Shown here: one piece after another, positions 1 to 64,000 of the stretch
How positions within the stretch are numbered: position 1 is the first letter of the stretch
Layout of the letters: every line of letters starts with the position of its first letter
Assembly: GCA_963642995.1 (NCBI GenBank)
Contig: CAVIIZ010000003.1
Span: forward strand, 58,492-122,491
Length of the DNA stretch: 64,000 nucleotides
Source of the DNA: a bacterium
GTDB taxonomy: Bacteria > Actinomycetota > Coriobacteriia > Coriobacteriales > QAMH01
Direction of reading: 5' to 3'
Made by a program: the position numbers and the translations under genes
Notes under the pieces: generated by a model
The model's database searches: none
What the model was told of the DNA's origin: nothing
Seen by the model: the letters and a program-made list of their open reading frames with translations, nothing else

Positions 1-9
1 GGCGACACG

Positions 10-1971
10 GTGGCCGAGCTGGTAGACGGCGTGACCAAGATCTCCAACATCGAGGTCGAGTCGCTGTCCGAGACCCAGGTGCGCACCTTGCGCAAGATGC
101 TCGTCGCCATGAGCCGCGACATACGCGTCATCGTCATCAAGCTGGCCGACCGCCTGCACAACATGCGCACCCTCATGGCCTTGCGCGAGGACCGCCGCAT
201 CTTCAAAGCCAAGGAGACCATGGAGATCTACGCGCCGTTGGCCAACCGCCTGGGGATGGGGTCGATCAAATGGGAGCTCGAAGACCTCGCCTTCTTCTAT
301 TTGGAACCTGCCAAATACCAGCAGGTGCAAAAGATGGTGTCTGAAACGCGCGAGGGCCGCGAGGCCTACCTGGAGCGCGTGGTGGGCATATTGCGCGACG
401 AGCTGGACCGCGTGGGCCTGGCCGACGCCAAGATATACGGCCGCCCGAAGCACCTCTACAGCATCTACCAGAAGATGTCGATGCGCCGCAAGGACTTCGA
501 CGAGATATACGATTTGATCGGCGTGCGCATCATCGTGGAGTCCGTTTCGGCGTGCTACAGCTCCCTTGGCGCCGTGCACAACCTGTGGCATCCCATGCCG
601 GGGCGTTTCAAGGACTACATCGCCATGCCCAAGTTCAACATGTACCAGTCGTTGCACACGACGGTCATAGGGCCTGCCGGCCGCCCCCTCGAGATCCAGA
701 TCCGCACCGAGGACATGCACCGCATGAACGAGTACGGCGTCGCGGCGCACTGGCGCTACAAGGAAGGCGGCGCGGACGGCGCGGGCGGCAAAGACAGGCG
801 CAGCTTCGACCAGAAGCTCACATGGCTTGCCGAGATGCTCGACTGGCAGCAGGAGATGGAAGACCCGCGCGAGTTCATGGACTCGTTGAAGGTGGACCTC
901 TTTGAAAACGAGGTTTTCGCCTTCACCCCGAAAGGCGAGGTGATCAGCCTGCGCGCCGCGGCCACGCCGCTCGATTTCGCCTACTCCATCCACACCGAGG
1001 TGGGAAACCATTGCGTGGGCGCGAAGGTGAACGGCTCGATCGTGCCGCTCACCTACACGCTGCAAAACGGCGACCGCGTCGAGATCCTCACGCAGAAAAA
1101 CGCGAGCCCCTCGCTGGACTGGGTGAACATCGCGCGCACGCCGCGCGCCCGCGCAAAGATCCGCACCTACTTCTCAAAGGCCTCGCGCAACGACGACCTG
1201 GAACGCGGACGCGACTTCATCTTGAAGGAGGTGCGCAAAGACGGCCTGGGCGCGGGCTCGGCCAAAGTGCTGAAGATGCTCGACGAGGTGGCCTCGGAGC
1301 TGAGCTTTGCCTCGGCCGACGAGATGATGGTGGCCGTGGGCGCGGGCAAGCTCTCGCCCAAGCAGGTCTCGCATCGCGTCATGCGCGTGATGAGCAAGGC
1401 GAGCGCGCAGACGGCCGACCCCTTGTCGCAGGTGAGGGTGCCCGCCGCGAAGGCGTCTTCGCACGGCAAGGGGCGCAAGCGCAACAACGCCGGCGTGGAG
1501 GTGACAGGCCTCGACGACGTGTTCGTGCGCCTGTCGCGTTGCTGCAACCCGGTGCCGGGCGACGAGATCATCGGGTTCATCACCCGCGGCCGCGGCGTGT
1601 CCGTGCATCGTGCGGACTGCCCGAACGCCAAGGACCTGACGCGCAGCCCGGAGCGCATGATCGAGGTGGCGTGGGAAAAGGACGTGCGTTCCAGCTACCA
1701 GGTCGAGATTTTCGTCGAGGCCATCGACCGGCTGCGCCTGCTGCAAGACATCGTCGTCTTCCTGGCCGACCAGGGCGTCAACATCGTGTCGTGCGCGACC
1801 ACGACGCACAACGACGATATAGTGGAGATGCGTTTCCTGTTCGAGATGTCGGACACGGAACGCATCGAGGAGATACTGCACAACCTGCTCACGGTGGACG
1901 GCGTTTTCGGCGCCAAGCGCATGCTGCCCGCCCCGGGCGCGAAAAAGGGGAAGGGGAAGAAGGGCCGATGA
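10..1971 (+). CDS. relA: RelA/SpoT-family bifunctional (p)ppGpp synthetase/hydrolase (RSH); 5' end lies outside the window
   Basis: ORF track 10..1971. HD-domain tail (ADRLHNMRTL), synthetase motifs (YGRPKHLYSIYQKM, DLIGVRIIV), TGS region (FTPKGEVISL...NGDRVEILT), ACT-like C-terminus. Open to the window edge. Confidence 0.95.
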   Translation: MAELVDGVTKISNIEVESLSETQVRTLRKMLVAMSRDIRVIVIKLADRLHNMRTLMALREDRRIFKAKETMEIYAPLANRLGMGSIKWELEDLAFFYLEPAKYQQVQKMVSETREGREAYLERVVGILRDELDRVGLADAKIYGRPKHLYSIYQKMSMRRKDFDEIYDLIGVRIIVESVSACYSSLGAVHNLWHPMPGRFKDYIAMPKFNMYQSLHTTVIGPAGRPLEIQIRTEDMHRMNEYGVAAHWRYKEGGADGAGGKDRRSFDQKLTWLAEMLDWQQEMEDPREFMDSLKVDLFENEVFAFTPKGEVISLRAAATPLDFAYSIHTEVGNHCVGAKVNGSIVPLTYTLQNGDRVEILTQKNASPSLDWVNIARTPRARAKIRTYFSKASRNDDLERGRDFILKEVRKDGLGAGSAKVLKMLDEVASELSFASADEMMVAVGAGKLSPKQVSHRVMRVMSKASAQTADPLSQVRVPAAKASSHGKGRKRNNAGVEVTGLDDVFVRLSRCCNPVPGDEIIGFITRGRGVSVHRADCPNAKDLTRSPERMIEVAWEKDVRSSYQVEIFVEAIDRLRLLQDIVVFLADQGVNIVSCATTTHNDDIVEMRFLFEMSDTERIEEILHNLLTVDGVFGAKRMLPAPGAKKGKGKKGR

Positions 1972-2585
1972 AGGTGGAGACGCGGGTCGTGGGGCCGATA
2001 GGGGAGAACTGCTATCTGGTGCAAGATTGCGGCGAGCTTCTGGTCGTGGATCCGGGCGACGAGCTGGATCGCATCATGTCGGCCGTCGCGCGCAGGCCGG
2101 TGAGGAAAATCGTCTTGACGCACGGGCATTGGGACCATATCGGCGCCGCGGCGGGGCTGTCGGCGAAAACCGGCGCGCGCATAGCGGCGGGCAGGGAAGA
2201 CGCGCATGCCATCGAGACCTGCGAGGAGGAAAGCGTGCGCAAGAGCCCCTACGGGATGCCCGCCGTGGGGGAGCTTTTGAAAGACGGCGACAGCGTGAAC
2301 ATCGGTTTCGTCTCGTTTCGCGTGATCGCGACGCCCGGCCACACGCCGGGGTCGATCTGCCTCTACAGCGCCGCGCAAAAGGCGCTTTTTGCGGGCGACA
2401 CCCTGTTCGCGGGCGGGCGCTATGGGCGCACGGATCTGGCGGGCGGCAGTTTCGAGGCCATCTGCGCGTCGATGCGCGGGAAACTTGCCGGCATCCCCGA
2501 CGACGTGAACATCTACTGCGGGCACGGACAGCCCACGACCATGGGCGCCGAGCGCGCGCTGAACCCGTACCTCGCGCGGGCATGA
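1968..2585 (+). CDS. MBL-fold metallo-hydrolase (hydroxyacylglutathione hydrolase-like)
   Basis: ATG at 1968 overlaps the relA stop (ATGA). THGHWDH metal-binding motif, ATPGHTPGS, CGHG. It is the last 205 codons of track ORF 1011..2585. Confidence 0.9.
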   Translation: MKVETRVVGPIGENCYLVQDCGELLVVDPGDELDRIMSAVARRPVRKIVLTHGHWDHIGAAAGLSAKTGARIAAGREDAHAIETCEEESVRKSPYGMPAVGELLKDGDSVNIGFVSFRVIATPGHTPGSICLYSAAQKALFAGDTLFAGGRYGRTDLAGGSFEAICASMRGKLAGIPDDVNIYCGHGQPTTMGAERALNPYLARA

Positions 2586-2676
2586 TTTCCGAAATGCGCC
2601 TCATCAGGCTCGCCTTGCGGTTGCAAGTCGCGTCGTTCATGCCCCTGCCACCCGTGTGCGCCCCTTTCGGGCAATG

Positions 2677-2701
2677 AAAAAGCCGCCCCCGAAAGGACGG
2701 C
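2677..2701 (-). terminator. Second hairpin plus T-run on the minus strand (GCCGTCC-tttc-GGGGGCGGC-TTTTT)
   Basis: Read on the minus strand: 7-bp GC stem with one G.U pair, followed by TTTTT. It lies about 85 nt beyond the first tRNA-operon terminator. Confidence 0.4.
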
Positions 2702-2784
2702 CTGCACACATTCGCGGCGCGCAAGACCTGGAGAAGCGGGCGTAGCCGTGCGCGATTTGCAGATTTCCGTTTTCCGACCCCTTG

Positions 2785-2826
2785 GAAAAAAGAAGCAGGC
2801 CAGACGCTTTACCCCGTCCGACCTGC
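2785..2826 (-). terminator. Rho-independent terminator of the tRNA-Asn/tRNA-Val operon
   Basis: Minus strand reads GCAGGTCGGACG-gggtaaag-CGTCTGGCCTGC followed by TTCTTTTTT. It starts about 10 nt after the tRNA-Val 3' end. Confidence 0.7.
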
Positions 2827-2836
2827 GGTTTTACGA

Positions 2837-2911
2837 TGGTGGGCGTTGCTGGTTTCGAACCAGCGACCTCTGCCGTGTGAAGGCAGCGCTCTCCCGCTGA
2901 GCTAAACGCCC
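2837..2911 (-). tRNA. tRNA-Val (anticodon CAC)
   Basis: Hand-folded cloverleaf: acceptor GGGCGTT/AACGCCC, anticodon loop TTCACAC, T-loop GGTTCGAAACC, encoded CCA. Confidence 0.9.
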
Positions 2912-2956
2912 GCATCTTCAAAGGGGGCGCCCCGAAAGGAACCCCCTTGAAAAGGC

Positions 2957-3031
2957 TGGCTCCCCGGGCAGGACTCGAACCTGCAACAACTCGATTAACA
3001 GTCGAGGGCTCTGCCATTGAGCTACCGAGGA
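2957..3031 (-). tRNA. tRNA-Asn (anticodon GTT)
   Basis: Hand-folded: acceptor TCCTCGG/CCGGGGA, anticodon loop CTGTTAA, T-arm GCAGGTTCGAGTCCTGC, encoded CCA. Confidence 0.9.
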
Positions 3032-3058
3032 ATGCATGCGCGCTTCGCGCAAGACGGC

Positions 3059-3086
3059 ATAGTAGCATAAAACGGGCGCGTGGCAA
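3059..3086 (-). promoter_or_regulatory. Putative promoter of the tRNA operon (TTGCCA - 16 nt - TGC-TACTAT)
   Basis: Minus strand reads TTGCCAcgcgcccgttttaTGCTACTAT about 25 nt upstream of the tRNA-Asn 5' end. The -10 is of the extended type. Confidence 0.55.
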
Positions 3087-3213
3087 GGAATATTGCCGGA
3101 CTTCTTTTGCCCATCGCAATTGGCTTTCGCACGCACGCTTCCATGCGCGGATGCGGGCTTCTCATGCGTGCGGGCATTTTGCGCGCGCCCGGGCGTCGAC
3201 GGCCGCTTTTCCG

Positions 3214-3257
3214 TGTGATAATGAATGCGGTTTTCAAAAGATGGTTTTCGAGAAAAC
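3214..3257 (+). promoter_or_regulatory. Putative extended -10 (TGTGATAAT) followed by GGTTTTC direct repeats and a GTTTTC-GA-GAAAAC palindrome
   Basis: AT-rich patch in a GC-rich background, 30-70 nt upstream of the ATG at 3286. GGTTTTC at 3229-3235 and 3243-3249; inverted repeat at 3244-3257. Confidence 0.35.
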
Positions 3258-3285
3258 GAGATGTCGATATGGCGAGGGGGCTTGT

Positions 3286-4233
3286 ATGCGCAAGACGAGT
3301 GACGGGCAGGCATCGGCTTTCGGGGAGGGTGCTGCTGCGTTTGCCTGCGACGATGCGACGGACGGGCGGGCTGAAACCGGGCGGTCTGTCGTCGGGGCGC
3401 ACTCGAAGCCCGAAGTCGCGGGTGAAGGCGATGGGGCGGTGCTCGAGGCGCTTGCCCGGGCGGCGCGTGCCCAAAGGGAATCTGCGGGCTTCGGCTCCGG
3501 CGTCGAAGGGGCGCATAGCATAGGCGCCGTCCGTGACATCGGGGCGCACGGCGCAGACGCCCTCCTGAGCGAGCCTTACCCTACAAAGGAGGCCGTCCGT
3601 GACATCGGGGCGCACGGCGCAGACGCCGTCCGGGATGCCGAGACCCCTGCCGCCCCGAGGAAAAAGGCCGGGAAGCGCACGGCGATAATCGCGACCTGCG
3701 CCGTCGCGTGCCTCGTGCTGCTAGGCGCCCTCGTCTGCGTGTTCTTGTCTTCTCCCGCGCCCGGAAGCGACGCGGCGAAGACGGTGGAGAAGGCCTTGGG
3801 CAACGCGAGGTCCGCGAACAGCTCGACGATCGCGCAGCTGGTCGAAAACGACATGGGCGAGAGCTTTTCCAGATACGGCATCGACGCGGCCGCGCTGGCT
3901 TCGTGGTTGAAGGAGGACATGAGCTACACGGTGACGAAGCTGGACGAGCAGAAGAACACGGCCACCGTCACGGTGAAGGCGACCTGCCATGATTTGTCCC
4001 AGTTCCAAGAATGCGTCACCGCGGTGGCAAAGGAAGCGGCCTCCTCTGCGGATTTCCAAAACGTCACGTCGGCAGAAGACGCCTACAAGCTCATCGGCGC
4101 CAAGGCCTTCGAGCGTGCGAAAAGCGAGTCGCCGGCAAGCAAGAACTTTGAAGTGAGGGTCGTGAAGCAAGGCGAGAACTGGGAGCTGACAAGCGAGGAC
4201 GAGGCGGGCATCTTCTCGCGGCTGTGGGGGTGA
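3286..4233 (+). CDS. Hypothetical single-pass membrane protein (cytoplasmic low-complexity N-terminus, one TM, extracytoplasmic domain of about 190 aa)
   Basis: C-terminal 315 codons of track ORF 2947..4233; the upstream part overlaps tRNA-Asn and was discarded. TM segment AIIATCAVACLVLLGALVCVFL. The start site is uncertain. Confidence 0.65.
   Translation: MRKTSDGQASAFGEGAAAFACDDATDGRAETGRSVVGAHSKPEVAGEGDGAVLEALARAARAQRESAGFGSGVEGAHSIGAVRDIGAHGADALLSEPYPTKEAVRDIGAHGADAVRDAETPAAPRKKAGKRTAIIATCAVACLVLLGALVCVFLSSPAPGSDAAKTVEKALGNARSANSSTIAQLVENDMGESFSRYGIDAAALASWLKEDMSYTVTKLDEQKNTATVTVKATCHDLSQFQECVTAVAKEAASSADFQNVTSAEDAYKLIGAKAFERAKSESPASKNFEVRVVKQGENWELTSEDEAGIFSRLWG
3526..3627 (+). repeat. 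Two perfect 36-bp direct repeats (3526-3561 and 3592-3627), each encoding AVRDIGAHGADA
   Basis: Identical string gccgtccgtgacatcggggcgcacggcgcagacgcc occurs twice with a 66-bp period inside the CDS. Confidence 0.9.
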
Positions 4234-4277
4234 GGCGGCCCGTCCTCGCGCGCGGCGCACACGAAAGGGTAGGGGAA

Positions 4278-4312
4278 AAGCCCCGGTTTTCCCCGTGGGA
4301 AGGCCGGGGCTT
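4278..4312. terminator. Bidirectional terminator-like hairpin between convergent genes
   Basis: AAGCCCCGGTTTTCCC-cgt-GGGAAGGCCGGGGCTT gives a 16-bp stem (two G.U pairs) with a 3-nt loop. Flanked by T-containing runs on both strands. Confidence 0.6.
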
Positions 4313-4352
4313 CGCTTTGCCCCCACCGTTTCGACGCCTTGCTTTCCCCGCT

Positions 4353-7300
4353 CTAGGAGCTGCGCCCCTGCGCCCACGCGTCCCAGTCGGCGGCCGAACC
4401 GTAGAATTTGTTCAGGTCCAGCAGCCCGCCTCCGCCGCCGACGTCTCCCTGGCTCGTGTATTGCCTGCACACGCAGGTGTAGGCGCCCTCGTTCCAGGGG
4501 CGGTCCTGGTAGCCCGTCGTGTTGTAGTTCGCGTACTGCGCGATCCACAGCGGACCGGAATAGTGGTGCGAGATGCTCTGGCTGACATAGGTCCACGCGG
4601 TCTTGCCCGTGCGGTTTCTCACCTGCGCGCGCCACCGGTTCGTCCACCACGCGCCGTTTTCGGCATATGCCCTGTTCTGCACGCGCTCCCAGTCGATTAT
4701 CAACACGGCGCGCCCGAGGAAGTCGCCGATCTGGTTCACGAAGAAATTCGCCTCGTCTTCGGGGCTGTCGCCCGCCGCGTAGTGGTACAGCCCGAGCTTC
4801 TTGCCCGAGTTCAGCGTCGCTTGCGCCCACTGCCGCCAGTAGGGGTTGGTGTAGCTCGTGCCTTGCGAGACCTTCACGATGACGAAGTCCGCGTCCACCG
4901 ACCATATGTCGATGCCCGCCTGCCACGAGGCGATGTCGATGCCGCGCAGGCTCCTCCTCGCGTCGTAGCTCGTCGGGGTGAAGCGCCAGCCCTGGGCCTT
5001 GGTGCCGTTGGCGGCGTAGACTTGGATGTTGGTCTCGTTGGCCGTGCGCGCGCCTGCCACATCGAGGCGCAACGAGGTCTTCAGCACCGAAGCGATGGTG
5101 AAGTACCCGGACGCCGACCAGTAGACGCGCCACTTCTGCGCCTTCGTCGAGTTGCGCGTCCACAGCTGCACGTTCGCCCCGCTGCGTGCCGAGCCGCCCG
5201 TCACGTCGAGGGCAAGCCCCGACCCCGCGTTCACGATGGTGTAGCTCGCCTTGTCGGAATTCAAGACGAAGAGCCATTTCTGCGTGTCGTAGGTGGACTT
5301 CGTCGTCAGGGACACGTTCGTGCCGACCGAGGTGCGCGCGTGGGCGGCGCCGACGATCGTCTTGTTGCTGAGCGCCGAGACGATGGCGAAGTACGCATCC
5401 GGCTCGACGGCGTAGGCCCGCGCCAGCTTCCAGCGCTGCGCCTTGGCGTTGTTCCATTTCCAGGTTTGCACGGTGTTGCCGTCTGTCGTCACCGCGCCCG
5501 AAAGGTCGAGCCATTTGCCCGTGAGCAGGTTCTTCAGCAGGTAGTAGCCCCTCCTCTTGTCGACGAGCCATCGCTGGCTCGAAGCGTTCGTCTTGGCGTG
5601 CTGGTACAGCGAGCCGTCCGATTTGGCCGTCAGGTACTTGCCGGATGCGGTGCTCTGCAGCGTGTAGGTGTTGGCGGCGACCCGCGACAGGTACCATTTC
5701 TGCGCGTAGGTCTTGTTGGACGTCCAGATCTGGATTCTCGTGTTGTCGGCCGTGCCCGCGTTCGACAGGTCGAGCACCTTCGAGGAGCCGAGCGCGCTGG
5801 CGATGGAGTAGAGCCCGTTTGCGACGATCGCCGTGACCTTCTTGAACTTCCAGCGCTGCGCGGCCGTGGAGTTCGCCTTGAAGATGTTGACGTTGGCGCC
5901 GTTTGCCCTGTTGCCGTTGCAGACGTCGACGACGATGCGGGGGAAGAGGGCGGAGACGAGTTTGTAGGTCCCGTCGCCGTAGGGCACGGCCACCCATTTT
6001 TGGGCGAGGCTGTTGTTGGCCGCGTATTGCCACACGTTGGTGCCGTGGGCCTTCTTGCCGCCCGCCACGTCGAGCATCTTGCCCGAGTTCACGTTCTCCA
6101 GCTGCATGTAGCCGGTCGAGTCGTAGGTGATGCGCCACATCTGCGCCTGCGTGGAGTTCGAGTCCCACAGCTGCACGTTGGCGCCGTTTGCCGTCGAGCC
6201 GCCCGACACGTCGAGCACGCGCGCGCCGGACAGCGAGGTGGCGATGGTGTAGACGCCGGACGCGATGGCGTTTTTGCGGGCAGCCACCTGCTTTGCAAGC
6301 GTCGCCTTCGCGGACGTCACGTCGTAGAGCCTCCAGCGTTGCGCGGCGGTGCCGTTTGCCTTGTACAGCCACAGCTTCGCGTCGTTTGCCTTCGAGGCGC
6401 CGTAGAGGTCCAGCGCGAAGCGCGCATCGAGCGCCGAGACGATGCGGTAGCCGCCGCCGGCCAGCTTGGTGACGATCCACTTCTGGGCGAGGCTGCCGTT
6501 TGCCTTGAACTGCCACACGGTCGCGCCCTTGAACGCCTTGCCGTTCGCCACGTCGAGCACCTTGCCCGTTTTGACGTTGGCGAAGGTGGCGTAGTTGTTC
6601 GCGTCGTAGGAGACGCGCCATTGCTGCGCGGCCGTGTAGTTGGCGCTGTATTGGGTGATGGCCGCCTTGTTGGAAGTCGAGCCGCGGTAGACCTCCACGT
6701 TTTTGCCCGAGGCGGCCGAATAGACGATGTAGACGTGTCCGTTTTCGAGGACGCGCGCACCGCCCTTGGGAGTCGAGCTTGCCGTGGCGGCCGTGGCCGT
6801 GGCCGCATGTGCGGTCGCGGCGCCCGCTTTCACAGCACCCGCCTTCGCGGCCGTGTTCGCCGCGGCGGCCTTCGAGGCGCCCGCGCCGGCGGTGATGGCC
6901 GTGGGGGCCTTCGAGGCGCTGACAGGCGTGGCGGCCTTCGAGGCGCCTGTGCCGGCATCTTCATCCGATGGCGTGCCCTCGCCCGCGCCCGCATCCGTTG
7001 CCATGTCCGCGCCGGAGCCTGCGCCGCCTGCCGTCGCGGCGCCTGCGTCTGCGCCTGTGCCCGTCGCCTTCCCGGCGCCGTTCGCCTCCGCGCCCGCCGC
7101 AGCCGCATCCGTGCTATCCGCCGAGACGGCGCCCGCGGCAGCGCCGCTGTCTGCCCGGTCGGCGCCGGCGCCTGCCTGCGCCGCGTCTGCTCCTGCGACG
7201 CCTTCTGCGCCTGCGACGCCTTCTGCGCCTGCGCCGTCTTCTGCGGATGCGGCGGCCGCCTCGGCAAGCGCCGCATCCTCGTCGCCGAATCCTGCGGCGT

Positions 7301-7409
7301 GCGCGCCCGACGGGCACAGCATGGCTGCCGCCAAGACGAATGCGCAGGCAGCGCACATCGCGCCCGCCTTCGCCCATGTCCTTGCCGCAACCGGCGAAAT
7401 CACGCCCAC
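4353..7409 (-). CDS. Secreted GH25 muramidase (lysozyme) with four ricin-B/CBM13-type lectin domains and an Ala/Gly-rich linker
   Basis: C-terminal GH25 signature (RGIDIASWQ...VIVKVSQG...LGLYHY). 12 QxW motifs (AQQW, AQKW, AQRW ...) correspond to 4 beta-trefoils. Signal-peptide-like MCAACAFVLAAAMLCPSGAHA. GTG at 7409 is preceded by GGGAGGAG; alternative starts are ATG 7448 and ATG 7358. Confidence 0.88.
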   Translation of the reverse strand: MGVISPVAARTWAKAGAMCAACAFVLAAAMLCPSGAHAAGFGDEDAALAEAAAASAEDGAGAEGVAGAEGVAGADAAQAGAGADRADSGAAAGAVSADSTDAAAAGAEANGAGKATGTGADAGAATAGGAGSGADMATDAGAGEGTPSDEDAGTGASKAATPVSASKAPTAITAGAGASKAAAANTAAKAGAVKAGAATAHAATATAATASSTPKGGARVLENGHVYIVYSAASGKNVEVYRGSTSNKAAITQYSANYTAAQQWRVSYDANNYATFANVKTGKVLDVANGKAFKGATVWQFKANGSLAQKWIVTKLAGGGYRIVSALDARFALDLYGASKANDAKLWLYKANGTAAQRWRLYDVTSAKATLAKQVAARKNAIASGVYTIATSLSGARVLDVSGGSTANGANVQLWDSNSTQAQMWRITYDSTGYMQLENVNSGKMLDVAGGKKAHGTNVWQYAANNSLAQKWVAVPYGDGTYKLVSALFPRIVVDVCNGNRANGANVNIFKANSTAAQRWKFKKVTAIVANGLYSIASALGSSKVLDLSNAGTADNTRIQIWTSNKTYAQKWYLSRVAANTYTLQSTASGKYLTAKSDGSLYQHAKTNASSQRWLVDKRRGYYLLKNLLTGKWLDLSGAVTTDGNTVQTWKWNNAKAQRWKLARAYAVEPDAYFAIVSALSNKTIVGAAHARTSVGTNVSLTTKSTYDTQKWLFVLNSDKASYTIVNAGSGLALDVTGGSARSGANVQLWTRNSTKAQKWRVYWSASGYFTIASVLKTSLRLDVAGARTANETNIQVYAANGTKAQGWRFTPTSYDARRSLRGIDIASWQAGIDIWSVDADFVIVKVSQGTSYTNPYWRQWAQATLNSGKKLGLYHYAAGDSPEDEANFFVNQIGDFLGRAVLIIDWERVQNRAYAENGAWWTNRWRAQVRNRTGKTAWTYVSQSISHHYSGPLWIAQYANYNTTGYQDRPWNEGAYTCVCRQYTSQGDVGGGGGLLDLNKFYGSAADWDAWAQGRSS
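7193..7246. repeat. 18-bp tandem repeat (2 perfect copies plus 1 degenerate) encoding AEGVAG units in the lysozyme linker
   Basis: ctgcgacgccttctgcgc occurs at 7193-7210 and 7211-7228, with a degenerate copy at 7229-7246. Confidence 0.85.
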
Positions 7410-7438
7410 CTTCGCTCCTCCCGTGCTCGCGCCCGCCC

Positions 7439-8041
7439 TCACGCGCATGCCCGCTTGAAGGCTGCGAGCAGGTCGTCGTAGTCGTCGAATGCCTCGATGT
7501 CGGGGTTTTCGGCGCGTATGGCCTCGGGTGCGCGGAACAGGAAGCCGGCCTTGCTCGCGCGCAGCATCCCCAGGTCGTTGTGGCTGTCGCCCGCCGCGAT
7601 GGTGTCGTAGCCCATTTGCTGCAGGGCGCGCACCGTGTTCACCTTCATGTTGCCCGCGCGCAACGTGTAGCCGGCGATGGCGCCGTCCGCGTCCACCTCG
7701 AGCGTGTTGCACAAGATGGTCGGCCAGCCCATTTTCTCCATGATGGGCATGGCGAACTGCTCGAAGGTGTCGGAGATGATGACGATCTGGGTGAAGCGGC
7801 GCATCTGCGCGATGAAGTCCATGGCGCCTTCCAGCGGCTCGATGCGGCTGATGACGGCCTGTATGTCGGCCAGCTTCATCCCGTGCTCGCGCAAGACGGC
7901 CAGGCGCCAGTCCATGAGCTTTGCGTAGTCGGGCTCGTCGCGCGTCGTGCGCGTCAGCTCCCCGATGCCGCTTTCGCGGGCGAACTCGATCCATATCTCG
8001 GGCGCAAGGGTCCCCTCCAGGTCCAGGCAGGCTATGTGCAC
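7439..8041 (-). CDS. thrH: ThrH-type HAD phosphoserine phosphatase / homoserine phosphotransferase
   Basis: Near-colinear with my memory of Pseudomonas ThrH (IACLDLEGTLAPEIWIEFA..., ISDTF, AAGDSHND). GTG start preceded by GAAAGGAAA. Confidence 0.85.
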   Translation of the reverse strand: MHIACLDLEGTLAPEIWIEFARESGIGELTRTTRDEPDYAKLMDWRLAVLREHGMKLADIQAVISRIEPLEGAMDFIAQMRRFTQIVIISDTFEQFAMPIMEKMGWPTILCNTLEVDADGAIAGYTLRAGNMKVNTVRALQQMGYDTIAAGDSHNDLGMLRASKAGFLFRAPEAIRAENPDIEAFDDYDDLLAAFKRACA

Positions 8042-8109
8042 GGCGTTTCCTTTCGCTTTGAGCGCGCCGGCCCTCCCCGCGCAGCACGGCGCTTCGTCTT
8101 CGATGCGGC

Positions 8110-8115
8110 ATTATA
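8110..8115 (-). promoter_or_regulatory. Perfect TATAAT -10 hexamer upstream of thrH
   Basis: Minus strand reads gcacgTATAATgcc about 70 nt upstream of the thrH start. No convincing -35 element. Confidence 0.35.
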
Positions 8116-8278
8116 CGTGCGCTCTCATGGAAAACGCGGGTGCGCGCCTGGACGCGGCGCGTGAAAGGCGCGGGCGAACATGGCCGTCGGGCGCAAGGCC
8201 GGCGCGCCTTCTCTTGCCGCCCGCCGCGGTCCGTCGTGCGGCGTTTCCCCGAACGGGTTTTCGCGCCGCGCCCGCGTT

Positions 8279-9535
8279 CTAGCTTTCCGGCCCGTGCTCC
8301 ACCTGGTACTGGAATCCCGACAGCGACCCTCCGCCGAACACGCGCATGCGCTTCAGGCGCATCGGGTCGTCGCCTGCGTGGACCTGGCCGTAGACGATGG
8401 TGAAGGCCGTCTTCACCCCGTTTGCCGCAAGCGCCGACGCCGCGACGTCGGAAACGTCGCCATAGGGGTAGGCAAACGCCTCGTAGGCGCCGATGGCCTC
8501 GCGCTCCTTGTCGCAGTCGGCTTTCACGTCCTCGGCGGAAAAGTCGTAGATCGCCCCGCCCCGCCCGATGTCTTGCGTGCCGTCCTCGTGCATGGCATAT
8601 GAATGCGACTCGTAGTTCACGTAGGGGCTGGGGTTTTCCCTCACCGTCTGCGCGATGCCGTCGCGGTTGCCGATGATGAAGCCGGTGACGGGCACCCGGT
8701 ATTTCTCCGCCAGGGGCTTCACCACGTCGAAGAAAGTGGAGTCTCCGTCGTCGAAGGTCAGCACGACGCTTTTGGCCGGCAGCGAGTGGGTGCCGGCGAT
8801 GTAGGCGGAAAGCTCCGCGTAGGAGGGGTAGTAGTAGTCCTCCTCGACGAGCCATTGCAGTTGCGATTCGAACATCGAGGCGGGCAGGAGGTTGGCGTCT
8901 GCCTCGTCGGGCGGGTCGGCGTCCGGGTAGACGTAGTGGTACATCATCACCGAGATGCCGTCGCCGTCCCATTCGGCGCCCTCGACCACTTTCACCTTGC
9001 GCGTGGCCGTCTGGACCATGCCCTCGGCGTTTTTCGCCGTGTAGACCACCTCGTAGTCGCCGGGCGTCGAGGTGTCGGGGGTGCCCGAGGCTTGCACGCC
9101 GTCCGAGATGTCGCCTTCCTCTGCGTCGCGCGCGTCGCATCCGCCCTCGACGTAGGGCTCGCCCAGGCGCACGATGGTCTCCGCGTCGCCGTGGACGGTC
9201 ATGACGATGCGGCCTTCCGGGGCCGTGGACGCGGGCGTCTGCGCCGCGCCGCCCGCCGTGCCCGCCGTCTCGGCCGTCCCGAGGGATTTCAGCGCGATGA
9301 AGGCGGCCAGCGCCGCGAAAACGACGACGAGCGCCGCGGCGAGCGCGAAAGGCCACCTGCGCCGCCGCGCCGCGTAGGATTCCCTTCGGTAGTCTGCCGC
9401 CGAGCGGCGCTGCTGCATCTGCCGGCCGCGGCGGTCTTCCATGTCGCGCCCGCCCTCGCGTCCGTCCATGCGCCCTCCGTCTCCGCGGCCTTCGCAGCGC
9501 GTTCGTCCCGCTTTTCGCCGCCCTGTTTTCCTCAT
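8279..9535 (-). CDS. Membrane-anchored polysaccharide deacetylase (NodB family) with an Ig-like (DUF5011-type) domain
   Basis: LTFDDGD, NYESHSYAMH motifs. TM segment WPFALAAALVVVFAALAAFIAL. Ig-like segment GDYEVVYTAKNAEG. The start is ambiguous (ATG 9535, 9469 or 9442); 9535 lies 11 nt after a TATACT -10. Confidence 0.85.
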   Translation of the reverse strand: MRKTGRRKAGRTRCEGRGDGGRMDGREGGRDMEDRRGRQMQQRRSAADYRRESYAARRRRWPFALAAALVVVFAALAAFIALKSLGTAETAGTAGGAAQTPASTAPEGRIVMTVHGDAETIVRLGEPYVEGGCDARDAEEGDISDGVQASGTPDTSTPGDYEVVYTAKNAEGMVQTATRKVKVVEGAEWDGDGISVMMYHYVYPDADPPDEADANLLPASMFESQLQWLVEEDYYYPSYAELSAYIAGTHSLPAKSVVLTFDDGDSTFFDVVKPLAEKYRVPVTGFIIGNRDGIAQTVRENPSPYVNYESHSYAMHEDGTQDIGRGGAIYDFSAEDVKADCDKEREAIGAYEAFAYPYGDVSDVAASALAANGVKTAFTIVYGQVHAGDDPMRLKRMRVFGGGSLSGFQYQVEHGPES

Positions 9536-9546
9536 CGAGGGCGTGC

Positions 9547-9591
9547 AGTATAGCAACAGTCGCTTTTTCTCCCCCCTCTTTTTGCTATAGT
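9547..9591. promoter_or_regulatory. Divergent pair of extended -10 promoters forming an inverted repeat (TATAGCAA ... TTGCTATA)
   Basis: TGCTATACT on the minus strand (9547-9555) faces the deacetylase gene. TGCTATAGT on the plus strand (9583-9591) faces the VanW gene. Confidence 0.45.
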
Positions 9592-9638
9592 GCGTGAGTT
9601 ATTTTGACGCCTACAAAGAGGAACGTCCCGAAAGTCCC

Positions 9639-12005
9639 ATGCCCACACGCAGGATGAACAGCGACAAGAGCAAAAACGCCTCGCGCGCGTCCGCTCCGCG
9701 CCAAAGCGCGCGTTTGCGCACGGGCGCGTCTTCGCCGCGCGCCGCCCGGCCCGCGCCCGCCTCGCGTCAGCGCAGCGCCTCGGAAACGGGGCGCCAGTCC
9801 CGCGTGCCAAGCCGCCGCAACGCAACGGCAAGCCGGCCTCGCAACGCGTCCGGCCGCCTCGACCCGCGCCCCGCCCGGCCCGCGTCCGCCTCGCGCATGT
9901 CCGCGGGCACGCGCACCGCCCCGTCTTGCGGCGCGAGCTCCCGCAGCCGGCGTCCGGGCGGTTCGCGTTTCATCCGCCTCGCCAACGCCCACCCGCGCAT
10001 CGTCTGGCCCCTCGCCGCCATCGTGGCGGTCCTCTTGGCCATCGTGGTCGTCGACTTGGCCGTCTCGATGGGCAAGGTGCACCCCGGGGTGAAGGTCCAG
10101 GGCGTCGACGTGGGCGGCCTCACGCGCGACGAGGCGGTCTCGCGCATAGAAGAGCAGCTCAAGCCGCGCCTGAACGAGACGACGATAGCGCTTTACAAAG
10201 ACGAGGCGACGGCGAGAAACGACGGCGCCCAGCTGGCCGGCGCCGTCTCGAACGGCGCGCACGCGGCCTCTGCGGCCGAGTCCGGCGAAGACGTCACCTC
10301 CGAGCAAGGCGCCCGGGAGACCACCGGCGTGGACAGCGACGGCGACGGCACCGACGACCGCTGGAACGTCACGGCCTCCACCGTCGGCGCGGCGTTGGAC
10401 TCCCAAAAGCTCGCCGACGAGGCCTTCGCGCAAGGGCGCAGCTGGCCGTTTTTCACCGAGCGCATCGACGCCGCGATGGGCAAGACCGACATCCCCGCCT
10501 CCATCACCTGCAACTCCGACCTGCTCTCGGACCTGTGCACGGAGATGAACTCCGCCATCGGCACCGAGATCGTCGACTACACGGTGAACGTCGAAGACGG
10601 CAAGGCCTCCATATCCGAAGGGCACGACGGCCGCTCTGTGGACGAGGGCGCCCTGACGAAGAACATGTGCGCCGCCTTCTTCGACGCCGCCGCGCCCGCG
10701 ACGACCATCCCCATGCAGACCTCTGCCGTGCACATCACGCGCGCGACGGCCGAGAAGGTGCTCGCGCAGGTGCAAGACGCGCTCTCGCAGCCCTTCACCG
10801 TCTCCTACAACGACAAGTCCTGGACCTTGGACGCCGCCACGATAGGCTCGCTCGTGGGCCAGCGGGTGCTCTCGCCTGCCGAGGTGCTCGTCTTCGAGGA
10901 GAACACCCAAAAGGTCAAGCAGGTGGCAGACGGCGCCCGGGCCAGCTACGACACGAGCACCGGCACGGACGCGAGCGGGTATGTCTTGCAGGCCTACATC
11001 GACCAGGACAAGGCGGATGCGCACATAGTCGGCCTTTTGGGCGACGAGGCCGAAGGCGACATGAGCAACGCGAGCTTCGACACGAGCAGCGGCACGCCCC
11101 GGATCGTGGAAAGCCACGTGGGCACAGGGCCTGACCACCACAGCGCCGCCCGCGCCATGCAAGACGACCTGTTCGGCGGTGGCGCGCAGCGCAGCGTGCA
11201 GATCCAGGAGGTGGTCATCCAGCCCGAGATCAGCACCGAAGACGCGCAGAAGATGGGCATAACCGAGCGCCTCTCGTCGTGGTCGATCCCCGTGTCGGGC
11301 ACGGCCGCGCGCGTGAGCAACATCAACCTCTTGTGCGACCTCATCGACGGCTCGCTCGTGAAGCCGGGCGCCACCTGGTCGTTCAACGCGACGACAGGCG
11401 AGCGCACCGAGGCAAAGGGCTTCCAGAAGGCGCCCGTCATAGTGAACGGCGCCCATGAAGACCAGCTGGGCGGCGGCGTGTGCCAGGTGGCCACCTGCGT
11501 CTACAACGCGGCGTGCTACGCGGGCCTGGGCATAGAGAGCCGCGTGAACCACTCCTTCTACATCTCCACCTACGACGACGAGGGCTTTGCCGACGCGACC
11601 GTCTCGTGGCCGCAGCCGGATTTCGCCTTCGTGAACGACATGGACAACTGGGTCTTGCTCACGGCCAGCGCCGCTTCCGGCTCGGTGCGCGTCTCCTTGT
11701 GGGGCACGAAGGACGGGCGGACCGTCACCTGCGAGCGCGGCGAATGGCAAGACGGCGAGAAGTACCAAAAGATTCGCCAGGAGGACCCGACGCTGGCCGC
11801 CGGCGTGACGGAGCAGACGCAAAGCGGCGTGGACGGCCGCAAGATAAAGATCCACTACCTGGTGAAGTCGGCGAGCGGCGAGACGTTGCACGACATCACG
11901 TTCAACTCCGAGTACGTCCCGCAAAACGAGATCACGAAGGTGGGCACGAGCACGGACGCGAACGCGGCGAAAAGCGTCGCGGAGGCGAAATCGCGCAGCT
12001 CCTGA
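9639..12005 (+). CDS. VanW-family protein with a C-terminal G5 domain, N-terminal TM anchor
   Basis: GGGVCQVATCVYNAACYAGL VanW core. G5-like C-terminus (TEQTQSGVDGRKIKIHY...ITKVGT). TM segment IVWPLAAIVAVLLAIVVV. The GTG at 9594 probably lies upstream of the TSS, so ATG 9639 was chosen. Confidence 0.85.
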   Translation: MPTRRMNSDKSKNASRASAPRQSARLRTGASSPRAARPAPASRQRSASETGRQSRVPSRRNATASRPRNASGRLDPRPARPASASRMSAGTRTAPSCGASSRSRRPGGSRFIRLANAHPRIVWPLAAIVAVLLAIVVVDLAVSMGKVHPGVKVQGVDVGGLTRDEAVSRIEEQLKPRLNETTIALYKDEATARNDGAQLAGAVSNGAHAASAAESGEDVTSEQGARETTGVDSDGDGTDDRWNVTASTVGAALDSQKLADEAFAQGRSWPFFTERIDAAMGKTDIPASITCNSDLLSDLCTEMNSAIGTEIVDYTVNVEDGKASISEGHDGRSVDEGALTKNMCAAFFDAAAPATTIPMQTSAVHITRATAEKVLAQVQDALSQPFTVSYNDKSWTLDAATIGSLVGQRVLSPAEVLVFEENTQKVKQVADGARASYDTSTGTDASGYVLQAYIDQDKADAHIVGLLGDEAEGDMSNASFDTSSGTPRIVESHVGTGPDHHSAARAMQDDLFGGGAQRSVQIQEVVIQPEISTEDAQKMGITERLSSWSIPVSGTAARVSNINLLCDLIDGSLVKPGATWSFNATTGERTEAKGFQKAPVIVNGAHEDQLGGGVCQVATCVYNAACYAGLGIESRVNHSFYISTYDDEGFADATVSWPQPDFAFVNDMDNWVLLTASAASGSVRVSLWGTKDGRTVTCERGEWQDGEKYQKIRQEDPTLAAGVTEQTQSGVDGRKIKIHYLVKSASGETLHDITFNSEYVPQNEITKVGTSTDANAAKSVAEAKSRSS

Positions 12006-12128
12006 GGCACGCGTTCGCGCACGGAGCCGTCCCGGCGGATCCGCGCGCCCTTGCGCTGCATGCACACGGCCCCGCATGGTTTGCATGCGGGTTGCCACCC
12101 CGAGAGGACACGGAAAACGGAGGCACAC

Positions 12129-13430
12129 ATGGCGTTTCAAGACGAGATATGCCGCATGGACGAAGGCGAGCTCGCCGCTTTGCAGCTCTACCGGCTGAAG
12201 CGCACCCTGCGCGTCTGCTACGAGAAGATCCCCTTCTACCGCAAGGCCTTCGACGAAGCCGGTTTCGCGCCGGGCGATCTGAAGAGCCTCGACGACCTGC
12301 GCGCCGTGCCCTTCACCACCAAGCAAGACATGCGCGACGCGTTCCCCTACGGGCTCTTTGCCGTCGAGCCTGCCAAGGTGAAGGAGATCCACATGTCCTC
12401 CGGCACCACCGGCGTGGCAACGGTCTCGGGATACACCGATCACGACCTGCGCATATGGGGCGATTGCTTCGGGCGCGGCATCGACTACGCGGGCGGCACG
12501 GCAGACGACGTGCTCCACGTGTGCTACGGGTACGGCCTGTTCACCGGCGGCCTGGGCGCCCACTACGGCGCGCTTGCCACCGGCGCGACCGTCATCCCCA
12601 TGTCGGCCGGCAACACGAAGCGCCAGATATCGGTGCTGCGCAACATGGGCAGCACCATCATCGCGTGCACCCCGAGCTATGCCATGCACATCGCCGACAC
12701 GGCCATCGAGATGGGGTTGGACCCCACGGTGGACTTCCCGAAGCTGCGCGCGGGCATACACGGCGCCGAGGCGTTCTCGGACAGCTTCCGCGCGAATTTG
12801 GAGGAAAAGCTCGGCATAAAGGTCTACGACGTCTACGGCCTGACCGAGACCATGGGGCCGGGCGTGGCCATGGAATGCGCCTGCCAAAACGGCCTGCATG
12901 TGGCCGAGGACCACTTCTACGCCGAGATCCTCGACCCCAAGACGCACGAGCCCGTGCCGGATGGGGAGTGGGGCGAGCTGGTCTTGACGACGCTGGACAA
13001 GGAGGCCTCGCCGGTGGTGCGCTACCGCACGCGCGACATCACCCGCATCATGCCGGGCGCCTGCGCATGCGGGCGCACCCACCGCAGGATCGACCGGCTG
13101 CACGGACGCACCGACGACATGATGATCATCCGCGGGGTGAACGTCTTCCCCAGCCAGATCGAAGACATCGCCTCGGGTTTCGCCGAGATAGCCGATTGGT
13201 ACCAGATCGAGCTCACGCGCGAGAAGGGCATGGACGTCGCCACGATGAAGGTCGAGACGGCGCCGGGTTTCCCCATCGACGAGGTGCGCCGCATCGAGGG
13301 GCTGCAGGCGGCTTTGCGCGACGCGTTGAAGGCAGAGCTCAACATCCAGATACGGGTGAAGATCGTGGAGCCGCACAGCATCGCGCGCTCCGAGGGCAAG
13401 GCCGTGCGCATCGTGGACATGCGCGAATAG
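12129..13430 (+). CDS. paaK: Phenylacetate-CoA ligase family protein
   Basis: ATG preceded by GGAGG. N-terminus QLYRLKRTLRVCYEKIPFYRKAFDEAG, SSGTTG AMP-binding motif, IIRGVNVFPSQIE. Confidence 0.9.
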   Translation: MAFQDEICRMDEGELAALQLYRLKRTLRVCYEKIPFYRKAFDEAGFAPGDLKSLDDLRAVPFTTKQDMRDAFPYGLFAVEPAKVKEIHMSSGTTGVATVSGYTDHDLRIWGDCFGRGIDYAGGTADDVLHVCYGYGLFTGGLGAHYGALATGATVIPMSAGNTKRQISVLRNMGSTIIACTPSYAMHIADTAIEMGLDPTVDFPKLRAGIHGAEAFSDSFRANLEEKLGIKVYDVYGLTETMGPGVAMECACQNGLHVAEDHFYAEILDPKTHEPVPDGEWGELVLTTLDKEASPVVRYRTRDITRIMPGACACGRTHRRIDRLHGRTDDMMIIRGVNVFPSQIEDIASGFAEIADWYQIELTREKGMDVATMKVETAPGFPIDEVRRIEGLQAALRDALKAELNIQIRVKIVEPHSIARSEGKAVRIVDMRE

Positions 13431-13536
13431 GCGGCCGTGCAGGACGGGTGAAAGGGCGCGCGCGGCGCGCAGGCGAAAGGCAAGCAAGCGGCGGGCAAGC
13501 GCACGGGCGTGCGCGAGAAGCGAGGAGGATGCGACG

Positions 13537-13953
13537 ATGATCGAGCAGTTGACCGTCTTCATCGAAAACGAGACGGGGCGCCTGACCGCGCTCACGCGGG
13601 CGCTTGGAGACGCGCAGGTGAACATGCGCGCGCTGGTGGTGGCCGACACGAGCGAGTACGGCGTCGTGCGCATCATCTGCGACGACCCGAAACGCGGCAA
13701 GGACGCCTTGTCCGAGGCGGGGTTTCGGGCGAGTTGCGCCGAGGTGGTGGCCGTCGAGGTGCCCGATCGCGCGGGAGGGCTGGCGCAGGTGCTGGCCGCG
13801 CTCGACGACGCGCGGATAGGCGTCGAGTACGGGTACTGCTTCACGGGCGCGCAAGGCGCGGCGCTCGTGGCATTGAAGGCGGCGCCCGAGGCCCAAGACG
13901 CGCTTTCGGGCGCGGGGTTTGCCGTGCTGTCCCAAGAGGAGCTTTCCCGATGA
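13537..13953 (+). CDS. ACT domain-containing (amino-acid-binding) protein
   Basis: Two ACT-like halves (LTVFIENETGRL..., VVAVEVPDRAGGLAQV...). This is a typical PaaK neighbour. Confidence 0.8.
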   Translation: MIEQLTVFIENETGRLTALTRALGDAQVNMRALVVADTSEYGVVRIICDDPKRGKDALSEAGFRASCAEVVAVEVPDRAGGLAQVLAALDDARIGVEYGYCFTGAQGAALVALKAAPEAQDALSGAGFAVLSQEELSR

Positions 13954-15368
13954 AAGCCGCGGCGCCTGCAAGGCCCGGCCGCCCGGCCCGCGCGGCCTGC
14001 GCACGCGCCGGGCGGCGCTTTTGCGGTGCGCGGCGCCTTCTCGCCGGCGCCGTTTCGGCCGCGGCCCTCTCGTGCGCGCTCGGGGTTTTCGCTTCCTGCC
14101 TTTGCGCGGCGCCCGCGCATGCCGACATATTCGGCTCGGACCTCATAGGCTCCACGAGCGTCTCGGACCGCAGCCTCACGGTCTCGGAGGTGCCCACGCT
14201 CGACTGCACCTACGGCATCCTGTGCGACGCCGACGGCAACGTCTTGTGGTCGCGCTCCAGCTCGAGCAAGACGGCGATGGCCTCGATCACCAAGGTGATG
14301 ACGGCCGTCGTGGCCTTGGAGAGCACGAGCGCGGACGCGCGCTTCACCGTCTCGCACGCGGCTGCGACGGTGGGGGAGTCGTCTGCCGGGCTGGTGGAGG
14401 GCTCGTCGATGAGCCTCGAGGACCTCTTGAAGGCCTTGCTCGTGCACTCCGGCAACGACGCCGGCGTGACCATCGCGGAAGGCGTCGCGGGCAGCATGGA
14501 CGCCTTCGTCGCCCGGATGAACGAGAAGGCCGCGCAGCTGGGCTTGAAGAACACGCACTACACGAACGCGCACGGCCTCGACAACGCCGAGCACTACTCG
14601 ACGGCCGAGGACATCTGCGTGCTGTCGCGCTACGCGATGAGAAACGAGACCTTCCGCTCCATCGTGCGCGAGCCGTCTGTGCGCGTCGTCTCCGGCGGCA
14701 AGGACATGACCTACCCGTCCTCGAACGTGCTCGTGCAGGAATGGGACGAGTGCGTGGGCGTGAAGACCGGCTACACGAACAACGCGGGCTTTTGCCTGGC
14801 CTCGGCCGCCTCCAGGGACGGCCGGGAGCTCTACGCCGTCGTCTTGGGCTGCTCGAACGCGGCCACCCGCTTCACCGACTCGTACAAGATACTCACCTGG
14901 GGCTTCGACCACTACCGCAGCGTGCAGCTGGCCTCGGCCTCGGACGTGCTCGTCGACGCGCCCGTGAGCGCCTACCTCGACCGCACGGTGAAAGCCGGCG
15001 TCGCCGAGGACACGAGCGCGCAGATCCTCGACTACAACGGCGACGTCTCGGTGGACATGCACCTGCGCGACCTGCCCGACGGGGTGGACGCCGGCGAGGA
15101 GGTGGGCACCGTCACCTGGCGGCAAGGCGAGTTCGTGGTGTGCTCGGCGCCGCTCGTGGCAAAGGAGAGCGTGGGCAGCCCGCTGGCGCCGCAGGCCGTG
15201 CTCACGGCCGCCATGCGCCTCGTGGGGGTTTTCACGGGCGACGACTGCGTGGCCCAAAGCGTCGCGCACGCGAGCGCGCTGCCCGTGGAGCGCGCCGAGA
15301 ACCTGACCGGCCGCATCGACTCCAGGCTCGAGACCGACGTCACGCGGCTGGCCTTCGAGCAGGCCTGA
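13950..15368 (+). CDS. D-alanyl-D-alanine carboxypeptidase (serine-type, PBP5/S11 family)
   Basis: ATG overlaps the ACT gene stop (ATGA). SITK (SxxK), SGND (SxN) and KTGYT (KTG) motifs, signal-peptide-like N-terminus. Confidence 0.9.
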   Translation: MKAAAPARPGRPARAACARAGRRFCGARRLLAGAVSAAALSCALGVFASCLCAAPAHADIFGSDLIGSTSVSDRSLTVSEVPTLDCTYGILCDADGNVLWSRSSSSKTAMASITKVMTAVVALESTSADARFTVSHAAATVGESSAGLVEGSSMSLEDLLKALLVHSGNDAGVTIAEGVAGSMDAFVARMNEKAAQLGLKNTHYTNAHGLDNAEHYSTAEDICVLSRYAMRNETFRSIVREPSVRVVSGGKDMTYPSSNVLVQEWDECVGVKTGYTNNAGFCLASAASRDGRELYAVVLGCSNAATRFTDSYKILTWGFDHYRSVQLASASDVLVDAPVSAYLDRTVKAGVAEDTSAQILDYNGDVSVDMHLRDLPDGVDAGEEVGTVTWRQGEFVVCSAPLVAKESVGSPLAPQAVLTAAMRLVGVFTGDDCVAQSVAHASALPVERAENLTGRIDSRLETDVTRLAFEQA

Positions 15369-15428
15369 GGATTTCGCGGGCTTTCCCCTCGTGCGTGAGC
15401 GCGATTTCGCCTCCGCATGCGCCTTACG

Positions 15429-15437
15429 TGCTAGAAT
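15429..15437 (+). promoter_or_regulatory. Extended -10 promoter (TGCTAGAAT) for the FHA / NlpC-P60 unit
   Basis: Lies in the 113-nt gap between dac and the FHA gene, 45 nt upstream of the ATG at 15482. Confidence 0.45.
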
Positions 15438-15481
15438 CGACGGCTACGATAGATTCCGGCCACGGGAAAGGCGGACGCCAG

Positions 15482-15955
15482 ATGGACGACAGCACGGCCA
15501 CATGCCCCATATGCGGCGAGTCCCTGCAGCCCCAGGCGGGCGAGTGCCCGCGCTGCGGCTTCAAGCTCGTGGGGAAGACCCAGGCCTTCGCCCCGGTGGA
15601 CGCGCATGGCGCCGCCGCCGTCTCGCAGCAGGCCGAGCCCGACACGGTGCCGGCGCTGGAGGTGCTGAAAGGCCCGTATGCCGGCGAGAGCTTCCGCATG
15701 GGCCTCGGCGATTTCACCATCGGACGCGACCCGTCTTGCGACCTCTTCCTCTCGAACATGACCGTCTCGCGCCATCACGCGACCATCCACGTCGACGCTT
15801 CCGGCGCGACCATCTCCGACGAGGGGTCGCTCAACGGCACCTGGGTGGACGGCAAGGTGGTCGAGCGCGCGCCGCTCGTACCCGGCACGAACGTGCAGAT
15901 AGGCACTTTCGACATGGTCTACGTGCACGCCCCCTCTCCGCGAAAGGGGGCCTGA
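15482..15955 (+). CDS. Zinc-ribbon + FHA domain protein
   Basis: N-terminal CPICG...CPRCG. C-terminal FHA (FTIGRDPSCDLFLSNMTVSRHHATI...SLNGTWVDG). It is the last 157 codons of track ORF 13919..15955. Confidence 0.88.
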   Translation: MDDSTATCPICGESLQPQAGECPRCGFKLVGKTQAFAPVDAHGAAAVSQQAEPDTVPALEVLKGPYAGESFRMGLGDFTIGRDPSCDLFLSNMTVSRHHATIHVDASGATISDEGSLNGTWVDGKVVERAPLVPGTNVQIGTFDMVYVHAPSPRKGA

Positions 15956-15966
15956 GCGAAGCGCCG

Positions 15967-17388
15967 ATGCGGTTGCCTTGCGCACATAGGGCGGCGGGGG
16001 GAAAGGGCGTGCGCGCCCGTTTCCGCGCGGCGTTTCGCGTGGGTCTCGCGCTCGTCTTGGCCTGCGCGTTCTCGCTGCCGCCGGTTGCCGCCCACGCCGC
16101 AAAGGACAGCTCGTCTGCCACGGCGGCGCAAAAGGAAGGCTCCGCGGGCTCGGCGAAGGACCCCACGGCCAAAAAGGGCGGCGCGGATTCCCCGGCGTCT
16201 GATCCGGCGTCTGAAACGGAGGGAGAAGGCGCGACGGGCGGCGCCGAGGAGGCGGGAGACGCGCGGCAATCCCCGGATGCGGCCGGTGCGGACGGCGCGC
16301 AGCCCGAGGCGCAGGAAAGCGTGCAAGAACAGCTCTCCGACGACATGCCCGCCGAGGAGCGCGAGGCCAAGCTCAAGGCGGAGGCCGAGAGCCTGAAGGG
16401 CAAGGCCGACCAGGCCGCGTCGCGCCTGACCGAGCTGGCGGGCAGCTTGGAGACTTCCTACGAGGACCTCAACCAGGTGAACCGCGACCTTGCCGACACT
16501 CAAAACGAGATCGCGGCCCTGGAGCAAAAGCTCGACGAGACCAAAAAGCGCCTCGACGAGGCGAAGACCGCGCTGGGCGCCACGGCAAAGGAGATGTATC
16601 GCACGGGCGGAGAGAGCAGCTTCATCTCCGTGCTGCTGGGCTCGACGGACTTCGACGCCTTCGTCTCGAACGCCTTCTTGCTGGGCAAGGTGGCAAGCGG
16701 CTGGGAGAGCGTCATCAACGAGGCCGGCGAGCTGTCGCGCGCCTACGCCAACCAGAAAAACCTGCTGTCCACGGCGCAGAAAAAGCAAAGCGCCCTGCAG
16801 CTGGAGGCCACGAAGAAAGGCGTCGCCGTCGCGTTGGCCATGTCGGACCAGTCGACGCTGCTGGAAAACCTCGACTCGTCCACGCTGGAGAAGGCCCGCG
16901 AGCTCGACGGGGTCACGGGTGGCAACTACGCGGCCTCCGTCGGCACGCACACGGGCGCCATCTCGGACGCCTTGTCGGCAAGCGAGAGCTGGTACAGCAA
17001 CGCGGGCGACTCCACCAGCAGGGAGGGGTCGCACCCGGCCGCCGTCGAGATAGCGCGCCGGTATCTGGGCGTGCCCTATGTGTGGGCCGGCGCCTCGCCC
17101 TCCGGCGGCTTTGACTGCTCGGGGCTGGTGCTCTACGTCTACGCGCAGCTCGGCATCGACTTGCCGCATTTCGCCCGCTCCCAATACGAGTGCGGCCAGC
17201 ACATCGCCTACAGCGCCCTCATGCCGGGCGACCTCGTGTTTTTCGGCAGCAGCGTCGAGACCATCCACCATGTGGGCATCTACATCGGCGACGGCCAGTT
17301 CATCCACGCGCCGCAGACCGGCGACGTGGTGAAGATCTCGAACCTCTCGGCCAGAAGCGACCTCATAGGCGCGTGCCGCCCGTTCTAG
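15967..17388 (+). CDS. Secreted coiled-coil NlpC/P60 peptidoglycan endopeptidase (CwlO/RipA/PcsB-like architecture)
   Basis: Signal-peptide-like N-terminus, long coiled coil (LNQVNRDLADTQNEIAALEQKLDETKKRLDEAK), C-terminal NlpC/P60 domain (YVWAGASPSGGFDCSGLV...HHVGIYIGDG). Confidence 0.9.
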   Translation: MRLPCAHRAAGGKGVRARFRAAFRVGLALVLACAFSLPPVAAHAAKDSSSATAAQKEGSAGSAKDPTAKKGGADSPASDPASETEGEGATGGAEEAGDARQSPDAAGADGAQPEAQESVQEQLSDDMPAEEREAKLKAEAESLKGKADQAASRLTELAGSLETSYEDLNQVNRDLADTQNEIAALEQKLDETKKRLDEAKTALGATAKEMYRTGGESSFISVLLGSTDFDAFVSNAFLLGKVASGWESVINEAGELSRAYANQKNLLSTAQKKQSALQLEATKKGVAVALAMSDQSTLLENLDSSTLEKARELDGVTGGNYAASVGTHTGAISDALSASESWYSNAGDSTSREGSHPAAVEIARRYLGVPYVWAGASPSGGFDCSGLVLYVYAQLGIDLPHFARSQYECGQHIAYSALMPGDLVFFGSSVETIHHVGIYIGDGQFIHAPQTGDVVKISNLSARSDLIGACRPF

Positions 17389-17477
17389 GGCCTGCGCCGC
17401 GCCCGCCGTCCGGCTCCCGCGTCCTTTCGCCGCTCCTTGCACCTGCCCTCTTTCGCGCCGCCCGCCTTTCGCGCCCC

Positions 17478-17506
17478 TTGCAAAAACCCGGCTTTGCGCC
17501 TAGGGT
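17478..17506 (+). promoter_or_regulatory. Putative promoter TTGCAA - 17 nt - TAGGGT for the second NlpC/P60 gene
   Basis: Hexamers at 17478-17483 and 17501-17506 in the 176-nt intergenic gap. Confidence 0.45.
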
Positions 17507-17512
17507 GGAGGA

Positions 17513-17535
17513 CATGCGAAAATGATTTTCACATG
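17513..17535. promoter_or_regulatory. 23-bp near-perfect palindrome CATGCGAAAAT-G-ATTTTCACATG (Zur/Fur-family-like operator)
   Basis: 11-1-11 inverted repeat with one mismatch. The core CGAAAATGATTTTCA matches 14 of 15 positions of the actinobacterial Zur box TGAAAATNATTTTCA as I recall it. It lies just downstream of the putative -10 and 30 nt before the ATG at 17565. Confidence 0.5.
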
Positions 17536-17564
17536 CAGTGCGCCCATGTCACGGAGGCGACGAG

Positions 17565-18833
17565 ATGCAAAAAACGCGACCGCACGTCCCGACCCGCATG
17601 CCCCACGCGCGCCACCTGCTTGGGGGCGCGTTCGCGTATAGGGCTCGTTTGCTGGTGAAACGGGGCGCTGCGCTTGCCTGCGCCGCGGTCTTGGCCGCCA
17701 CGCTCGCTCCGTCTGTCTCCTTCGCCGACCCCGATGCCGCGGCAAACGCCGACGGCGCCGGCCAAGACGCGGTGGAGGCGGCGGCGCAAAAACTCGCCCA
17801 GCTCTCCTCGCAGGCAGAGTCGGCCGCCGTCGCGCTCGCCTCCATAGAAAGCCGCATCGAGTCGACGAAAACCGAGATAGAGAGCACGCAAAGCGAGATC
17901 GCGGCAAAACGCGAGGAGCTGCAAGGCGCGAAGGCAAACCTCGGCGCCACGGTGCAAGAGGCCTACAAGAACGGCAGCGTGTCGTATCTGTCCGTGCTGC
18001 TCGACTCCGCAAGCTTCGAGGAGTTCTCCACGCGCTTCTACATGTTCTCCAAGATAGCGGCAAAGCGCGCCGACACCATCCAGACGGTCACCACCTTGGC
18101 AGAAGACCTCGAGAACGCCGAGGGGCGGCTTTCGGCCTCCCTCGACGAGCAGCAGCAGCTGAAGGTGCAGGCCGCCTCGAAGAAGACGGCCGCAGAGGAA
18201 AGCGTCGCCCGGCAGCAGGCCATCTTCGACAGCCTGACCGAGGAGCAAAAAGAGGCGGTGAACGCGCGCAACGACGTCGTTGCCCTGGATGCGGGCGCGA
18301 CGGACGGCGCGGAGCGCAGCGTCCAAGGCGCGCAAGACGCCGACGCAGGCGGTGCGCAGGACAGCTGGGTTGCGCCCGCCCCGCAGCAGGAGACCCATGT
18401 CGCGCCGGCTCCTTCCCATGACGAGGCGGCAGATGCCGGCGGCTCGGATGCGGGGTCTGCTTCGGGGTCCGGCTCGGGGTCGGGCGGCGGCCAGGCGGCG
18501 GTGGACGTGGCCTTGGGGTATCTGGGCGTGCCCTATGTGTGGGGCGGCACCACGCCGTCCGGCTTCGATTGCTCCGGGCTCATGCAATATTGCTTCAGGC
18601 AGGTGGGCATCTCCATCAGCCGCGTCTCCTCGAGCCAGTACTACGACGGCACCCCCGTCTCGCGCTCGGACCTGCAGCCGGGCGACATGGTCTTTTTCGG
18701 CAGCGACATCCATCACGTCGGCATGTACATAGGCGACGGCCTCTACGTGCACGCCCCGCGCACGGGCGATGTGGTGAAGGTGTCGAGCCTGTCTTCGCGG
18801 GGCGACTACTTCGGCGCCTGCCGCGTCTGGTGA
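17565..18833 (+). CDS. Secreted coiled-coil NlpC/P60 peptidoglycan endopeptidase (paralog of 15967..17388)
   Basis: GGAGG 7 nt upstream of the ATG. Coiled coil (IESRIESTKTEIESTQSEIAAKREELQ). C-terminal YVWGGTTPSGFDCSGLM...HHVGMYIGDG. Confidence 0.9.
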   Translation: MQKTRPHVPTRMPHARHLLGGAFAYRARLLVKRGAALACAAVLAATLAPSVSFADPDAAANADGAGQDAVEAAAQKLAQLSSQAESAAVALASIESRIESTKTEIESTQSEIAAKREELQGAKANLGATVQEAYKNGSVSYLSVLLDSASFEEFSTRFYMFSKIAAKRADTIQTVTTLAEDLENAEGRLSASLDEQQQLKVQAASKKTAAEESVARQQAIFDSLTEEQKEAVNARNDVVALDAGATDGAERSVQGAQDADAGGAQDSWVAPAPQQETHVAPAPSHDEAADAGGSDAGSASGSGSGSGGGQAAVDVALGYLGVPYVWGGTTPSGFDCSGLMQYCFRQVGISISRVSSSQYYDGTPVSRSDLQPGDMVFFGSDIHHVGMYIGDGLYVHAPRTGDVVKVSSLSSRGDYFGACRVW

Positions 18834-19038
18834 GCGGGGCGCGCGCGACACGCTCCACACCATCTCGCCCCATCGCAAAAGGCCGCGCATGGCGCCCGCG
18901 AAACCTTTTCCTCAGTGGGTTCGGAAGGCGCCGCGATGCGCCCCGTGTGCCGCGCGGGCGCCGCCTTGCACGTCTGCGCGGGTTCATCTGCGCTAGTATA
19001 GGAGGGCTTGACGTTTTCGAGAAAGGACAAGCCCGCCC

Positions 19039-20676
19039 ATGCCGGTCACCGATTACCTGCGCCGCAACGCCGCCGCGCGTCCGGGCGATGTGGCGCTCGT
19101 GGAGATAAACCCGAAGCTGCGCGAGCGCCGCGCCGTCACGTGGCGCGACTACGACCTCATCCAGCCCACGGACACCGTGGCCTACCGCCGCGAGATCACC
19201 TGGAAGGTCTTCGACGAGAAGGCCAACCGTTTCGCCAACCTCTTGATCGAGCGCGGCGTCGGCAAGGGCGACCGCGTGGCCATATTGCTGATGAACTGCC
19301 TGGAATGGCTGCCCATCTACTTCGGCGTCCTGAAAAGCGGGGCATGCGCCGTGCCGCTGAACTTTCGCTACACCGGCGCCGAGATCGACTATTGCGTGCA
19401 CAAGGCCGAGGTGGACGTGCTCGTGTTCGGGCCTGAGTTCACGGGGCGCGTCGAGGAGGTCGCCGCCTCCATCCAGCCGCACCGCCTGCTCTTCTACGTG
19501 GGCGAGGACTGCCCGAGCTTCGCGGAGAGCTACCGCGAGCTGGCCGCGAACTGCTCGTCTGCCGACCCGCAGGTGCCCATCTCCGAAGACGACGACGCGG
19601 CCATCTACTACTCCTCGGGCACGACGGGCTTTCCCAAGGCCATCCTGCATCCGCACCGCTCGCTTTCCCAGGCCGCCGAAATGGAGCAGGCCCACCACGG
19701 GCAGACCGCAGACGACGTCTTTCTGTGCATCCCGCCCCTCTACCACACGGGCGCGAAGATGCACTGGATGGGCAGCCTCATATCCGGCTCGCGCGCCGTG
19801 CTCTTGCGCGGGGTCGACCCGCAGACCATATTGCAGACCGTCAGCTCGGAGCGCTGCACCATCGTGTGGCTGCTCGTGCCCTGGGCCCAAGACATGCTCG
19901 CAGGCCTCGAGTCGGGAAGCATCGACCTGTCGGATTACGCGCTTTCCCAATGGCGCCTCATGCACATCGGCGCCCAGCCCGTCCCGAAGAGCCTGGTCGA
20001 GCGCTGGCGGCGCTTTTTCCCGAATCACCAATACGACACGAACTACGGCCTGTCCGAGTCCACGGGGCCGGGCTGCGTGCACCTGGGCGTGGACAACATC
20101 GAGCATGCGGGTGCGATCGGCGTGCCGGGCCACCGCTGGGAGGCGAAGGTCGCCCGCGAGGACGGGACCGAGCTTGCGGACGGCGAGGTGGGCGAGCTGT
20201 GGGTGAAGGGGCCGGGCGTCATGCGCTGCTACTACAACGACCCGAAGGCCACCGCAGAGGTCCTGCGCGACGGCTGGCTGCTCACAGGCGATATGGCCTA
20301 CCGCGACGACGAGGGGTTCTTCTGGCTCGTGGACCGCAAGAAGGACGTGATCATCTCCGGCGGCGAGAACATCTACCCCGTGCAGGTGGAGAATTTCCTG
20401 GCGGCGCACCCGGCTGTCAAAGACGTCGCCGTCATAGGCATGCAAGACGCGCGCCTGGGCGAGGTGGCGGCCGCCATCGTCGAGCTGAAGCCGGGGTTTG
20501 AGGACGTGGACGAGGCGGCCATCGACGATTTCTGCCTGGGGCTGCCGCGCTACAAGCGGCCGCGCCGGGTGATATTCGCCGACGTGCCGCGCAACGCGAC
20601 GGGCAAGATAGAAAAACCGCTGCTGCGGCGCACCTACGACGCGGAGCGGCTCGTGGACAGGGAAAACCGCGCCTGA
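19039..20676 (+). CDS. AMP-dependent acyl-CoA synthetase/ligase (class I adenylate-forming)
   Basis: YSSGTTGFPKA, TGDMAYRDDEGFFWLVDRKKD and GKIEK motifs. Confidence 0.9.
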   Translation: MPVTDYLRRNAAARPGDVALVEINPKLRERRAVTWRDYDLIQPTDTVAYRREITWKVFDEKANRFANLLIERGVGKGDRVAILLMNCLEWLPIYFGVLKSGACAVPLNFRYTGAEIDYCVHKAEVDVLVFGPEFTGRVEEVAASIQPHRLLFYVGEDCPSFAESYRELAANCSSADPQVPISEDDDAAIYYSSGTTGFPKAILHPHRSLSQAAEMEQAHHGQTADDVFLCIPPLYHTGAKMHWMGSLISGSRAVLLRGVDPQTILQTVSSERCTIVWLLVPWAQDMLAGLESGSIDLSDYALSQWRLMHIGAQPVPKSLVERWRRFFPNHQYDTNYGLSESTGPGCVHLGVDNIEHAGAIGVPGHRWEAKVAREDGTELADGEVGELWVKGPGVMRCYYNDPKATAEVLRDGWLLTGDMAYRDDEGFFWLVDRKKDVIISGGENIYPVQVENFLAAHPAVKDVAVIGMQDARLGEVAAAIVELKPGFEDVDEAAIDDFCLGLPRYKRPRRVIFADVPRNATGKIEKPLLRRTYDAERLVDRENRA

Positions 20677-20719
20677 GGGAAAAGCCTCGAAACGGGCGCG
20701 AAGAGGAAGGGCGAAAACG

Positions 20720-22510
20720 GTGAACAGGGAGTTGATGTCGGGAAACGAGGCCGTGGCCTTGGGAGCATGGCAGGCGGGCGTGGCCGTGGGCGTGGGATAC
20801 CCGGGCACGCCGTCTACCGAGACGCTCGAGGCGCTCGCGCGGCGGACGGGCCCTGCCTGCGAGTGGGCGCCCAACGAGAAAGTGGCCCTCGAGGTCGGGA
20901 TAGGCGCCAGCATGGGCGGCGTGCGCGCGCTCGTCACCATGAAGCACGTGGGGGTCAACGTCGCGGCCGACCCGCTCATGTCCGTCTGCAACGCCGGCGT
21001 GGGCGCGGGTCTGGTGGTCTTGGCCGCCGACGACCCGTCGTGCTATTCCTCGCAAAACGAGCAGGACTCGCGCAACTACGCGGCATTCGCGCGGGTGCCC
21101 ATGCTCGAGCCCGCCGATTCGGCCGAGGCCCGCGAGTTCACGCTGCGCGCCTTCGACATATCCGAGACCTTCGACGTGCCCGTCATGGTGCGCGAGACCA
21201 TGCGCATCGCCCACACGAAGACGGTCGTGGACACGTCTGCCGGGCGCATCGAGGCCGCGGCGGGCGACTACGGGGACGACCCGTCGAAATGGGTGATGGT
21301 TCCCGCGCACGCGCGCGAGCGCCGCGCCCTGGCCGACAAGAGGACGGAGGCGCTCGTCGAATACGCCGAGCACAGCGACCTGAACCGCGTCGAGATGCGC
21401 GGGCGCGAGATGGGCGTCGTGTGCAGCGGCGCGGTCTACCAGCACGTGCGCGAGGCGCTGCCCGAGGCCAGCGTGCTCAAGCTCGGCCTGTCCTGGCCCC
21501 TGCCGCCGCAGAAGGTGGGGGAGTTTGCCGCTTCGGTGGAAAGGCTCTACGTCGTCGAGGAGGCCTGCGCGTTTTTCGAGCCCGCCATACGCGCGATGGG
21601 CGTCGAGGTCTCCCGCCCGCCCGCCAGGCCCTTGCCCGCCGCAGGCGAGCTGACGGCGTCTCGCATCGCGGCCTCTTTCGCAAAGCCCCCCGCGCGGCAC
21701 TACCCGAAGCTCTCCGATGTGCCCGAGCGTCCGCCCTCGCTGTGCCCGGGTTGCCCGCACCGTCTGGTGTTTGCCGCCTTGCGCGACATGAAGGCCATCG
21801 TGTGCGGCGACATCGGCTGCTACACGCTCGGCGCCACCCCGCCGCTGTCGGCCGTGCACTCCACCATCGACATGGGAGCCTCGCTTTCCATGGCGCACGG
21901 CATGGAGCTGGCCGGCGTGCCCGCCCGCGCGGGCCGTCCCGTCGTGGGGGTGATCGGCGACTCGACCTTCGCGCACTCCGGCATCACGAGCCTCCTCGGC
22001 ACCGTCTACAACGCCGGAGCGGGCACGCTGTGCATACTCGACAACCGCACGACGGCGATGACGGGCTGCCAGGGAAACCCCGTGAACGGCCTCACGCTCG
22101 AGGAGTCGGTCGAGCCGGGCGCCTCGCCGCTCGACGTGCCCGCCGACCGCCGGCTCGACCTGGCCGCGCTGTGCCGCGCGCTGGGGGTGCGCGACGTCGA
22201 GGAGGTCGACGCGCAAGACCTCGGCGCGGTGAAGGCGGCGCTGGAAAGCGCGACGCAGGCGGCCGACACGCTGTCGGTGCGCATATTCCGCTCGCCGTGC
22301 CGCCTCGTGGACAGGACGCGCAAGCCCGCCTTGCAGGTGGGGGAGGAGTGCCGTGCATGCGGCCTGTGCGTGAAGCTCGGCTGCCCTGCGATCGGCACGG
22401 ACGGGCAGGGGCATGCGAGCATCGACGCGTCGCGCTGCATCGGCTGCGGGCAATGCGCCCAGACCTGCCCCTTCGGCTGCATCGGCGAGGGAGAGGGGGA
22501 CATGCGATGA
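20720..22510 (+). CDS. iorA: Indolepyruvate:ferredoxin oxidoreductase subunit alpha
   Basis: N-terminus GNEAVALGAWQAGV..GYPGTPSTE, TPP-binding GDSTFAHSG, C-terminal 2x[4Fe-4S] (CRACGLCVKLGCP, CIGCGQCAQTCP). GTG start. Confidence 0.9.
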   Translation: MNRELMSGNEAVALGAWQAGVAVGVGYPGTPSTETLEALARRTGPACEWAPNEKVALEVGIGASMGGVRALVTMKHVGVNVAADPLMSVCNAGVGAGLVVLAADDPSCYSSQNEQDSRNYAAFARVPMLEPADSAEAREFTLRAFDISETFDVPVMVRETMRIAHTKTVVDTSAGRIEAAAGDYGDDPSKWVMVPAHARERRALADKRTEALVEYAEHSDLNRVEMRGREMGVVCSGAVYQHVREALPEASVLKLGLSWPLPPQKVGEFAASVERLYVVEEACAFFEPAIRAMGVEVSRPPARPLPAAGELTASRIAASFAKPPARHYPKLSDVPERPPSLCPGCPHRLVFAALRDMKAIVCGDIGCYTLGATPPLSAVHSTIDMGASLSMAHGMELAGVPARAGRPVVGVIGDSTFAHSGITSLLGTVYNAGAGTLCILDNRTTAMTGCQGNPVNGLTLEESVEPGASPLDVPADRRLDLAALCRALGVRDVEEVDAQDLGAVKAALESATQAADTLSVRIFRSPCRLVDRTRKPALQVGEECRACGLCVKLGCPAIGTDGQGHASIDASRCIGCGQCAQTCPFGCIGEGEGDMR

Positions 22511-23157
22511 ACATGTTGAAAAACGCGGGCGCGCAAGCCGGGCGCCCGGCTTTCGAGGCGTCCGAACAGGCAGGTGGCGCTGCGGGCGCGACGACGACCG
22601 TGCTGCTCGTGGGAGTGGGCGGACAGGGCACGGTGCTTGCGGGCGACGTGCTGGCCCGCACGGCCCTCGCCTCGGGATTCGACGTGAAGCTCTCCGAGAT
22701 ACACGGCATGTCGCAGCGCGGAGGGTCGGTCAGCACCGTGGTGCGCTTCGGCGCCGAGGTGGCCGGCATGACAGCCGAGCCCGGGTGCGCGGACCTCATC
22801 GTGTCTTTCGACAAGCTCGAGGCCTTGCGCGTCCAAGACCTCCTCGTCCGCGAAGGCGGCGTGCTGTTCACCAACGACGAGATGCAAGTCCCCCAGGCGG
22901 TTGCCTGCGGCAAGCAGCGCCTGCCGCGCGACATCGACGGGCGTTTGGAGAAACTCGGCGCCCGCCTCGTCTGCGCCACCCGCATGGCAAAGGAGGCCGG
23001 CAGCCCGAAATCGGCGAACATCGCGCTGCTCGGCGCGGCCTCGACCGTGCTGCCCTTCTCCGAGGACGCCTGGCGCGCCACCATAGAGGCCCGCGTGCCC
23101 GCAAAGACCGTCGAGGCCAACCTCGCCGCGTTTGAAAGCGGGAGGAAGAGCGTCTAG
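22507..23157 (+). CDS. iorB: Indolepyruvate:ferredoxin oxidoreductase subunit beta
   Basis: ATG overlaps the iorA stop (ATGA). VGGQGTVLAGDVLA...EIHGMSQRGGSV motif typical of IorB and OFOR gamma-like subunits. Confidence 0.88.
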   Translation: MNMLKNAGAQAGRPAFEASEQAGGAAGATTTVLLVGVGGQGTVLAGDVLARTALASGFDVKLSEIHGMSQRGGSVSTVVRFGAEVAGMTAEPGCADLIVSFDKLEALRVQDLLVREGGVLFTNDEMQVPQAVACGKQRLPRDIDGRLEKLGARLVCATRMAKEAGSPKSANIALLGAASTVLPFSEDAWRATIEARVPAKTVEANLAAFESGRKSV

Positions 23158-24396
23158 GTGCGCCGCTTTCTCCTCATCGCCTGCGTCTGCGTCCTGGCTG
23201 GCGCCGCGCTTGCCGCCGCAGGCGTCGTCCCCCGCGCGTTGTCCTCGCGGCAAAGCGCCGTCGCGGCCACGGTGAACGGCGCCGAGATCTCCGAAGACGA
23301 GGTCACGGCCTACATAGAGGGCTTTCGCTCGGAAAACGTCGACTACGAAAACGACACGGGCTGGGCGAGCTTCCTCTCCGACGCGGGCTACACCGCCGAG
23401 GGCCTGCGCCACCACGTGCTCGACACCGTGTTCATCCCCGAGGCGCTGGTGAGGCAGGAATGCGCCGCACGCGACATCGTCGTCACCGACAAGGACCTCG
23501 AATCGCTCATCGCCCAGGAGAAGAGCTACTACGAGAAGCGCTACGGCAAGGACTCGTGGGACAGCGTCTTGGCCAGCTACGGCTACGACGCGGCCTCGTG
23601 GCGCGACAACGAGGAGGACCGCCTGCTGGAGAAAAAGCTCATCCAGGCCGTGGTCGAGGTGGGCGAGCCGGGCGACGACGCGGTGCAGGTCGCGGCAAAC
23701 GAGAAGGCCAGCGCCTACAACGGCAGGCATTCGCTGTACCTGGACTTCGCGACGGCCGAAGAGGCGCAAGGCGCGAGGGAGCGCCTGGTCGCCGGCGGGG
23801 CAGAGGGCCTGTCCCGCGAGGCCTTCGCCGCCCTTTCCGCCGACCCTCAGGCGGTCAAGGACGCGGGCTGGAGCTCGCTTCCCGAGGACCGCGCGAAGAT
23901 GTCCAACGCCTACACCAAGGCCTTGCAGGGGCTTTCCGCCGGTGCGGCAAGCGAGCCGTTCGAAGACGACGGCGTGTGGCGGCTGGTCTTGTGCGACGAG
24001 GTGTTCGAGGTCGGACGCGACGAGGAGTTCGTCTCGCTGGAGCGCATCCCCTCGCCCATAGTCGATCAGCTGCGCGCCGACACTTTGCAATCCGAGCGCG
24101 AGAGCGCCTTCGAGTCGTGGCTGTCGGACGTGCGCTCGCGCGCGTCGGTCGTCGTCTCGGACATGCCGGACGGCTTGTCCTACGATGTGGACGTGCCCTT
24201 GGAGCAGACGCTTGCCGGCGTGGACGGCGCGGCCGGCGGCGACGCGGCTGTGGCCGCCCGGGGCGCGGGCGAAGCAGGCGGCAGAACAGGTGAAGCAGGC
24301 GGCGCGTCAGCCGATGCCGGCAACGGCGCGGCCGCGGCCTCGAGCGCCGGCGACGGCACGGCAGGCGCCGGCGCGGCCGGCGGGAAGGGGAGGTAG
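23158..24396 (+). CDS. Membrane-anchored SurA-N / PrsA-like chaperone with a degenerate parvulin-like region
   Basis: GTG directly after the iorB stop. N-terminal anchor, then ATVNGAEISEDEV (SurA_N-like). The central segment resembles a parvulin fold but the signature residues are weak. Ala/Gly-rich tail. Confidence 0.6.
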   Translation: MRRFLLIACVCVLAGAALAAAGVVPRALSSRQSAVAATVNGAEISEDEVTAYIEGFRSENVDYENDTGWASFLSDAGYTAEGLRHHVLDTVFIPEALVRQECAARDIVVTDKDLESLIAQEKSYYEKRYGKDSWDSVLASYGYDAASWRDNEEDRLLEKKLIQAVVEVGEPGDDAVQVAANEKASAYNGRHSLYLDFATAEEAQGARERLVAGGAEGLSREAFAALSADPQAVKDAGWSSLPEDRAKMSNAYTKALQGLSAGAASEPFEDDGVWRLVLCDEVFEVGRDEEFVSLERIPSPIVDQLRADTLQSERESAFESWLSDVRSRASVVVSDMPDGLSYDVDVPLEQTLAGVDGAAGGDAAVAARGAGEAGGRTGEAGGASADAGNGAAAASSAGDGTAGAGAAGGKGR

Positions 24397-24403
24397 GCTT
24401 CTC

Positions 24404-25351
24404 GTGCCCGCCGCAAGGTTTGCCCCCAGCCCCAGCGGGCGCATGCACCTGGGCAACATGCTGAGCGCCCTGCTGGCGTGGCTGTCGGCGCGCCACGACG
24501 GGCTGGAGTTCAAGCTGCGCCTCGAAGACCTCGACGGACGCTGCCGCAGCGATGAAGCGTCTCGTCTCATCGTCGACGACTTGCGCTGGATGGGACTGGA
24601 CTTCGATGGGAAACCGGAGTGCCAATCGGCGCATCCGGCCCTCTTCGAGGAGGCGTTCGCGCGCCTGCAGGAGACGGGCCTGCTCTATCCGTGCTATTGC
24701 TCGCGGGCCGACCTGCATGCCGCGTCGGCGCCGCACGCCGCAGACGGCACCCCCATATATCCCGGCACCTGCCGCGGGCTGGACGAGGCGGCGAGAACGC
24801 GAAAAGAAGGGGAGCTGCGCGCGCGCACGGGGCACGGGCCTGCCTGGCGCATCGAGGTGCCGGCCGAGCGCGTGGGGTTTCGCGACGGGCACCTGGGGCG
24901 CGTGAGCCAAGACCTCGCGCGCGAGGCGGGGGATTTCGTGGTGCGCCGCAGCGACGGCGTCTTCGCCTACCAGCTGGCCGTCGTGGCAGACGATGCGGCG
25001 GCGGGCGTCACGCAGGTCGTGCGCGGCGACGACCTCGTGTCCTCGACTCCGCGCCAGATCTGGCTCCAGCGCCTGCTGGGATATCCGACGCCGGCGTATT
25101 TCCACCATCCGCTGCTCGTGGACGCGCGGGGCCGGCGCCTGTCCAAGCGCGACCGCGACCTGGAGATGGGCTATGTGCGCGACCACCTGGCAGGCGGCGC
25201 GGAGGCGCTCGTGGGATGGCTGGCGCATTGGGCGGGCTTGCGCGATGCGCCCGACCCCGTCGCGGCGCGCGAGCTCGTGGCCGGTTTTTCCTGGGACGCC
25301 GTGGCACGCGAGCCGCGCGTCGTGGACGCCCGCGCGATGTTCGGCGCGTAG
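24404..25351 (+). CDS. gluQ: tRNA glutamyl-Q(34) synthetase (GluQRS)
   Basis: FAPSPSGRMHLGN (HIGH-like), YPCYCSRADL, YPGTCR, RLSKRD. GTG at 24404 downstream of GGGGAGG; the longer track ORF from 24185 overlaps the previous gene. Confidence 0.88.
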   Translation: MPAARFAPSPSGRMHLGNMLSALLAWLSARHDGLEFKLRLEDLDGRCRSDEASRLIVDDLRWMGLDFDGKPECQSAHPALFEEAFARLQETGLLYPCYCSRADLHAASAPHAADGTPIYPGTCRGLDEAARTRKEGELRARTGHGPAWRIEVPAERVGFRDGHLGRVSQDLAREAGDFVVRRSDGVFAYQLAVVADDAAAGVTQVVRGDDLVSSTPRQIWLQRLLGYPTPAYFHHPLLVDARGRRLSKRDRDLEMGYVRDHLAGGAEALVGWLAHWAGLRDAPDPVAARELVAGFSWDAVAREPRVVDARAMFGA

Positions 25352-25509
25352 CCCCCCCGCTTTTCCCTGCGTCCGCGCGAGGGCGCTTCCCATGTCCGCG
25401 GGCAAGGCAGCGCGCCGCCCTTCCCGAAAAAGGCGTGGTGCGCCGCGTGCGGGGGTTTATACTAGCGGCTGTTGTATTCGACCCGACACCATCACACAGC
25501 GGAGGTTCC

Positions 25510-26565
25510 ATGTCTTTCACGAAACGATATCTCGCGCCCCTCTTCGTCGCCGGCGCCCTCGTCGCGCTCGCGTGCGCGCTCTCGGGCTGCGGCGAGCAGG
25601 TGGCCGCCACATGGGCGCATGGGCAGATCCTCGAGTCCGACGTCACCACGCAGATCACCTCGATGCAGTCCTCGCGCTCGACCAGCTCCACCACGAGCTC
25701 CGACGACTCGAGCAGCTCCACCACGGAGTCGTGGCCGGACTACATCAAGAACCGCAGCTACGATTCGGACGCCAGCGACGAGGACAAGGCCAAAGGCGAC
25801 GGCACGGTGGCCCAGCTGCGCGAATACGCCATCAACACGCTGATGAAGACGAAGGTGGTGGATTACGAGGTCGAGCAGAAGAACTACACCATCTCCGACG
25901 ACGAGCTGAACACCTACGTCGACGAGCAGAAGACCACCTACGAGTCCTACTACGGCCAGGGCATGTCCGGCACCTTCGAGAGCATCCTGCAGATGATGGG
26001 CTACAAGAACCTCGCCGCCTTCAAAGAGGAGGCCAAGGAGACCTTGAAGGAGCGCAAGCTGCAAAAGGAGGTCACGGGCAAGGACGAAAGCGAGGACGAC
26101 TTCGACCAAGACGCGTGGGACGCGCATGTGAAGGAGCTGGTCAGCAACTCCGACCTGCACATCAACGACATGCCCTCCGACACCACCTACGACCCGTCCT
26201 CGCCCAAGTACTCCGATCCCGATTCCAGCTCCACGTCGACCACCACCACGACCACGGACTCCGACAGCTCGGCGTCCGGCACCGACGGCACGGCCACGAC
26301 CGTCACCGGCAGCGACACGCAGACCATGTCGATCGACGCCAACGGCAACGTCACCACCACGAACAACGACGGCGCCACGACCACGGACACGACAGGCCAG
26401 AACACCTCCACGTCCACGGATTCCGGCTCGGGGTCTTCGGAGAACACGGATAATTCGAGCAACACCGGCAGCTCGGACAACTCGGGCAGCTCGAACAATT
26501 CGGGCAATTCCGGGGACTCGAACAACTCGAACAACTCGAACGGCTCCAACAACACGGGCAACTAG
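25510..26565 (+). CDS. Lipoprotein with SurA-N/PrsA-like region and a long Ser/Thr/Asn/Asp-rich tail
   Basis: GGAGG plus ATG. Lipobox LSGC. Last ~120 residues are low complexity (SSTSTTTTTTDSDSS...NSGNSGDSNNSNNSNGSNNTGN). Confidence 0.8.
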   Translation: MSFTKRYLAPLFVAGALVALACALSGCGEQVAATWAHGQILESDVTTQITSMQSSRSTSSTTSSDDSSSSTTESWPDYIKNRSYDSDASDEDKAKGDGTVAQLREYAINTLMKTKVVDYEVEQKNYTISDDELNTYVDEQKTTYESYYGQGMSGTFESILQMMGYKNLAAFKEEAKETLKERKLQKEVTGKDESEDDFDQDAWDAHVKELVSNSDLHINDMPSDTTYDPSSPKYSDPDSSSTSTTTTTTDSDSSASGTDGTATTVTGSDTQTMSIDANGNVTTTNNDGATTTDTTGQNTSTSTDSGSGSSENTDNSSNTGSSDNSGSSNNSGNSGDSNNSNNSNGSNNTGN

Positions 26566-26704
26566 CATGTGCCGCACGCCCGCTCGCCGCACCGCAACAG
26601 GTGCAGGCCGCGGGCGCACGAGACGTGCGGGCAAGGGGCGGCGTGGACGCGCCGCGCCGGCCGATGGCAAGACGGGCCGCATCGAACAAGGAGGCGAGAT
26701 AGCG

Positions 26705-27907
26705 ATGTACAACAAGAAGACGGTGAAAGACGCCGACGTCGCCCACAAGCGCGTGCTGCTGCGCGTCGATTTCAACGTTCCCCTCTACGAGGGCACGGTG
26801 GCAGACGACACGCGCATACGCGAGGCGCTCCCCACCATCGAGTACCTGATAGAGCACGACGCGCGCGTCATCATCGCAAGCCACCTGGGCCGCCCGAGCG
26901 GGCACGGCGCCTTCGAGAGCCAGTTCTCCATGATGCCCGTGGCCATGCGCCTCATCCAGCTGCTGGGACGGCCCGTCACCGTGATAGGCGGCGCCGACAT
27001 CGCAGGCGAGGACGCGCTGGCCGCAAGTCTTGCCCTCAAAGACGGCCAGGTGATGATGCTGGAGAACCTGCGCTTCGACGACGGCGAGAAGAAAAACGAC
27101 CTGGCCTTCGTGCACCGCCTGGCCAGCCTGTGCGACATGTGCGTGAACGACGCGTTCGGGGCGGCGCACCGCGCGCATGCCTCCATCGCCGGCGTGCCCG
27201 AGTTCGTCCCGGCCGTGTCCGGCCTGCTCATGGCCCGCGAGGTCGAGACCCTGACGAACATGCTGGCCGCACCCGAGCATCCTTTCGTCGCCATATTGGG
27301 CGGCTCGAAGGTCTCGGACAAGATAGGCATCATCGAAAACCTCATGAACGTGGCAGACGCCATACTCATAGGCGGCGCCATGTGCTTCACCTTCCTGGCC
27401 GCGCAAGGGCACTCGACGGGCACCTCGAAGATGGAGGCCGACATGGTGCAGACCGCGCGCGGGATGCTGGACGCGGCGGCCGAGAGGGGCGTGAAGCTGC
27501 TCATCCCCACAGACGTGGTGTGCGCCGACATGTTCGCCGAGGGCGCGAAAACGCAGGTGTGCGGCGTCGAAGAGGTGCCGGACGACATGATGGGGCTGGA
27601 CATAGGACCGGCCACCGTAGAGATGTTTGCCGCCGAGATCGCCGCGGCAAAGACCGTGTTCTGGAACGGCCCTATGGGCGTGTTCGAGTTCCCCAGCTTC
27701 GAGGCGGGCACGAAAGGCGTCGCGCAGGCGGTGGCCGACACGTCTGCCACGACCATCATCGGCGGCGGCGATTCGGTGGCCGCCGTCAAGAAGTTCGGTT
27801 TGCAAGACGAGGTCAGCTTCATCTCCACCGGCGGCGGCGCGTCGATGCGCCTGCTGGAGGGCAAGCCGCTGCCCGGCGTGGAGGCGCTGCAGGACAAGGA
27901 GGGCTAG
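26705..27907 (+). CDS. pgk: Phosphoglycerate kinase
   Basis: VLLRVDFNVP, ASHLGRP and FWNGPMGVFE signatures. GGAGG upstream. Confidence 0.96.
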   Translation: MYNKKTVKDADVAHKRVLLRVDFNVPLYEGTVADDTRIREALPTIEYLIEHDARVIIASHLGRPSGHGAFESQFSMMPVAMRLIQLLGRPVTVIGGADIAGEDALAASLALKDGQVMMLENLRFDDGEKKNDLAFVHRLASLCDMCVNDAFGAAHRAHASIAGVPEFVPAVSGLLMAREVETLTNMLAAPEHPFVAILGGSKVSDKIGIIENLMNVADAILIGGAMCFTFLAAQGHSTGTSKMEADMVQTARGMLDAAAERGVKLLIPTDVVCADMFAEGAKTQVCGVEEVPDDMMGLDIGPATVEMFAAEIAAAKTVFWNGPMGVFEFPSFEAGTKGVAQAVADTSATTIIGGGDSVAAVKKFGLQDEVSFISTGGGASMRLLEGKPLPGVEALQDKEG

Positions 27908-27910
27908 GGC

Positions 27911-28732
27911 ATGGAGAAGACAGCGGGGACGGGCAATGCCGCCGGCCGCCGGCCGGTCGTCGCCGGCAACTGGAAGATGAACGAGACGGTCGCCCAGGCC
28001 GTGGCGCTCGCGCAGCAGATCAGCTACAAGGAAAACGGCTGGGATGGCGTGGACGTGGTCTTGTGCCCGCCGTTCACCTGCCTGAAGAGCGTGGAAAACG
28101 TGCTCGTGTTCGACAAGAGCTGCATCGAGCTGGGCGCGCAGGACGTCTTCTGGGAAGACGAGGGCGCCTTCACGGGCGCGATCGGCTGCGCGCAGCTGGC
28201 CGAGCTGAGATGCGCCTACTGCATCGTGGGCCACAGCGAGCGTCGCGCGTATTTCCACGAAAGCGATGCCGACGTGGCCCGCAAGGTGGCCGCGCTGGTG
28301 AAGAAGGGCATCGTCCCCATCATGTGCTGCGGCGAGGATGCGGGCGTGCGCGACGCGGGCGGGCATCTGGCCTTCGTCGAGGCTCAGGTGCGCGCCGGCC
28401 TCGCGGGACTCGAGGCGGCGCAGGTGGCGAAGTGCATCGTCGCCTACGAGCCCGTCTGGGCCATCGGCACGGGCGCGGCGGCGGCCCCCGAGCAGGCGCA
28501 GGAGATGTGCGCGCATATACGCGCCGTGGTGGCCGACATGGCCGGGTCGGAGGCGGCCGCCAAGCTGCGCGTGCTCTACGGCGGGTCGATGAAGCCGGAA
28601 AACGCCGCGTGGTTTTTGGAGCTGCCCGACTGCGACGGCGGCCTGATCGGCGGCGCGGCGCTCCATGCCGGCAAGTTCGCCGAGCTGGTCGAATGCGCCA
28701 AGCGCGCAGACGACGCGCGCAAGCTGGGATAG
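27911..28732 (+). CDS. tpiA: Triose-phosphate isomerase
   Basis: VAGNWKMN, VGHSERR and AYEPVWAIGTG signatures. Confidence 0.96.
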   Translation: MEKTAGTGNAAGRRPVVAGNWKMNETVAQAVALAQQISYKENGWDGVDVVLCPPFTCLKSVENVLVFDKSCIELGAQDVFWEDEGAFTGAIGCAQLAELRCAYCIVGHSERRAYFHESDADVARKVAALVKKGIVPIMCCGEDAGVRDAGGHLAFVEAQVRAGLAGLEAAQVAKCIVAYEPVWAIGTGAAAAPEQAQEMCAHIRAVVADMAGSEAAAKLRVLYGGSMKPENAAWFLELPDCDGGLIGGAALHAGKFAELVECAKRADDARKLG

Positions 28733-28895
28733 CCGGGAAAACGGCGCGAGGGCGATGGTGGAGGCGCGCGGGGAGCATGTGGTGCGGCGCGGGTCCGGCC
28801 CGATGCCGAAAGGGGCGGCGCGGCTCGCCTTGACGCCGGCTCGCCCGCGCCGCTCGATTTTCCCCTCCACCGACAAACGCGAAAGGACGCATGCG

Positions 28896-30449
28896 ATGAA
28901 ACCTGTGCTTTTGGCGATCATGGACGGCTACGGCCTGGCGCCCGCCGGCCCCGGCAACGCCGTCGAGCTGGCCGACAAGCCCTTTTTGGACGCGGCATTC
29001 TCCGGCAGGCCGCACACGACCCTGGGCGCGTCCGGGCGCGATGTCGGCCTGCCGGACGGGCAGATGGGAAACTCCGAGGTCGGGCACTTGAACATGGGCG
29101 CGGGGCGCGTGGTGCCCCAGGAGCTCACGCGCATCGACGACGCCTGCGCGGACGGCTCCATCGAGCAAAACGAGGTGCTGGTCGCGGCGATCGACGCGGC
29201 CATCGAGGCCGGCCGCCCCATCCACTTCATGGGGCTGCTCTCCGACGGCGGCGTGCACTCGAACATGGCGCACCTGGAGGCCATGCTGGAGATGGCGGCG
29301 GGCCGCGGTGCGCGCGACATGCGCATCCACGCCTTCATGGACGGCCGCGACGTGGACCCGCATTCGGGCGAGGGCTACATGCAGCGCATCGTCGACTTCG
29401 GCAACCGCATATTCGACGAGCACGACGGCGCGATGGCGCTCGTGGCCACCATCTCGGGGCGCTACTACGCCATGGACCGCGACAACCGCTGGGACCGCGT
29501 GCAGCAGGCCTGGAACGCCATAGCCCTGGGCCAGGGCAAGGGGTTTGCGCGCGGCGCGGCGGTGCAGGCGGTGCGCGCCAGCTACGCCGACGGCATATCC
29601 GACGAGTTCGTCATACCCACGGTCCTCGACCACCGCGGGGTCAACGACGGCGACACGGTCGTCTTCTTCAACTTCCGCCCCGACCGCGCCCGCCAGCTCA
29701 CCCGCGCCTTCATCGCGGCGCAAGGCACCTTCGACGGGTTCGACCGCGTGCACGTGCCGCAGGTGAACTTCGTGTGCATGACCGAATACGACGAGACTTT
29801 CGACGTGCCCGTGGCCTTCCCGAAGGCGCATCCCGAAAACGTGCTGGCCGACTACCTGGCCGCGTCCGGCCTGCGCCAGTTCCACACGGCCGAGACGGAA
29901 AAGTACGCGCACGTCACCTTCTTCTTCAACGGCGGGGTGGAGGAGCCCAAGGAAGGCGAGGAGCGCTGCCTCGTGGACTCGCCCAAGGTGGCCACCTACG
30001 ACCTCAAGCCGGAGATGAGCGCGCCGCAGGTGACGGAGAAGCTGGAGGCGGCCATACGCGCCGATGCCGCCGACGTCTACATCGTGAACTACGCGAACTG
30101 CGACATGGTGGGCCACACCGGCGTCATCGACGCGGCGGTGCGCGCCGTCGAGGCCGTGGACGCGGGCGTGGCGCGCGTGGTGGGGGCGGTGCTGGAGAAG
30201 GGCGGCGCGGCGCTCGTCACGGCAGACCACGGCAACGCCGACAAGATGCTCGCCGACGACGGGGAAAGCCCCTGGACGGCGCACACGACCAACCGCGTGC
30301 CGCTTCTCTTGTTCGCCGGCGACGCGTCGCTTTCGCTGGCCGACACGGGAGACGGGCGCCTGGCCGACGTGGCGCCGACGCTCGTGGACCTGCTCGGCCT
30401 GGAATGCCCGCGCGAATGGACGGGAAAATCTCTGCTCGTGCGCGGCTAG
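28896..30449 (+). CDS. gpmI: 2,3-bisphosphoglycerate-independent phosphoglycerate mutase
   Basis: LAIMDGYG, GNSEVGHLNMGAGR and DHGNAD signatures. Confidence 0.95.
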   Translation: MKPVLLAIMDGYGLAPAGPGNAVELADKPFLDAAFSGRPHTTLGASGRDVGLPDGQMGNSEVGHLNMGAGRVVPQELTRIDDACADGSIEQNEVLVAAIDAAIEAGRPIHFMGLLSDGGVHSNMAHLEAMLEMAAGRGARDMRIHAFMDGRDVDPHSGEGYMQRIVDFGNRIFDEHDGAMALVATISGRYYAMDRDNRWDRVQQAWNAIALGQGKGFARGAAVQAVRASYADGISDEFVIPTVLDHRGVNDGDTVVFFNFRPDRARQLTRAFIAAQGTFDGFDRVHVPQVNFVCMTEYDETFDVPVAFPKAHPENVLADYLAASGLRQFHTAETEKYAHVTFFFNGGVEEPKEGEERCLVDSPKVATYDLKPEMSAPQVTEKLEAAIRADAADVYIVNYANCDMVGHTGVIDAAVRAVEAVDAGVARVVGAVLEKGGAALVTADHGNADKMLADDGESPWTAHTTNRVPLLLFAGDASLSLADTGDGRLADVAPTLVDLLGLECPREWTGKSLLVRG

Positions 30450-30453
30450 CTTG

Positions 30454-30516
30454 TGCTACACTGTCGAACTCGTGATGCGCGAAGGCATCACGCGAGCATC
30501 AAAGCATCAAAAGGAG
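30454..30516 (+). promoter_or_regulatory. secG upstream region: extended -10 TGCTACACT, 7-bp hairpin GTGATGC-gcgaag-GCATCAC, three GCATCA repeats, RBS AAAGGAG
   Basis: -10 at 30454-30462, hairpin at 30472-30491, GCATCA x3 between 30485 and 30508. Confidence 0.4.
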
Positions 30517-30525
30517 TCGTTGCAC

Positions 30526-30813
30526 GTGGAATCAGTCATCAGCTTTCTGCAATCGGCGCCGGTGGTCATCGCCGTCGTGATCGTCTGGGCCATCTCGGCG
30601 GTGGGCCTCGTGGTCTTCGTCTTGCTGCACTCCGGACAGGGCACGGGCGTGTCCGATGCCATCATGGGCAGCGTCTACGGCACGGACATGGGCTCGAGCA
30701 TCATCGAGAGAAACCTCGACCGCATCACCGTGGTGTTCGCCGTCCTCTTCATCGTGTGCCTTTTGCTGATGATGGTAATATACCCGCAGGGCACGGTCGG
30801 CGGCTCTTCTTGA
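30526..30813 (+). CDS. secG: Preprotein translocase subunit SecG
   Basis: 95-aa two-TM protein with LHSGQGTGVS motif. Sits in the conserved position after pgk-tpi-gpm. GTG start after AAAGGAG. Confidence 0.88.
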   Translation: MESVISFLQSAPVVIAVVIVWAISAVGLVVFVLLHSGQGTGVSDAIMGSVYGTDMGSSIIERNLDRITVVFAVLFIVCLLLMMVIYPQGTVGGSS

Positions 30814-30845
30814 GTTGCGGTACCGCTGCCTGTTTTTCCTCGTGT

Positions 30846-30935
30846 GTCGGAGTGGCGGAATGGCAGACGCGCTAGCTTGAGGTGCTAGTGCCCAATTTAA
30901 CGGGCGTGTGGGTTCAACTCCCATCTCCGACACCA
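30846..30935 (+). tRNA. tRNA-Leu (anticodon GAG), type II with long variable arm
   Basis: Hand-folded: acceptor GTCGGAG/CTCCGAC, anticodon arm CTAGC-TTGAGGT-GCTAG, T-arm GTGGG-TTCAACT-CCCAT, encoded ACCA. Confidence 0.9.
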
Positions 30936-30947
30936 GCAAAGCCTCGG

Positions 30948-30976
30948 GGCGGTCCGAAAAACGGGCCGTCTTTTTT
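30948..30976 (+). terminator. Rho-independent terminator after tRNA-Leu(GAG)
   Basis: GGCGGTCCG-aaaaa-CGGGCCGTC (9-bp stem, two G.U pairs) followed by TTTTTT. Confidence 0.7.
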
Positions 30977-31174
30977 CGTGGCGTGTCGTGCGCGGGAAGC
31001 AAGGCGCCTGCTCCGTCCGCACCGCCTCGAAAACGAGCCGTCTCCTCCCTTGCCCGCGCCGCCCCGAAAAACGCCTTGCGCCCCTTCCTTCGACCCGGCG
31101 GTTTTGCGCTATCCTTGTGCGCGTTGTTTTTCACCGCACATGCCCGTTGTCCACACGTGAGGAGCGCTGCGCCC

Positions 31175-31714
31175 ATGCCCGCCTTCGACTTCGAGTCGCT
31201 CATCGCCGAAATTCCCGACTACCCCGAACCCGGCGTCACCTTCAAAGACATCACCCCCCTCGTCGCCGACGCGCAAGGCTTTGCCGCCGTCGTCGATGCG
31301 ATCGCCGGGCACTTCTCCGATTGCGGCGTGACGAAGGTGGTGGGCGCCGAGGCGCGCGGCTTTCTGGTAGGCGCGCCCGTGGCCGCGAAGCTGGGCGCCG
31401 GCTTCGTGCCCGCCCGCAAGCCTGGCAAGCTTCCGCGCGCCACCTTCACCCAGTCCTACGAGCTGGAATACGGGCACACCTCGCTGGAGATGCACGCCGA
31501 CGCCATGGGGCCGGGGGATGTGGCCTTGGTGGTCGACGACCTCATCGCCACGGGGGGCACGGCGCTGGCCTGCGTGAAGCTCGTCGCCCAAAGCGGCGCG
31601 CGCCTCGCCGGCCTGGGCTTTCTGCTGGAGCTCGTGCCCTTCAAAGCGCGCGAGCAGATGGCGAAGGTCACGGACGCGGAGTTTTTCAGCCTCGTCCAAG
31701 TCGAGGACTACTAG
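31175..31714 (+). CDS. apt: Adenine phosphoribosyltransferase
   Basis: YPEPGVTFKDITPL, and the VALVVDDLIATGGT PRPP-binding motif. Confidence 0.94.
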   Translation: MPAFDFESLIAEIPDYPEPGVTFKDITPLVADAQGFAAVVDAIAGHFSDCGVTKVVGAEARGFLVGAPVAAKLGAGFVPARKPGKLPRATFTQSYELEYGHTSLEMHADAMGPGDVALVVDDLIATGGTALACVKLVAQSGARLAGLGFLLELVPFKAREQMAKVTDAEFFSLVQVEDY

Positions 31715-31807
31715 GAAAGCCGCGAAGGCGCGCTGCGCATTTGCGCATTCGCGTCCGCCGGGAAACGCCCGCAACCGCAGCCCGCGTCCGCAAGTGAGGA
31801 GAGCCCC

Positions 31808-32479
31808 ATGGCCCGCAAGAAGAAGTTCGACTATTTCGACGCGTTCGTCCAGATCAGCGCCCATGCCGTGACCTATGCCGAGGAAATGGTCAAGTGGCTC
31901 GAGTACAACTACGAGGAGGGCGCCGCCGGAAAAGTGGGCAAGGTCGAGGGGTCGCTCAAAGCCTACGAGAAGTTCCACGCCATCGAGGAGGCCTCCGACG
32001 AGATCACCCACGAGATCTCGTCCAATCTGGTCAGCGAGTTCGTCACCCCCATCGAGCGCGAGGACATACTCGCGCTGGCAGGCGAGCTCGACAGCGTCGT
32101 CGACCACATCGACGAGGTCTTGCAGCGCATGTACATGTACAACGTGAAGAACGTCTCGCGCGAGGTCGTGGACATGGCCAACATCGTGCTCGAGGCCACG
32201 CGGGCCTTGCACGCGGCCTGCGAGCACTTCGCCGACTACAAGCAGCCGGGCGCCTTGCGCGAGTGGATCGTGAAGGTCAACGACTACGAGGACGCGGGCG
32301 ATCACGCCTATATCCGCAGCATGCACGAGCTGTACAAGCGCGCCGAGGAATCCGACGACCCGAACACGAAGATCGACGCCTTCGGCATGGGCGGCGTGCT
32401 GTCTGCGCTGGAGAACTGCTGCGATTGCGCCGAGGACGCCGGGGACACCATGCTCATGGTCATCATGAAGAACTCCTAG
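31808..32479 (+). CDS. DUF47-family (PhoU-like, TIGR00153-type) protein
   Basis: KKFDYFDAF...HAIEEASDEITHEI...TPIEREDILALAGELDSVVDHI, the typical DUF47 helical repeat. No PiT transporter gene follows. Confidence 0.8.
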   Translation: MARKKKFDYFDAFVQISAHAVTYAEEMVKWLEYNYEEGAAGKVGKVEGSLKAYEKFHAIEEASDEITHEISSNLVSEFVTPIEREDILALAGELDSVVDHIDEVLQRMYMYNVKNVSREVVDMANIVLEATRALHAACEHFADYKQPGALREWIVKVNDYEDAGDHAYIRSMHELYKRAEESDDPNTKIDAFGMGGVLSALENCCDCAEDAGDTMLMVIMKNS

Positions 32480-32515
32480 CATCCGGTGCAGGAAAAGGTA
32501 GTGGGAAGGGCCGGC

Positions 32516-34558
32516 ATGTCGGAAATCGAGAAGATGGATTTGGAGTCGAAAGACTTGGTTGCCGAGCGCATAGAGCAGCTGAGGCAGCTGCTGCCCGAGG
32601 CGTTCGGCGAAGACGGCATCGACTTCGAGAAGCTGCGCCTGCTGCTGGGCGACGAGGTCGAAGATGGATCGGAGCGCTACGCCTTCACGTGGCCCGGCAA
32701 AATGAACGCCATCCGCCAATCGCAGACGCCGAGCACGGCGACGCTGCGTCCAAACGTGGAGAAGTCCCGTGGCCGCGACGGCGAAGACGGCAGCTTCGAC
32801 TCCGACAACATCTACATTGAGGGTGATAACCTTGAGGCGATGAAGCTGTTGTTGCGTGCATACCACGCTTCGTTCGATTTGATTTATTTCGATCCCCCGT
32901 ACAACACCGGAAAAGATTTTATTTATCCTGATACTTTCGGAGATTCTATTGCGAATTACAAACAGCAAGCTGGTCTAATTGGGCAGTCGAATGCACCCAC
33001 TGCTGGCCGTTTCCACTCCTCTTGGTGTACGACCCTATACCCGCGCTTACGGCTTGCTAGAGAGTTGCTTTCCGATACTGGCGCATTGGTTATCAGCATC
33101 GGGGTACAAGAGATTGAAAATCTTCTAAGGCTCTGTGGCGAAATATTTCCCGACAAACAGGTTGTTCCAATCACTGTTCAGACATCCGGAGGTAAGCCTT
33201 CAGGTGGATTCAATCTCTTGCATGAGTACCTTTTGTTTGTAGTTGATGAGGAATTTCAAGCCAATCGAATTAGCCGTTTTGGCGGTGCGCAGAGGAGCCC
33301 GTTCGAAGGTCTTCCTCTGAGTACGTTTAACAAGATTCAGCGCCCTAATCAAGCATATCCCATTTTTATCAACCCAGATACTCTGACTATTGCAGGTGTA
33401 GGAAAGTCGCTAGCGGAGAGAATCAACGACGGGTCGTATCAAGGCATCAAAGGCGACTTTAAATATGATTTTACCGAGGCGCCTTCTGGCACTATTGCGA
33501 TTTGGCCTTATACGGCAAAAGGAAAAGAGTGCATTTGGCGATTGAAGCCTGACCGCTTGTTGTCTGACTGGGAGAAAGGCTATATAAAAGTCTCTTCCAA
33601 CGTTTATGACTCATGCCCTAACGCTTTTAGCCTTCAGTACCTTCCTGATGGAGTAATTAAAAAGGTCGAGAGTGGGCAGCTTCCTGTTGTCGGAGTTGAG
33701 GCAAATGGCAAAACGTTAGTTTTTGGTGAAAACAAAACAGCAGGCGCGCAAATTCCATCAATGCTTGCTGAAAAGGACTATCAAACAGTAAAAGGAACAA
33801 GCCAGCTTAAAGATTTATTTGGCACCGATCAGTCGCCATTTGATTATCCAAAACCTCTTGATCTAATCAAAGACATAATTGGCCTTACGACGACCGATTG
33901 CGCCCGAGTGCTTGATTTTTATTCAGGGTCTGCAACTACGGCGCATGCCTGTATGGTGACGGATTTTGAAAATTCCGAAAATCGACACTGGGTAATGATG
34001 CAGCTTCCGAGCGCCTGCGACCCTGATTCTCCAGCAGCCTCTATGGGGTTTGAGAACATATGCCAGGCAGGTGAACAACGAATTCGATTAGCTGGTGAAG
34101 ATTTAATTGGTTTATGCGAAGAAGCCAACCGTCAACCCAAGCTTAACGAGGAGCCTAAGCAGCTTCCAGATATCGGCTTCCGCGTGTTCGAGCTCGACGA
34201 ATCAGGCATCGAAAAACCTGAGCCTGGCAAGCTTGTGCTCGACGTCGTGAAGCCCGACCGCTCCGAGCTCGATATCGTCTTCGAGATGATGCTGAAGTGG
34301 GGTCTGGAGCTCACGTTGCCCGTGGAGAAAACCGAGGCAGCGGGCTATCCCATCTGGTCCGTTGACCACGACGAGCTCATCTGCTGCATGAAACGCGGCC
34401 TTACCACACAGACGTTTGAGGCCATCGCCGAAATGGAGCCGCGCCGCGTGCTCATCTTGGACTCCGTGCTCGACGACACGTTGAAGCTCAACGCCGTGCA
34501 GATCTTCAAGCACGCGCAGGAGCGCTGCGGCCACGAGATCGAATTGAGGACGCTCTAG
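32516..34558 (+). CDS. mod: Type III restriction-modification system methyltransferase subunit (Mod), beta-class N6-adenine type
   Basis: Motif IV FDPPYNTG precedes the variable region, and motif I-like VLDFYSGSATTAHA follows (beta order). C-terminus FRVFELDESG... is typical of Type III Mod. Central ~1.3 kb is markedly lower in GC. Start ATG 32516 (alternative GTG 32486). Confidence 0.9.
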   Translation: MSEIEKMDLESKDLVAERIEQLRQLLPEAFGEDGIDFEKLRLLLGDEVEDGSERYAFTWPGKMNAIRQSQTPSTATLRPNVEKSRGRDGEDGSFDSDNIYIEGDNLEAMKLLLRAYHASFDLIYFDPPYNTGKDFIYPDTFGDSIANYKQQAGLIGQSNAPTAGRFHSSWCTTLYPRLRLARELLSDTGALVISIGVQEIENLLRLCGEIFPDKQVVPITVQTSGGKPSGGFNLLHEYLLFVVDEEFQANRISRFGGAQRSPFEGLPLSTFNKIQRPNQAYPIFINPDTLTIAGVGKSLAERINDGSYQGIKGDFKYDFTEAPSGTIAIWPYTAKGKECIWRLKPDRLLSDWEKGYIKVSSNVYDSCPNAFSLQYLPDGVIKKVESGQLPVVGVEANGKTLVFGENKTAGAQIPSMLAEKDYQTVKGTSQLKDLFGTDQSPFDYPKPLDLIKDIIGLTTTDCARVLDFYSGSATTAHACMVTDFENSENRHWVMMQLPSACDPDSPAASMGFENICQAGEQRIRLAGEDLIGLCEEANRQPKLNEEPKQLPDIGFRVFELDESGIEKPEPGKLVLDVVKPDRSELDIVFEMMLKWGLELTLPVEKTEAAGYPIWSVDHDELICCMKRGLTTQTFEAIAEMEPRRVLILDSVLDDTLKLNAVQIFKHAQERCGHEIELRTL

Positions 34559-34590
34559 CGGGCGGGAGCGGACGCGATTGCAAGAGGGTC

Positions 34591-34599
34591 TGTTAGAAT
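34591..34599 (+). promoter_or_regulatory. Possible internal extended -10 promoter (TGTTAGAAT) in the mod-antitoxin gap
   Basis: The only AT-rich hexamer in the 83-nt gap, 43 nt upstream of the antitoxin ATG. No good -35 at 17-nt spacing. Confidence 0.3.
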
Positions 34600-34641
34600 G
34601 TGGGAAAGTTGGAAATTTCAAGTGCTGAGAGGCTGCGAAAG

Positions 34642-34884
34642 ATGGTTGCAACGTTGAAAGCGAAGTCGCAGGTGACGATCCCCGCAAACGTCGTCAGGGA
34701 AGCAGGGCTTCGGACAGGCGACGCATTCGACGTCGTCTACAGGGACGGGAGCATCGTGCTGACCCCGGTCGTGTACGTCTCGAGAAAGGACGCCGAGGCG
34801 CTCGGGTTTGCGCAGGACATGGACGCGCGCTACGAGCGGATGCTCCAAGGCGACCATATCCGGCACGACCTTGTCGAAGGGTAG
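34642..34884 (+). CDS. AbrB/MazE/SpoVT-fold type II antitoxin
   Basis: SQVTIPANVVREAGLRTGDAFDVVYRDGSIVLTPV is a swapped-hairpin AbrB-type signature. It lies immediately upstream of a toxin gene. Alternative start GTG 34600. Confidence 0.8.
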   Translation: MVATLKAKSQVTIPANVVREAGLRTGDAFDVVYRDGSIVLTPVVYVSRKDAEALGFAQDMDARYERMLQGDHIRHDLVEG

Positions 34885-34889
34885 GCGGG

Positions 34890-35147
34890 ATGGAGCTGCA
34901 ATGGTCGCCTGAAGCCTGGGACGAGTACCTGTCGTGGCGGACGGAGGACAGGAAGACGCTGAAGCGCATAAACGCCTGTGTCAAATCGATTCAGCGGGAC
35001 GGAAAGCCAATCGGAAAATCCGAGCTGCTCAAAGGGTCGAGACACGGGCTGCGCAGCGTGCGCATCGACGCGAGGAACCGGCTGGTCTACAAAATCGACG
35101 AGCATGTCGTGAGGATAGTTTCCTGCAGGGGGCGCTACGATGGCTAG
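34890..35147 (+). CDS. yoeB: YoeB/Txe-family type II toxin (ribosome-dependent mRNA interferase family)
   Basis: 85 aa, colinear with my memory of E. coli YoeB (WSPEAWDEYLSW...KRIN..V..I.R....GKSELLK...RSVRI...NRLVYKI....V.IVSCR.RY). The stop TAG overlaps the res start. Confidence 0.82.
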   Translation: MELQWSPEAWDEYLSWRTEDRKTLKRINACVKSIQRDGKPIGKSELLKGSRHGLRSVRIDARNRLVYKIDEHVVRIVSCRGRYDG

Positions 35148-38100
35148 CGGAAAGCTCGAGTTCAAATTCTCGTCGGACCAGCGCCACCAGACCGAGGCCA
35201 TCGAGGCCACCTGCAACCTGTTCAAGGGGCAACAGTTCATCAGCAGCTCGTTCACTGCCGCTACCTACAAGGGCGAGGGGCTCTTTGCTGATGGCGAAGT
35301 CCTGAGCGTCGGCCACGGCAACGACGTGCGCGTGACGCCCGGGCAGCTGTTGGAGAACCTGCACGCCGTGCAGGAGGACAACTGCCTGCCGCCCACCGAC
35401 GAGCTCACCGACGGGCGCCTGCGCGATTTCACCATCGAGATGGAGACGGGCACGGGCAAGACCTATGTCTACATCCGCAGCATCTACGAGCTGAATCGCC
35501 GCTACGGCCTCACCAAGTTCGTCATCGTGGTGCCCAGCATCGCCATCCGCGAGGGCGTGCTGAAGAGCTTCCAGACCATGAAGAAGCACTTCGACACGCT
35601 CTACGACAACACGCCGCTCGACTATTTCGTGTACGACTCGAAGGACATGGGGCCTGTCGGCAACTTCGCCACGTCCAGCTCCATCCAGGTGATGGTCATC
35701 AACATCGACGCCTTCAACAAGGGTCTGGACAAGGACGGCACGGCCAAGGAGGGCAACCTGTTCCACCGTGCCAGCGAGAAGCTTGTCGGCGGACGCAGCC
35801 CGCGCGAGCTGGTGAGCGAGTGCAAGCCCATCGTCATCATCGACGAGCCGCAAAGCGTCGACAACACCAAGCAGGCCAAGGCCGCCATCAAGAGCCTGAG
35901 CCCGCTGTTCGTGCTGCGCTACTCGGCCACGCACAAGACGGCCTACAACATGATCTACCGCCTCACGCCCGTGGACGCCTTCGAGCGCAACCTGGTCAAG
36001 GGCATCTGCGTGGACTCCGTCAGGGCCGACACCGACCTGAACGGCGCCTACGTGCGATTGGAGTCCGTGAAGGCCAACCCCTTCAGCGCGAAGCTCACCA
36101 TCGACGTGCGCCGGGCCGACGGCACGCAAAAGCGCAAGGCCGTCGCCGTGAAGACCGGCGCCGACCTCTACGAGAAGAGCAACGAGAACACCGACTACGA
36201 GGCCGGTTGGATCGTGAGCAACATAGGCACCGCCGCGGGCGACGAGTTCGTCGAGTTCCAAAACGGGGAGGTGCTCGAGCTGGGCGAGGCTTTGGGCGAC
36301 GTTGCCGATGAGGCCGTGAAGCGCGCGCAGATCCGCCGCACCATCGAGAATCACCTGGCCCGCCAGCTCGAGCTGTGGCCGCGCGGCGTGAAGGTGCTGA
36401 GCCTGTTCTTCGTCGACCGGGTGGACAAGTACCGCGTCTACGAGCCCGAGGTCCACGGCGGCGAATACGCGCAGGTCTTCGAGGGCGAATATGCCGACCT
36501 GCTTGAGACGAAGGCGCCGAGGCGCGTCGCCAAGGCCGCGGGCCTGGGCAAGGGCACGTGGCGCGAGTGCTACGAGGCTGTGGGTGCGCCGTTGGTGCGC
36601 GACCCTTCCGCCGTGCACCAGGGCTACTTCGCAAAAGACAAGAAGGGCAAGTTCAAGGACTCCAAGGGCGCGGCCGGCACTGCAGACGATGCGGGCGCGT
36701 TCGAGCTGATCATGCAGAAGAAGGAGACGCTCGTCTCCTTTCCGGACGGCAAGGACGCCGACAAGGACGTGTCGTTCATCTTCAGCCACTCCGCGCTCAA
36801 GGAGGGCTGGGACAACCCCAACGTCTTTCAAATCTGCACGCTGGTGGAGACCAAAGACACCCTCACCAAACGCCAGAAAATCGGCCGCGGCCTGCGCCTG
36901 TGCGTGAACCAAGACGGCGAGCGCCTGCACGATCCGGAGGCCAACGTGCTCACCGTCATCGCCAACGAAAGCTATGAGGAATTCGCCAACGGCCTGCAAA
37001 AGGAGCTCGAGGCCGAGGATTTCAGGTTCGGCATCATCACGCCCGAAAGCTTCACCAAAGTCGTCATCGAGGACGAGAGCGGCAACGAGCAGCGCTTGGG
37101 CTACGAGCGTTCCAGGCAGGTGTACGACCATTTCGTGGCCACCGGCATGGTGGACTCCAAGGGCGCGGTGAAGCCCGGGCTGAAGACCGCCGCGCAGGAG
37201 GGCAGGGTCGAGCTTCCCGAGGAGCTTGCGGCGGCCAAGGAGGCCGTCGAGGCCATCATCATCCACAAGTCGCAGAAAGTGCCCATCCGCGACAAGAAGC
37301 AGGAGGTCTCGGTCGAGCTGCAGAAGGACGTCACGCTGCACCCGGCGTTCCAGGAACTGTGGAACCGCATCCGCCAGCGCACGCGCTTCGAGGTGGAGGT
37401 GGACTCCGACAAGCTCGTCGAGCAGAGCATCGAGGCCATCGACGGCATGTTGAAGGTCACGCGCCCGAAGATTTCAAGCGAGCGCGCCGACCTCGACGTG
37501 AGCGATGCGGGCGTGACCGCCGAGGGCACGGGGACCTCCTCCATCAACATCGCGAGCGCGGTCGACTACGACCTGCCCGACCCGATTGCCGAGCTGCAAG
37601 ACGCCGTGGGCCTCACGCGCGCGACGCTGAAGGCCATCTTGGAGGGCTGCAGCCGTTTCGACGAGTTCAAGGTGAACCCGGCGACGTTTCTGGCGCAGGT
37701 GGGCGAGAAGATCGACAAGGTGAAGACGAGCCTTATCGCCAGAGGCGTCAAGTACGTGCGCCTGCCCGAGGACGAGTGGTACACCATGAGCGACCTGGAG
37801 CTGGACGACTTCACCGCGTACCTGGGCCAAAACGCCTGGAAGCCCGAGGTGTCCGACAAGAGTCTGTACAACTACGTCGTCTACGATTCCGCAGGCGTCG
37901 AGCGCTCGTTTGCCGAGGCCCTCGACAAACAAGACGAGGTGCTGGTGTTCGCCAAGCTGCCCTCGTCGTTCAAAATCGACACGCCGCTTGGCAGCTACAA
38001 CCCCGACTGGGCCTACGTCGAGGAGACAGACGGCGAGCACCGTGTCTACTTCGTCACCGAGACCAAGGGCGGCAAAAACGGAGAGCCCAACCTGCGCGAC

Positions 38101-38208
38101 GCCGAGAAGCTGAAAATCGAGTGTGCCGAGAAGCACTTCGAGGCGCTGGGCCTCGAGGATTTCGAGTACAAGGTGCGCACAACGTACCGTTTTGCGCGTG
38201 TCGTCTAG
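35140..38208 (+). CDS. res: Type III restriction endonuclease subunit (Res), SF2 helicase + PD-(D/E)xK nuclease
   Basis: N-terminus F.F....HQ..AIEA..NLF as in EcoP15I Res. METGTGKTYVY (motif I), VIIDEPQSV (motif II). C-terminal YNPDWAYVEE...YFVTETKG nuclease-like motif. Confidence 0.92.
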   Translation: MASGKLEFKFSSDQRHQTEAIEATCNLFKGQQFISSSFTAATYKGEGLFADGEVLSVGHGNDVRVTPGQLLENLHAVQEDNCLPPTDELTDGRLRDFTIEMETGTGKTYVYIRSIYELNRRYGLTKFVIVVPSIAIREGVLKSFQTMKKHFDTLYDNTPLDYFVYDSKDMGPVGNFATSSSIQVMVINIDAFNKGLDKDGTAKEGNLFHRASEKLVGGRSPRELVSECKPIVIIDEPQSVDNTKQAKAAIKSLSPLFVLRYSATHKTAYNMIYRLTPVDAFERNLVKGICVDSVRADTDLNGAYVRLESVKANPFSAKLTIDVRRADGTQKRKAVAVKTGADLYEKSNENTDYEAGWIVSNIGTAAGDEFVEFQNGEVLELGEALGDVADEAVKRAQIRRTIENHLARQLELWPRGVKVLSLFFVDRVDKYRVYEPEVHGGEYAQVFEGEYADLLETKAPRRVAKAAGLGKGTWRECYEAVGAPLVRDPSAVHQGYFAKDKKGKFKDSKGAAGTADDAGAFELIMQKKETLVSFPDGKDADKDVSFIFSHSALKEGWDNPNVFQICTLVETKDTLTKRQKIGRGLRLCVNQDGERLHDPEANVLTVIANESYEEFANGLQKELEAEDFRFGIITPESFTKVVIEDESGNEQRLGYERSRQVYDHFVATGMVDSKGAVKPGLKTAAQEGRVELPEELAAAKEAVEAIIIHKSQKVPIRDKKQEVSVELQKDVTLHPAFQELWNRIRQRTRFEVEVDSDKLVEQSIEAIDGMLKVTRPKISSERADLDVSDAGVTAEGTGTSSINIASAVDYDLPDPIAELQDAVGLTRATLKAILEGCSRFDEFKVNPATFLAQVGEKIDKVKTSLIARGVKYVRLPEDEWYTMSDLELDDFTAYLGQNAWKPEVSDKSLYNYVVYDSAGVERSFAEALDKQDEVLVFAKLPSSFKIDTPLGSYNPDWAYVEETDGEHRVYFVTETKGGKNGEPNLRDAEKLKIECAEKHFEALGLEDFEYKVRTTYRFARVV

Positions 38209-38322
38209 AGTTCAACGGCTCCGTCGCCGTCAGGTTTGCGGCTGTTTCAACCTCGTAAAAGGCACGCGGACATGTCCATCCGCGCGCCTCCATGCAATTC
38301 TTAACCATCTATGAGTGTCAAC

Positions 38323-38547
38323 CTAAAATAATCGAAAGCGCCAGCTTGTCGAAGGGGTTTTCGCGGCCGCTTCTTGAAGAAGCTCTGCCCAATCTTCACC
38401 GAAGCTCGCGTAGAGTTTCTTTAGGGTGTTAAAACCTTCCTCGTCAATCCAGCTGAACTCGTCTGGGTCGTAGCGGTCGAGCTCGTAAATATATTCGGGT
38501 AGCAGCTCGATTACGCGGTCCGACCAATCATCCCAATTTCACAGCAT
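38323..38547 (-). pseudogene. Decayed small acidic ORF (ATG-CTG-TGA, then 71 open codons), low GC
   Basis: Minus-strand frame reads M L stop NWDDWSDRVIELLPEYIYELDRYDPDEFSWIDEEGFNTLKKLYASFGEDWAELLQEAAAKTPSTSWRFRLF stop. No in-frame ATG/GTG/TTG after the TGA. A sampled 60-nt line gives 28/60 G+C against about 40/60 in neighbours. Confidence 0.45.
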
Positions 38548-38665
38548 GCACCTCGGCGCGGTTGCGTTTTCGTGGCTTTCTCGGCATGCACGTGGGCGCA
38601 CGTGTCCATCTACGCTACAATCGAGCGCTGTGCGCACCGTGGAAGCGGTGCCTTTTCGCGCATAT

Positions 38666-38754
38666 GCGGGCGTGGCGGAACTGGCAGACGCGCCGGGTTT
38701 AGGTCCCGGTGGGCATCGTGTCCCGTGAAGGTTCAAATCCTTTCGCCCGTACCA
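38666..38754 (+). tRNA. tRNA-Leu (anticodon TAG), type II
   Basis: Hand-folded: acceptor GCGGGCG/CGCCCGT (G1.U72), anticodon arm CCGGG-TTTAGGT-CCCGG, long variable arm, T-arm GAAGG-TTCAAAT-CCTTT, encoded ACCA. Confidence 0.88.
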
Positions 38755-38843
38755 TATGCGCAGGCAGAAGACAGATGCGGCGCGGCTGGGCGAAAAGCCC
38801 TCTCGCGGCGCCGCGCGACAAGCGAGATTGAGGAGCAGTCAAC

Positions 38844-39932
38844 GTGGACGTGAAGACCGAGATACGCGAATCCGACGGCAAGACGCAAGTCGCCGTCACC
38901 TTGGAGCCCGAGGAGGTCAAGCCGCACGTCGACGCGTACTTCAAGCGGATCGCCCGCACGCGCATCCCGGGCTTTCGGCCGGGCAAGGCGCCGCGCCGCA
39001 TACTGGAGCAGCACTTCGGCGGCCATGCGGCGGTGTATGCCGAGATCTCCGCGGACGTGGTGAACGCGACCGCGCCGAAGGCCTTGGACAGCGTCGGCGT
39101 CATTTTCATCAACGACCCCGCTCCCGACGACGTCCGGCCGCTCGAGGACGGCGAGCCCTTCACCTACACGGTCTGCGGCAAGGTCAAGCCCGAGATGGAG
39201 CTTTTGTCCTACGACCCCGTGAAGGTCACGTTGCCGCCCCTCGAGATCACCGACTCGCTGGTGGACACGCAGGTCGACACCTTGCGCGGCTACTACGACC
39301 CTTCCGACGGCACCCTCTCCGACGAGGAGTTCTGCGAGAAGGCCGGCGTGGAGAGCATCGACGCGCTGCGCGGGCAGGTGCGCGAGGCCCTGGAGAAGAG
39401 CCGCGCGGAAAACATCGACCGCCTGAAGGAGGAGCGCTGCATCGACGCGCTGGCAGAGCGCATCCACGGCGATATCCCGCAGTCCTACCTGAACTACACG
39501 CGCGACGACATCCTGCGCGACTTCTTCACCAACCTCCAGCGTTCCGGCCAGACCTTCGACGCGTTCCTCGCCTCTCAAGGGGCCACGCACGAGGCTTTCG
39601 ACGCCGACGTGGCCGAGCAGGCAAAGGAGACGGCGGCCGGCGCGCTCGCGCTCGACGCCCTGTGCAAGGAGAAGGGCTTCACGGCCGACGACGCCGACCT
39701 GGACGAGGAGTTCTCCAAGCTGCCCGACGGCAAGAGCGCGCGTGCGGACTGGGAGGAGCGCGGCCAGATGAGCATGCTGCGCGAGGCCGTCGCGCGCCAG
39801 AAGGCGGCGAAATGGCTGGTGGAGACCGCGGAGGTGGTCTACGAGGAGGCGGACTCCGAAAGCGTGGATGCGAAGAAGGCAGACGGCGCGGGCGCGAAGA
39901 AGGCGGCCGCAAAGGATGCGGACGAGAAATAA
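38844..39932 (+). CDS. tig: Trigger factor (short form: N-terminal ribosome-binding and C-terminal chaperone domains, apparently no FKBP PPIase domain)
   Basis: GFRPGKAP ribosome-binding signature. Conserved position before clpP-clpX. 362 aa. GTG start after GAGGAG. Confidence 0.88.
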
Positions 39933-39963
39933 AGGCGTGAAGACGAGAAAGGGCGCATCTACC

Positions 39964-40605
39964 ATGAACCTCTACCAACCGGTGCAAAACCCGCTGATCC
40001 CCTACGTGATCGAGCAGTCCCCGCGCGGCGAGCGCAGCTTCGACATCTACTCGCGGCTCTTGAACGACCGCGTGGTCTTCTTGGGCGAGGAGGTCTCCGA
40101 CGCTTCCGCCAACTCCATCGTCGCGCAGCTTTTGCACCTGGAAAGCGCCGACCCGGACAAGGACATCTCGTTTTACATCAACTCGCCCGGCGGCTCTGTC
40201 ACGGCAGGCCTTGCCATCTACGACACCATGCAGTTCATCAAGCCCGACGTCTCGACGGTGTGCCTGGGGATGGCCGCGTCGATGGGCGCGGTGCTCCTGG
40301 CCGCCGGCGCGAACGGAAAGCGTTTCGCCCTGCCCAACTCGCGCATCATGATCCACCAGCCCTCCGGCGGCGCGCAGGGCAAGCAGACCGACATCCAGAT
40401 CATGGCGGACTTCATGAAGGACACGCGCGAGCAGCTCAACGGCATCCTGGCCAAGCACACCGGCCAGCCCATCGAGAAGATCCAAGAGGACACGGAAAAG
40501 GACAACTTCATGACGCCTGCCGAGGCCAAGGACTACGGCCTGGTCGACGACGTCGTCTTGTCGCGCTCGGAGACCGCCGACAAGGCCGCGGAGAAGAAGG
40601 ACTAG
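39964..40605 (+). CDS. clpP: ATP-dependent Clp protease proteolytic subunit
   Basis: [28 protein letters not shown] (active-site Ser), IMIHQPSGG. Confidence 0.96.
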
Positions 40606-40610
40606 CGGCC

Positions 40611-41999
40611 ATGGGCGACGGTTTCGACCCATACGGCGGACGCGGCGGACGCGACGGCTTCACCCCGCTTTTGCGCTGCTCGTTTTGCGGCAAGACCCAA
40701 AACGAGGTCCAAAAGCTCATCTCGGGCGACGGGGTCTACATCTGCGACGAGTGCGTGGGCGCGTGCACGGACATCATGCTCGACGAGGGCATAGAGCTCG
40801 AGGGGTACGGCTCTTGCGGCGATTTGCCCCAGGCCGAAGGCCGCACGGACGGGCTGCTCTCGCTGGAGACCCTGCCCACCCCGCGCGAGATAGACGCCGA
40901 GCTGTCCCAATACGTGATCGGGCAGGACAAGGCGAAGAAGGCCTTGTCCGTGGCCGTCTACAACCACTACAAGCGCGTGGCGCTCGGGCTGTCGGGCGCC
41001 GACGCCGGCGAGGACGCGTTTTCCGATGGGGAAGGCGACGAGGTCGAGCTGGCCAAATCCAACATCTTGCTGCTAGGGCCTACGGGCTGCGGCAAGACCC
41101 TGCTCGCCCAGACGCTCGCGCGCATACTCGACGTGCCCTTCGCCATCGCCGACGCCACGGCGCTCACCGAGGCCGGCTATGTGGGCGAAGACGTCGAGAG
41201 CATCCTTTTGAAGATCGTCAACGCGGCCGACAACGACATCGACCGCGCCCAGATCGGCATCATCTACATCGACGAGATCGACAAGGTGGCCCGCAAGGCG
41301 GAAAACCTGTCCATCACCCGCGACGTCTCCGGCGAGGGCGTGCAGCAGGCGCTGCTGAAGATCGTCGAGGGCACCGACGCCGCGATCCCGCCCGCGGGCG
41401 GGCGCAAGCACCCCCAGCAAGAGCTGATCCACATCAACACGTCCAACATCCTCTTCATCTTGGGCGGCGCCTTCGTCGGCCTGGACAAGATAGTGGGCGA
41501 GCGCGTGGGCAGGCGCGGGGTGGGCTTCAACTCCGAGGTGGGAAAGACCGGCGCGGAGAAAAGCGCCGATCTGCTCGCGCAGGTGCTGCCGGAAGACCTC
41601 AACACCTTCGGCATGATTCCCGAGTTCATCGGGCGCATCCCCGTCATCTCGTCGGTGGAAGACCTCGACGAGGACGACCTCGTGCGCATCCTGACCGAGC
41701 CGAAGAACGCGTTGGTGAAGCAGTACCGCCGCATGCTCTCCTTCGACGGCGCCGAGCTGGTCTTCGAAGACGACGCCTTGCGCGCCATCGCGCGGCTGGC
41801 CATCGAGCGCGGCACCGGGGCGCGCGGCCTGAGGGCCATCTGCGAGGAGGTCTTGCAGGAGACCATGTACGAGCTGCCCGGCGCCGACGACGTCGAGCGC
41901 GTGGTCGTGACGCGCGCCTGCGTGGAAGAGGGCGCAGACCCCGTGCTCGTGCGCCGCGGCCATGAAAGGCGCGCGCGCCCGGCCCGGGCGAGCGCGTAA
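40611..41999 (+). CDS. clpX: ATP-dependent Clp protease ATP-binding subunit ClpX
   Basis: Zinc finger CSFCGK...CDEC, Walker [18 protein letters not shown], and the IGF-like loop region. Confidence 0.96.
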
Positions 42000-42097
42000 A
42001 GGCGGACGCGCGAAGGCGAGCGCGTGCGAGCGGACGCGCGCGAAGGGGCGCAGACACGCGTGCGGCGAGCACGCGCCGAAAGAAGAGGAGTTTTCCC

Positions 42098-44863
42098 GTG
42101 CCGGACAAGGAGATGCCCAAGACCTACGACCCTGCCGAAAACGAGCAGGCCGTCCTTTCCAAATGGCTTGAGGGGGGCTGGTACGCGCGCTCGCAGGGCA
42201 AGGGCGCGCATGCGGGCGAGGACCGCACCATCGTCATCCCGCCGCCCAACGTCACGGGCATGCTGCACATGGGGCATGCGCTCGACGACACCATCCAAGA
42301 CGCCTACGTGCGCTACTCGCGCATGCGCGGCTATTCGACGCGCTGGATCTTGGGCACCGACCACGCGGGCATCGCCACCCAGACCAAGGTGGACAAAAAG
42401 CTCAAGGAGCAAGGCGTCTCGCGCCTCGAGATAGGGCGCGAGGCCTTCGTCGAGGAGTGCCGCAAGTGGCGCGAGGAATACGGAGGGGTCATCGTCGAGC
42501 AGATCAAGCGCATGGGCTGCTCGGTGGACTTCTCCGACGAGAAGTTCACCATGAGCCCCGACTACGAGCGAGCCGTGCGGCGGGTCTTTTGCCGGTGGTA
42601 CCGCGACGGGCTGGTGTATCGCGGCAAGCGCATCGTGAACTGGTGCCCGAGCTGCGCCACCGCCATCAGCGACGACGAGGCCGAGTACAAAGACGAGGCG
42701 TCGCATCTGTGGTATCTGCGCTACCCCCTCAAAGAGCCCGTCGCCGGGCGCGACCACGTCGTCGTGGCCACGACGCGCCCCGAGACCATGCTGGGAGACA
42801 CCGGCGTGGCCGTGGCCGAAGGCGATGCGGACAAGGCCGCGCTCGTGGGGGCGACGGTCGTGCTGCCCATCGTGGGCCGCGAGATCCCCGTGTTCGCCGA
42901 CTGGCACGTGGACGCGGGCTTCGGCACGGGCTTCGTGAAAGTCACGCCGGCGCACGACCCCAACGACTACGCCATGGGCGTCGCGCACGGCTTGGAGCAG
43001 GTCAACATCTTCGACGAGCATGCGGTCGTGGCAGACGGATTCGGAAAGTTCTCCGGCATGGGCCGCGACGAGGCGCGCGAGGCCGTCGTGGCCTGGTTCG
43101 AGGAGCACGGGCTGCTCGAGCGCGTGGAAGACATCGAGCACTCCGTCATGCACTGCTACCGCTGCGACACGACGCTCGAGCCGTGGCTGTCCGAGCAGTG
43201 GTTCGTGGCCGTGGACAAGCTGAAGGGGCCTGCCGTCGAGGCGGTCGAGAGCGGGCAAATCGCCTTCCACCCCGCACGTTGGGCGCAAACGTATCTCACG
43301 TGGATGGAAAACCTGAAAGACTGGTGCATCTCGCGCCAGCTGTGGTGGGGGCACCGCATCCCCGTGTTCTACTGCGACGAATGCGGCTGGACAGACGCGC
43401 TCGAAGAAGACGCGGACACGTGCCCGCAGTGCGGCGCGGCGCTGCGCCAAGACGACGACGTGCTCGACACGTGGTTTTCCAGCCAGCTGTGGACGTTTGC
43501 CACGCAGGGCTGGCCGGACCACCCCGAGCAGCTCGAGGGGCACCACCCCACGAAGGTGCTGGTCACGGCGCGCGACATCATCGCGCTGTGGGTGGCGCGC
43601 ATGGTCATGAGCTCGATGTACTTCACGGGCGAGATACCCTTCCACGACGTTTTCATCTACGCGACCATCCTGGCCAAAGACGGCAGCCGCATGTCGAAGT
43701 CCAAGGGCAACGGCGTCGACCCCATGGACCTCATAGAGATGTACGGCGCCGACGCGATGCGCTTCAACCTGCTCACGCTCGTCACGGGCAGCCAGGACGT
43801 GAAATTCGACGCGCAGCTCGACAAGAAGACGCGCGCGCTGCTCGCCTCGCCGCGCACGGATTCGGCGCGCTCGTTCGTCACGAAGATCTGGAACGCCGCG
43901 CGCTTCGTGCACATGAACCTCGACGGCTACGAGGCGGGGGAGCCGCAGGTGGCAGAACCTGCCGACGCGTGGATCTTCTCGCGCCTGGCAAAACTTGCCG
44001 CGCAGGTCGGCGACGGGATGGAGGCCTACGAGTTTTCCAAGGTCGCGCACGCGCTCTACGGGTTTTTCTGGAACGAGTTCTGCGACTGGTACATCGAGCT
44101 GTGCAAGGCGCGGCTTGCAGAGGGCGGGCAGGGGCGCGCGGTGGCGCAGCGCAACCTCGTCTACGTGCTCGACTGCGCCCTGCGCCTGCTGCACCCCGTC
44201 ATGCCCTTCGTCACGGAGGCCATCTGGGCCTATCTGCCCACCTCGGCGGCCGACCCCGCGCCGGCGCTCATGGTGGCCGACTGGCCGCAGCCGGCGGATC
44301 TGGCGCATTGGATCGACGAGGACGGCGAGCGGGCGGTCGCGCTTGCCTGCGCGGTCGTCTCGAGCGTGCGGGCGACGCGCGCGCGCTACGGCATCAGCCC
44401 GCGCCAGGAGCTCGCCGTGTCCGTGCGCGTGGCCGCCGGTGATGCGGCAGGAGAGGCGGGCGCGGACGGCGACGGAGAGGGCGTGGACGGCGATGCGGTG
44501 GCAAGCGCGGCAGACGAGGAGCGCTTCTTGAACGCCCAGCGCGAGCTCGTCGTGAACCTGGCGCGCCTGTCCGAATTCGAGGTCTTGGCGCATGATGCGC
44601 CGCGCCCCGCCGAATGCGGCATCGACCTCGTGGGCGACGTGGAGGTCTACGTGCGCCTTTCCGGCTTCGTGGATTTCTCCGAGGAGGCAAGGCGCCTGGA
44701 AAAGCGCCGCAGCGCCGCGCAAAAGGAGAAAGACAAGCTCGACCGCAAGCTTTCCAACGAGAACTTCCTGGCGAAGGCCGCGCCGGAGGCCGTGGAGAAG
44801 GTGCGCGCCGACCTCGCCGACCTCGACCGCGAGCTGAAGCTCATAGCGGCGCAGCTGGGCTAG
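42098..44863 (+). CDS. valS: Valine-tRNA ligase
   Basis: PPPNVTGMLHMGHA (HIGH), KMSKSKGN (KMSKS), C-terminal coiled coil. Start GTG 42098 (alternative ATG 42113). Confidence 0.95.
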   Translation: MPDKEMPKTYDPAENEQAVLSKWLEGGWYARSQGKGAHAGEDRTIVIPPPNVTGMLHMGHALDDTIQDAYVRYSRMRGYSTRWILGTDHAGIATQTKVDKKLKEQGVSRLEIGREAFVEECRKWREEYGGVIVEQIKRMGCSVDFSDEKFTMSPDYERAVRRVFCRWYRDGLVYRGKRIVNWCPSCATAISDDEAEYKDEASHLWYLRYPLKEPVAGRDHVVVATTRPETMLGDTGVAVAEGDADKAALVGATVVLPIVGREIPVFADWHVDAGFGTGFVKVTPAHDPNDYAMGVAHGLEQVNIFDEHAVVADGFGKFSGMGRDEAREAVVAWFEEHGLLERVEDIEHSVMHCYRCDTTLEPWLSEQWFVAVDKLKGPAVEAVESGQIAFHPARWAQTYLTWMENLKDWCISRQLWWGHRIPVFYCDECGWTDALEEDADTCPQCGAALRQDDDVLDTWFSSQLWTFATQGWPDHPEQLEGHHPTKVLVTARDIIALWVARMVMSSMYFTGEIPFHDVFIYATILAKDGSRMSKSKGNGVDPMDLIEMYGADAMRFNLLTLVTGSQDVKFDAQLDKKTRALLASPRTDSARSFVTKIWNAARFVHMNLDGYEAGEPQVAEPADAWIFSRLAKLAAQVGDGMEAYEFSKVAHALYGFFWNEFCDWYIELCKARLAEGGQGRAVAQRNLVYVLDCALRLLHPVMPFVTEAIWAYLPTSAADPAPALMVADWPQPADLAHWIDEDGERAVALACAVVSSVRATRARYGISPRQELAVSVRVAAGDAAGEAGADGDGEGVDGDAVASAADEERFLNAQRELVVNLARLSEFEVLAHDAPRPAECGIDLVGDVEVYVRLSGFVDFSEEARRLEKRRSAAQKEKDKLDRKLSNENFLAKAAPEAVEKVRADLADLDRELKLIAAQLG

Positions 44864-44872
44864 GGGGCGGGC

Positions 44873-45643
44873 ATGGCAGATGGTGGCGACGCTGTCTTGG
44901 GCGATTTCGCCCGGCTCGACTTCGAGCGCGCGCAGCGCTGCGGTTTTCCCGAGGTCGTCTACGGCGCGGGGAAGACGGCCGGCCAGGTGGCGTCCATCAT
45001 GGAGGCGCTCGTGGAAAGGCACGGCGTGGCGCTGGCCACGCGGGTGGCCCCCGAGGCCGCCGAGGCCGCGCGCGCGCGGGTGCCGCATGCCCGCTTCTTC
45101 GAGCGCAGCGGCATGCTCTTCGCCGACGTGCGCGACGATCCGATAGCCGGCGCCACCCTCGAGGAGCTGCTGGCCTGCCCGGCCCGCGCGCAAGGCCGCG
45201 TGCTCGTGGCCTGCGCGGGCACGAGCGACGTCGCGGTGGCCGAGGAGGCCGCCATCACCGCCCGCGTCATGGGCTCTGCCGTCGCTTTCCTGCCCGATGT
45301 GGGGGTGGCCGGCGTGCACCGCGTCTTGGCCCACGAGCGGGAGCTGCGCTGCGCGCGCGTCGTCGTCTGCGTGGCCGGCATGGAAGGCGCGCTTGCCAGC
45401 CTCGTGGCCGGCCTCGTGGACGTGCCGGTGGTGGCGGTGCCCACGAGCGCGGGCTACGGGGCGAGTTTCGGCGGGCTGTCGGCGCTGCTGGGGATGCTCA
45501 ACTCATGCGCGGGCGGGGTCTCGGTGGTCAACATCGACAACGGTTTCGGCGCCGGCCAGATCGCGCATCGCGTCAACGTGGTGCCCGAACGCTTCCTCGG
45601 TGCGGGCGCAGGCCCGCAAGACGGCGAAAGGTCCGAAAGATGA
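44873..45643 (+). CDS. larB: LarB-type (PurE-like) nickel-pincer cofactor biosynthesis carboxylase/hydrolase homolog
   Basis: N-terminal LDFERAQRCGFPEVVYGAGKT. C-terminal PurE-like CAGTSDVAVAEEA...VAGMEGALASLVAGL...VVAVPTSAGYG. Confidence 0.8.
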   Translation: MADGGDAVLGDFARLDFERAQRCGFPEVVYGAGKTAGQVASIMEALVERHGVALATRVAPEAAEAARARVPHARFFERSGMLFADVRDDPIAGATLEELLACPARAQGRVLVACAGTSDVAVAEEAAITARVMGSAVAFLPDVGVAGVHRVLAHERELRCARVVVCVAGMEGALASLVAGLVDVPVVAVPTSAGYGASFGGLSALLGMLNSCAGGVSVVNIDNGFGAGQIAHRVNVVPERFLGAGAGPQDGERSER

Positions 45644-46686
45644 TCGAGGTCATATGGCATGGACGCGGCGGCCAGGGCGCCTTCACGGCGGCCAGGCTCC
45701 TCGGCGCGGCGGCTGCCGGCCACGAGGGGCTGCACGCGTTGGCGTTTCCCTCGTTTGGCCCGGAGCGCCGCGGGGCGCCGATGCGGGCGTTCACCAAGAT
45801 AGACGAAAAGCCCGTCGCCGACCGCTCCGTGCCCGCGCAAGCCGACATCGTCGTCTACCTCGACGAGACGCTGCTGGACGGGGGATGGCGCGGGGAGTGC
45901 CGCAGGGCGGCCGGGAGCCGAGGCGATGCGGGCTCGGCCCCGGCGGCGTCGTGCGCGACGACCGTGCTCGTGAACCACGGGCAGGCCGGCCGCACGGCAG
46001 ACGGCATCTGCTGTCTGCCGGCAAGCGCCATCGCCGCCGGGACCCTGGGCCGCGACATCCCCAACACCGCTTTCCTCGGCGCCATATGCGAGCTGTCCGG
46101 GGCGCTCGACGTCTCGGACGCGATGCGCGCCATCGACGAGCTGATGCCGCCGCGCCTGCGCGAGGCCAACAAAGAGGCCGTCCGGGCCGCGGCGCGCGCG
46201 GTGCGCGAGATGGCAGGCCCCGCCGCGTCGCGGCCCGTGGAGCTTGCGGCTCTCGCGAAAGGGGCGGACGCGGGAGCAGGCGGGGAGGCGGACGCGCGGG
46301 GAGAAGACGGGCACGCCCCGACAGTCCATGTGCGCCGCGACGTGCTCGACTACACGGCCATCGCGCAGACGACCTGTTTTCCGTCGGGCTATCTCGACCA
46401 CGGCAACGCCGGATGGCGCAGCGTGCGCCCGGTGGTGGACGCCGGCGCCTGCGTGGGCTGCCTGCGCTGCTGGATGCAATGCCCCGACGCCTGCATCATC
46501 CGAAAGGACACCGCCTCGCACGACAGGCCCGATGCGCGCCGCGGCCTGCGGCAGGGTGAAAAGCCCCGCCGGCATCCGGTGGGGGTCGACTACGCCTTGT
46601 GCAAGGGGTGCGGAATATGCGCGCGCGCCTGCCCCGTGCGCGCGATCGAGATGGTGAGCGAGCACGAGAAGGAGGTGCCCGCATGA
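45640..46686 (+). CDS. 2-oxoacid:ferredoxin oxidoreductase, fused gamma + delta (2x[4Fe-4S]) subunit
   Basis: ATG overlaps the larB stop (ATGA). Gamma-like WHGRGGQGAFTAARLL...FGPERRGAP. Delta-like CVGCLRCWMQCPDACI and CKGCGICARACPVRAI, joined by a low-complexity linker. Confidence 0.85.
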   Translation: MIEVIWHGRGGQGAFTAARLLGAAAAGHEGLHALAFPSFGPERRGAPMRAFTKIDEKPVADRSVPAQADIVVYLDETLLDGGWRGECRRAAGSRGDAGSAPAASCATTVLVNHGQAGRTADGICCLPASAIAAGTLGRDIPNTAFLGAICELSGALDVSDAMRAIDELMPPRLREANKEAVRAAARAVREMAGPAASRPVELAALAKGADAGAGGEADARGEDGHAPTVHVRRDVLDYTAIAQTTCFPSGYLDHGNAGWRSVRPVVDAGACVGCLRCWMQCPDACIIRKDTASHDRPDARRGLRQGEKPRRHPVGVDYALCKGCGICARACPVRAIEMVSEHEKEVPA

Positions 46687-47864
46687 GCACGCGCTTCATC
46701 TGCGGCAACGAGGCCGTGGCATGCGGGGTGCGCCTCGCGCGCCCCCATGTGGTGGCCGCCTACCCCATCACCCCGCAGACGACCATCGTGGAGGCCCTCG
46801 CGCGGATGAAGGCCGACGGCGAGCTTTCCGCCGAGTACATCCACGTGGAGTCCGAGCATTCGGCGCTGTCGGCCGCCCTCGGCGCGTCCATGACCGGCGC
46901 GCGCACCTTCACCGCCACCTCCAGCCAGGGGCTGCTCTACATGGCCGAGGTCTTGAGCTATGCGGCGGGCGGGCGCTTTCCCATCGTCATGGCCAACGCC
47001 AACCGCGCCACGGCCTTGCCCTGGAACATCTACGGCGACCAGCGCGACAGCATCGGCTTGCTCGACCAGGGCTGGATCCAGGCCTATGCGGGCAACGCGC
47101 AAGAGGCCCTCGACCTCGTGCTCTTGGCCTACCGCATCGCCGAAGACCGGCGCGTGGCGACGCCGTTCATGGTCAACCTCGACGGATTTGCCCTCACGCA
47201 CACCTACGAGACGGTGGACGTGCCCGATTGCGGGCAGGCAGACGCCTTCCTGCCCCCGTATGCCACGGACAACCGCTTCGATTTCGACGCGCCGAAAAGC
47301 ATCGGGTATTCCGCCGGGCCTGCGCACGATTGGCGCTACAAGCGCGAGGCGCACGAGGCGATGCTGCGCGTGGGCGAGGTGGTGGCCGAGGCCGAAGGGG
47401 AGTTCGCCCGCATCTTCGGGCGCTGCTATCCGGGCATGCTGGAGGCATATCGCTGCGAAGACGCCGAGGTGGCGGTGGTCACGCTCGGCAGCATCTCCGG
47501 GCTCGTGGCCTCGGTGGTAGACGAGCTGCGCGAAAGAGGGGTGCGCGCCGGCCTCGTGCGGCTGCGCTACCTGCGGCCCTTCCCGAAAGAGGAGCTGTGC
47601 GCCGCCTTGGCCGGGGTGAAGCGGGCATGCGTGCTGGAAAAGGACGTCTCCTTCGGCGCGGAGGGCACGGTGTTCACCAACGTGAACTCGGCCCTGCAGC
47701 AAGGCGGGGCGTCCACGAGGACCTGCAACCGCATCGGCGGCCTCGGGGGCGCCGACATCTCCGCGCCTGCGGTGCGCGCCCTGTTCTCCGAGCTGGCAGA
47801 CGGCAGCTGCGAGGCGCGTCGCGTCGCCTTCATCGACGGAGGAGAAGGGGAGGTGGTCTCGTGA
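46683..47864 (+). CDS. 2-oxoacid:ferredoxin oxidoreductase subunit alpha
   Basis: ATG overlaps the previous stop (ATGA). GNEAVACGVRLARPHVVAAYPITPQT...ESEHSALSA. Confidence 0.9.
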   Translation: MSTRFICGNEAVACGVRLARPHVVAAYPITPQTTIVEALARMKADGELSAEYIHVESEHSALSAALGASMTGARTFTATSSQGLLYMAEVLSYAAGGRFPIVMANANRATALPWNIYGDQRDSIGLLDQGWIQAYAGNAQEALDLVLLAYRIAEDRRVATPFMVNLDGFALTHTYETVDVPDCGQADAFLPPYATDNRFDFDAPKSIGYSAGPAHDWRYKREAHEAMLRVGEVVAEAEGEFARIFGRCYPGMLEAYRCEDAEVAVVTLGSISGLVASVVDELRERGVRAGLVRLRYLRPFPKEELCAALAGVKRACVLEKDVSFGAEGTVFTNVNSALQQGGASTRTCNRIGGLGGADISAPAVRALFSELADGSCEARRVAFIDGGEGEVVS

Positions 47865-48778
47865 GGGAGAAGCCTGTCGCGGGCGCGGGGGGCGCGCTTG
47901 CAGGCGAGGAGCGTTTCCTCGGGCATGCGGCATGCGCGGGCTGCGCGGCCTCGCTCGTGGTGCGCCACGTCATGAAGGTCCTAGGCCCTCATGCGGTGGC
48001 CGCGCTGCCGGCAGGGTGCATGAGCGCGGTGGCCTTCAACTTCCCCCAGATGGCCTTCACGACAAACGCCGCCATCACGCCGTTTGCCTCGTGCGCGGCC
48101 GTGGCAAGCGGCATCGAGGCCGGTTTGCGCGCGCAGGGGCTCAAGCCGCGCGACTGCACCGTGGTCGCCATCGCGGGCGACGGGGGCACGGCCGACATCG
48201 GGCTGGCGTCGCTTTCGGGCGCCATCGACCGCGGCGACGACATCCTCTACATCTGCTACGACAACGAGGCCTACATGAACACGGGCATCCAGGAAAGCTC
48301 GCTGTCGCCGCGTTTTTCCGCCACGACCACGAGTCCGGCCGGCGCCTGCGCAAGCGGCGTCGCCACCGACAAGAAGCGCCTGTTCGAGATCGTCGCGGCC
48401 CACGGCATCCCCTATGCCGCGACGGCCTCGGCCGGATGCCTTTCCGACCTCGACGCCAAGCTCGCGCGCGCCGCCGCCGTGAAGGGGACCCGCTTTCTGC
48501 ACGTGCTCGCCCCGTGTCCCACGGGCTGGGGCCACGCTCCCGAGCTGTCGTGCGAGATCGCCCGCCAGGCGGTGGACTGCGGGCTGTGGTACCTGGCCGA
48601 ATACGACGGAAAAAGCGCGCAGACGCGCCTCACGCACGACCCGGGCGACTTCTCCGACCTCGGCGCCTACCTGAAAGGCCAGCGCCGTTTCGCGCATCTG
48701 GCCGAAGCCGACGTGCGCGCCATGTCCGCCGCACGCGACGTTGCCTGGGAGCGCATGAGGCGCACGTGGGCGTCGTGA
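47861..48778 (+). CDS. 2-oxoacid:ferredoxin oxidoreductase subunit beta (TPP-binding)
   Basis: GTG overlaps the previous stop (GTGA). ACAGC..., GDGGTADIGL, and the YICYDNEAYMNTGIQ TPP motif. Confidence 0.9.
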   Translation: MREKPVAGAGGALAGEERFLGHAACAGCAASLVVRHVMKVLGPHAVAALPAGCMSAVAFNFPQMAFTTNAAITPFASCAAVASGIEAGLRAQGLKPRDCTVVAIAGDGGTADIGLASLSGAIDRGDDILYICYDNEAYMNTGIQESSLSPRFSATTTSPAGACASGVATDKKRLFEIVAAHGIPYAATASAGCLSDLDAKLARAAAVKGTRFLHVLAPCPTGWGHAPELSCEIARQAVDCGLWYLAEYDGKSAQTRLTHDPGDFSDLGAYLKGQRRFAHLAEADVRAMSAARDVAWERMRRTWAS

Positions 48779-48787
48779 CGATTGCCT

Positions 48788-48838
48788 GAAGGCGGGCATG
48801 CCGCATCCGCCGCGCCCGCCTTCGCCGGGCCGCTTTTT
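48788..48838 (+). terminator. Terminator-like structure after the OFOR operon
   Basis: 10-bp perfect stem GAAGGCGGGC...GCCCGCCTTC, then an alternative GCCCG...CGGGC hairpin followed by CGCTTTTT. Confidence 0.5.
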
Positions 48839-48858
48839 GCGCTACCATTGCCGCCGTC

Positions 48859-49257
48859 ATGGAAAACGAGAAGCTCACATTCAGGAGAGTCGCGATGCGC
48901 GCGGTGTCCGTGCTCGTGTGCGCGGCAGGCGCCGCCGCGAGCGCCTACAGCCTCATCATCCAGTTCCAGGAGGTGGGCAACATCATGGCCTCCGTGTGCT
49001 GGTTCTCCGGCTTGTTCTCGCTTGTGGCGGGCATCTCCGGATACGCCGTCACCTGCCTGGGGAGAAAGGGGAGAAAACGCACGTGGGCCGCCGTCCTCGC
49101 AGGACTTGCGCTCGCCGTCGCGGCCTTCCTCTACGCACAGGCCCGTCTTCCCCTGCACACCGTCGCCTCCATCGCCATCGCCTGCGTGTGCGTGCAGGCG
49201 GTGTTGCTCTTCATCTGGCATTTCGTCTTGAAGCGCGAAGACCCCGACGCCCTCTAG
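48859..49257 (+). CDS. Hypothetical small membrane protein (about 4 predicted TM segments)
   Basis: Hydrophobic segments VSVLVCAAGAAASAYSLII, VCWFSGLFSLVAGISGYAV, AAVLAGLALAVAAFLY and IAIACVCVQAVLLFIW. No recognisable family. Confidence 0.55.
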   Translation: MENEKLTFRRVAMRAVSVLVCAAGAAASAYSLIIQFQEVGNIMASVCWFSGLFSLVAGISGYAVTCLGRKGRKRTWAAVLAGLALAVAAFLYAQARLPLHTVASIAIACVCVQAVLLFIWHFVLKREDPDAL

Positions 49258-49352
49258 ACCTCCTTGCGCGCCGCCCATCGCGGCCGTGCTCCGTAGTACC
49301 ATGGGGTGAAATCCGGTCGAGAGACGTCCGCGCGGAAAGCAGGGGTGCGTGC

Positions 49353-49661
49353 ATGGCAGAACACGAAGTGAGAAACGACAAGGTGGAGGCGCTTCTTTCG
49401 GTGCTGGCGCAGATCTCGGATCCCGACGCGCTCTACGAGCTTTTCCGCGACCTGCTCACCGTGCGCGAGATAGAAGACGCGGCGGGCCGCCTCGAGGTGG
49501 CCCGCCTGCTCGACGCCGGCGCGAGCTATGTGGAGATCCAGAAGAAGACGGGCGCGTCGGCCACCACGGTCAGCCGCGTGTCGAAGTGCCTGAACTACGG
49601 CGCCGGGGGATACCGCCGCGCGCTCGACGTCTTGGCCGCGCGCGAGACGGTGGGGAGGTAG
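49353..49661 (+). CDS. YerC/YecD-family (TrpR-like) DNA-binding protein
   Basis: LFRDLLTVREIEDAAGRLEVARLL..GASY.EIQKKTGASATTVSRVSKCLNYG matches the YerC/YecD pattern. Confidence 0.8.
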   Translation: MAEHEVRNDKVEALLSVLAQISDPDALYELFRDLLTVREIEDAAGRLEVARLLDAGASYVEIQKKTGASATTVSRVSKCLNYGAGGYRRALDVLAARETVGR

Positions 49662-49666
49662 CGGGC

Positions 49667-52600
49667 ATGGCCGAGCAGGACATCCCGGGATTTGCGGCCA
49701 TCAAGGCCGCCAGCGAGGGCGCAGGGCCGGTTCCCACCACCTGCCGCGAGACGGGCAACTTCGTCCATCTGCACGTGCACACGGAGTACTCGCTGCTCGA
49801 CGGCGTCACGCGCTTGGGCGATCTGTGCTCGTATGCCAAGGAGCTGGGCATGCCGGCCGTGGCCATCACCGACCACGGCTACATGTACGGCGCGGCCGAG
49901 TTCTACCGCGCGGCCGTCGACGCGGGCATCAAGCCCATCATCGGCTGCGAGGTCTATTTCACCCCCGCGCCCACGCTCGACCACGCCGGCCAGTCGCGCC
50001 CCGAGCTCTACCACATGCTCTTGCTGGCAAAGACCAACCAGGGCTACCGCAACCTCATGCGCATCGTCTCGGACGCCGCCGTGGAGGGCATGTGGTACAA
50101 GCCGCGCGTCACCTTGGACAGCCTGCGCAAGTACCACGACGGCATACTCGCGACCAGCGCCTGCATCGCGGGCATCATCCCGAAGTACCTCGACCAGGGC
50201 CAATACGAGGGCGCCAAGGAGTGGGCGCAGACCTTCATCGACATATTCGGCGCCGAGGACTTCTACATCGAGCTGCAAAACCAAGGACCTGAGATCGTCA
50301 CCGACCACGGCCTTTCCCAGCCCCGTCTGAACGACCTCCTGTGCAAGCTCGCCGACGAGCTGGGTTTGAAGACGGTGGGCACGAACGACCTGCACTACCT
50401 CAAGCGCGAAGACGCCGCCATGCAAGACCTCATGCTGTGCATCGGCATGAACAAGCAGGTGGACGACCCCACGCGCATGAAGTTCAAAAACGACCAGTTC
50501 TACCTGAAAAGCTACGAGGAGATGGCCGAGGCGCTCTGCGAGCATCCCGAGTGCCTGGCCACGACGCTCGAGATCGCCGACAAATGCAACGTCACCATCG
50601 AGTTCGGCAACATCATCTTGCCGCGCTACCCCTTCCTGCGCGAGGGGCAGACGCCCGAGGAGGCGCTGTCCGAGATGGCCCTCGAGGGCTTGAAGGTGCG
50701 CTACGGCGACCCGCTGCCGCCCGAGGTGCTCGAGCGCTTCGAGCACGAGTACGAGATCATATGCACGAAGGGATTTGCCGCCTACTTCCTCATAGTGCAG
50801 GAGTTCGCGCACTGGGCAAAGGAAAACGGCATAGGCGTAGGACCCGGGCGCGGTTCGGCGGCCGGCTCCATCATCTCCTACGCGCTCGACATCACCACCT
50901 TCGACCCGCTGAAAAACGACCTCATCTTCGAGCGCTTCCTCTCGCCGGAGCGCACCGAGATGCCCGATATCGACATGGATTTCGACGATCGCCGGCGCCT
51001 GGACGTGATCCAGCATTGCCGCGAGGTCTACGGCGACGAGCGCATCGCGCACGTGATCACCTACTCGAAGCTCAAGGCCAAAAACGCCATCAACGACGCG
51101 GCGCGCGTGCTGGGCTTTCCCGTGTGGAAAAGCCAAAGCATCACCAAGCTCGTGGGCGCCGACCCGAAGGCCACGATCGACGGCACCATCGAGGAGAACC
51201 CGGAGTTTCGCAAGGCCTACGAGACCGACCCGGATGCGGCGCGCATCATCGACGCCGCCCGCAGCATCGAGGGCCTCACGCGCGGCGAGGGCGTGCATGC
51301 CTCCGCCGTCATCATCTGCCGCGACGACGTGAGCGACTACGTGCCGGTGAAATACGACACCAAGGGCGGCGTCATCATCACCCAATACGACGGGCACATG
51401 ACGGCCGACATGGGCCTTTTGAAGATGGACTTCCTCGGGCTGCGCAACCTGACCGTCATCCAGGACGCGCTGGCCAACATCAAGCGCAACTTCGGCGTCG
51501 ACGTCGAGCTGAACCCGCACGGCCAGATCGACCCGGCCGCCACGCGGGGCGCGCATCCAAGCATCATGACCATGGACGACCCTGCCATATTCGAGCTGTT
51601 CGCGCGCGGCGACACGGCAAGCGTCTTCCAGGTCGAGTCGCCCGGCATGCGCGCCTTGCTCAAGCGCATGAAGCCGGACCGCTACGACGACATCGTGGCC
51701 GTGCTCGCGCTCTACCGCCCCGGCCCTCTGGGCGCCGGCATGGTCGACGACTTCGTGGATCGCAAGCTCGGCCGCAAGCCCGTCACCTACTACGACGAGC
51801 GCCTGAAGCCCATACTCGAGAACACCTACGGCTGCATCGTCTACCAAGAGCAGGTCATGCGCATCTCGGTGGTCATGTCCGGCTTCACCGTCGGCGAAAG
51901 CGACAAGGTGCGCAAGGCCGTGGCGAAGAAGAAGATCGCCCTCATGCGCGAGGTCGTGCAGACCTGGGCAGACGGCACGTCCGAGACGATGGAAGACCAC
52001 TGGATGAACGGCGCCGAGCGCAACGGCTACTCGCGCAAGATAGCCCAGACCATCTGGGACGACGTCTTGAAGTTCGCCGAGTACGCCTTCAACAAGTCGC
52101 ATTCGGCGGCCTACGGCATACTCACCATGCAGACGGCGTGGCTGAAGGCGCACTACCCCAACGAGTTTCTCGCCGCCGACCTCACGAGCTACATGGGCAA
52201 GACGGACAAGACGGTGAAGTGCGTGAACGGCTGCCGGGAAAGCGGCGTGGCGGTGCTGCCCCCCGACATCAACAGCTCGCGCACGCAGTTCACGCCCGTG
52301 GCGGAGGGCATCCGCTTCGGGCTGGCGGGCCTGCGCGGCGTGGGCGAGTCCGTGGCCGAGGAGATCATCGCCGAACGCGAGCGGGGCGGCGATTTCGAGA
52401 GCCTGCACGACTATCTCAACCGCCTGCCGGCCGACGCGTGCAACAGGCGCGTGGTCGAGGCGCTGGTGAAGTCGGGCGCGTTCGACTCGACGGGATATCC
52501 GCGCAAGCAGCTGTGGGGCTTCGTGGAAGAAGGCGCCTTGCTGGAGTCGGCCACGCGCCGGCGCAACGAGCGCGAGACGGGGCAGGTGTCGCTGTTCGAC

Positions 52601-53338
52601 CTGGCGGCGGCCGACCCGGATGACGCCGCGTCGGATTTCGTGGAGGCGGTCCCGGAGCCCGACGGCGTGGAGTGGGAGCGCATGGTGAAGCTGCGCTTCG
52701 AAAAGGAGATCGTCGGCATCTACGTGTCCGACCACCCGCTGTCGCCGTACGCGGGCCTGCTGCGCGAGCGCTCCAGCGCCTCGCTCGGGTCCATCGACGA
52801 CGCGGACGTGTTCACCGACGGCAAGACCTACGATTTCGCGGGCATGGTCTCGGCTTGCCAGATAAAGGTGACGAAGAAAAAGGACACCATGGCCATAGTC
52901 GCCCTCGAAGACCTCGAGGGGTCGGTGCCGTGCGTCGTGTGGCCGCGCACCCTCAAAGAGCTCGACGATACGGGCAGGCGCTCGATGATCGAGGAGGACT
53001 CCATCTTGCTGGTGCACGGCAGGCTCGAGCGCGGCGACCGCGGGGCGCAGGTGATCGTGGACAGCCTGGAGCCGCTCGACCCCGCGTCGCAAAGAAAGCG
53101 CGGGCCGTCGGCGCTGTCCATACACCTGAAATCCGAGGTTTTTTCCGATGCGGTGATGACGCGGCTGTCCGGCGTCTTCGAAAACTATCCGGGCGCGCAG
53201 CCCGTCACCTTGTTCATCGAGCAGAAAGACGGGCGGAAGTTTCGCGCGGAGCTGCCCGTGCAGGTGAACTGCGAGAGCCCCGAGCTCTTGGCGCAGGTGG
53301 GCTCGATCGTGGGAGATCGGGCCGTGAAGATGGTGTAG
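49667..53338 (+). CDS. dnaE: DNA polymerase III subunit alpha
   Basis: PHP domain FVHLHVHTEYSLLDG, ITDHGYMYG. Polymerase core GPGRGSAAGS, PDIDMDF. OB-fold C-terminus. Confidence 0.96.
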   Translation: MAEQDIPGFAAIKAASEGAGPVPTTCRETGNFVHLHVHTEYSLLDGVTRLGDLCSYAKELGMPAVAITDHGYMYGAAEFYRAAVDAGIKPIIGCEVYFTPAPTLDHAGQSRPELYHMLLLAKTNQGYRNLMRIVSDAAVEGMWYKPRVTLDSLRKYHDGILATSACIAGIIPKYLDQGQYEGAKEWAQTFIDIFGAEDFYIELQNQGPEIVTDHGLSQPRLNDLLCKLADELGLKTVGTNDLHYLKREDAAMQDLMLCIGMNKQVDDPTRMKFKNDQFYLKSYEEMAEALCEHPECLATTLEIADKCNVTIEFGNIILPRYPFLREGQTPEEALSEMALEGLKVRYGDPLPPEVLERFEHEYEIICTKGFAAYFLIVQEFAHWAKENGIGVGPGRGSAAGSIISYALDITTFDPLKNDLIFERFLSPERTEMPDIDMDFDDRRRLDVIQHCREVYGDERIAHVITYSKLKAKNAINDAARVLGFPVWKSQSITKLVGADPKATIDGTIEENPEFRKAYETDPDAARIIDAARSIEGLTRGEGVHASAVIICRDDVSDYVPVKYDTKGGVIITQYDGHMTADMGLLKMDFLGLRNLTVIQDALANIKRNFGVDVELNPHGQIDPAATRGAHPSIMTMDDPAIFELFARGDTASVFQVESPGMRALLKRMKPDRYDDIVAVLALYRPGPLGAGMVDDFVDRKLGRKPVTYYDERLKPILENTYGCIVYQEQVMRISVVMSGFTVGESDKVRKAVAKKKIALMREVVQTWADGTSETMEDHWMNGAERNGYSRKIAQTIWDDVLKFAEYAFNKSHSAAYGILTMQTAWLKAHYPNEFLAADLTSYMGKTDKTVKCVNGCRESGVAVLPPDINSSRTQFTPVAEGIRFGLAGLRGVGESVAEEIIAERERGGDFESLHDYLNRLPADACNRRVVEALVKSGAFDSTGYPRKQLWGFVEEGALLESATRRRNERETGQVSLFDLAAADPDDAASDFVEAVPEPDGVEWERMVKLRFEKEIVGIYVSDHPLSPYAGLLRERSSASLGSIDDADVFTDGKTYDFAGMVSACQIKVTKKKDTMAIVALEDLEGSVPCVVWPRTLKELDDTGRRSMIEEDSILLVHGRLERGDRGAQVIVDSLEPLDPASQRKRGPSALSIHLKSEVFSDAVMTRLSGVFENYPGAQPVTLFIEQKDGRKFRAELPVQVNCESPELLAQVGSIVGDRAVKMV

Positions 53339-53365
53339 GGGCGGCGCAGCGGAGCGCGGCGCGCG

Positions 53366-54160
53366 TCAGGCGACGGGTTCGCTCAGCGCGTTTTGGAGAT
53401 GGGCGCGGCGCGTTTTTCCGATGCCCAGCTGGCAGGCGATGAAGGGCTCCATCCCGCCATAGCGCTTGCCCACCTCGTCGTAGAACGCGCCGATGTTCTC
53501 CGGCGAGGCGCGGTGCGAATCGCACAGCTCGCGCGCCCGTTTCCCGTCGCCTTCGCACAGGCGCAAGAAGCGCTCGTAGGTGCCCTGGATATGGGCGTCG
53601 CGCGAGGCGTTCGTGGCAAGGTAGTCGGAAAGCACCGCGTCGGGTTGCGCCCCCAGCACCTCCAGCACGAGCGCGGAGAGTATGCCCGCCCGGTCTTTGC
53701 CGCCGGTGCAGTGCAGGTAGACGGGCATGCCGGATGCCGCGCGGGCAAAGAGCGCGTCGAGCGCGCGCGCCATCTGGGCGACGGTGGCGGGATTGGCCGT
53801 GGAGCGGTAGAAGTCGACTTGGTCGCAGGCGAAATCGTGGCCGATGCGTATGGTGCCCGGCAGCTTCTTCGTGTATTCCAGCCCCACGATGTCCTTGTCG
53901 TAGAAGGGGATGTGGAGGTTTTCGACGCCGTGCACGTCCGGGTCGGGGTTTGCGGCGCGCTCCCAGCCGCAGCGAAGGTCGATGACGCAGCGCACCCCGT
54001 GCTCGCCGAAAAGCGCGTCGAGGTCTCCCTCGCTTGCCGATGCCAGCGCCGCGCCCCGCAAGATCAGGCCGCGCTTCACGCACCGCGCGCCGCCGTCTGC
54101 GGGCGTGCCGCCCAAATCGCGCACGTTGCGCAAGCCCTCGAAGCGGATGGTCTTCGACAT
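53366..54160 (-). CDS. Tyrosine/dual-specificity protein phosphatase-family protein
   Basis: CX5R P-loop HCTGGKDRAG. N-terminal NVRDLGG motif. Confidence 0.85.
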   Translation of the reverse strand: MSKTIRFEGLRNVRDLGGTPADGGARCVKRGLILRGAALASASEGDLDALFGEHGVRCVIDLRCGWERAANPDPDVHGVENLHIPFYDKDIVGLEYTKKLPGTIRIGHDFACDQVDFYRSTANPATVAQMARALDALFARAASGMPVYLHCTGGKDRAGILSALVLEVLGAQPDAVLSDYLATNASRDAHIQGTYERFLRLCEGDGKRARELCDSHRASPENIGAFYDEVGKRYGGMEPFIACQLGIGKTRRAHLQNALSEPVA

Positions 54161-54170
54161 GCGCCCTTCC

Positions 54171-56771
54171 TCACCCTATCCCGAGTTCTTCGGCAAACCC
54201 CACGCGATAGCTGGAAAAGACGACGCTGCCCTCTTCTTGCGTCGCGTCCAAGTCCACGTCGCCTGCGATGCCGAAGTCGTCGTCGCCGTCCGAATCGTGG
54301 ACCATCTGGCGCACGTGCCAGACGCGCCCGGTCTTCTCGTGCGACTCGTCGATGGACAGGTAGCGCGCCGAGCGGGCGTCGCCGTCGAGCAGCACCTCGT
54401 CGTGGGCCTCGTGAAATTCGGCAAGCGCCGCCGTCCACGCCGCCTGGCCGAAGTGCGCGTCCTCGTCCATGGCGGCCAGCGCCCGCGCGTCGCCGCGCGC
54501 CATCTGCACCACGCGCGCGATGAGGGCGTTGCGCACGAGCAGCTGCACGGCACGTCGGTCGCGCACGACGACGTCTGCCGCCTGCGGCGCGGCCAGCCCG
54601 GCGCCCGCGTCCGCGTCTTCTCCGCCCGAAAGCCCCGCCCACTCGTCGAGCAGGCTCGAATCCGTGGTGCGCACGACCAGCCCCAGCCACTCGACTATCT
54701 CGTCCAGGCGTTCGTCGTAGGCGGCGTCCGGCACGGTCTTGTCGAGCACGCGCCACGCATCCGACAGATAGCGCAGCAGCGTGCCCTCCGAGCGCGCTAT
54801 GCCCAGCCGCGCGATGTAGCCCTTGAAGTCGCTTGCGCTTTCCACCATGTCGCGGAGAATGGATTTGCAGCTCAAGGTGAAGTCGGCGGCCCAGGGCACC
54901 TTCTCGCAGTAGGCGGCAAACGCCGGCTCCAGCAGCTCGGCCAGCGGCTTGGGGTGCTCGACTTCCTGCAGGCGCTCGATCCGCTCGTCGTAGTCGAGCC
55001 CGTCGGCCTTCATCTGCGCCATCGCGCGGTCGCGCTCCTGGCGCTGCTGGGCCCGCAGGATCTGCCAGGGGTCTTCGAGCGTGGCCTCCACCATGGATAT
55101 CAAGTCGAGCGCGTAGTCGTCGTCGTCGCGGTCGAGCAGCTCGATCGCGGCCAGCAGGAAAGGCGACAACGGCTGGTCGAGGGCCAGGTTGTCCGGCATC
55201 TCGCAGGCCAGCTGGTAGTAGGCGCCCTCCTCGTCGCAGCCCTCCTCGACGACGCCTGCGGCCATCAGGGTGGAAAATATCTCGGTGGCGCGCCGGTGCA
55301 GGCGCTCCTTTTCGGCAGGCTCTTGCGCGGAGTCGTCGATGAGCTTGTCCACGCGCGCGCGGGCGTCGCCTCCTTGGAGCACCTCGTTTAGCACCATGGA
55401 GTGGCTCACGCGCATGTGGGGGCGCAAGGTCTCGGGTGCAGCGGCCACGAGCTGCTCGAAGTGCTGCTTCGTCCAGCCCACGAAGCCCTTCGGCGCTGTC
55501 TTCACCTTCGCCCGCCGCGCCTTCTTCGCGTCCCCGCCCGCCTTTCTCAGCGCCCGCGCCCGCTCGATGTCGTACTCGGTGGCCTCGCACACGACGCGGC
55601 CGCACGCGTCGAATCCGCTGCGGCCGGCGCGGCCTGCTATCTGGTGGAACTCCCGCGCGTTCAATCGGCGCATGCGGCGCCCGTCGTATTTGGCCAGCGC
55701 CGTCAAGAGCACGGTGTGGATGGGCACGTTGATGCCGACGCCCAGGGTGTCGGTCCCGCATATCACGGGCAAAAGCCCTTGCTGCGCGAGCTTTTCGACG
55801 AGCAGGCGGTAGCGCGGCAGCATGCCGGCGTGGTGGACGCCGACCCCGCAGACGAGCAGGCGGCGCAACGCGCGCCCGAAGGCCGTGGAGAAGCGCACGC
55901 CCGCGATCGCCTCCTTCACCCGCTCGCGCTGCTCCTTGCTCGACACGCCGTAGCTGGCAAGCGCCTGGGCGCTCTTGTAGGCCGCGTCTTGGGCGAAATG
56001 CACGACGTAGATGGGGCTTGCGCCGGCCCGCAGCTCCAGCTCGACCGTGGCCTCGAGGGCCGTCTCGACGAACTCGTATTCGAGGGGGACGGGGCGCTCG
56101 GCCCGATCCAGCGTCTCCACGTGCCGGCCCGTGCGCGCCTCGAGCGAGGCCGCGATGGCGCCCGTGTCGCCCAACGTGGCGCTCATCAGCAGGAACTGCG
56201 CGTGCGGCAGGGTCAGCAGCGGCACCTGCCAAGCCCAGCCGCGTTGCGCGTCGCCGTAGTAGTGGAACTCGTCCATGACCACGCAGCCGATGTCGGCGCC
56301 GGCGCCCAGGCGCAGCGCGTCGTTTGCGAGTATCTCGGCCGTGCAGCAGATGACGGGCGCGTCCGTGTTCACCGCCACGTCGCCGGTGATCATGCCGACG
56401 TTGTCGCGGCCGAGCACGCGCACCATGTCGAAGAACTTCTCGGAGACCAGCGCCTTGATGGGGGCGGTGTAGCAGGCGCGGCGGTCCGTGCATATGGCGG
56501 TGAAGCACAGGCCCAGCGCGACGAGGGATTTGCCCGAGCCTGTGGGCGTGCCGAGTATGACGTGATCGCCGGCTGCAAGCGAGAGCAGCGCGTCTTCCTG
56601 GTGCGTCCACAGTTTCGTGCCGCGCGCCTCGACCCATCCCAAGAAGAGGTCGAGCGCCTCGTCGGCGCCGATGTCCGGCCACGCGCGCGCGTCGGCAGGC
56701 CAGGGGATCAGCGCGCCCAAGCTGCCCGCGTCCGCCTGCTCCTCTTCTGGCTGTGCCGTCTCGTTTTCCAT
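54171..56771 (-). CDS. DEAD/DEAH-box (Ski2-like) helicase with DUF3516-type C-terminal region
   Basis: GTPTGSGKS, VVMDEFHYYGD, MSATLG, HHAGMLPRYR. Long alpha-helical C-terminal half. Confidence 0.88.
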   Translation of the reverse strand: MENETAQPEEEQADAGSLGALIPWPADARAWPDIGADEALDLFLGWVEARGTKLWTHQEDALLSLAAGDHVILGTPTGSGKSLVALGLCFTAICTDRRACYTAPIKALVSEKFFDMVRVLGRDNVGMITGDVAVNTDAPVICCTAEILANDALRLGAGADIGCVVMDEFHYYGDAQRGWAWQVPLLTLPHAQFLLMSATLGDTGAIAASLEARTGRHVETLDRAERPVPLEYEFVETALEATVELELRAGASPIYVVHFAQDAAYKSAQALASYGVSSKEQRERVKEAIAGVRFSTAFGRALRRLLVCGVGVHHAGMLPRYRLLVEKLAQQGLLPVICGTDTLGVGINVPIHTVLLTALAKYDGRRMRRLNAREFHQIAGRAGRSGFDACGRVVCEATEYDIERARALRKAGGDAKKARRAKVKTAPKGFVGWTKQHFEQLVAAAPETLRPHMRVSHSMVLNEVLQGGDARARVDKLIDDSAQEPAEKERLHRRATEIFSTLMAAGVVEEGCDEEGAYYQLACEMPDNLALDQPLSPFLLAAIELLDRDDDDYALDLISMVEATLEDPWQILRAQQRQERDRAMAQMKADGLDYDERIERLQEVEHPKPLAELLEPAFAAYCEKVPWAADFTLSCKSILRDMVESASDFKGYIARLGIARSEGTLLRYLSDAWRVLDKTVPDAAYDERLDEIVEWLGLVVRTTDSSLLDEWAGLSGGEDADAGAGLAAPQAADVVVRDRRAVQLLVRNALIARVVQMARGDARALAAMDEDAHFGQAAWTAALAEFHEAHDEVLLDGDARSARYLSIDESHEKTGRVWHVRQMVHDSDGDDDFGIAGDVDLDATQEEGSVVFSSYRVGFAEELGIG

Positions 56772-56816
56772 GCGGGCGATTCTACCAGCACGTGCTTTTC
56801 TCGCGCGGTGCGGCCC

Positions 56817-57116
56817 TCACACGAGGCGCGCGTAGTCTTGCCGTTGGTGGAAGACGTGCGCGATCGTGCGCGCGGCGTCCTCTTGGAAATAGAGGATGAT
56901 GTAGTCGTCGAAGAGCAGCGCGTGGTAGCCCGCGTCGGCAAGTTCGGGGAAACGCGAGAGGGCATAATCGACCAGGCCTTCTTCCAAGTCCGCCACGCAT
57001 TTCCTGAGGTTCGCGTAGAACGAATCGGCTGCCGCTGGGTTCACGGACGACAGGTAGGCGAGAATCTCCTCGATGTCCTTGTGCGCTGAATCTTGTATTT
57101 CAATTTCACAGGCCAT
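56817..57116 (-). CDS. parE: ParE/RelE-superfamily type II toxin
   Basis: 99 aa, ...A..DIEEILAYL........A..F...L......L.....Y pattern, C-terminal IAHVFHQRQDY. An 11-nt overlap with the upstream antitoxin gene. Confidence 0.75.
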   Translation of the reverse strand: MACEIEIQDSAHKDIEEILAYLSSVNPAAADSFYANLRKCVADLEEGLVDYALSRFPELADAGYHALLFDDYIILYFQEDAARTIAHVFHQRQDYARLV

Positions 57117-57384
57117 ATTTCTCCGCGATTTCGTCGAGGACCTCGGAAGCGTCGCGGGCCAGCCCGTGCTCGCGCTCGTACTCCATGATGCGCAGCCTGG
57201 CGCGGAGCTTTTCCGCGGCCGCCTCGTCGCGCATGCGCTGGATGTCCTTGTAGTCCTCGCTGCGTATGCACACGAAGCGGTCGTAGCCGTTTTTCGTGAC
57301 GATGACGGGCGTGGGGGAGGTGGCGACCAGCTCGTCGAATTTGACGGTGTCGCGCATGTCTTTGATGGGCACGCAAGTGGGCAT
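57106..57384 (-). CDS. Phd/YefM-family type II antitoxin
   Basis: N-terminus IKDMRDTVKFDELVATSPTPVIVTKNGYDRFVCI is the Phd/YefM fold signature. AAAGGAG RBS. Confidence 0.8.
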   Translation of the reverse strand: MPTCVPIKDMRDTVKFDELVATSPTPVIVTKNGYDRFVCIRSEDYKDIQRMRDEAAAEKLRARLRIMEYEREHGLARDASEVLDEIAEKYGL

Positions 57385-57406
57385 GACGGTCTCCTTTCAC
57401 GAAAGT

Positions 57407-57439
57407 TGCATTATTGTAGCATTATCAAGTCGGGCGCAA
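57407..57439 (-). promoter_or_regulatory. Putative phd-parE promoter (TTGCGC - 15 nt - TACAAT) with a GCATTAT x2 direct repeat over the -10
   Basis: Minus strand reads TTGCGCccgacttgataatgcTACAAT. On the plus strand GCATTAT occurs at 57407-57413 and 57419-57425. Confidence 0.4.
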
Positions 57440-57709
57440 CCGTGCGAGAAAGCGCCGCCGCCGTGCTTGCGCGCGGGGGAAACGTGCTGATGGTGACGCG
57501 CGGGGACAGCGGTTTTTTACGCTCCATCTGCGACTTTTCGAAGATGCCGACGAGCTTGTGGTGGAGTGCGGGGCAGGCGGCGGTTTTGGTATCCTGCACG
57601 ATGAGGCGGCGCCTGCGAGCGTCGCGGCGGATGCGGGGCGCGACTGGGCGTGCGGGCGGCTCGTGCGGAGCTGCCGGGAAGGCGAAGACGGGAAGACGGG
57701 GTGGCGCAC

Positions 57710-58924
57710 ATGCGCGAGTTTGCCAAATCATCCAAGCTGCACGGCGTGGGCTACGACGTGCGCGGGCCGGTGGTCGAGGAGGCCGCCCGCATGGAGCAGA
57801 TGGGCACGCACGTCTTGAAGCTCAACATCGGCAACCCCGCGCCCTTCGGGTTTCGCACCCCCGACGAGGTGGTCTACGACATGTCGCGCCAGCTGGTCGA
57901 TTGCGAGGGCTACTCGCCGTCCAAGGGCCTCTATTCGGCGCGCAAGGCCATCATGCAGTACGCCCAGACGCGCCACCTGCCCAATGTCGACATCGAGCAC
58001 ATCTACACGGGCAACGGCGTCTCCGAGCTTATCAACCTGTGCATGCAGGCCCTGCTCGACGACGGCGACGAGATTCTGGTCCCGGCGCCGGACTACCCGC
58101 TGTGGACGGCGTGCGCGACGCTTGCGGGCGGCAGGCCCGTCCACTACGTCTGCGACGAGGAGGCCGGCTGGCTGCCCGACGTCGACGACATGCGCGCGAA
58201 GGTCTCCGATCGCACGAAGGCCGTCGTCATCATCAACCCGAACAATCCCACGGGCGCGCTCTACCCCAAAGAGCTGCTGCAAGAGATCGTCGAGCTTGCC
58301 CGCGAGAAGGAGCTCATCATATTCTCCGACGAGATCTACGACCGCCTGGTCATGGACGGCGCCGAGTTCACCTCCATAGCCTCGCTTGCCCCCGACCTGT
58401 TCTGCGTCACGTTTTCCGGCCTGTCGAAGTCGCACATGATCGCGGGCTACCGCGTGGGGTGGATGGTGCTGTCGGGCAATCTGGACGCGGCCGGCGGCTA
58501 CATCGAGGGGCTCGACATGCTCTCGAACATGCGCCTGTGCTCGAACGTGCCGGCGCAGTCCATCATCCAGACGGCGTTGTGGGGCCACCAGAGCGTGAAG
58601 GGCTACGTGGCAAGCGGCGGGCGCGTGCTCGAGCAGCGCGACTTCGTCTACGACGCGCTCAACGGCATCGACGGCATATCCGCGGTGAAGCCCAAGGCCG
58701 CCTTCTACATCTTCCCCAAGCTCGACGTGAAGAAGTTCAACATCACCGACGACGTGCGCTTCGCGCTGGACCTGCTGAAGGAGAAGAAGGTCTTGGTCGT
58801 GCAGGGCACGGGTTTCAACTGGGGTGCGCCCGACCATTTCCGCATCGTCTATTTGCCGCGCATCGACACCTTGCGCGAGGCCGTCGTGAAAATCGCGGAT
58901 TTCCTGGACGGCTATCGACAGTAG
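57710..58924 (+). CDS. Class I PLP-dependent aminotransferase (AlaA-like)
   Basis: LNIGNPAPFGF, INPNNPTGA, SGLSKSHMIAGYRVGW (PLP lysine). Confidence 0.9.
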   Translation: MREFAKSSKLHGVGYDVRGPVVEEAARMEQMGTHVLKLNIGNPAPFGFRTPDEVVYDMSRQLVDCEGYSPSKGLYSARKAIMQYAQTRHLPNVDIEHIYTGNGVSELINLCMQALLDDGDEILVPAPDYPLWTACATLAGGRPVHYVCDEEAGWLPDVDDMRAKVSDRTKAVVIINPNNPTGALYPKELLQEIVELAREKELIIFSDEIYDRLVMDGAEFTSIASLAPDLFCVTFSGLSKSHMIAGYRVGWMVLSGNLDAAGGYIEGLDMLSNMRLCSNVPAQSIIQTALWGHQSVKGYVASGGRVLEQRDFVYDALNGIDGISAVKPKAAFYIFPKLDVKKFNITDDVRFALDLLKEKKVLVVQGTGFNWGAPDHFRIVYLPRIDTLREAVVKIADFLDGYRQ

Positions 58925-59058
58925 GGGCGCCTTTTCTTCGGCGGCGCCCCATCTGCGGTTTCGCGCCGCGCGCTTTCGGGCACGCTTTTTTCGGGCAAAA
59001 GAGCCGCACCGAAGAAGGCGCCGTGCCGCGCATGCCCGCGCCGGCCCGCCTCCGCGTT

Positions 59059-61200
59059 TCACCCTTGCCGCAAAAGCGGCGTGAGCGTGCCGCACGCGAG
59101 CACGGACACCTCGCTCGTGGCCCGCGATATGGCCGTGTAGAGCCTGCGGCGGGCGAGGTCGGTGGCGGGGTAGATGCGCGCGTCGGCGCTGTCCACGACC
59201 ACGCGGTCGAACTCGAGGCCCTTGGCATGCGCGAGGTCGATGACGAGGACCCCGGACGCCGGCAGCGGGTCGTCTTCGCCTGCCACGACGGCGACGCCTT
59301 CCAGCGCCTCGCCCAGCGCGCGCGCCCTCTTCTTCCCGGGCGCGATCACCGCGCACAGCCCCTCCTTGCCGCGCGCCGCGTCCACGCGCTCCCGAAGCGC
59401 CGCGAGATAGGCGTCCTCGTCTGCCGCCACGGCGATGTCTGCCGGCGCGCCCTTGCGCTGCACGGAGTCGGCGTGCACGTGCTCGCCGGCGTCGAGAAGC
59501 GAGGCGAACAGCTCGGTGACCTGCGGGGTGCAGCGGTAGCTCGTGGCCAGGCGCATCTCGCAGACCTCTCCGTGCGTGGCGGCGAACACGTCTTTCACCT
59601 GCGAAAAGCTCGCGCAGCCCTCGCGTATGGCCTGGTTTTCGTCGCCCAGCAGCAGGAAATGGGCGCGGGGGAACTGGCGCGCCAGGACCATCAGCTGCGC
59701 CTCGCTGTAGTCTTGGACCTCGTCGACCATCACATAGCGCACCTCGCGCGCCGCCACGTCGGCCACGAGCAGGCGCAGGTACATCCACGTGGGCGCGTCC
59801 AGCGACCCGGCGCCCAAAAGCCGCATGCCCAGCTTGTCGAAGGCGATCCACGCGCCGGCGTCCACCAGCTCGCGGGCCGGCTGCCCGTAGACGGCCTCGG
59901 CATAGCGCCCCAGCAGCCGCGCGCACGTCTCGTCGTCTTCCTCGTCGAGGTCGACCGCCCGCCCGAACACGTCCATCATCGCGGGTATGTCGAGGGCCTC
60001 CACCTCGCGGCGCAGGGAGTCCTCGCGGGCGAGCTTTCTCACCCGGGCGTCGAGGCGCGCGTGCAGCTCGTCGCCTGCCAGGGCGGCCAGGCGCGGGCCG
60101 GGGGAGATGCGCTTGAACTTGCCCAGCACGCCTTTCACCTGGTTTGCGGACACGAGGACGCGCCCGCCGACGCATATGGGCTTGAGGTCGCCTGCCTCCA
60201 GCTGCGTGCCGCCCACCAGCTCCTCGAGGCGCCGCATCTGCGCCGCGCTTTCAGGCCCGCCCGCCGCGCGCCCCTCCAGGTCCAGCGAGGCGGCAAGCGA
60301 GCTCCACGTGAGTATGCGCGGGTTCTTCTCGCCCATGCCCGGCAGCACGTCGGCGATGTAGCTTGCAAACAGCGGGGAAGGGGTGAACAGGCGCATGAGG
60401 CCCGCGTCGAGGGTCTTTCGGTCTCGGTAGAGCAGCCAGGCGATGCGCTGCAGCATGACCGAGGTCTTGCCCGAGCCGGCGATGCCGTTCACCAGCATGA
60501 CGGGCACGTCGTCGTGGCGCACGATCTCGTTTTGCTCGCGCTGTATGGTCTGGGTGATGTCGCGCAGCTTGTCGGAGTGCCGCGACGACAGCGCCTTCAG
60601 CAGCAGCGGGTCTTGGATGGCCACGGTCGTGTCGAAGCAGGCCTTCAACCGGTCGCCCTCGACGTCGAACTGGCGGCGCACGCGCAAATCGCAGGCGATC
60701 TCGCGGCCGTTTGCCATGTAGGAGGTCGCGCCGGTGCTCTGGTTGTAGTAGGTCTCGGCCACCGGGCTGCGCCAGTCGACGACGATCTGCTTCATCGTGT
60801 CGGGGTCGCCCATCCCCGCGCGCCCTATGTAGACGTCGTCTTCTTTTCCGAGCTTCGGGAAGAACAGCTTCACCTTCGCGAAATAGGGGCGCTGCAAGAG
60901 CAGGTAGGCGCGGCGCAGCTCCTCTACTATCGCCTCCTGGCGGCGGTTGTACATGTCGATCACGTCGCTTACGCCCTTCATCTCCGTGAGCGACTCCTGG
61001 TCCCGCACGTCGTCGGAGAAATCGAGCGTCAGCTCCTCGTTCATGTCGTGCACGTCGGCTGCGGCGGCCGCCTCGTTTGCGGCGCGCTTTGCCTCCAGCT
61101 CGTCCCTTATCTCGGAAAGCCGTGCGTGCACCTCGCTCAGGTGCGCCTGCTCGGCGGCGAAAACCTCGTCCACTTCATGCTCCTCGTCGTCGTCTTCCAC
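59059..61200 (-). CDS. helD: HelD-type (UvrD-like, helicase IV family) ATP-dependent helicase
   Basis: GIAGSGKTSVMLQR (Walker A), VMVDEVQDY, LLLGDENQAI, KGLEFDRVVV. The start is uncertain: GTG 61200 was chosen, and downstream ATGs are possible. Confidence 0.85.
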   Translation of the reverse strand: MEDDDEEHEVDEVFAAEQAHLSEVHARLSEIRDELEAKRAANEAAAAADVHDMNEELTLDFSDDVRDQESLTEMKGVSDVIDMYNRRQEAIVEELRRAYLLLQRPYFAKVKLFFPKLGKEDDVYIGRAGMGDPDTMKQIVVDWRSPVAETYYNQSTGATSYMANGREIACDLRVRRQFDVEGDRLKACFDTTVAIQDPLLLKALSSRHSDKLRDITQTIQREQNEIVRHDDVPVMLVNGIAGSGKTSVMLQRIAWLLYRDRKTLDAGLMRLFTPSPLFASYIADVLPGMGEKNPRILTWSSLAASLDLEGRAAGGPESAAQMRRLEELVGGTQLEAGDLKPICVGGRVLVSANQVKGVLGKFKRISPGPRLAALAGDELHARLDARVRKLAREDSLRREVEALDIPAMMDVFGRAVDLDEEDDETCARLLGRYAEAVYGQPARELVDAGAWIAFDKLGMRLLGAGSLDAPTWMYLRLLVADVAAREVRYVMVDEVQDYSEAQLMVLARQFPRAHFLLLGDENQAIREGCASFSQVKDVFAATHGEVCEMRLATSYRCTPQVTELFASLLDAGEHVHADSVQRKGAPADIAVAADEDAYLAALRERVDAARGKEGLCAVIAPGKKRARALGEALEGVAVVAGEDDPLPASGVLVIDLAHAKGLEFDRVVVDSADARIYPATDLARRRLYTAISRATSEVSVLACGTLTPLLRQG

Positions 61201-61313
61201 GGTGAAGGGGCGCGCGGGCGCCGCGACCTTGCCGATGCCCCCCGCGCCCGTGCCCTGCGGCTGCTCCCGCCTCGCCTGCGGGATGCTTCCCGGGCGTTGC
61301 AGCGCCCCCTTTT

Positions 61314-62528
61314 TCAGGCGCGGCGGCCGGCCAGCTCGGAGGCGATGGCCGCGATGAACTCCTCGGTGCCGAGCTTTCTCGGGGCCGGCAGCGCCGTGAT
61401 GGCCGCGAGGTCGCCTGTCATCCGCCCGCTTTCCACCGTGGCGATCGTGGCCGCCTCCAGCCGGGTTGCGAAATCCGAAAGCGCGGGCGTCGCGTCCAGC
61501 TCGCCGCGTTTTCTCAGGGCGCCCGTCCACGCGAAGATGGTGGCGATGGGGTTCGTGGAGGTGGGCTGGCCTTTCAGGTGCTTGTAGTAGTGGCGCTGCA
61601 CCGTGCCGTGCGCGGCCTCGTACTCCCACCAGCCGTGCGGGCTGACCAGCACGCTCGTCATCATGGCCAGGCTGCCGAAGGCCGTCGAGACCATGTCGCT
61701 CATCACGTCGCCGTCGTAGTTCTTGCAAGCCCAGATGAAACCGCCCTCGCTGCGCATGACGCGCGCGACCGCGTCGTCTATGAGGGTGTAGAAGTACTCG
61801 ATGTGCGCCTCGGCGAACTTCTCGGCGTACTCGGCGGCGAAGACCTCGGCGAACACGTCCTTGAAGCGGTGGTCGTAGGTCTTGGAGATGGTGTCCTTGG
61901 CCGCAAACCACAGGTCCTGGCCTGTCTCGAGCGCATACGAAAAGCAGCTGCGCGCGAAGCCCTCTATGGAGCTGTCCAGGTTGTGCATGCCCTCGGCCAC
62001 GCCCGGCTCCGAGAACTCGTGCACGCACAGGCGCTGCCCCTCGCCGCCTCCTTCGGGGGTGAAGACCAGCTCGACTTTGCCCGGGCCCGGCACGCGCATC
62101 TCGACGTCGCGGTAGAGGTCGCCGTAGGCATGGCGTGCGATGGTGATGGGCTTTTTCCAGGTGCGCACGTACGGCTCGATGCCGTTCACGACGATGGGGG
62201 CGCGAAAGACCGTGCCGTCGAGCATGGCGCGTATGGTGCCGTTGGGGCTTTTCCACATCTCGTGCAGGTCGTATTCTTCCATGCGCGCGGCATTGGGGGT
62301 GATGGTCGCGCATTTCACCGCCACGCCGTAGCGCTTGGTGGCCTCGGCCGCCTCGATCGTGACGGCGTCGCGCGTCTCGTCGCGATGCGTCAGCCCCAGG
62401 TCGTAGTAGTCGGTCTTCAAGTCGACGTAGGGCGCGAGCAGCTCGTCTTTTATCATCTGCCAGATGATGCGCGTCATTTCGTCGCCGTCCATCTCGACGA
62501 GCGGGGTCTTCATCTCTATCTTTGCCAT
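61314..62528 (-). CDS. icd: NADP-dependent isocitrate dehydrogenase (homodimeric, eukaryote-like subfamily, 404 aa)
   Basis: VEMDGDEMTRIIW, KCATITP, NGTIRA, ACKNYDGDV(M)SD. Confidence 0.95.
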   Translation of the reverse strand: MAKIEMKTPLVEMDGDEMTRIIWQMIKDELLAPYVDLKTDYYDLGLTHRDETRDAVTIEAAEATKRYGVAVKCATITPNAARMEEYDLHEMWKSPNGTIRAMLDGTVFRAPIVVNGIEPYVRTWKKPITIARHAYGDLYRDVEMRVPGPGKVELVFTPEGGGEGQRLCVHEFSEPGVAEGMHNLDSSIEGFARSCFSYALETGQDLWFAAKDTISKTYDHRFKDVFAEVFAAEYAEKFAEAHIEYFYTLIDDAVARVMRSEGGFIWACKNYDGDVMSDMVSTAFGSLAMMTSVLVSPHGWWEYEAAHGTVQRHYYKHLKGQPTSTNPIATIFAWTGALRKRGELDATPALSDFATRLEAATIATVESGRMTGDLAAITALPAPRKLGTEEFIAAIASELAGRRA

Positions 62529-62657
62529 GGGGCGCTCCTTCTTCGCTGAGGGGTTGCGTCTGCGCTTTTTGCGGGCTTCCCATTGTAGCCCTAGCCGCGG
62601 GGGCGTTTACCCTATCATGGGAGGCATCGTTTCTTTTTCCCGTCTTGAAGGGGTTTC

Positions 62658-63431
62658 GTGGCACCGGCGCTTCTCATATCGCTTCTCGCAGGCGCGACCA
62701 TCGTGCTCGGCGGCCTTGTCGTGCGCCTCTCGCGCGGGGCGCGGCGCATCGAGCACTTCTCCATCGCGCTCGCCGCAGGCTCCATGCTCGCGCTGCTCGC
62801 CTTCGACTTGGGCCCGGAGCTTTTCGAGGGTCTTGCCGAAGGGGCCTGCGTGCAGGTCGCCGTGGGTCTTGTCGCGGGGTTTGCCGGCCTCGTGGCCCTC
62901 GACAGGGCCATCCCCGACCACGAAGGGGTCGCAGCCGGCCGCGCGCACGACGGCGCCGCCGGCCATGCGCACGACGGGAACACGCACGACGGCAACGCGG
63001 CGCACATAGGCATCATCTCGGCTGTCGCCATCGCCTTGCACAACGTCGTCGAGGGCATGGCCGTCTACAGCGTCGCGCTCTCCTCGCCGGCCGACGGCGC
63101 CCTCTACGCATTCGCCATCGCCTTGCACAACGTTCCCGTCGGGATGCTGCTCTTTTCCACGCTGGAGAAAAGCCGCCCCTCCACACGCCGGGCCGCCGTC
63201 GCCGCCGTCACCTTCTCCACTTTCGCGGGCGGCCTTCTCATGGCGGCGCTTGCGCAGGCGGTGCCCGAGGCGGTCATGGTCTTTTTCGTCGCGGCCGCCG
63301 CGGGCATGATCTGCTACATACTCGTCATGGAGCTGGCCGGCCGCCTCGCGCGCAGCCGCCCGGTCTGGGTGTCTGCCGCAGGATGCGCCGCCGGCTTCCT
63401 CATCGTGCTCGTGGCGTCGTTTCTCGGATAG
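62658..63431 (+). CDS. ZIP-family divalent metal (zinc) transporter
   Basis: Multiple TMs. Paired HNVVEGMAVY / ALHNVPVGM motifs. His-rich loop HDGAAGHAHDGNTHDGN. GTG start. Confidence 0.85.
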   Translation: MAPALLISLLAGATIVLGGLVVRLSRGARRIEHFSIALAAGSMLALLAFDLGPELFEGLAEGACVQVAVGLVAGFAGLVALDRAIPDHEGVAAGRAHDGAAGHAHDGNTHDGNAAHIGIISAVAIALHNVVEGMAVYSVALSSPADGALYAFAIALHNVPVGMLLFSTLEKSRPSTRRAAVAAVTFSTFAGGLLMAALAQAVPEAVMVFFVAAAAGMICYILVMELAGRLARSRPVWVSAAGCAAGFLIVLVASFLG

Positions 63432-63446
63432 GAGGAAGAGGGGTCT

Positions 63447-63827
63447 ATGGTGAAGGTGACGGACGAGGAGTTCGACGCGATGGTCTCGGATGCCATCGAC
63501 TCGATTCCCGGGGAGTTTCTCGACGAGCTCGACAACGTGGTCTTCCTCGTGGAAGACGAGCCGAGCGCCCAACAGGTCGCAGACGACATCGCCGACGGCG
63601 GCACGGGCGAGATGCTGGGCCTGTACTCCGGGGTGAACATCTACGAGCGCGGCGACTGCTACGACGGGGACCTGCCCGACAGCATCACCATCTTCAAAGG
63701 CCCGCACGAGCGCATGTGCGAAAGCGCCGCCGAGCTGGCCGAGGAGGTGCGCCGCAGCGTCGTGCACGAGGTGGGGCATTACTTCGGCATGGACGAGGCC
63801 CAAGTCGACGAGATGGGCTATGCCTGA
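63447..63827 (+). CDS. Small metallopeptidase-family protein (DUF1025-like, HExxH)
   Basis: 126 aa, VHEVGHYFG zinc motif near the C-terminus, acidic N-terminal half. Confidence 0.8.
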   Translation: MVKVTDEEFDAMVSDAIDSIPGEFLDELDNVVFLVEDEPSAQQVADDIADGGTGEMLGLYSGVNIYERGDCYDGDLPDSITIFKGPHERMCESAAELAEEVRRSVVHEVGHYFGMDEAQVDEMGYA

Positions 63828-64000
63828 TATCATGATGAGTGCATGTAAAAGATAATTCAAGGGCGGGACGGTGCAGATGATGTTCGCGAAGATGTTGCTC
63901 GGGGGGTCCTTCACAGCCTGACCCCCGAGGCCGCATGAGGCGGCGCGCTCGCGCGGGGCGCGTGCACGGGGAAGACTCCGCGCCTTGCCCGGATCCCCGA

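What the first reader, a model, noticed from the sequence alone, without database searches (positions are those of the whole stretch)
17478..17565. Zur/Fur-family-like 23-bp palindrome operator between a promoter and the second NlpC/P60 hydrolase gene
Seen: CATGCGAAAAT-G-ATTTTCACATG (17513-17535) is an 11-1-11 inverted repeat with one mismatch. It is AT-rich in a GC-rich genome. It lies just downstream of a TTGCAA-17-TAGGGT promoter candidate and 30 nt upstream of the ATG. Established (from memory): actinobacterial Zur operators are 7-1-7 palindromes close to TGAAAATNATTTTCA, and the core here (CGAAAATGATTTTCA) matches 14 of 15 positions. Inference: one of two tandem cell-wall endopeptidase paralogs may be metal (zinc) regulated. 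This would resemble the Zur-controlled alternative paralogs known for ribosomal proteins. No similar box precedes the ZIP transporter at 62658.
Basis: partly seen in the sequence, partly recalled or inferred. Interest (0 to 1): 0.55.

Follow-up and report, generated by a model that had tools for sequence, protein, structure and literature searches.

The report
Zur-like operator before a wall hydrolase
A short mirror-image DNA sequence at the start of a cell-wall-cutting enzyme gene in an uncultured gut actinobacterium matches a proven mycobacterial zinc-repressor binding site, so the gene may switch on when zinc is scarce; sister species lack the site and no zinc gene could be linked to it.

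Summary
CATGCGAAAATGATTTTCACATG (17513-17535) is an 11-1-11 inverted repeat with one mismatch. It lies 6 nt after a TTGCAA-17-TAGGGT promoter and 29 nt before the ATG of a CwlO-type NlpC/P60 gene.

As a bare palindrome it is not unusual. As a Zur box it is: the 15-bp core equals the core of the validated M. tuberculosis Rv2058c operator. It scores at the 83rd percentile of 72 published actinobacterial Zur sites. No such score occurred in 300 simulated windows or in 1 Mb of real high-GC DNA.

A second, independent Zur-type box (3219-3239) overlaps the likely -10 of another envelope gene. This suggests that this Coriobacteriales organism has a regulator of this specificity.

Against this:
- The box is species-specific. 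A second strain keeps it with two changes; three sister clades and four distant orthologues do not.
- The 21-bp flanks do not fit the consensus.
- No zur or zinc-uptake gene could be examined.
- Both paralogues are metal-independent, so the comparison with ribosomal paralogues is weak.

A 5'-terminal mRNA hairpin is a serious rival and could coexist. Verdict: probable (about 0.45) Fur-family operator, a new member of a known kind, of moderate interest.

The parts
17478..17483 (+). -35 hexamer TTGCAA of the NlpC/P60-2 promoter
   Evidence: Sequence read. Invariant in 8 distinct orthologous leaders. TTGCAW-17-TAnnnT is also present in the distant orthologues L089, L091, L092 and L093.
17501..17506 (+). 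-10 hexamer TAGGGT, 17-nt spacer from the -35. The predicted transcription start is about 17512-17514 (inferred, not mapped).
   Evidence: The consensus scanner did not list it because TAGGGT matches only 3 of 6 positions of TATAAT. Conservation is the evidence.
17513..17535 (.). 11-1-11 inverted repeat CATGCGAAAATGATTTTCACATG. Proposed operator, and in the transcript a 5'-proximal hairpin.
   Evidence: RNA hairpin energy is -4.9 kcal/mol here and -10.4 in the second strain.
17517..17531 (.). 15-bp 7-1-7 core CGAAAATGATTTTCA, a Zur-type Fur-family box
   Evidence: One mismatch to TGAAAATNATTTTCA. Identical to the core of the M. tuberculosis Rv2058c site. Position-weight-matrix (PWM) score 20.4, the 83rd percentile of 72 sites. 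Never reached in controls.
17553..17557 (+). Shine-Dalgarno GGAGG, 7 nt before the ATG
   Evidence: invariant block GGAGGCG.
17565..18833 (+). NlpC/P60-2: signal peptide, PcsB-like coiled coil and C-terminal NlpC/P60 domain (CwlO-type DL-endopeptidase), 422 aa
   Evidence: Pfam. A 100% identical protein is in the database. Synteny is conserved.
15967..17388 (+). NlpC/P60-1, the tandem paralogue (34% identical), co-oriented behind an FHA/zinc-ribbon gene (15482-15955) and with its own upstream promoter region
3219..3239 (.). Second Zur-type box TAATGAATGCGGTTTTCAAAA, overlapping a putative extended -10 TGtGATAAT (3214-3222)
   Evidence: 21-bp PWM score 15.7, inside the range of published sites (14.5-31.0). 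Reached in 0 of 300 simulated windows. Rate 0.05 per Mb in random 66.5% GC sequence. Sequence read.
3286..4233 (+). Gene downstream of the second box: a 315-aa membrane-anchored protein of unknown function
   Evidence: weak DUF5105 match only; no relative with a solved structure.

Best explanation
The palindrome is most likely the operator of a Fur-family metalloregulator with actinobacterial Zur specificity. It was recruited in this one species to the promoter of the second CwlO-type NlpC/P60 endopeptidase. The 7-1-7 core CGAAAATGATTTTCA lies about +4 to +18 relative to the start predicted from the conserved TTGCAA-17-TAGGGT promoter. A metal-loaded repressor dimer, or adjacent dimers covering the 23-bp repeat, would occupy the start region and block open-complex formation or promoter escape. 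Loss of the metal (zinc, by analogy) would release it and induce the hydrolase. Shown: the sequence, its exceptional score against published Zur sites, the conserved promoter, the second box, and the lack of conservation outside the species. Inferred: the transcription start, the existence of the regulator, zinc as the signal, and repression as the outcome. The same bases form a 5'-proximal hairpin in the mRNA, which may act as well.
For: The consensus is confirmed in the literature: TGAAAATGATTTTCA (PMC2823685), tGaNNatSatNNtCa (PMC5472717), and signature G/C pairs at positions 2, 8 and 14 (PMC9371925). All three signature positions are present here. The core is identical to that of the known Zur-regulated Rv2058c rpmB2 operon site TgtcGAAAATGATTTTCAaTA. 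A PWM built from 72 published sites gives a core score of 20.4 (83rd percentile). It is the top hit in the window, and the next best scores 11.1. Controls: 0 of 300 Markov windows reach it. No position in 1.01 Mb of real DNA of at least 60% GC exceeds 10.7. The rate is at most 0.1 per Mb in random sequence even at 40-55% GC. The promoter is invariant in 8 orthologous leaders, which places the box at the start site. A second strain of the species (99.93% nucleotide identity) keeps the box. Its two changes fall at positions 4 and 15, which are weakly conserved in the published motif, and the score of 14.3 is still within the range of true sites. The independent second box at 3219-3239 (21-bp score 15.7, 0 of 300 simulations) overlaps a likely -10. 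The organism is Coriobacteriales, phylum Actinomycetota; the published motif spans actinobacterial orders including Bifidobacterium. The AT-rich arms in a 66.5% GC genome suit protein recognition better than a stable RNA stem. Zur control of a peptidoglycan endopeptidase has precedent in V. cholerae ShyB (PMC6381278).
Against: The box fails the cross-species consistency check. Clades A, B and C (72-82% protein identity) score 4.6, -1.3 and -4.7 despite near-identical promoters, and the distant orthologues have unrelated sequences there. The flanks ATG/CAT do not match TAA/TTA, so the 21-bp score (11.3) is below the published minimum (14.5). No Fur-family gene is present in the window or in any held contig. 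No canonical zinc gene could be examined, and the ZIP gene has no box. Neither predicted target has a known link to metal, and both paralogues are metal-independent cysteine peptidases. The relatives already carry GAAAA...TTTTC, so few changes were needed to create the match. I estimate a few per cent chance under a hairpin constraint (my reasoning, not a computed result). Two of the 5 SNPs between the strains fall in the 23 bp, which does not look like strong purifying selection.
Confidence: 0.45

Rival explanations
1. A 5'-terminal mRNA stem-loop. The repeat matters as RNA: it forms a hairpin at the very 5' end of the leader and protects the transcript from 5'-end-dependent decay or tunes translation. 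The likeness to a Zur box is a by-product of A/U-rich arms. This could coexist with the operator reading.
For: The hairpin begins at the predicted start site. In the second strain both SNPs keep or improve pairing on the sense strand (A-U to G-U, and C.A to C-G), giving a perfect 10-bp stem of -10.4 kcal/mol, z = -4.6. Distant orthologues carry unrelated hairpins at the same place: L089 has 11 bp (z = -2.95), L091 a 5-bp GC stem with a GCAA loop (z = -1.8), and L092 and L093 also have them. When the helix is mapped on the 8 close leaders, 78.8% of cells pair, against 30-57% for slid controls, with ten G-U cells that fit only the sense RNA. The two clade A variants keep a 5-bp stem plus a tetraloop despite a shifted loop.
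Against: RNAalifold predicts no conserved helix there, and no pair shows a double-sided compensatory change. 108 of 500 shuffles do as well. Leader folds of the window and of clades A-C are no better than shuffles (z from -0.2 to +1.4). The A-U stems in clades A-C are too weak to be plausible stabilisers in a 66% GC organism. There is no Rfam match. This reading does not explain the exact identity to a validated Zur core, nor the second box.
Confidence: 0.25
2. An operator for a different dimeric regulator, for example a cell-envelope regulator, that recognises GAA-N7-TTC. These are the only positions kept in the window and in clades B and C. The Zur resemblance would be partial overlap of motifs.
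For: G, A, A and T, T, T(C) are invariant at fixed distance from the promoter across saturated divergence. Both predicted targets are envelope proteins, in a region rich in wall enzymes.
Against: No known motif fits. By my own comparison from memory, Rex (GAA-N4-TTC), CRP (TGTGA-N6-TCACA), ArgR, cre, LexA and CodY all fail on spacing or bases. Clade A has N8. The centres differ in every clade. Three-base half-sites carry little information.
Confidence: 0.1
3. No function. This is a weakly constrained spacer between promoter and Shine-Dalgarno in which a quasi-palindrome was perfected by template switching or drift, and it happens to read as a Zur box.
For: This is the least conserved part of the leader. 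Palindromes of this size are at the chance level. Two of 5 inter-strain SNPs lie in it, and 4 of 5 lie within 17520-17778, which suggests a recombination tract or relaxed constraint. One copying of the left arm would turn the clade A right arm TTTTCCCTG into TTTTCGCATG, as seen in L084 (my inference).
Against: Scores of this size were never seen in 1 Mb of real high-GC DNA or in simulations. If a Zur of this specificity exists, a consensus core at the start site would be bound whatever its origin. GAA and TTTC are conserved beyond neutral expectation.
Confidence: 0.2

Closest known systems
Actinobacterial Zur operators, especially M. tuberculosis Rv2058c (rpmB2-rpmG2-rpsN2-rpsR2) and the S. 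coelicolor consensus TGAAAATGATTTTCA
   Same: The 15-bp 7-1-7 core is identical to the Rv2058c site core. G/C pairs are at positions 2, 8 and 14. It is an AT-rich box in a GC-rich genome and overlaps the core promoter or start region.
   Different: The flanks are GC-containing CATG...CATG instead of TAA...TTA. The target is a cell-wall hydrolase, not zinc uptake, COG0523 or a ribosomal paralogue. The host is Coriobacteriales, where I found no described Zur regulon in the papers searched. The site is not conserved in sister species.
Zur-regulated peptidoglycan endopeptidase ShyB of Vibrio cholerae (PMC6381278)
   Same: One of several redundant peptidoglycan endopeptidases is placed under a Zur box and induced by zinc starvation (title and abstract).
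   Different: From my own knowledge, ShyB is an M23 metallopeptidase that keeps working at low zinc and backs up zinc-requiring paralogues. Here both paralogues are NlpC/P60 cysteine peptidases, so no zinc-sparing logic applies between them. The phylum and the box sequence also differ.
CwlO of Bacillus subtilis (coiled coil plus NlpC/P60)
   Same: Same domain architecture: PcsB-type coiled coil and NlpC/P60. Several sources name homologues CwlO.
   Different: From my own knowledge, cwlO is controlled by WalR and by an unstable leader, and the enzyme is activated by FtsEX. None of this was tested here, and no FtsEX genes were identified in the window.
5'-terminal stem-loops that stabilise bacterial mRNAs (from my own knowledge)
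   Same: A hairpin starts within a few nucleotides of the predicted 5' end, and orthologues carry hairpins of different sequence at the same place.
   Different: There is no statistical support for a conserved structure in the closest relatives. The stems there are weak and A-U rich.

Membership tests
Zur-type Fur-family operator (actinobacterial Zur box) | 7-1-7 inverted repeat matching TGAAAATGATTTTCA / tGaNNatSatNNtCa | tested here: met
   14 of 15 positions match. PWM score 20.4, the 83rd percentile of 72 published sites.
Zur-type Fur-family operator (actinobacterial Zur box) | Signature G/C pairs at positions 2, 8 and 14 | tested here: met
   G17518, G17524 and C17530. Criterion from PMC9371925.
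Zur-type Fur-family operator (actinobacterial Zur box) | Extended 21-bp palindrome with TAA...TTA flanks | tested here: not met
   The flanks are ATG...CAT. The 21-bp score of 11.3 is below the minimum of the published set, 14.5.
Zur-type Fur-family operator (actinobacterial Zur box) | Overlaps the core promoter or transcription start of the regulated gene | tested here: inconclusive
   The box lies 10 nt after a conserved -10, so about +4 to +18. The start site is predicted, not mapped.
Zur-type Fur-family operator (actinobacterial Zur box) | Same motif upstream of canonical zinc genes (znuABC, COG0523/yciC, C-minus ribosomal paralogues, zur) in the same genome | not testable with these tools
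   Only 64 kb of the genome is held, and its proteins are not in the contig index. Within the window there is a second box, but before an uncharacterised membrane protein, and none before the ZIP gene.
Zur-type Fur-family operator (actinobacterial Zur box) | A Zur/Fur-family regulator encoded by the organism | not testable with these tools
   None in the window or in the held contigs of relatives (Pfam; tblastn). The rest of the genome is unavailable.
Zur-type Fur-family operator (actinobacterial Zur box) | Site conserved before orthologous genes in related genomes (the consistency check used in PMC2823685) | tested here: not met
   Kept only in a second strain of the same species (score 14.3). 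Clades A, B and C score 4.6, -1.3 and -4.7. L089, L091, L092 and L093 have nothing similar. Clade A is one single-base deletion away from a box scoring 12.7.
Zur-type Fur-family operator (actinobacterial Zur box) | Zinc-dependent binding and zinc-dependent expression | not testable with these tools
   Requires gel shift or footprinting and expression measurements.
Structured 5' leader RNA (conserved stem-loop) | Helix supported by covariation across orthologues | tested here: inconclusive
   78.8% of cells pair, against 30-57% when slid. However, there are 0 double-sided changes, 108 of 500 shuffles do as well, and RNAalifold predicts no helix.
Structured 5' leader RNA (conserved stem-loop) | Thermodynamically unusual hairpin at the 5' end | tested here: inconclusive
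   As 38-nt leader segments: L084 z = -2.1, L089 z = -2.95, L091 z = -1.8; the window and clades A-C lie between 0 and +1.1. As 23-mers alone: window z = -3.1, L084 z = -4.6.
Known RNA families (Rfam 15) | Match to a curated covariance model | tested here: not met
   No hit at the gathering score in the window apart from 4 tRNAs, and none at E-value up to 1 in 17380-17620.

The most novel reading that the evidence does not exclude
A Coriobacteriales gut bacterium has placed a CwlO-type NlpC/P60 peptidoglycan endopeptidase under zinc (Zur) control. As far as the searched literature shows, this would be the first cysteine-type wall hydrolase in a Zur regulon. The operator arose within a single species through a few base changes, including run-length changes in A4/T4 tracts, in a pre-existing leader hairpin. 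One sequence would then act both as DNA operator and as RNA 5' stem-loop.
Probability: 0.35. Interest if true: 0.55.

Novelty: new member of a known kind. Interest (0 to 1): 0.4.

Why it matters
If true, it extends zinc-starvation control of cell-wall remodelling to Gram-positive Actinomycetota and to a metal-independent enzyme class. So far this control is shown for an M23 endopeptidase in Vibrio. It would also give the first handle on a Zur regulon in Coriobacteriales, common but little-studied gut bacteria that meet host-imposed zinc limitation. In addition, it offers a clean natural example of how an operator is gained or lost. The promoter is identical across sister species that carry a consensus box, a box broken by a single extra base, or no box. 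If false, it warns that a perfect match to a consensus can arise in a leader hairpin.

Tried and rejected
1. Looking up the window's own gene products to reach the rest of the genome failed. Both start variants and the 100% identical database protein are not in the contig index.

2. The genome-collection scan returned only 3 close loci, in bins labelled as Firmicutes that are probably mis-binned. The metagenome scan with an orthologue alignment returned no close orthologue, only domain-level NlpC/P60 hits. PWM hits there occurred only in contigs of 33-43% GC.

3. Palindrome statistics showed that the repeat alone is not unusual, so that argument was dropped.

4. An intrinsic terminator was rejected. 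There is no U-tract, the element lies downstream of the promoter, and the scanner found only an unrelated minus-strand candidate.

5. Known RNA families: none.

6. Other operator families (Rex, CRP/GlxR, ArgR, cre, LexA, CodY, Nur, and B. subtilis Fur, PerR and Zur boxes) were compared from memory. They were rejected on spacing or bases. The B. subtilis Fur box fits 11 of 14 positions, worse than actinobacterial Zur at 13 of 14.

7. A leaderless mini-ORF (ATG CGA AAA TGA at 17514) was considered. The ATG is not conserved (ATA or ACG in other clades), so I did not pursue it.

8. GAAAAC/GTTTTC half-sites are too frequent in coding DNA to mean anything.

9. Searches for a Fur-family gene in the window and in all held DNA were negative.

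10. Literature searches for Zur in Coriobacteriia or Eggerthella, and for NlpC together with 'Zur regulon', found nothing relevant.

11. The protein behind the second box has no informative family or solved relative.
Full report
OBSERVATION

The sequence is as described. CATGCGAAAATGATTTTCACATG occupies 17513-17535 and is an 11-1-11 inverted repeat with one mismatch, C17517 against A17531. TTGCAA (17478-17483), a 17-nt spacer and TAGGGT (17501-17506) precede it. GGAGG (17553-17557) and the ATG at 17565 follow. The window has 66.5% G+C. The gene 17565-18833 encodes a signal peptide, a PcsB-type coiled coil and an NlpC/P60 domain. The gene before it (15967-17388) has the same architecture and is 34% identical. 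The closest named ClpP relatives, at 84-87% identity, are all Coriobacteriales. A distant orthologous locus sits beside DMSO-reductase-type genes. The organism is therefore an uncultured member of the Coriobacteriia, phylum Actinomycetota.

IS IT MORE THAN CHANCE?

As a palindrome, no. The window holds 11 inverted repeats of 11-(0-3)-11 with at most one mismatch, and Markov simulations give 7.8 on average. AT-rich 13-mers occur in about 20 places outside a foreign restriction-modification island.

As a match to a motif defined beforehand, yes. PMC2823685 quotes the S. coelicolor Zur footprint consensus as the 7-1-7 repeat TGAAAATGATTTTCA. It also reports one conserved 21-bp motif across actinobacterial orders, including Bifidobacterium and Propionibacterium. 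PMC5472717 gives the ChIP motif tGaNNatSatNNtCa. PMC9371925 names the G/C pairs at positions 2, 8 and 14 as the signature.

The core here, CGAAAATGATTTTCA, has all three signature pairs and 14 of 15 consensus positions. It is identical to the core of the M. tuberculosis Rv2058c (rpmB2 operon) site TgtcGAAAATGATTTTCAaTA, which is listed as a known Zur target.

I built a position weight matrix (PWM) from the 72 sites in that paper's Additional file 1. The results were:
- The core scores 20.4, the 83rd percentile of the published sites. The next best position in the window scores 11.1.
- A score of 20.4 was never reached in 300 Markov versions of the window.
- It occurs at no more than 0.1 per Mb in random sequence of 40-66.5% GC.
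- In 1.01 Mb of real DNA of at least 60% GC, fetched for other reasons, the maximum was 10.7.

The weak point is the flanks. With ATG and CAT instead of TAA and TTA, the 21-bp score is 11.3, below the lowest published site at 14.5.

A SECOND BOX

The 21-bp matrix put another site first in the window: TAATGAATGCGGTTTTCAAAA at 3219-3239. Its score of 15.7 lies within the published range. It was reached in 0 of 300 simulations and has a rate of 0.05 per Mb at this composition.

This box overlaps TGtGATAAT (3214-3222), a plausible extended -10. It lies 47 nt before the ATG of a 315-aa membrane-anchored protein of unknown function.

Two such sites in 64 kb, both in promoter regions, are hard to ascribe to chance. 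They are my main reason to think that the organism has a regulator of this specificity. If it has, a consensus core at a start site should be bound however it arose. Neither target has an evident link to zinc. The ZIP transporter gene at 62658 has no box.

COMPARISON WITH ORTHOLOGUES

I recovered the orthologous leader from these sources:
- a second strain of the species (L084);
- sister clade A (L001/L082, L081, L085/86, L087/88; 75-82% protein identity);
- clade B (L002/L083; 72%) and clade C (L003; 72%);
- four distant orthologues with the same gene order (L089/L090, L092, L093, L091; 39-49%).

In the close set, the promoter CCCTTGCAAAAAyCCnnnTTTGnGCnTAGGGT, the block TGCAnnGCGC and the ribosome-binding region are almost invariant. 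The stretch holding the palindrome is the most variable part. Clade A reads GCGAAAAACGGTTTTCC or GCGAAAACGGTTTTTCC, clade B GTGAAGCAAAATTTCGC, and clade C GAGAACCTACATTTCAC. Only G-A-A and T-T-T(C) stay fixed. PWM core scores are 4.6, -1.3 and -4.7, all below the published minimum of 7.7. The box therefore fails the cross-species consistency check that the authors of the motif use.

Two details soften this. Both clade A variants are a single one-base deletion, in an A or T run, away from CGAAAACGGTTTTCC. That sequence would score 12.7, within the true-site range. An ancestral box broken by run-length change is therefore possible. In addition, the second strain keeps the box at score 14.3, and its two changes fall at motif positions 4 and 15, which are weakly conserved.

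THE TWO STRAINS

The window and L084 differ at 5 of 7,274 positions. Two of these, 17520 A>G and 17531 A>G, lie in the 23-bp repeat, and four lie within 17520-17778. The expectation for the repeat is 0.016 SNPs, so clustering is real (about 1e-4 by my binomial estimate). A short recombination tract would explain most of it. This pattern does not indicate strong purifying selection on the site.

THE RNA RIVAL

The repeat starts where transcription is predicted to start. In L084 both changes keep or improve pairing on the sense strand: A-U becomes G-U, and the C.A mismatch becomes C-G. The result is a perfect 10-bp stem of -10.4 kcal/mol with z = -4.6. The window's own stem is -4.9 kcal/mol with z = -3.1.

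The distant orthologues have unrelated hairpins just after their -10 elements. L089 has 11 bp (z = -2.95), L092 has 8 bp, L093 has a GC stem, and L091 has a GC stem with a GCAA loop (z = -1.8). When the helix is mapped on the eight close leaders, 78.8% of cells pair, against 30-57% for slid controls. This includes ten G-U cells.

Against the RNA reading:
- There is not one double-sided compensatory change, and 108 of 500 shuffles do as well.
- RNAalifold predicts no helix there.
- The leaders of the window and of clades A-C fold no better than shuffles.
- The A-U stems of clades A-C are very weak for a 66% GC organism.
- No Rfam family matches.

The RNA reading explains neither the identity to a validated operator nor the second box. 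It remains a serious alternative and may coexist with the operator reading.

MECHANISM AND BIOLOGY

The best-supported reading is a Fur-family, Zur-type repressor bound at about +4 to +18, which blocks initiation and is released when its metal is scarce. The promoter position is inferred from conservation. The regulator, the metal and the direction of control are inferred by analogy.

NlpC/P60 enzymes are cysteine peptidases, so neither paralogue spares zinc. The nearer precedent is the Zur-controlled endopeptidase ShyB of V. cholerae (PMC6381278). Any benefit here would have to involve other, zinc-dependent wall enzymes that were not identified.

The neighbourhood is rich in wall genes:
- a polysaccharide deacetylase;
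- VanW;
- an S11 carboxypeptidase;
- an FHA protein with a zinc ribbon, heading the NlpC/P60-1 operon;
- a ricin-repeat GH25 muramidase.

WHAT COULD NOT BE DONE

The rest of the genome could not be reached. No Fur-family gene lies in any held DNA. No paper in the library links Zur to Coriobacteriia or to NlpC/P60.

VERDICT

- Observation: confirmed.
- Interpretation: partly supported.
- Fur-family operator of Zur type: about 0.45.
- RNA 5' stem-loop alone: 0.25.
- Another regulator: 0.10.
- No function: 0.20.

This is a new member of a known kind. Interest is moderate (0.4).

Noticed in passing
window 3219-3239 (and 3244-3257): A second strong match to the actinobacterial Zur matrix, TAATGAATGCGGTTTTCAAAA. 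It overlaps a putative extended -10 before a 315-aa membrane-anchored protein (3286-4233). It is followed by a perfect 6-2-6 palindrome, GTTTTCGAGAAAAC.
   Followed up: partly
window 4353-~7380, minus strand: A large secreted protein with ten ricin-type beta-trefoil repeats and a C-terminal GH25 muramidase domain. My first GC3-based gene call missed it because the open frame runs on to 9356.
   Followed up: partly
L081 2934-7779; L082 2673-8930; L083 3031-9084; L085/L086 4475-7320: Sister clades A and B carry an ORF of 2,017-2,085 aa without any Pfam hit between NlpC/P60-2 and the AMP-ligase gene. It is absent from the window (206-nt gap, 18833-19039) and from the distant orthologous loci.
   Followed up: no
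L003 5625-5830: Tandem duplication of the NlpC/P60-2 promoter, with copies 155 bp apart. Between them lies a remnant that looks like the 3' end of an NlpC/P60 gene (GCATGTGCCGCCCGTTCTAG). About 58 nt after the first copy are masked as N in the collection.
   Followed up: no
window 17520-17778 versus L084: Four of the only five differences between two strains over 7.3 kb cluster in 259 bp, at the leader and 5' end of NlpC/P60-2. The changes at 17772 and 17778 alter two residues (V to M, A to T). This suggests a short recombination tract or diversifying selection.
   Followed up: partly
window 15482-15955: A 157-aa protein with an N-terminal CxxC...CxxC zinc ribbon and an FHA domain heads the operon with NlpC/P60-1. 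This gene order (S11 carboxypeptidase, FHA, NlpC/P60-1, NlpC/P60-2, AMP-ligase, oxidoreductase) is kept in distant relatives.
   Followed up: no
window 32486-38208: A type III restriction-modification system. The methylase gene has GC3 of 0.57 against about 0.9 elsewhere, so it is probably recently acquired. A MazE-like antitoxin lies at 34597-34884.
   Followed up: no
L001, L002, L003 (record titles): The three closest genome-collection loci (61-69% GC) sit in bins named Ruthenibacterium, Oscillibacter and Acidaminococcaceae. These are probably mis-binned Coriobacteriales contigs.
   Followed up: no
window 62658-63827: The ZIP transporter gene is followed directly by a Zincin_1 (PF06262) metallopeptidase-like gene. 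Neither has a Zur-type box upstream.
   Followed up: partly

What the first reader, a model, noticed from the sequence alone, without database searches (positions are those of the whole stretch)
32516..38208. Type III R-M operon with an AbrB/YoeB toxin-antitoxin pair wedged between mod and res; the toxin stop codon lies inside the res start (ATGGCTAG)
Seen: four same-strand genes in a row, namely mod (32516-34558), an AbrB-fold antitoxin (34642-34884), a YoeB-like toxin (34890-35147) and res (35140-38208). Mod shows the beta-class motif order (FDPPYNTG ... LDFYSGSATT). Res has TGTGKT and DEPQ helicase motifs and a PDW...ETKG nuclease-like C-terminus. Its N-terminus aligns with EcoP15I Res as I remember it, so 35140 is the real start. 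The toxin TAG (35145-35147) overlaps res codons 2-3, so ribosomes terminating on the toxin are placed to reinitiate on res. Established: in characterised Type III loci (EcoP1I, EcoP15I) res follows mod directly. Timing of nuclease expression in R-M systems is usually handled by HTH C-proteins, and type II antitoxins are autorepressors. Inference: a DNA-binding antitoxin and an mRNA-interferase toxin are wired into the expression path of the nuclease subunit. The pair could act as a C-protein-like timer or dosage control for Res. It could also be an addiction or abortive-infection back-up, making this a composite four-gene defence module. I do not know of a described Type III system with this layout.
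Basis: partly seen in the sequence, partly recalled or inferred. Interest (0 to 1): 0.8.

Follow-up and report, generated by a model that had tools for sequence, protein, structure and literature searches.

The report
Toxin-antitoxin pair inside Type III restriction operon
A small toxin-antitoxin gene pair has been inserted exactly between the two genes of a DNA-restriction defence system in a gut bacterium, and this junction often holds extra defence or toxin genes in related systems, so the layout is real but is a variant of a known pattern, not a new mechanism.

Summary

None of 80 genome loci with related Res carries the pair. In the 32 closer relatives (61-83% Res identity) that have an upstream mod, mod abuts res; in the closest clade the junction reads TAG-C-ATG. 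The pair is therefore a roughly 0.59 kb insertion at the mod-res junction.

It is not a one-off. A sister lineage found in three metagenome samples keeps the same layout and overlap (ATGACTAG), and both genes are under purifying selection. Related AbrB-YoeB cassettes (65-73% toxin identity) stand alone elsewhere.

In 15 of 38 distant relatives the same junction holds other cargo, including RhuM, Fic, HEPN-MNT, PIN and OLD+UvrD. Several cargo genes overlap res as ATGA, so coupling to res is generic.

The toxin here has Arg at the YoeB general-acid His83 position and may be attenuated.

Best reading: a mobile TA cassette captured in a permissive Type III cargo slot, acting as an addiction or back-up module. 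A C-protein-like timer is unsupported. This is a new variant of the known pattern of toxins embedded in R-M operons. Interest is moderate.

The parts
32516..34558 (+). mod, a Type III beta-class N6-adenine DNA methyltransferase (680 aa). It is mosaic: the region of roughly 32750-34116, which includes the target-recognition domain, has low GC.
   Evidence: PF01555. PADLOC MTase_III 1e-127 over the full length. GC is 0.43-0.48 in the middle. GC3 is 0.62, 0.405 and 0.81 for the three parts. Nucleotide homology to relatives is lost between about 33000 and 34117.
34555..34561 (+). Left copy of the 7-bp direct repeat CTAGCGG at the insertion junction. It contains the mod stop TAG (34556-34558).
   Evidence: Read. 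The ancestral junction in TA-less relatives is TCTAGCATGG. This may be a microhomology or target duplication, or it may be chance.
34560..35153 (+). Segment with no counterpart in TA-less relatives: the inserted TA cassette plus the remodelled res 5' end.
   Evidence: blastn homology to L001-L035 stops at 34559 and resumes at 35154. Junction alignment.
34591..34601 (+). Candidate extended -10 promoter element TGTTAGAATGT for the antitoxin-toxin(-res) transcript. This is inferred, not shown.
   Evidence: The block is identical in the sister lineage L082 within an otherwise roughly 80% identical spacer. TGNTANAAT occurs 4 times in 64 kb against 0.6 expected. The generic -35/-10 scan did not call it.
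34642..34884 (+). Antitoxin with an N-terminal SpoVT/AbrB (MazE-type) DNA-binding domain and a C-terminal tail (80 aa).
   Evidence: PF04014 and TIGR01439 are above their cutoffs. It is 91% identical in L082 with dN/dS 0.165. Its length matches free-standing homologues.
34890..35147 (+). YoeB/Txe-family toxin (85 aa). The Glu46, Arg65 and Tyr84 equivalents are kept. The His83 equivalent is Arg82.
   Evidence: PF06769 and TIGR02116 are above their cutoffs. PDB alignments. In alignment A1, His is present in every other homologue that covers the position (16 of 17; P0009 is truncated) and in E. coli YoeB. dN/dS against L082 is 0.278. An exact copy occurs in a separate Logan assembly, L081.
35140..35147 (+). 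8-nt overlap ATGGCTAG between the res start and the toxin stop.
   Evidence: Conserved as ATGACTAG in L082-L084.
35144..35150 (+). Right copy of the 7-bp direct repeat CTAGCGG. It contains the toxin stop TAG.
35140..38208 (+). res, the Type III restriction subunit (1022 aa), with an SF2 helicase domain and a C-terminal PD-(D/E)XK nuclease domain.
   Evidence: ResIII, DEAD and RE_endonuc. NF012027 over the full length. PADLOC REase_III 4e-301. 82-83% identical to Collinsella, Olsenella and Paraeggerthella Res. GC3 0.91, like host genes.

Best explanation
This is an intact Type III R-M operon in a high-GC genome whose closest Res relatives are Coriobacteriia. A mobile type II toxin-antitoxin cassette, consisting of an AbrB/MazE-fold antitoxin and a YoeB-family toxin with its own promoter-like element, was inserted into the 1-nt mod-res junction. 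The insertion most likely happened once, in the ancestor of a small clade.

The mod-res junction of this Res family is a permissive, recurrently used cargo slot. The reason, from established knowledge of EcoP1I and EcoP15I, is that Res is inert without Mod, so separating the two genes is tolerated. Whatever gene sits upstream of res is joined to it by an overlapping or abutting stop/start.

The pair most likely serves as an operon-embedded addiction or stabilisation module and possibly as a second-line, abortive-infection-type back-up. This would follow the pattern known for toxins embedded in R-M operons. It is probably not a dedicated regulator of Res.

Shown here: the anatomy, the insertion site, the conservation, the purifying selection and the generality of the slot. 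Inferred: the promoter, the translational coupling and any defence or addiction activity. In this particular copy the general-acid His is replaced by Arg, so toxicity may be reduced.
For: The pair is an insertion.
- None of 80 genome loci with a Res relative has the pair.
- All 32 loci with 61-83% Res identity and an upstream mod have mod abutting res (gap 150 nt or less); in the closest clade the junction reads TAG-C-ATG.
- Homology breaks exactly at 34559 and 35154.

It is retained, not transient.
- Sister lineage L082-L084, from three samples, has the same order and overlap with a different Mod TRD.
- Res N-terminal identity is 91% within the TA+ pair and 81-84% to the TA-less clade.
- dN/dS is 0.165 for the antitoxin, 0.278 for the toxin and 0.139 for the mod C-terminus.

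The cassette is independently mobile.
- Antitoxin-toxin pairs of the same family with 65-73% toxin identity stand alone, for example next to an MFS transporter. None lies next to mod or res.
- None of 132 more distant YoeB loci from metagenome and viral contigs lies next to mod or res homologues.

The junction is a general cargo slot.
- 15 of 38 distant loci have same-strand cargo between mod and res. The cargo includes RhuM, HEPN+MNT, Fic, AAA_21+PIN, OLD-like+UvrD, Schlafen/AlbA_2, YhcG/DUF1016, DUF2130, DUF3800, DUF6602, AIG2-like, PLD-like and AAA_21+DUF4276.
- Annotated plasmids NZ_CP020372.1 (mod-RhuM-res) and NZ_CP072872.1 (mod-DUF262-res) each have a 4-nt overlap with res.
- ATGA overlaps with res are seen in several loci.

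Precedent exists. Toxins embedded in R-M operons have been proposed as a multilevel defence (PMC3710099). PrrC in EcoprrI is the experimental case (PMC12707154).
Against: - Conservation of the exact overlap, of a promoter-like block and purifying selection would equally fit a functional wiring to res.
- The pneumococcal tvr locus shows that TA homologues lying between hsdM and hsdR can act as transcriptional regulators with no detectable addiction (PMC6265443).
- The toxin here lacks the general-acid His. That weakens an addiction or abortive-infection role in this strain.
- Only two TA+ lineages were found, so the evolutionary sample is small.
- No experiment shows toxicity, neutralisation, promoter activity or restriction.
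Confidence: 0.58

Rival explanations
1. Domesticated regulator. The antitoxin, alone or with the toxin, autoregulates a promoter in the mod-antitoxin spacer that also drives res. The pair would then set Res dosage, or raise it when the antitoxin is degraded. This is the reader's dosage-control idea and is analogous to TvrAT in the pneumococcal Type I tvr locus.
For: - The extended -10-like block is conserved in both lineages.
- No terminator or stable structure lies between mod, the TA pair and res, so res must be co-transcribed with the pair.
- The antitoxin is more conserved than the toxin (91% versus 82%; dN/dS 0.165 versus 0.278).
- The catalytic His is replaced by Arg in this copy, which fits loss of the toxin function.
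- There is experimental precedent for TA homologues acting as regulators inside an R-M locus (PMC6265443). The antitoxin also gives a weak hit to the same TIGR02609 family.
Against: - TA-less relatives, which are far more numerous, manage without it.
- The short palindromes in the spacer (TTGCAA) are not conserved in the sister lineage.
- An autorepressor gives an early burst, not the delay needed for establishment (established knowledge).
- The sister lineage keeps the full catalytic set in its toxin.
- Cargo at this slot in other loci is mostly enzymatic toxins and ATPases, not regulators.
Confidence: 0.2
2. PrrC-like guardian. The YoeB toxin is held inactive while the R-M system works and is released when a phage blocks or degrades the R-M complex or shuts off host expression. 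This would give a true two-tier, four-gene defence module.
For: - The same slot in related systems holds known or suspected abortive-infection effectors, including HEPN-MNT, Fic, RhuM, PIN and OLD-like ATPases.
- The concept is established for EcoprrI-PrrC (PMC12707154). Coalescence of R-M and cell-death functions has been reported for a Type III system (bioRxiv 10.1101/2023.04.06.535777).
Against: - The toxin already has its own cognate antitoxin, and that pairing also occurs outside any R-M context.
- Nothing suggests an interaction with Mod or Res.
- His83 is replaced by Arg in this copy.
- PADLOC has no defence model that matches either protein.
Confidence: 0.1
3. Neutral selfish hitch-hiker now decaying. 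The cassette inserted by illegitimate recombination and contributes nothing to the R-M system. It persists only because deleting it precisely, without damaging res expression, is unlikely. The toxin ORF would survive mainly as the upstream reading frame that delivers ribosomes to res.
For: - A 7-bp direct repeat, CTAGCGG, lies at both junctions.
- The TA+ clade is rare. The Res 90%-identity cluster has a single member, whereas TA-less clusters have dozens to hundreds of members.
- The His to Arg change is unique to this copy.
Against: - dN/dS is well below 1 for both genes across dS of about 0.26-0.33.
- Both reading frames are intact in both lineages.
- res has its own SD-like AGGGGG and does not obviously need the upstream frame.
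Confidence: 0.12

Closest known systems
EcoP1I / EcoP15I-type Type III R-M systems (mod followed by res)
   Same: It has a beta-class Mod and a Res with an SF2 helicase plus a C-terminal PD-(D/E)XK nuclease. The genes are on one strand in the order mod then res. Full-length matches to Type III models support this. The nearest relatives have res directly after mod.
   Different: Two extra genes and a promoter-like element separate mod from res. res is stop/start-linked to the toxin instead of to mod. Identity to the curated PRK15483 equivalog is below its cutoff (358 bits against 564), so this is a diverged subfamily.
YefM-YoeB / Axe-Txe type II toxin-antitoxin systems
   Same: The toxin is a full-length YoeB-family member. 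The Glu46, Arg65 and Tyr84 equivalents are present. The gene order is antitoxin first, then toxin, with a 5-nt spacer.
   Different: The antitoxin is AbrB/MazE-fold rather than Phd/YefM. The general-acid His83 is Arg in this copy (role of His83 from PMC3814384). The pair sits inside another operon.
Toxin and abortive-infection genes embedded in R-M operons (EcoprrI-PrrC; RloC; RhuM, Fic/Doc and HEPN genes in R-M neighbourhoods)
   Same: A toxin-type gene lies between the modification and restriction genes of an R-M operon. The same slot in relatives of this Res holds RhuM, Fic, HEPN-MNT and similar genes. The concept is described in PMC3710099 and PMC12707154.
   Different: The one experimentally characterised case I found, EcoprrI-PrrC, is Type I and involves a single toxin masked by the R-M complex. 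Here the system is Type III and the cargo is a self-contained type II TA pair. I found no paper describing mod-TA-res in Type III systems.
Pneumococcal tvr locus (Type I SpnIV with tvrAT between hsdM and hsdR)
   Same: A TA-homologue pair is embedded between the methylase and endonuclease genes of an R-M locus. The tvr antitoxin family, TIGR02609, is weakly hit by this antitoxin.
   Different: tvrAT is Phd/Doc-like. It accompanies a recombinase and hsdS shuffling, and it was shown to repress recombinase transcription with no addiction detected (PMC6265443). There is no recombinase or shuffling here.

Membership tests
Type III restriction-modification system | Mod is an N6-adenine methyltransferase of beta-class motif order (DPPY before FxGxG) with a central TRD. 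| tested here: met
   FDPPYNTG lies upstream of DFYSGSATT in the translation. PF01555. PADLOC MTase_III 1e-127 covering residues 5-668.
Type III restriction-modification system | Res has SF2 helicase motifs and a C-terminal PD-(D/E)XK endonuclease domain. | tested here: met
   TGTGKT, DEPQ, SAT, QKIGRGLR and PDW...ETKG are present. ResIII and RE_endonuc 1.2e-35. REase_III 4e-301 over the full length.
Type III restriction-modification system | mod and res are co-oriented and adjacent in one operon. | tested here: inconclusive
   The genes are co-oriented and no terminator was detected between them. However, 581 nt and two genes intervene. Transcription was not measured.
Type III restriction-modification system | ATP-dependent cleavage requiring two inversely oriented unmethylated sites, with hemimethylation by Mod. 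| not testable with these tools
   Needs biochemistry and SMRT methylome analysis.
YoeB/Txe toxin (type II TA, RelE superfamily) | Sequence membership above the curated thresholds, over the full length. | tested here: met
   PF06769 75.4 bits against a cutoff of 27. TIGR02116 57.1 bits against 51.8. Solved YoeBs match at E=6e-17 to 8e-14.
YoeB/Txe toxin (type II TA, RelE superfamily) | Catalytic set Glu46, Arg65, His83 and Tyr84 (E. coli numbering). | tested here: not met
   Glu, Arg and Tyr are conserved. The His83 position is Arg82 in this copy only; every other homologue covering the position (16 of 17) and E. coli YoeB have His. The role of His83 is taken from PMC3814384. The sister lineage meets the feature.
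YoeB/Txe toxin (type II TA, RelE superfamily) | Cognate Phd/YefM-family antitoxin encoded immediately upstream. | tested here: not met
   The upstream gene is AbrB/MazE-fold, PF04014. The same hybrid pairing recurs in free-standing homologues.
AbrB/MazE (SpoVT-AbrB) antitoxin | N-terminal swapped-hairpin SpoVT/AbrB domain above threshold, in a small protein encoded just upstream of a toxin. | tested here: met
   PF04014 36.9 bits against 24.7. TIGR01439 29.4 bits against 28.3. 80 aa, ending 5 nt before the toxin start.
AbrB/MazE (SpoVT-AbrB) antitoxin | Neutralises the toxin and autorepresses its own promoter. | not testable with these tools
   Needs co-expression and EMSA or reporter assays.
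C-protein-controlled R-M system | A small HTH (Xre-type) controller protein with C-box operators upstream of the nuclease gene, giving delayed activation. | tested here: not met
   Neither small protein has an HTH family hit; they are AbrB-fold and YoeB. The palindromes in the spacer are short and not conserved in the sister lineage.
PrrC/RloC-type R-M guardian | An ABC-ATPase fused to a HEPN anticodon nuclease, embedded in an R-M operon and masked by the R-M complex. | tested here: not met
   The embedded genes are an 80-aa AbrB-fold protein and an 85-aa YoeB. There is no ATPase or HEPN domain. Only the position inside an R-M operon is shared.

The most novel reading that the evidence does not exclude
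The mod-res junction of this Type III family may be a dedicated, translationally coupled slot for second-line effectors. In this locus the TA pair would be truly wired into the system. The antitoxin-controlled promoter would drive res independently of mod. Antitoxin loss during phage-induced shut-off or anti-restriction attack would then both raise Res and free YoeB, giving an integrated two-tier Type III defence.
Probability: 0.15. Interest if true: 0.7.

Novelty: new variant of a known kind. Interest (0 to 1): 0.4.

Why it matters
If the pair matters functionally, this would be a compact natural example of a classical type II TA module plugged into the expression path of a restriction nuclease, and it would be easy to test by scarless deletion.

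The more general point is that about 40% of distant relatives of this Res carry toxin or defence cargo at exactly the mod-res junction, often with a stop/start overlap onto res. This suggests that Type III operons, like Type I hsd loci, work as platforms for accessory defence genes. The junction could therefore be mined for new effectors; several cargo ORFs have no family assignment.

I found no paper describing this for Type III systems. All components are nevertheless ordinary family members, and no functional link has been shown.

Tried and rejected
- A search for the same layout in 80 genome loci found none.
- A JGI metagenome scan with a toxin alignment gave 80 loci, all at 59% identity or less and none next to mod or res.
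- An IMG/VR scan with the toxin alignment gave 52 loci with the same result. An exact junction DNA pattern gave 0 hits.
- A protein search with the Res N-terminus did not recover the TA+ fragments and gave no new TA+ lineage.
- The generic sigma-70 scan found no -35/-10 promoter and no + strand terminator in the mod-antitoxin spacer.
- RNA folding of the spacer and of the toxin-res junction is no better than shuffled sequence (z = -0.17, -0.20, 0.07). There is therefore no evidence for an RBS-occluding structure that would enforce coupling.
- The TTGCAA palindromes considered as operators are not conserved in L082, so they were rejected.
- mod and res contain no simple-sequence repeats, so phase variation was rejected.
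- The idea that the toxin's two-residue tail after Tyr was created by the overlap with res was rejected. Free-standing homologues have similar tails.
- My first ungapped dN/dS calculation for the res N-terminus was invalid because of an indel and was discarded.
- Literature searches for Type III mod-TA-res found nothing specific.
Full report
**1.

The window has four consecutive + strand ORFs at the stated coordinates.

- Mod (32516-34558, 680 aa) matches PF01555 and PADLOC's Type III methyltransferase model over its full length (1e-127). The DPPY motif lies upstream of the DFYSGSATT AdoMet motif, which is the beta-class order.
- The 80-aa product of 34642-34884 is a SpoVT/AbrB (MazE-type) protein: PF04014 at 36.9 bits against a cutoff of 24.7, and TIGR01439 at 29.4 against 28.3.
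- The 85-aa product of 34890-35147 is a YoeB/Txe toxin: PF06769 at 75.4 bits, and TIGR02116 at 57.1 against 51.8. It aligns end to end with solved YoeBs at E = 6e-17 to 8e-14.
- Res (35140-38208, 1022 aa) carries ResIII, DEAD and RE_endonuc domains. It covers NF012027 positions 2-965 of 986 and PADLOC REase_III at 4e-301.

The sequence ATGGCTAGC at 35140 places the toxin TAG (35145-35147) inside res codons 2-3. The res start is supported in two ways. It is the first start codon of the ORF, and the N-terminus aligns with close relatives (MAALEFKF versus MASGKLEFKF).

**2. The TA pair is an insertion at the mod-res junction**

A scan of one genome per species returned 80 loci encoding Res relatives. 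The best, at 82-83% identity, come from Collinsella, Olsenella, Paraeggerthella and Atopobium records. None contains a homologue of the antitoxin or the toxin.

In the 32 loci with 61-83% Res identity that have an upstream mod, mod abuts res (gap of 150 nt or less). In the closest clade the junction reads ...GAGGACGGTCTAG-C-ATGGCG..., which is a 1-nt spacer. Nucleotide homology between the window and these loci stops at 34559 and resumes at 35154. About 0.59 kb is therefore an insert, and the first few res codons were remodelled.

A 7-bp direct repeat, CTAGCGG, lies at both junctions (34555-34561 and 35144-35150). Each copy contains a stop codon: the mod stop on the left and the toxin stop on the right. 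This may be a trace of microhomology-mediated insertion, but a 7-bp match could also be chance.

**3. It is not a one-off**

- The exact toxin occurs on a separate Logan contig with the same order (L081).
- A toxin 82-83% identical (P0002) occurs on three contigs from three samples (ERZ27246005, ERZ27246013 and SRR6460889). All three show mod C-terminus, antitoxin (91% identical), toxin and res N-terminus (84-90% identical), with the same 8-nt overlap, here ATGACTAG.
- The upstream Mod in these contigs is only 49-55% identical to the window's, and nucleotide homology begins at 34117. The TA-res backbone has therefore persisted through a swap of the Mod specificity region.
- Over the Res N-terminus the window and L082 are 91% identical to each other and 81-84% identical to the TA-less clade. 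This fits a single insertion in their common ancestor.
- Between the two lineages dN/dS is 0.165 for the antitoxin, 0.278 for the toxin and 0.139 for the mod C-terminus, with dS of 0.26-0.44. Both small genes are under purifying selection.

**4. The cassette is independently mobile**

The next-closest toxins (65-73% identity) are preceded by the same kind of AbrB/MazE antitoxin (56-72% identity). They are followed by unrelated sequence, for example an MFS transporter in L085, and not by res. The 80 metagenome loci and 52 viral-contig loci with more distant YoeB homologues also lack mod or res neighbours.

GC3 of the pair (0.79-0.82) is close to, but below, res (0.91) and host genes (0.89-0.93). 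This fits a fairly long residence in a high-GC genome.

**5. The junction is a general cargo slot, and coupling to res is generic**

Among the 38 more distant loci (40-45% Res identity) that have a mod gene upstream, 15 carry one to four same-strand genes between mod and res. The cargo identified is:

- RhuM (L039, L050)
- HEPN-type NTase_sub_bind plus a minimal nucleotidyltransferase, which is itself a TA pair (L043)
- an SMC-like ATPase plus DUF2130 (L048)
- an OLD-like AAA_15/TOPRIM protein plus a UvrD-like helicase plus DUF2130 (L050)
- DUF3800 (L051)
- Schlafen/AlbA_2 (L053)
- DUF6602 (L055)
- DUF1016/YhcG PDDEXK (L062)
- AAA_21 plus PIN (L063)
- Fic (L066, L074)
- AIG2-like (L068, L070)
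- a weak PLD-like hit (L077)
- AAA_21 plus DUF4276 (L079)

Two annotated RefSeq plasmids show the same pattern: mod-RhuM-res in NZ_CP020372.1 and SNF2-mod-DUF262-res in NZ_CP072872.1. In each, the cargo gene overlaps res by 4 nt. ATGA overlaps onto res are also seen in several genome loci.

It is not a special feature of the toxin. res also has its own SD-like AGGGGG 7 nt upstream of the ATG. No RNA structure better than shuffled controls occludes the start, so dependence on toxin translation is not shown.

**6. Expression signals**

The 83-nt mod-antitoxin spacer has no + strand terminator and no significant structure, so read-through from mod is likely.

It contains TGTTAGAAT (34591-34599), an extended -10-type element. 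The block TGTTAGAATGT is identical in the sister lineage, while the rest of the spacer is about 80% identical. TGNTANAAT occurs only four times in the window against 0.6 expected. The generic two-hexamer scan did not call a promoter here, so this remains a candidate. If it is real, res can be transcribed without mod. That should be harmless, because Type III Res needs Mod for target recognition (established knowledge for EcoP1I and EcoP15I), and it would explain why this junction tolerates insertions.

**7. State of the toxin**

The equivalents of E. coli YoeB Glu46, Arg65 and Tyr84 are conserved, but the His83 position is Arg82. His83 is the proposed general acid and is required for activity (PMC3814384). 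In alignment A1, every other homologue that covers the position (16 of 17; P0009 is truncated), including the sister lineage (…CKGHYDD), and E. coli YoeB keep His.

The substitution is present in a separate assembly, though I could not check that it comes from different reads. From memory, RelE uses Arg in an equivalent role, so residual activity is possible, but full YoeB activity cannot be assumed for this copy.

**8. Interpretation**

The best-supported account is that a mobile AbrB-YoeB cassette was captured in a permissive, recurrently used cargo slot of a Type III operon. It has been retained there under selection, most plausibly as an addiction or stabilisation element and possibly as a second-line toxin. 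This matches the known pattern of toxins embedded in R-M operons (PMC3710099; PrrC in EcoprrI, PMC12707154).

The main rival is a domesticated regulatory role. It has a real precedent in the pneumococcal tvr locus, where Phd/Doc-like TvrAT between hsdM and hsdR repress transcription and show no addiction (PMC6265443). The better-conserved antitoxin and the His to Arg change fit this rival.

A C-protein-like timer is not supported. No HTH protein is present, no conserved operator was found, and autorepression would give the wrong kinetics. A PrrC-like guardian role and neutral decay remain possible at low probability.

**9. Novelty**

All four proteins are ordinary members of known families, and embedding toxins in R-M operons is a described phenomenon; the one experimentally characterised case I found (EcoprrI-PrrC) is Type I. 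I found no paper describing a type II TA pair, or cargo in general, at the mod-res junction of Type III systems. PADLOC has no model for either small protein. I therefore class this as a new variant of a known kind, with moderate interest. The more useful lead is the generality of the slot, not this particular pair.

Noticed in passing
window 32516-34558: mod is a mosaic. GC3 is 0.62 (32516-33250), 0.405 (33251-34117) and 0.81 (34118-34558), against 0.91 for res and 0.89-0.93 for host genes. All relatives lose nucleotide homology up to exactly 34117. This looks like a recent swap of the specificity (TRD) region from a lower-GC donor. Many metagenome contigs of relatives end just upstream of this point, probably because assemblies break at the variable TRD.
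   Followed up: partly
L007 1542-5990 and L009 618-5990: In an Atopobium MAG and in Olsenella uli, the mod gene of the TA-less version of this R-M system is split. The insert carries, on the opposite strand, a 639-aa EF-G-like GTPase whose length and domains match Tet(W)/(O)/(M)-type ribosomal protection proteins. L009 also has serine-recombinase fragments.
   Followed up: partly
L001, L007, L008, L009, L017 (Res N-terminus): The TA-less R-M unit is essentially identical (about 100% over 350 aa of Res) in records named Coriobacteriaceae, Atopobium, Paraeggerthella, Olsenella and Collinsella. This points to very recent horizontal spread among gut Coriobacteriia.
   Followed up: no
window 31808-32515 and 38189-38754: Homology to other R-M loci ends exactly at the mod start and the res end. 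The unit sits between a host-like DUF47/PhoU_div gene, which has no phosphate transporter next to it, and tRNA-Leu(tag) at 38666-38754, just upstream of tig-clpP-clpX. No integrase or flanking repeats were looked for.
   Followed up: no
window 38330-38545, minus strand: A 71-codon open frame (NWDDWSDRVIELLPEYIYELDRYDPDEFSWIDEEGF...) lacks an ATG, GTG or TTG start and has no Pfam match. It is probably a remnant of a gene left between res and the tRNA.
   Followed up: partly
L063 4886-6004; L066 5807-6004; L048 2550-4715: Several cargo ORFs wedged between mod and res in distant relatives have no family assignment or only a weak one. Examples are a 372-aa protein after AAA_21+PIN in L063, a 65-aa ORF after Fic in L066, and a 721-aa SMC-like ATPase in L048. 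These are candidates for undescribed defence effectors.
   Followed up: no
L225 886-1661 (NZ_CP020372.1): Immediately upstream of the mod-RhuM-res operon on the Thiodictyon plasmid lies a DUF1778 plus GNAT acetyltransferase pair, which is a TacA/TacT-type TA by annotation. A second TA type is thus associated with a Type III locus, although here it lies outside the mod-res gap.
   Followed up: no

Follow-up and report, generated by a model that had tools for sequence, protein, structure and literature searches.

A mosaic Type III mod gene with a low-GC center in a high-GC member of the Coriobacteriia

The restriction-modification locus and its neighborhood

Type III restriction-modification systems recognize a short asymmetric site, methylate one strand, and cleave in an ATP-dependent manner when two inversely oriented unmethylated sites are available. 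The 64,000-nucleotide stretch of DNA analyzed here, referred to as the window, carries what its genes indicate to be a chromosomal Type III system of an uncultured, gut-type actinobacterium of high GC within the Coriobacteriia, in the gene order mod, a MazE/YoeB pair, and res. The mod gene (32516 to 34558, plus strand) encodes a methyltransferase subunit of 680 residues from the ATG at 32516 and matches PF01555 (2.8e-19), PADLOC MTase_III (1e-127, residues 5 to 668), and the EcoP15I Mod subunit (4ZCF, 1.2e-37). An in-frame GTG at 32486 would extend the protein to 690 residues; homologues begin at the methionine of MSEIEK. The res gene (35140 to 38208, plus strand) encodes a restriction subunit of 1,022 residues with an SF2 ATPase and a C-terminal endonuclease (PADLOC REase_III, 4e-301), assigned to PF04851 (ResIII) at residues 16 to 265 and to PF19778 (RE_endonuc) at residues 907 to 1012. 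Both genes lie on one strand and in the expected order, and the 581 nt between them hold the toxin-antitoxin pair; 36 of 71 family loci have inserts of more than 200 nt at this position. The pair consists of a MazE/AbrB-type antitoxin gene (34642 to 34884, plus strand; PF04014, 4.9e-9) and a YoeB-family toxin gene (34890 to 35147, plus strand; PF06769, 3.7e-21), the end of which overlaps the start of res by 8 nt. The antitoxin ORF has an alternative start at a GTG at 34600, and an 80-residue gene call on another contig, L173, maps to 34642; L173 also carries an exact match to the YoeB protein.

The locus sits among pgk-tpiA-gpmI-secG-apt and tig-clpP-clpX-valS, with a DUF47/PhoU_div gene upstream. 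A tRNA-Leu(tag) gene (38666 to 38754, plus strand) bounds the variable locus on its downstream side and is followed by tig-clpP-clpX-valS. Synteny with the relatives L090 and L091 starts at ∼38555 to 38607; in L091 it continues at 85 to 92% nucleotide identity over tig to valS and beyond. The L091 contig ends in the same res gene at the same site, its last 0.7 kb being 88% identical at the nucleotide level, which is near the housekeeping divergence. Among the relatives found through ValS, L090 carries a different gene at this site and L092 is too short, and none of the three provides a same-genus mod allele there. A scan of GTDB genomes with the family alignment gave neither the window's own genome nor a same-genus mod among the matches listed, the nearest named loci among them belonging to Collinsella and to Coriobacteriales MAGs. 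An integrase is present at the related locus L001; none occurs among the flanking genes examined in the window, and a mobile-element context for the window locus is unsupported.

Mod is laid out as a beta-class amino-methyltransferase, its recognition domain preceded by motif IV (DPPY) and followed by motif I. The catalytic motif IV occupies residues 126 to 129 (32891 to 32902, plus strand) and is invariant in a 25-sequence alignment; the AdoMet-binding motif I, FYSGS within LDFYSGSATTAHA, occupies residues 468 to 472 (33917 to 33931, plus strand). Between them, residues ∼200 to 440 (33113 to 33835, plus strand) form the target-recognition region, which is hypervariable in the family and flanked by stretches that align to the methyltransferase lobes of EcoP15I. 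The domain order is that of the EcoP15I Mod2Res1 complex (4ZCF, PMC4490356), namely, an N-terminal domain, an N lobe with DPPY, the recognition domain, a C lobe, and a C-terminal domain; window residues 17 to 243 and 427 to 525 align to EcoP15I residues 16 to 248 and 399 to 497. The window Res, like that of EcoP15I, combines an SF2 ATPase with a C-terminal nuclease. EcoP15I is only distantly related (E = 1e-37, with parts of the protein aligned), and in the window, unlike in EcoP15I, a toxin-antitoxin pair splits mod and res.

Closer relatives form a Type III family within the Coriobacteriia (L001 to L006 and L087 to L089, with named matches in Ellagibacter and Slackia). The window resembles these loci in its Mod arms (72 to 89% identity) and in its Res (82 to 88% identity to L087, L001, and L089), and it shares its recognition-domain class with L001, L003, and L005. 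It differs in lacking the SNF2-like helicase and DUF4391 genes that stand upstream in the family, in having the DUF47/PhoU_div gene in that place, and in the MazE/YoeB insert.

Composition and similarity switch at the same two places

A preliminary description of the window had claimed, from hand counts of 60-nt lines, that GC content falls within mod near 32820 and recovers near 34160. The counts (27/60 at 33181, 27/60 at 33361, and 40/60 at 32581) were exact, and the drop and return were found both in windowed GC and in a fit to third codon positions. Windows of 300 nt gave a GC content of 0.42 to 0.49 over 32800 to 34100 versus 0.60 to 0.63 on either side, and the patch is the sole stretch longer than 600 nt with a GC content under 0.54 in the 64-kb window (mean, ∼0.67). 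Borders were fitted by a two-changepoint likelihood on third codon positions, with 2-log-unit intervals and 100 codon shuffles as a control. They fell after nt 32855 (32813 to 32909) and 34172 (34136 to 34241), within ∼35 nt of those claimed; the log-likelihood gain was 61.9, and the maximum among the shuffles was 9.6.

The fit divides mod into a host-like 5′ arm of ∼113 codons (32516 to 32854, plus strand; GC3, 0.83), which holds the N-terminal dimerization domain and the start of the methyltransferase domain, a low-GC, apparently foreign block of ∼1.3 kb (32855 to 34171, plus strand; GC, 0.459), and a host-like 3′ arm of ∼128 codons (34172 to 34558, plus strand; GC3, 0.85), which holds the C-terminal domain. 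GC3 is 0.84 in the two flanks together and 0.417 in the block; it is 0.88 to 0.92 in eleven host genes, including res (0.91), and ∼0.79 to 0.82 in the toxin-antitoxin pair. The earlier statements that the ends of mod, the toxin-antitoxin pair, and res are all GC-rich, and that motif IV, the variable region, and motif I all fall inside the block, were thus borne out.

Similarity to relatives changes where composition does. Nucleotide identity to L087 is 78 to 88% up to ∼32830, drops to 57 to 67% and then to ∼40%, and returns to 82 to 91% from ∼34136; BLAST homology to L087, L088, and L089 restarts at exactly 34117. We conclude that mod is a true mosaic, in which composition and similarity switch at the same two places. 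At the protein level, the N arm (first ∼105 codons), the C arm (last ∼135), and Res are 87, 89, and 88% identical to those of L087, versus 27% for the recognition domain. L001, by comparison, is 77% identical in the recognition domain, 67% in the motif-IV segment, and 50% in the motif-I segment. Center and flanks, compared separately as had been proposed, accordingly have different nearest relatives: L087 for the arms and res, and other alleles, at 61 to 77% amino acid identity, for the center. The reading frame and all motifs are intact across both junctions.

The family as a whole is modular, with N and C arms that are 72 to 89% identical across hundreds of alleles around centers of 380 to 460 residues that are 34 to 50% identical. 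Recognition regions are 15 to 29% identical between classes and 67 to 77% identical between the window and L001, L003, and L005, which carry the window's class in other high-GC scaffolds. The limits of low GC differ from locus to locus, at codons ∼170 to 520 in L001, ∼110 to 510 in L003, and ∼1 to 560 in L005, and these appear to be independent events. The same kind of mosaic is found in separate samples (L001/L002 and L003/L004). The motif-IV segment of the window allele is the most divergent among 120 family proteins (median identity, 64%, where the family median is 88%; identity to its best match, 70%), and the replaced block therefore goes beyond the recognition domain and takes in sequence of both methyltransferase lobes; it reaches further into them than do the blocks of the Coriobacteriia family. 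The proposal that the whole catalytic core had been replaced holds for both motifs and for the recognition domain between them, but ∼45 residues of the methyltransferase domain, delimited by homology to EcoP15I Mod, were retained.

Base composition across the Type III mod family

Of 83 family loci from different phyla, 77 have a recognition domain with GC3 below that of the arms (mean difference, −0.22; Wilcoxon p = 9e-15), and in 65 of 67 loci it is below that of res, hosts of already low GC included. In every GC class the values descend from the arms through the motif-IV segment and the motif-I segment to the recognition domain. Recognition-domain GC3 follows host GC (slope, 0.46; r = 0.70), and the window value of 0.41 compares with 0.455 predicted by the family regression on flank GC3, so that no special event is needed for this part of the signal. 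The same-class alleles, which are synonymously saturated, have GC3 values of 0.41 to 0.51 where res is at 0.81 to 0.93. The only unusual feature of the window allele is the extension of low GC over motifs IV and I, where its GC3 deficits are −0.33 (rank 2 of 83 loci) and −0.44 (rank 1), respectively.

These comparisons bear on how low GC is to be read. It had been taken as the mark of a single event, and this did not survive the comparison: lower values are found in the 77 loci mentioned above, and in other hosts of high GC the nearest alleles of the same class are low in GC too. An ancient composition had been expected to show as a low-GC core in all relatives together with a uniform phylogenetic signal along the gene; low GC proved common, but the signal is not uniform. 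The low-GC center thus cannot be taken as the sign of one recent event, since low GC is the norm for any allele of the family, and a low-GC recognition domain on its own is no evidence of recent transfer. Tentatively, we raise the possibility of a general and largely unreported rule by which synonymous GC grades from the arms down to the recognition domain in bacterial phyla and some archaea, the specificity domains standing at a composition equilibrium of their own. Recognition domains might pass through a gene pool common to the phylum more quickly than they ameliorate; alternatively, being unable to recombine, they might escape a GC-enriching force to which the recombining arms are exposed. 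If such a rule were true, low GC would be no clock for recent transfer in these genes.

Probable exchange of the mod center and competing explanations

Allele replacement is the probable origin of the mosaic, homologous recombination having exchanged the center of mod (∼32855 to 34171) within a Type III system that was already resident, in the manner of modA. The crossovers would have fallen inside regions conserved across the mod family, and the donor of the incoming segment would have been a mod gene from a lineage in which synonymous GC is much lower. Such an import would start just 5′ of motif IV, take in the target-recognition domain, and stop where the C-terminal methyltransferase lobe ends, leaving the N-terminal dimerization domain, the C-terminal Res-contacting domain, and res in place. 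We infer homologous recombination as the mechanism, a resident scaffold with an imported center as the direction, and a change of specificity as the outcome. The res gene of L091, at the same site and similar in divergence to the housekeeping genes, suggests that the scaffold is the resident part. More distant relatives of the center (44 to 54% amino acid identity) come from loci with GC contents of 0.31 to 0.59 (median, 0.46) and have centers of 0.33 to 0.48; the window block is at 0.46.

The preliminary description had called the import recent. The mosaic is supported, whereas its recency is not: no donor of the center was found in a 5.8-billion protein set, JGI metagenomes, plasmids, IMG/VR, or GenBank phages, where the best matches reached 61 to 69% amino acid identity over the full center and 77% over the recognition domain, the partial protein P0014 being at 76%. 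Protein, genome, metagenome, plasmid, and viral searches likewise gave no copy of the block at >95% nucleotide identity in another flank context, the best being 77% in amino acids (∼70% in nucleotides). Between the window and its same-class relatives, 0.30 of four-fold sites are identical, which is saturation, and the evidence on recency and direction of the exchange therefore comes only from composition and synteny.

A steady state of composition would require no datable import. The synonymous sites of mod centers would stay AT-rich whatever the host, by continual turnover through a shared lower-GC pool or because the centers are too divergent to recombine and so miss the GC enrichment that recombination and selection bring to the conserved arms, and the patch in the window would be a local case of the family gradient. 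The deficit relative to arms and res, the presence of the gradient in every GC class with the window on the host-GC line, and the GC3 range held by saturated same-class alleles in high-GC hosts are all consistent with this. It leaves unexplained, however, the extreme GC3 deficits of the motif-IV and motif-I segments, the standing of the motif-IV segment as an outlier at the protein level, and the sharp borders that match the similarity breakpoints. We consider it unlikely as the explanation of the mosaic, and it is compatible with allele replacement rather than exclusive of it. The exchange could also have run in reverse, a mostly low-GC mod having come first and both of its ends having been converted later by a resident high-GC mod-res scaffold. 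Alleles of the required kind exist, as L005/P0003 shows, with low GC over codons ∼1 to 560 (segment GC3, 0.53/0.49/0.46/0.49/0.67) beside a high-GC res (0.81). But this order of events requires two conversion tracts plus a host-like res, and the res at this site is common to L091 at housekeeping-level divergence; it seems to us improbable, and its end product and functional meaning would be the same mosaic.

Two artifactual or intragenomic origins carry still less weight. In an assembly chimera, the mod genes of two organisms would have been joined in silico within conserved regions. The junctions do lie in family-conserved sequence, and the sole independent contig of the strain, L173, which is 99.93% identical over 34542 to 35969, begins at 34542, 17 nt before the mod stop and 3′ of both junctions. 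On the other hand, the arms are only 78 to 91% identical in nucleotides to their closest known relatives and the GC3 change is abrupt, so that parents of high and of low GC are unlikely to have had long k-mers in common; both junctions keep the frame and all motifs, and like mosaics occur in separate samples (L001/L002 and L003/L004). We regard a chimera as very improbable. To amino acid composition or intragenomic cassette switching we give practically no credence. Amino acid composition was rejected as the cause of low GC because the shift sits at GC3 (0.84 to 0.42), whereas GC2 stays in a similar range, ∼0.23 to 0.62, along the whole gene. Devices such as shufflons, phase variation, or movement of domains from silent copies are indeed used by Type I systems, and by some of Type III, to change specificity (PMC7394358). 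In the window, however, the 64 kb contain no second mod-like sequence that could serve as a silent cassette, the block borders show no significant direct or inverted repeats, and none of the flanking genes examined encodes a recombinase, so that a shufflon, a silent cassette, and site-specific recombination were rejected. Tandem Repeats Finder (score threshold, 30; 31500 to 38500) gave no phase-variation repeat tract in or before mod, its two hits being trivial arrays of 2 to 2.5 copies outside a coding phase-variation context.

[quoted passage not shown] Recognition domains of modA are replaced en bloc by crossovers in conserved flanks and are lower in GC (PMC3311624; PMC1557822), the central region of modA12 being at 28% GC versus 40% in its flanks; en bloc replacement via conserved flanks, mosaic flanks, and a center below its flanks in GC are common to both cases. 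The window gene differs in several respects. It has no simple-sequence repeat tract and is therefore not a phase-variable regulator, and a phasevarion was rejected. The GC3 contrast (0.84 versus 0.42) is far larger because the host, one of the Coriobacteriia, is high in GC, and the replaced block spans motifs IV and I rather than the recognition domain alone. Copies at >95% identity in another context, which Gawthorne 2012 used as direct proof, were found for modA and not, in the searches above, for the window block.

Exchange of the Mod center is a real but already well-known route of specificity change, and the window locus is a very clean, high-contrast case of modular Type III Mod evolution, because its host is so GC-rich. 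It suggests that crossovers can fall beyond the limits of the recognition domain, so that both catalytic lobes travel with it, while the dimerization and Res-contacting domains stay with res. The preliminary description had held that the parts of Mod likely to contact Res were kept. This applies to the C-terminal domain, with which EcoP15I Mod contacts Res (PMC4490356), but not to the methyltransferase domain, which also contacts Res there and was replaced.

In Type III systems the recognition domain of Mod sets the site for methylation and restriction alike, so one exchange would re-target the whole system. The specificity of the window system is probably set by the exchanged module, and its methylation motif would therefore be predictable from the class of L001, L003, and L005 and not from the closest full-length relatives.

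Composition and similarity along mod

The sole long ORF at the low-GC patch, 32486/32516-34558 (+), is mod, whose product is a Type III Mod (PF01555; PADLOC MTase_III, 1e-127, residues 5-668; EcoP15I Mod 4ZCF, 1.2e-37). Recounting G+C per 60 nt gave 27 at 33181, 27 at 33361, and 40 at 32581, identical to the hand counts of the preliminary description. In 300-nt windows, GC is 0.42-0.49 between 32800 and 34100 versus 0.60-0.63 on both sides; the mean for the 64-kb window is ∼0.67, and no second patch of >600 nt with GC <0.54 occurs in it. The intergenic stretch at 38.2-38.6 kb is its sole further spot below 0.54. GC at third codon positions (GC3) runs along the ORF from 0.80-0.90 through 0.30-0.50 to 0.8-0.97, a shift that rules out amino-acid composition as the cause of the low GC. 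A two-changepoint likelihood fit on GC3, with codon shuffles as the control, placed the 5' border after nt 32855 (support 32813-32909) and the 3' border after nt 34172 (34136-34241), with GC3 of 0.417 within the block and 0.84 outside; the log-likelihood gain was 61.9, against ≤9.6 for the shuffles. Eleven host genes, res among them, have GC3 of 0.88-0.92. Motif IV (DPPY; starts 32891, +) and motif I (starts 33917, +) both lie within the block, so that windowed GC, the GC3 fit, and motif positions bear out the low-GC patch first described at 32820-34160.

The best full-length Mod homologues share only 73% identity. Segment-wise BLAST revealed a modular family: hundreds of alleles share 72-89% identity over the first 105 and last 135 residues, yet their centres are only 34-50% identical and differ in length. 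Nucleotide identity to the relative locus L087 is 78-88% up to ∼32830, falls to 57-67% and then ∼40%, and is 82-91% from ∼34136; BLAST homology to L087, L088, and L089 restarts at exactly 34117, and res is 88% identical to that of L087. Amino acid identities for the N arm, motif-IV segment, recognition domain, motif-I segment, C arm, and Res, respectively, are 87, 62, 27, 44, 89, and 88% to L087; 75, 67, 77, 50, 84, and 82% to L001; and 65, 68, 71, 60, 61, and 62% to L005. Since the segment identities differ in this way, the arms and res go with one scaffold, and the centre goes with another allele class; separate BLAST of centre and flanks, as initially proposed, likewise gave different nearest relatives for each. 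We conclude that mod is a mosaic, in which the shifts in composition and in similarity coincide at both borders.

Extent of the replaced block

Residues 106-199, through motif IV, are 71-93% identical among relatives with unlike recognition domains, but those of the window are only 62-69% identical to the same relatives. Of 120 family proteins, none has a motif-IV segment with a lower median identity than the window's (64%, where the family median is 88%) or a poorer best match (70%). The GC3 deficit relative to the arms is the largest among 83 loci for the motif-I segment (-0.44) and the second largest for the motif-IV segment (-0.33). These extremes in identity and GC3 indicate that the replaced block takes in both catalytic lobes, as the preliminary description had it in proposing replacement of the whole catalytic core and recognition region.

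Retained domains were assigned by mapping the EcoP15I limits (NTD, 14-60; MTase, 62-262 and 390-516; TRD, 263-384; CTD, 539-644; PMC4490356) through an alignment to 4ZCF, and comprise the N-terminal dimerisation domain, ∼45 residues of the methyltransferase domain, and the C-terminal domain. In EcoP15I ModA the C-terminal domain contacts Res, and so does the methyltransferase domain (PMC4490356). The idea that the parts contacting Res were kept thus holds for the C-terminal domain, but not for the methyltransferase domain, which was replaced.

Origin of the block

The middle of mod was probably exchanged by homologous-recombination allelic replacement, with crossovers in family-conserved sequence. 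The incoming segment would have brought a new recognition domain along with both methyltransferase lobes, and the dimerisation domain, the Res-contacting domain, and res would have stayed from the resident system. Mod's recognition domain guides both activities of a Type III enzyme, methylation and cleavage; on this established knowledge of the family, the exchange would have re-targeted the whole restriction system.

A comparison of 83 non-redundant loci, which span many phyla of bacteria and include some archaea, bears on a different account, in which hypervariable centres simply hold a steady-state composition. Recognition-domain GC3 is below arm GC3 in 77 of the 83 (mean difference, -0.22; Wilcoxon p = 9e-15) and below res GC3 in 65 of 67, low-GC hosts included. 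Regression on arm GC3 (slope, 0.46; r = 0.70; 83 loci) predicts 0.455 for the window's recognition domain, where 0.41 is observed. Low GC in the recognition domain is therefore generic, the family norm, and a steady state accounts for this gradient; it leaves unexplained, however, the protein-level outlier segments of the window and the sharp, coincident borders, and we consider it doubtful as the full explanation. Conversion in the reverse direction is given very little weight. An assembly chimera is also unlikely: the arms are only 78-91% identical to their nearest known relatives, the GC3 change is abrupt, the reading frame is preserved, and similar mosaics come from separate samples. A contig from an independent run, L173 (1-1428; SRR13434666), is 99.93% identical to 34542-35969 and confirms the joins between the mod end, the toxin-antitoxin pair, and res, a span downstream of both mosaic borders. 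Cassette devices were rejected on the absence of repeats and silent copies: mod and the sequence before it lack simple-sequence repeats, the 64-kb window has no further mod-like sequence, and the block borders carry no meaningful repeat.

The original description called the allelic replacement recent, for which the donor searches and synonymous sites gave no support. Matches to the centre do not exceed 61-69% in the protein collection (77% for the recognition domain; 76% for the partial protein P0014), 54% in JGI metagenomes, 32% among plasmids, 51% in IMG/VR, and 39% among phages, so that a donor is lacking in all five, and four-fold-degenerate sites are 30% identical to same-class relatives, i.e., saturated. 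What stands of the proposed import into a resident scaffold is the mosaic and its foreign catalytic-plus-recognition block. The closest same-class alleles also have low-GC centres; res GC3 in their hosts is 0.81-0.93, and the limits of the centres lie at codons ∼170-520 (L001), ∼110-510 (L003), and ∼1-560 (L005). Such unlike limits fit separate recombination events, each moving this allele class into a different high-GC scaffold. Ancient composition had been equated with a low-GC core in all relatives and a uniform phylogenetic signal; relatives do have the core, but the signal is not uniform. Distant relatives of the centre (44-54%) have locus GC of 0.31-0.59 (median, 0.46) and centre GC of 0.33-0.48, bracketing the 0.46 of the window block.

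The same-class mod of L005 (3864-5894; P0003) is low-GC over almost its full length (segment GC3, 0.53/0.49/0.46/0.49/0.67; adjoining res, 0.81); identity of its N arm to those of the other loci compared is no higher than 57-65%. Of all genes found, this one most resembles a donor. Across the family (83 loci, L001-L089), motif-IV and motif-I segments are intermediate in the synonymous-GC gradient.

In Haemophilus and Neisseria, mod/modA has a hypervariable centre (28% GC in modA, versus 40% in its flanks) between conserved ends, a conserved res, and mosaic alleles, with en bloc replacement and homology reaching beyond the recognition domain (PMC1557822; PMC3311624). The window locus shows the same overall pattern and is probably a further case of this described allele exchange. 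It departs from modA in lacking a phase-variation tract, in its very GC-rich host, which sharpens the contrast to an unusual degree, and in a block that includes motifs IV and I; a fourth difference is that no near-identical copy of that block was found in the protein, metagenome, plasmid, viral, and phage searches. The locus itself is of modest significance; the family-wide synonymous-GC gradient is a lead of wider reach.

Probable resident scaffold and surroundings

Housekeeping genes surround the locus: pgk, tpiA, gpmI, secG, tRNA-Leu(gag), and apt lie upstream, together with a DUF47 gene, and tRNA-Leu(tag), tig, clpP, clpX, and valS downstream. ValS has a best match of ≤90% in the protein collection (named relatives: Coriobacteriales, 75%; Slackia, 69%), marking the host as a high-GC Coriobacteriia member that has been poorly sampled. 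The contig L091, which matches the window at 85-92% nucleotide identity from tig through valS and further on, opens with the final 0.7 kb of this res, located upstream of tRNA-Leu(tag) as in the window; the fragment is 88% identical, similar to housekeeping-gene divergence. Thus res is not new to the host lineage. L090 instead has an unrelated ATPase gene there (ATPase_2/DUF234, opposite strand), so that what precedes tRNA-Leu(tag)-tig varies between same-genus relatives (window 38209-38665; L090 1-2600; L091 1-1160). The relatives retrieved include no same-genus mod allele (L091 starts in res; L090 has the unrelated gene).

The DUF47/PhoU_div gene (31808-32479) precedes mod in the window. In the closest relatives, the position directly upstream of mod is taken by genes for an SNF2/ResIII-type helicase of 1081 aa and for a DUF4391 protein, both in the direction of mod and both absent here (coordinates noted: L001 3993-8008; L003 878-5695; L087 105-4120; L089 1172-5989); L003, L088, and L089 have an extra ORF of ∼260 aa, also absent from the window. 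In L001, the closest full-length relative, the system lies within an island adjoining clpP (coordinates noted, 14-613 and 17364-18043) that carries an HTH_17 gene, an OLD-family AAA/TOPRIM pair, a UvrD-like helicase, and NikA-like and integrase genes; the scaffold is therefore mobile in some hosts, although no integrase lies near the window's copy.

A MazE/AbrB-type antitoxin gene (34642-34884) and a YoeB toxin gene (34890-35147), whose last 8 nt overlap the start of res, separate mod from res (35140-38208; 1022 aa; ResIII and RE_endonuc domains; REase_III, 4e-301); counting the antitoxin region from 34600, the pair spans 34600-35147. In L001-L005 and L087-L089, the closest relatives, mod and res adjoin within a few nucleotides. 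The mod-res gap exceeds 200 nt, reaching 2 kb, in 36 of 71 family loci (L010, L017, L022, L027, L035, L041, L043, L047, L055, L059, L068, and L078 among them), and cargo insertion at this position seems common in the family; translation of the six largest gaps gave ORFs of ∼120-640 aa.
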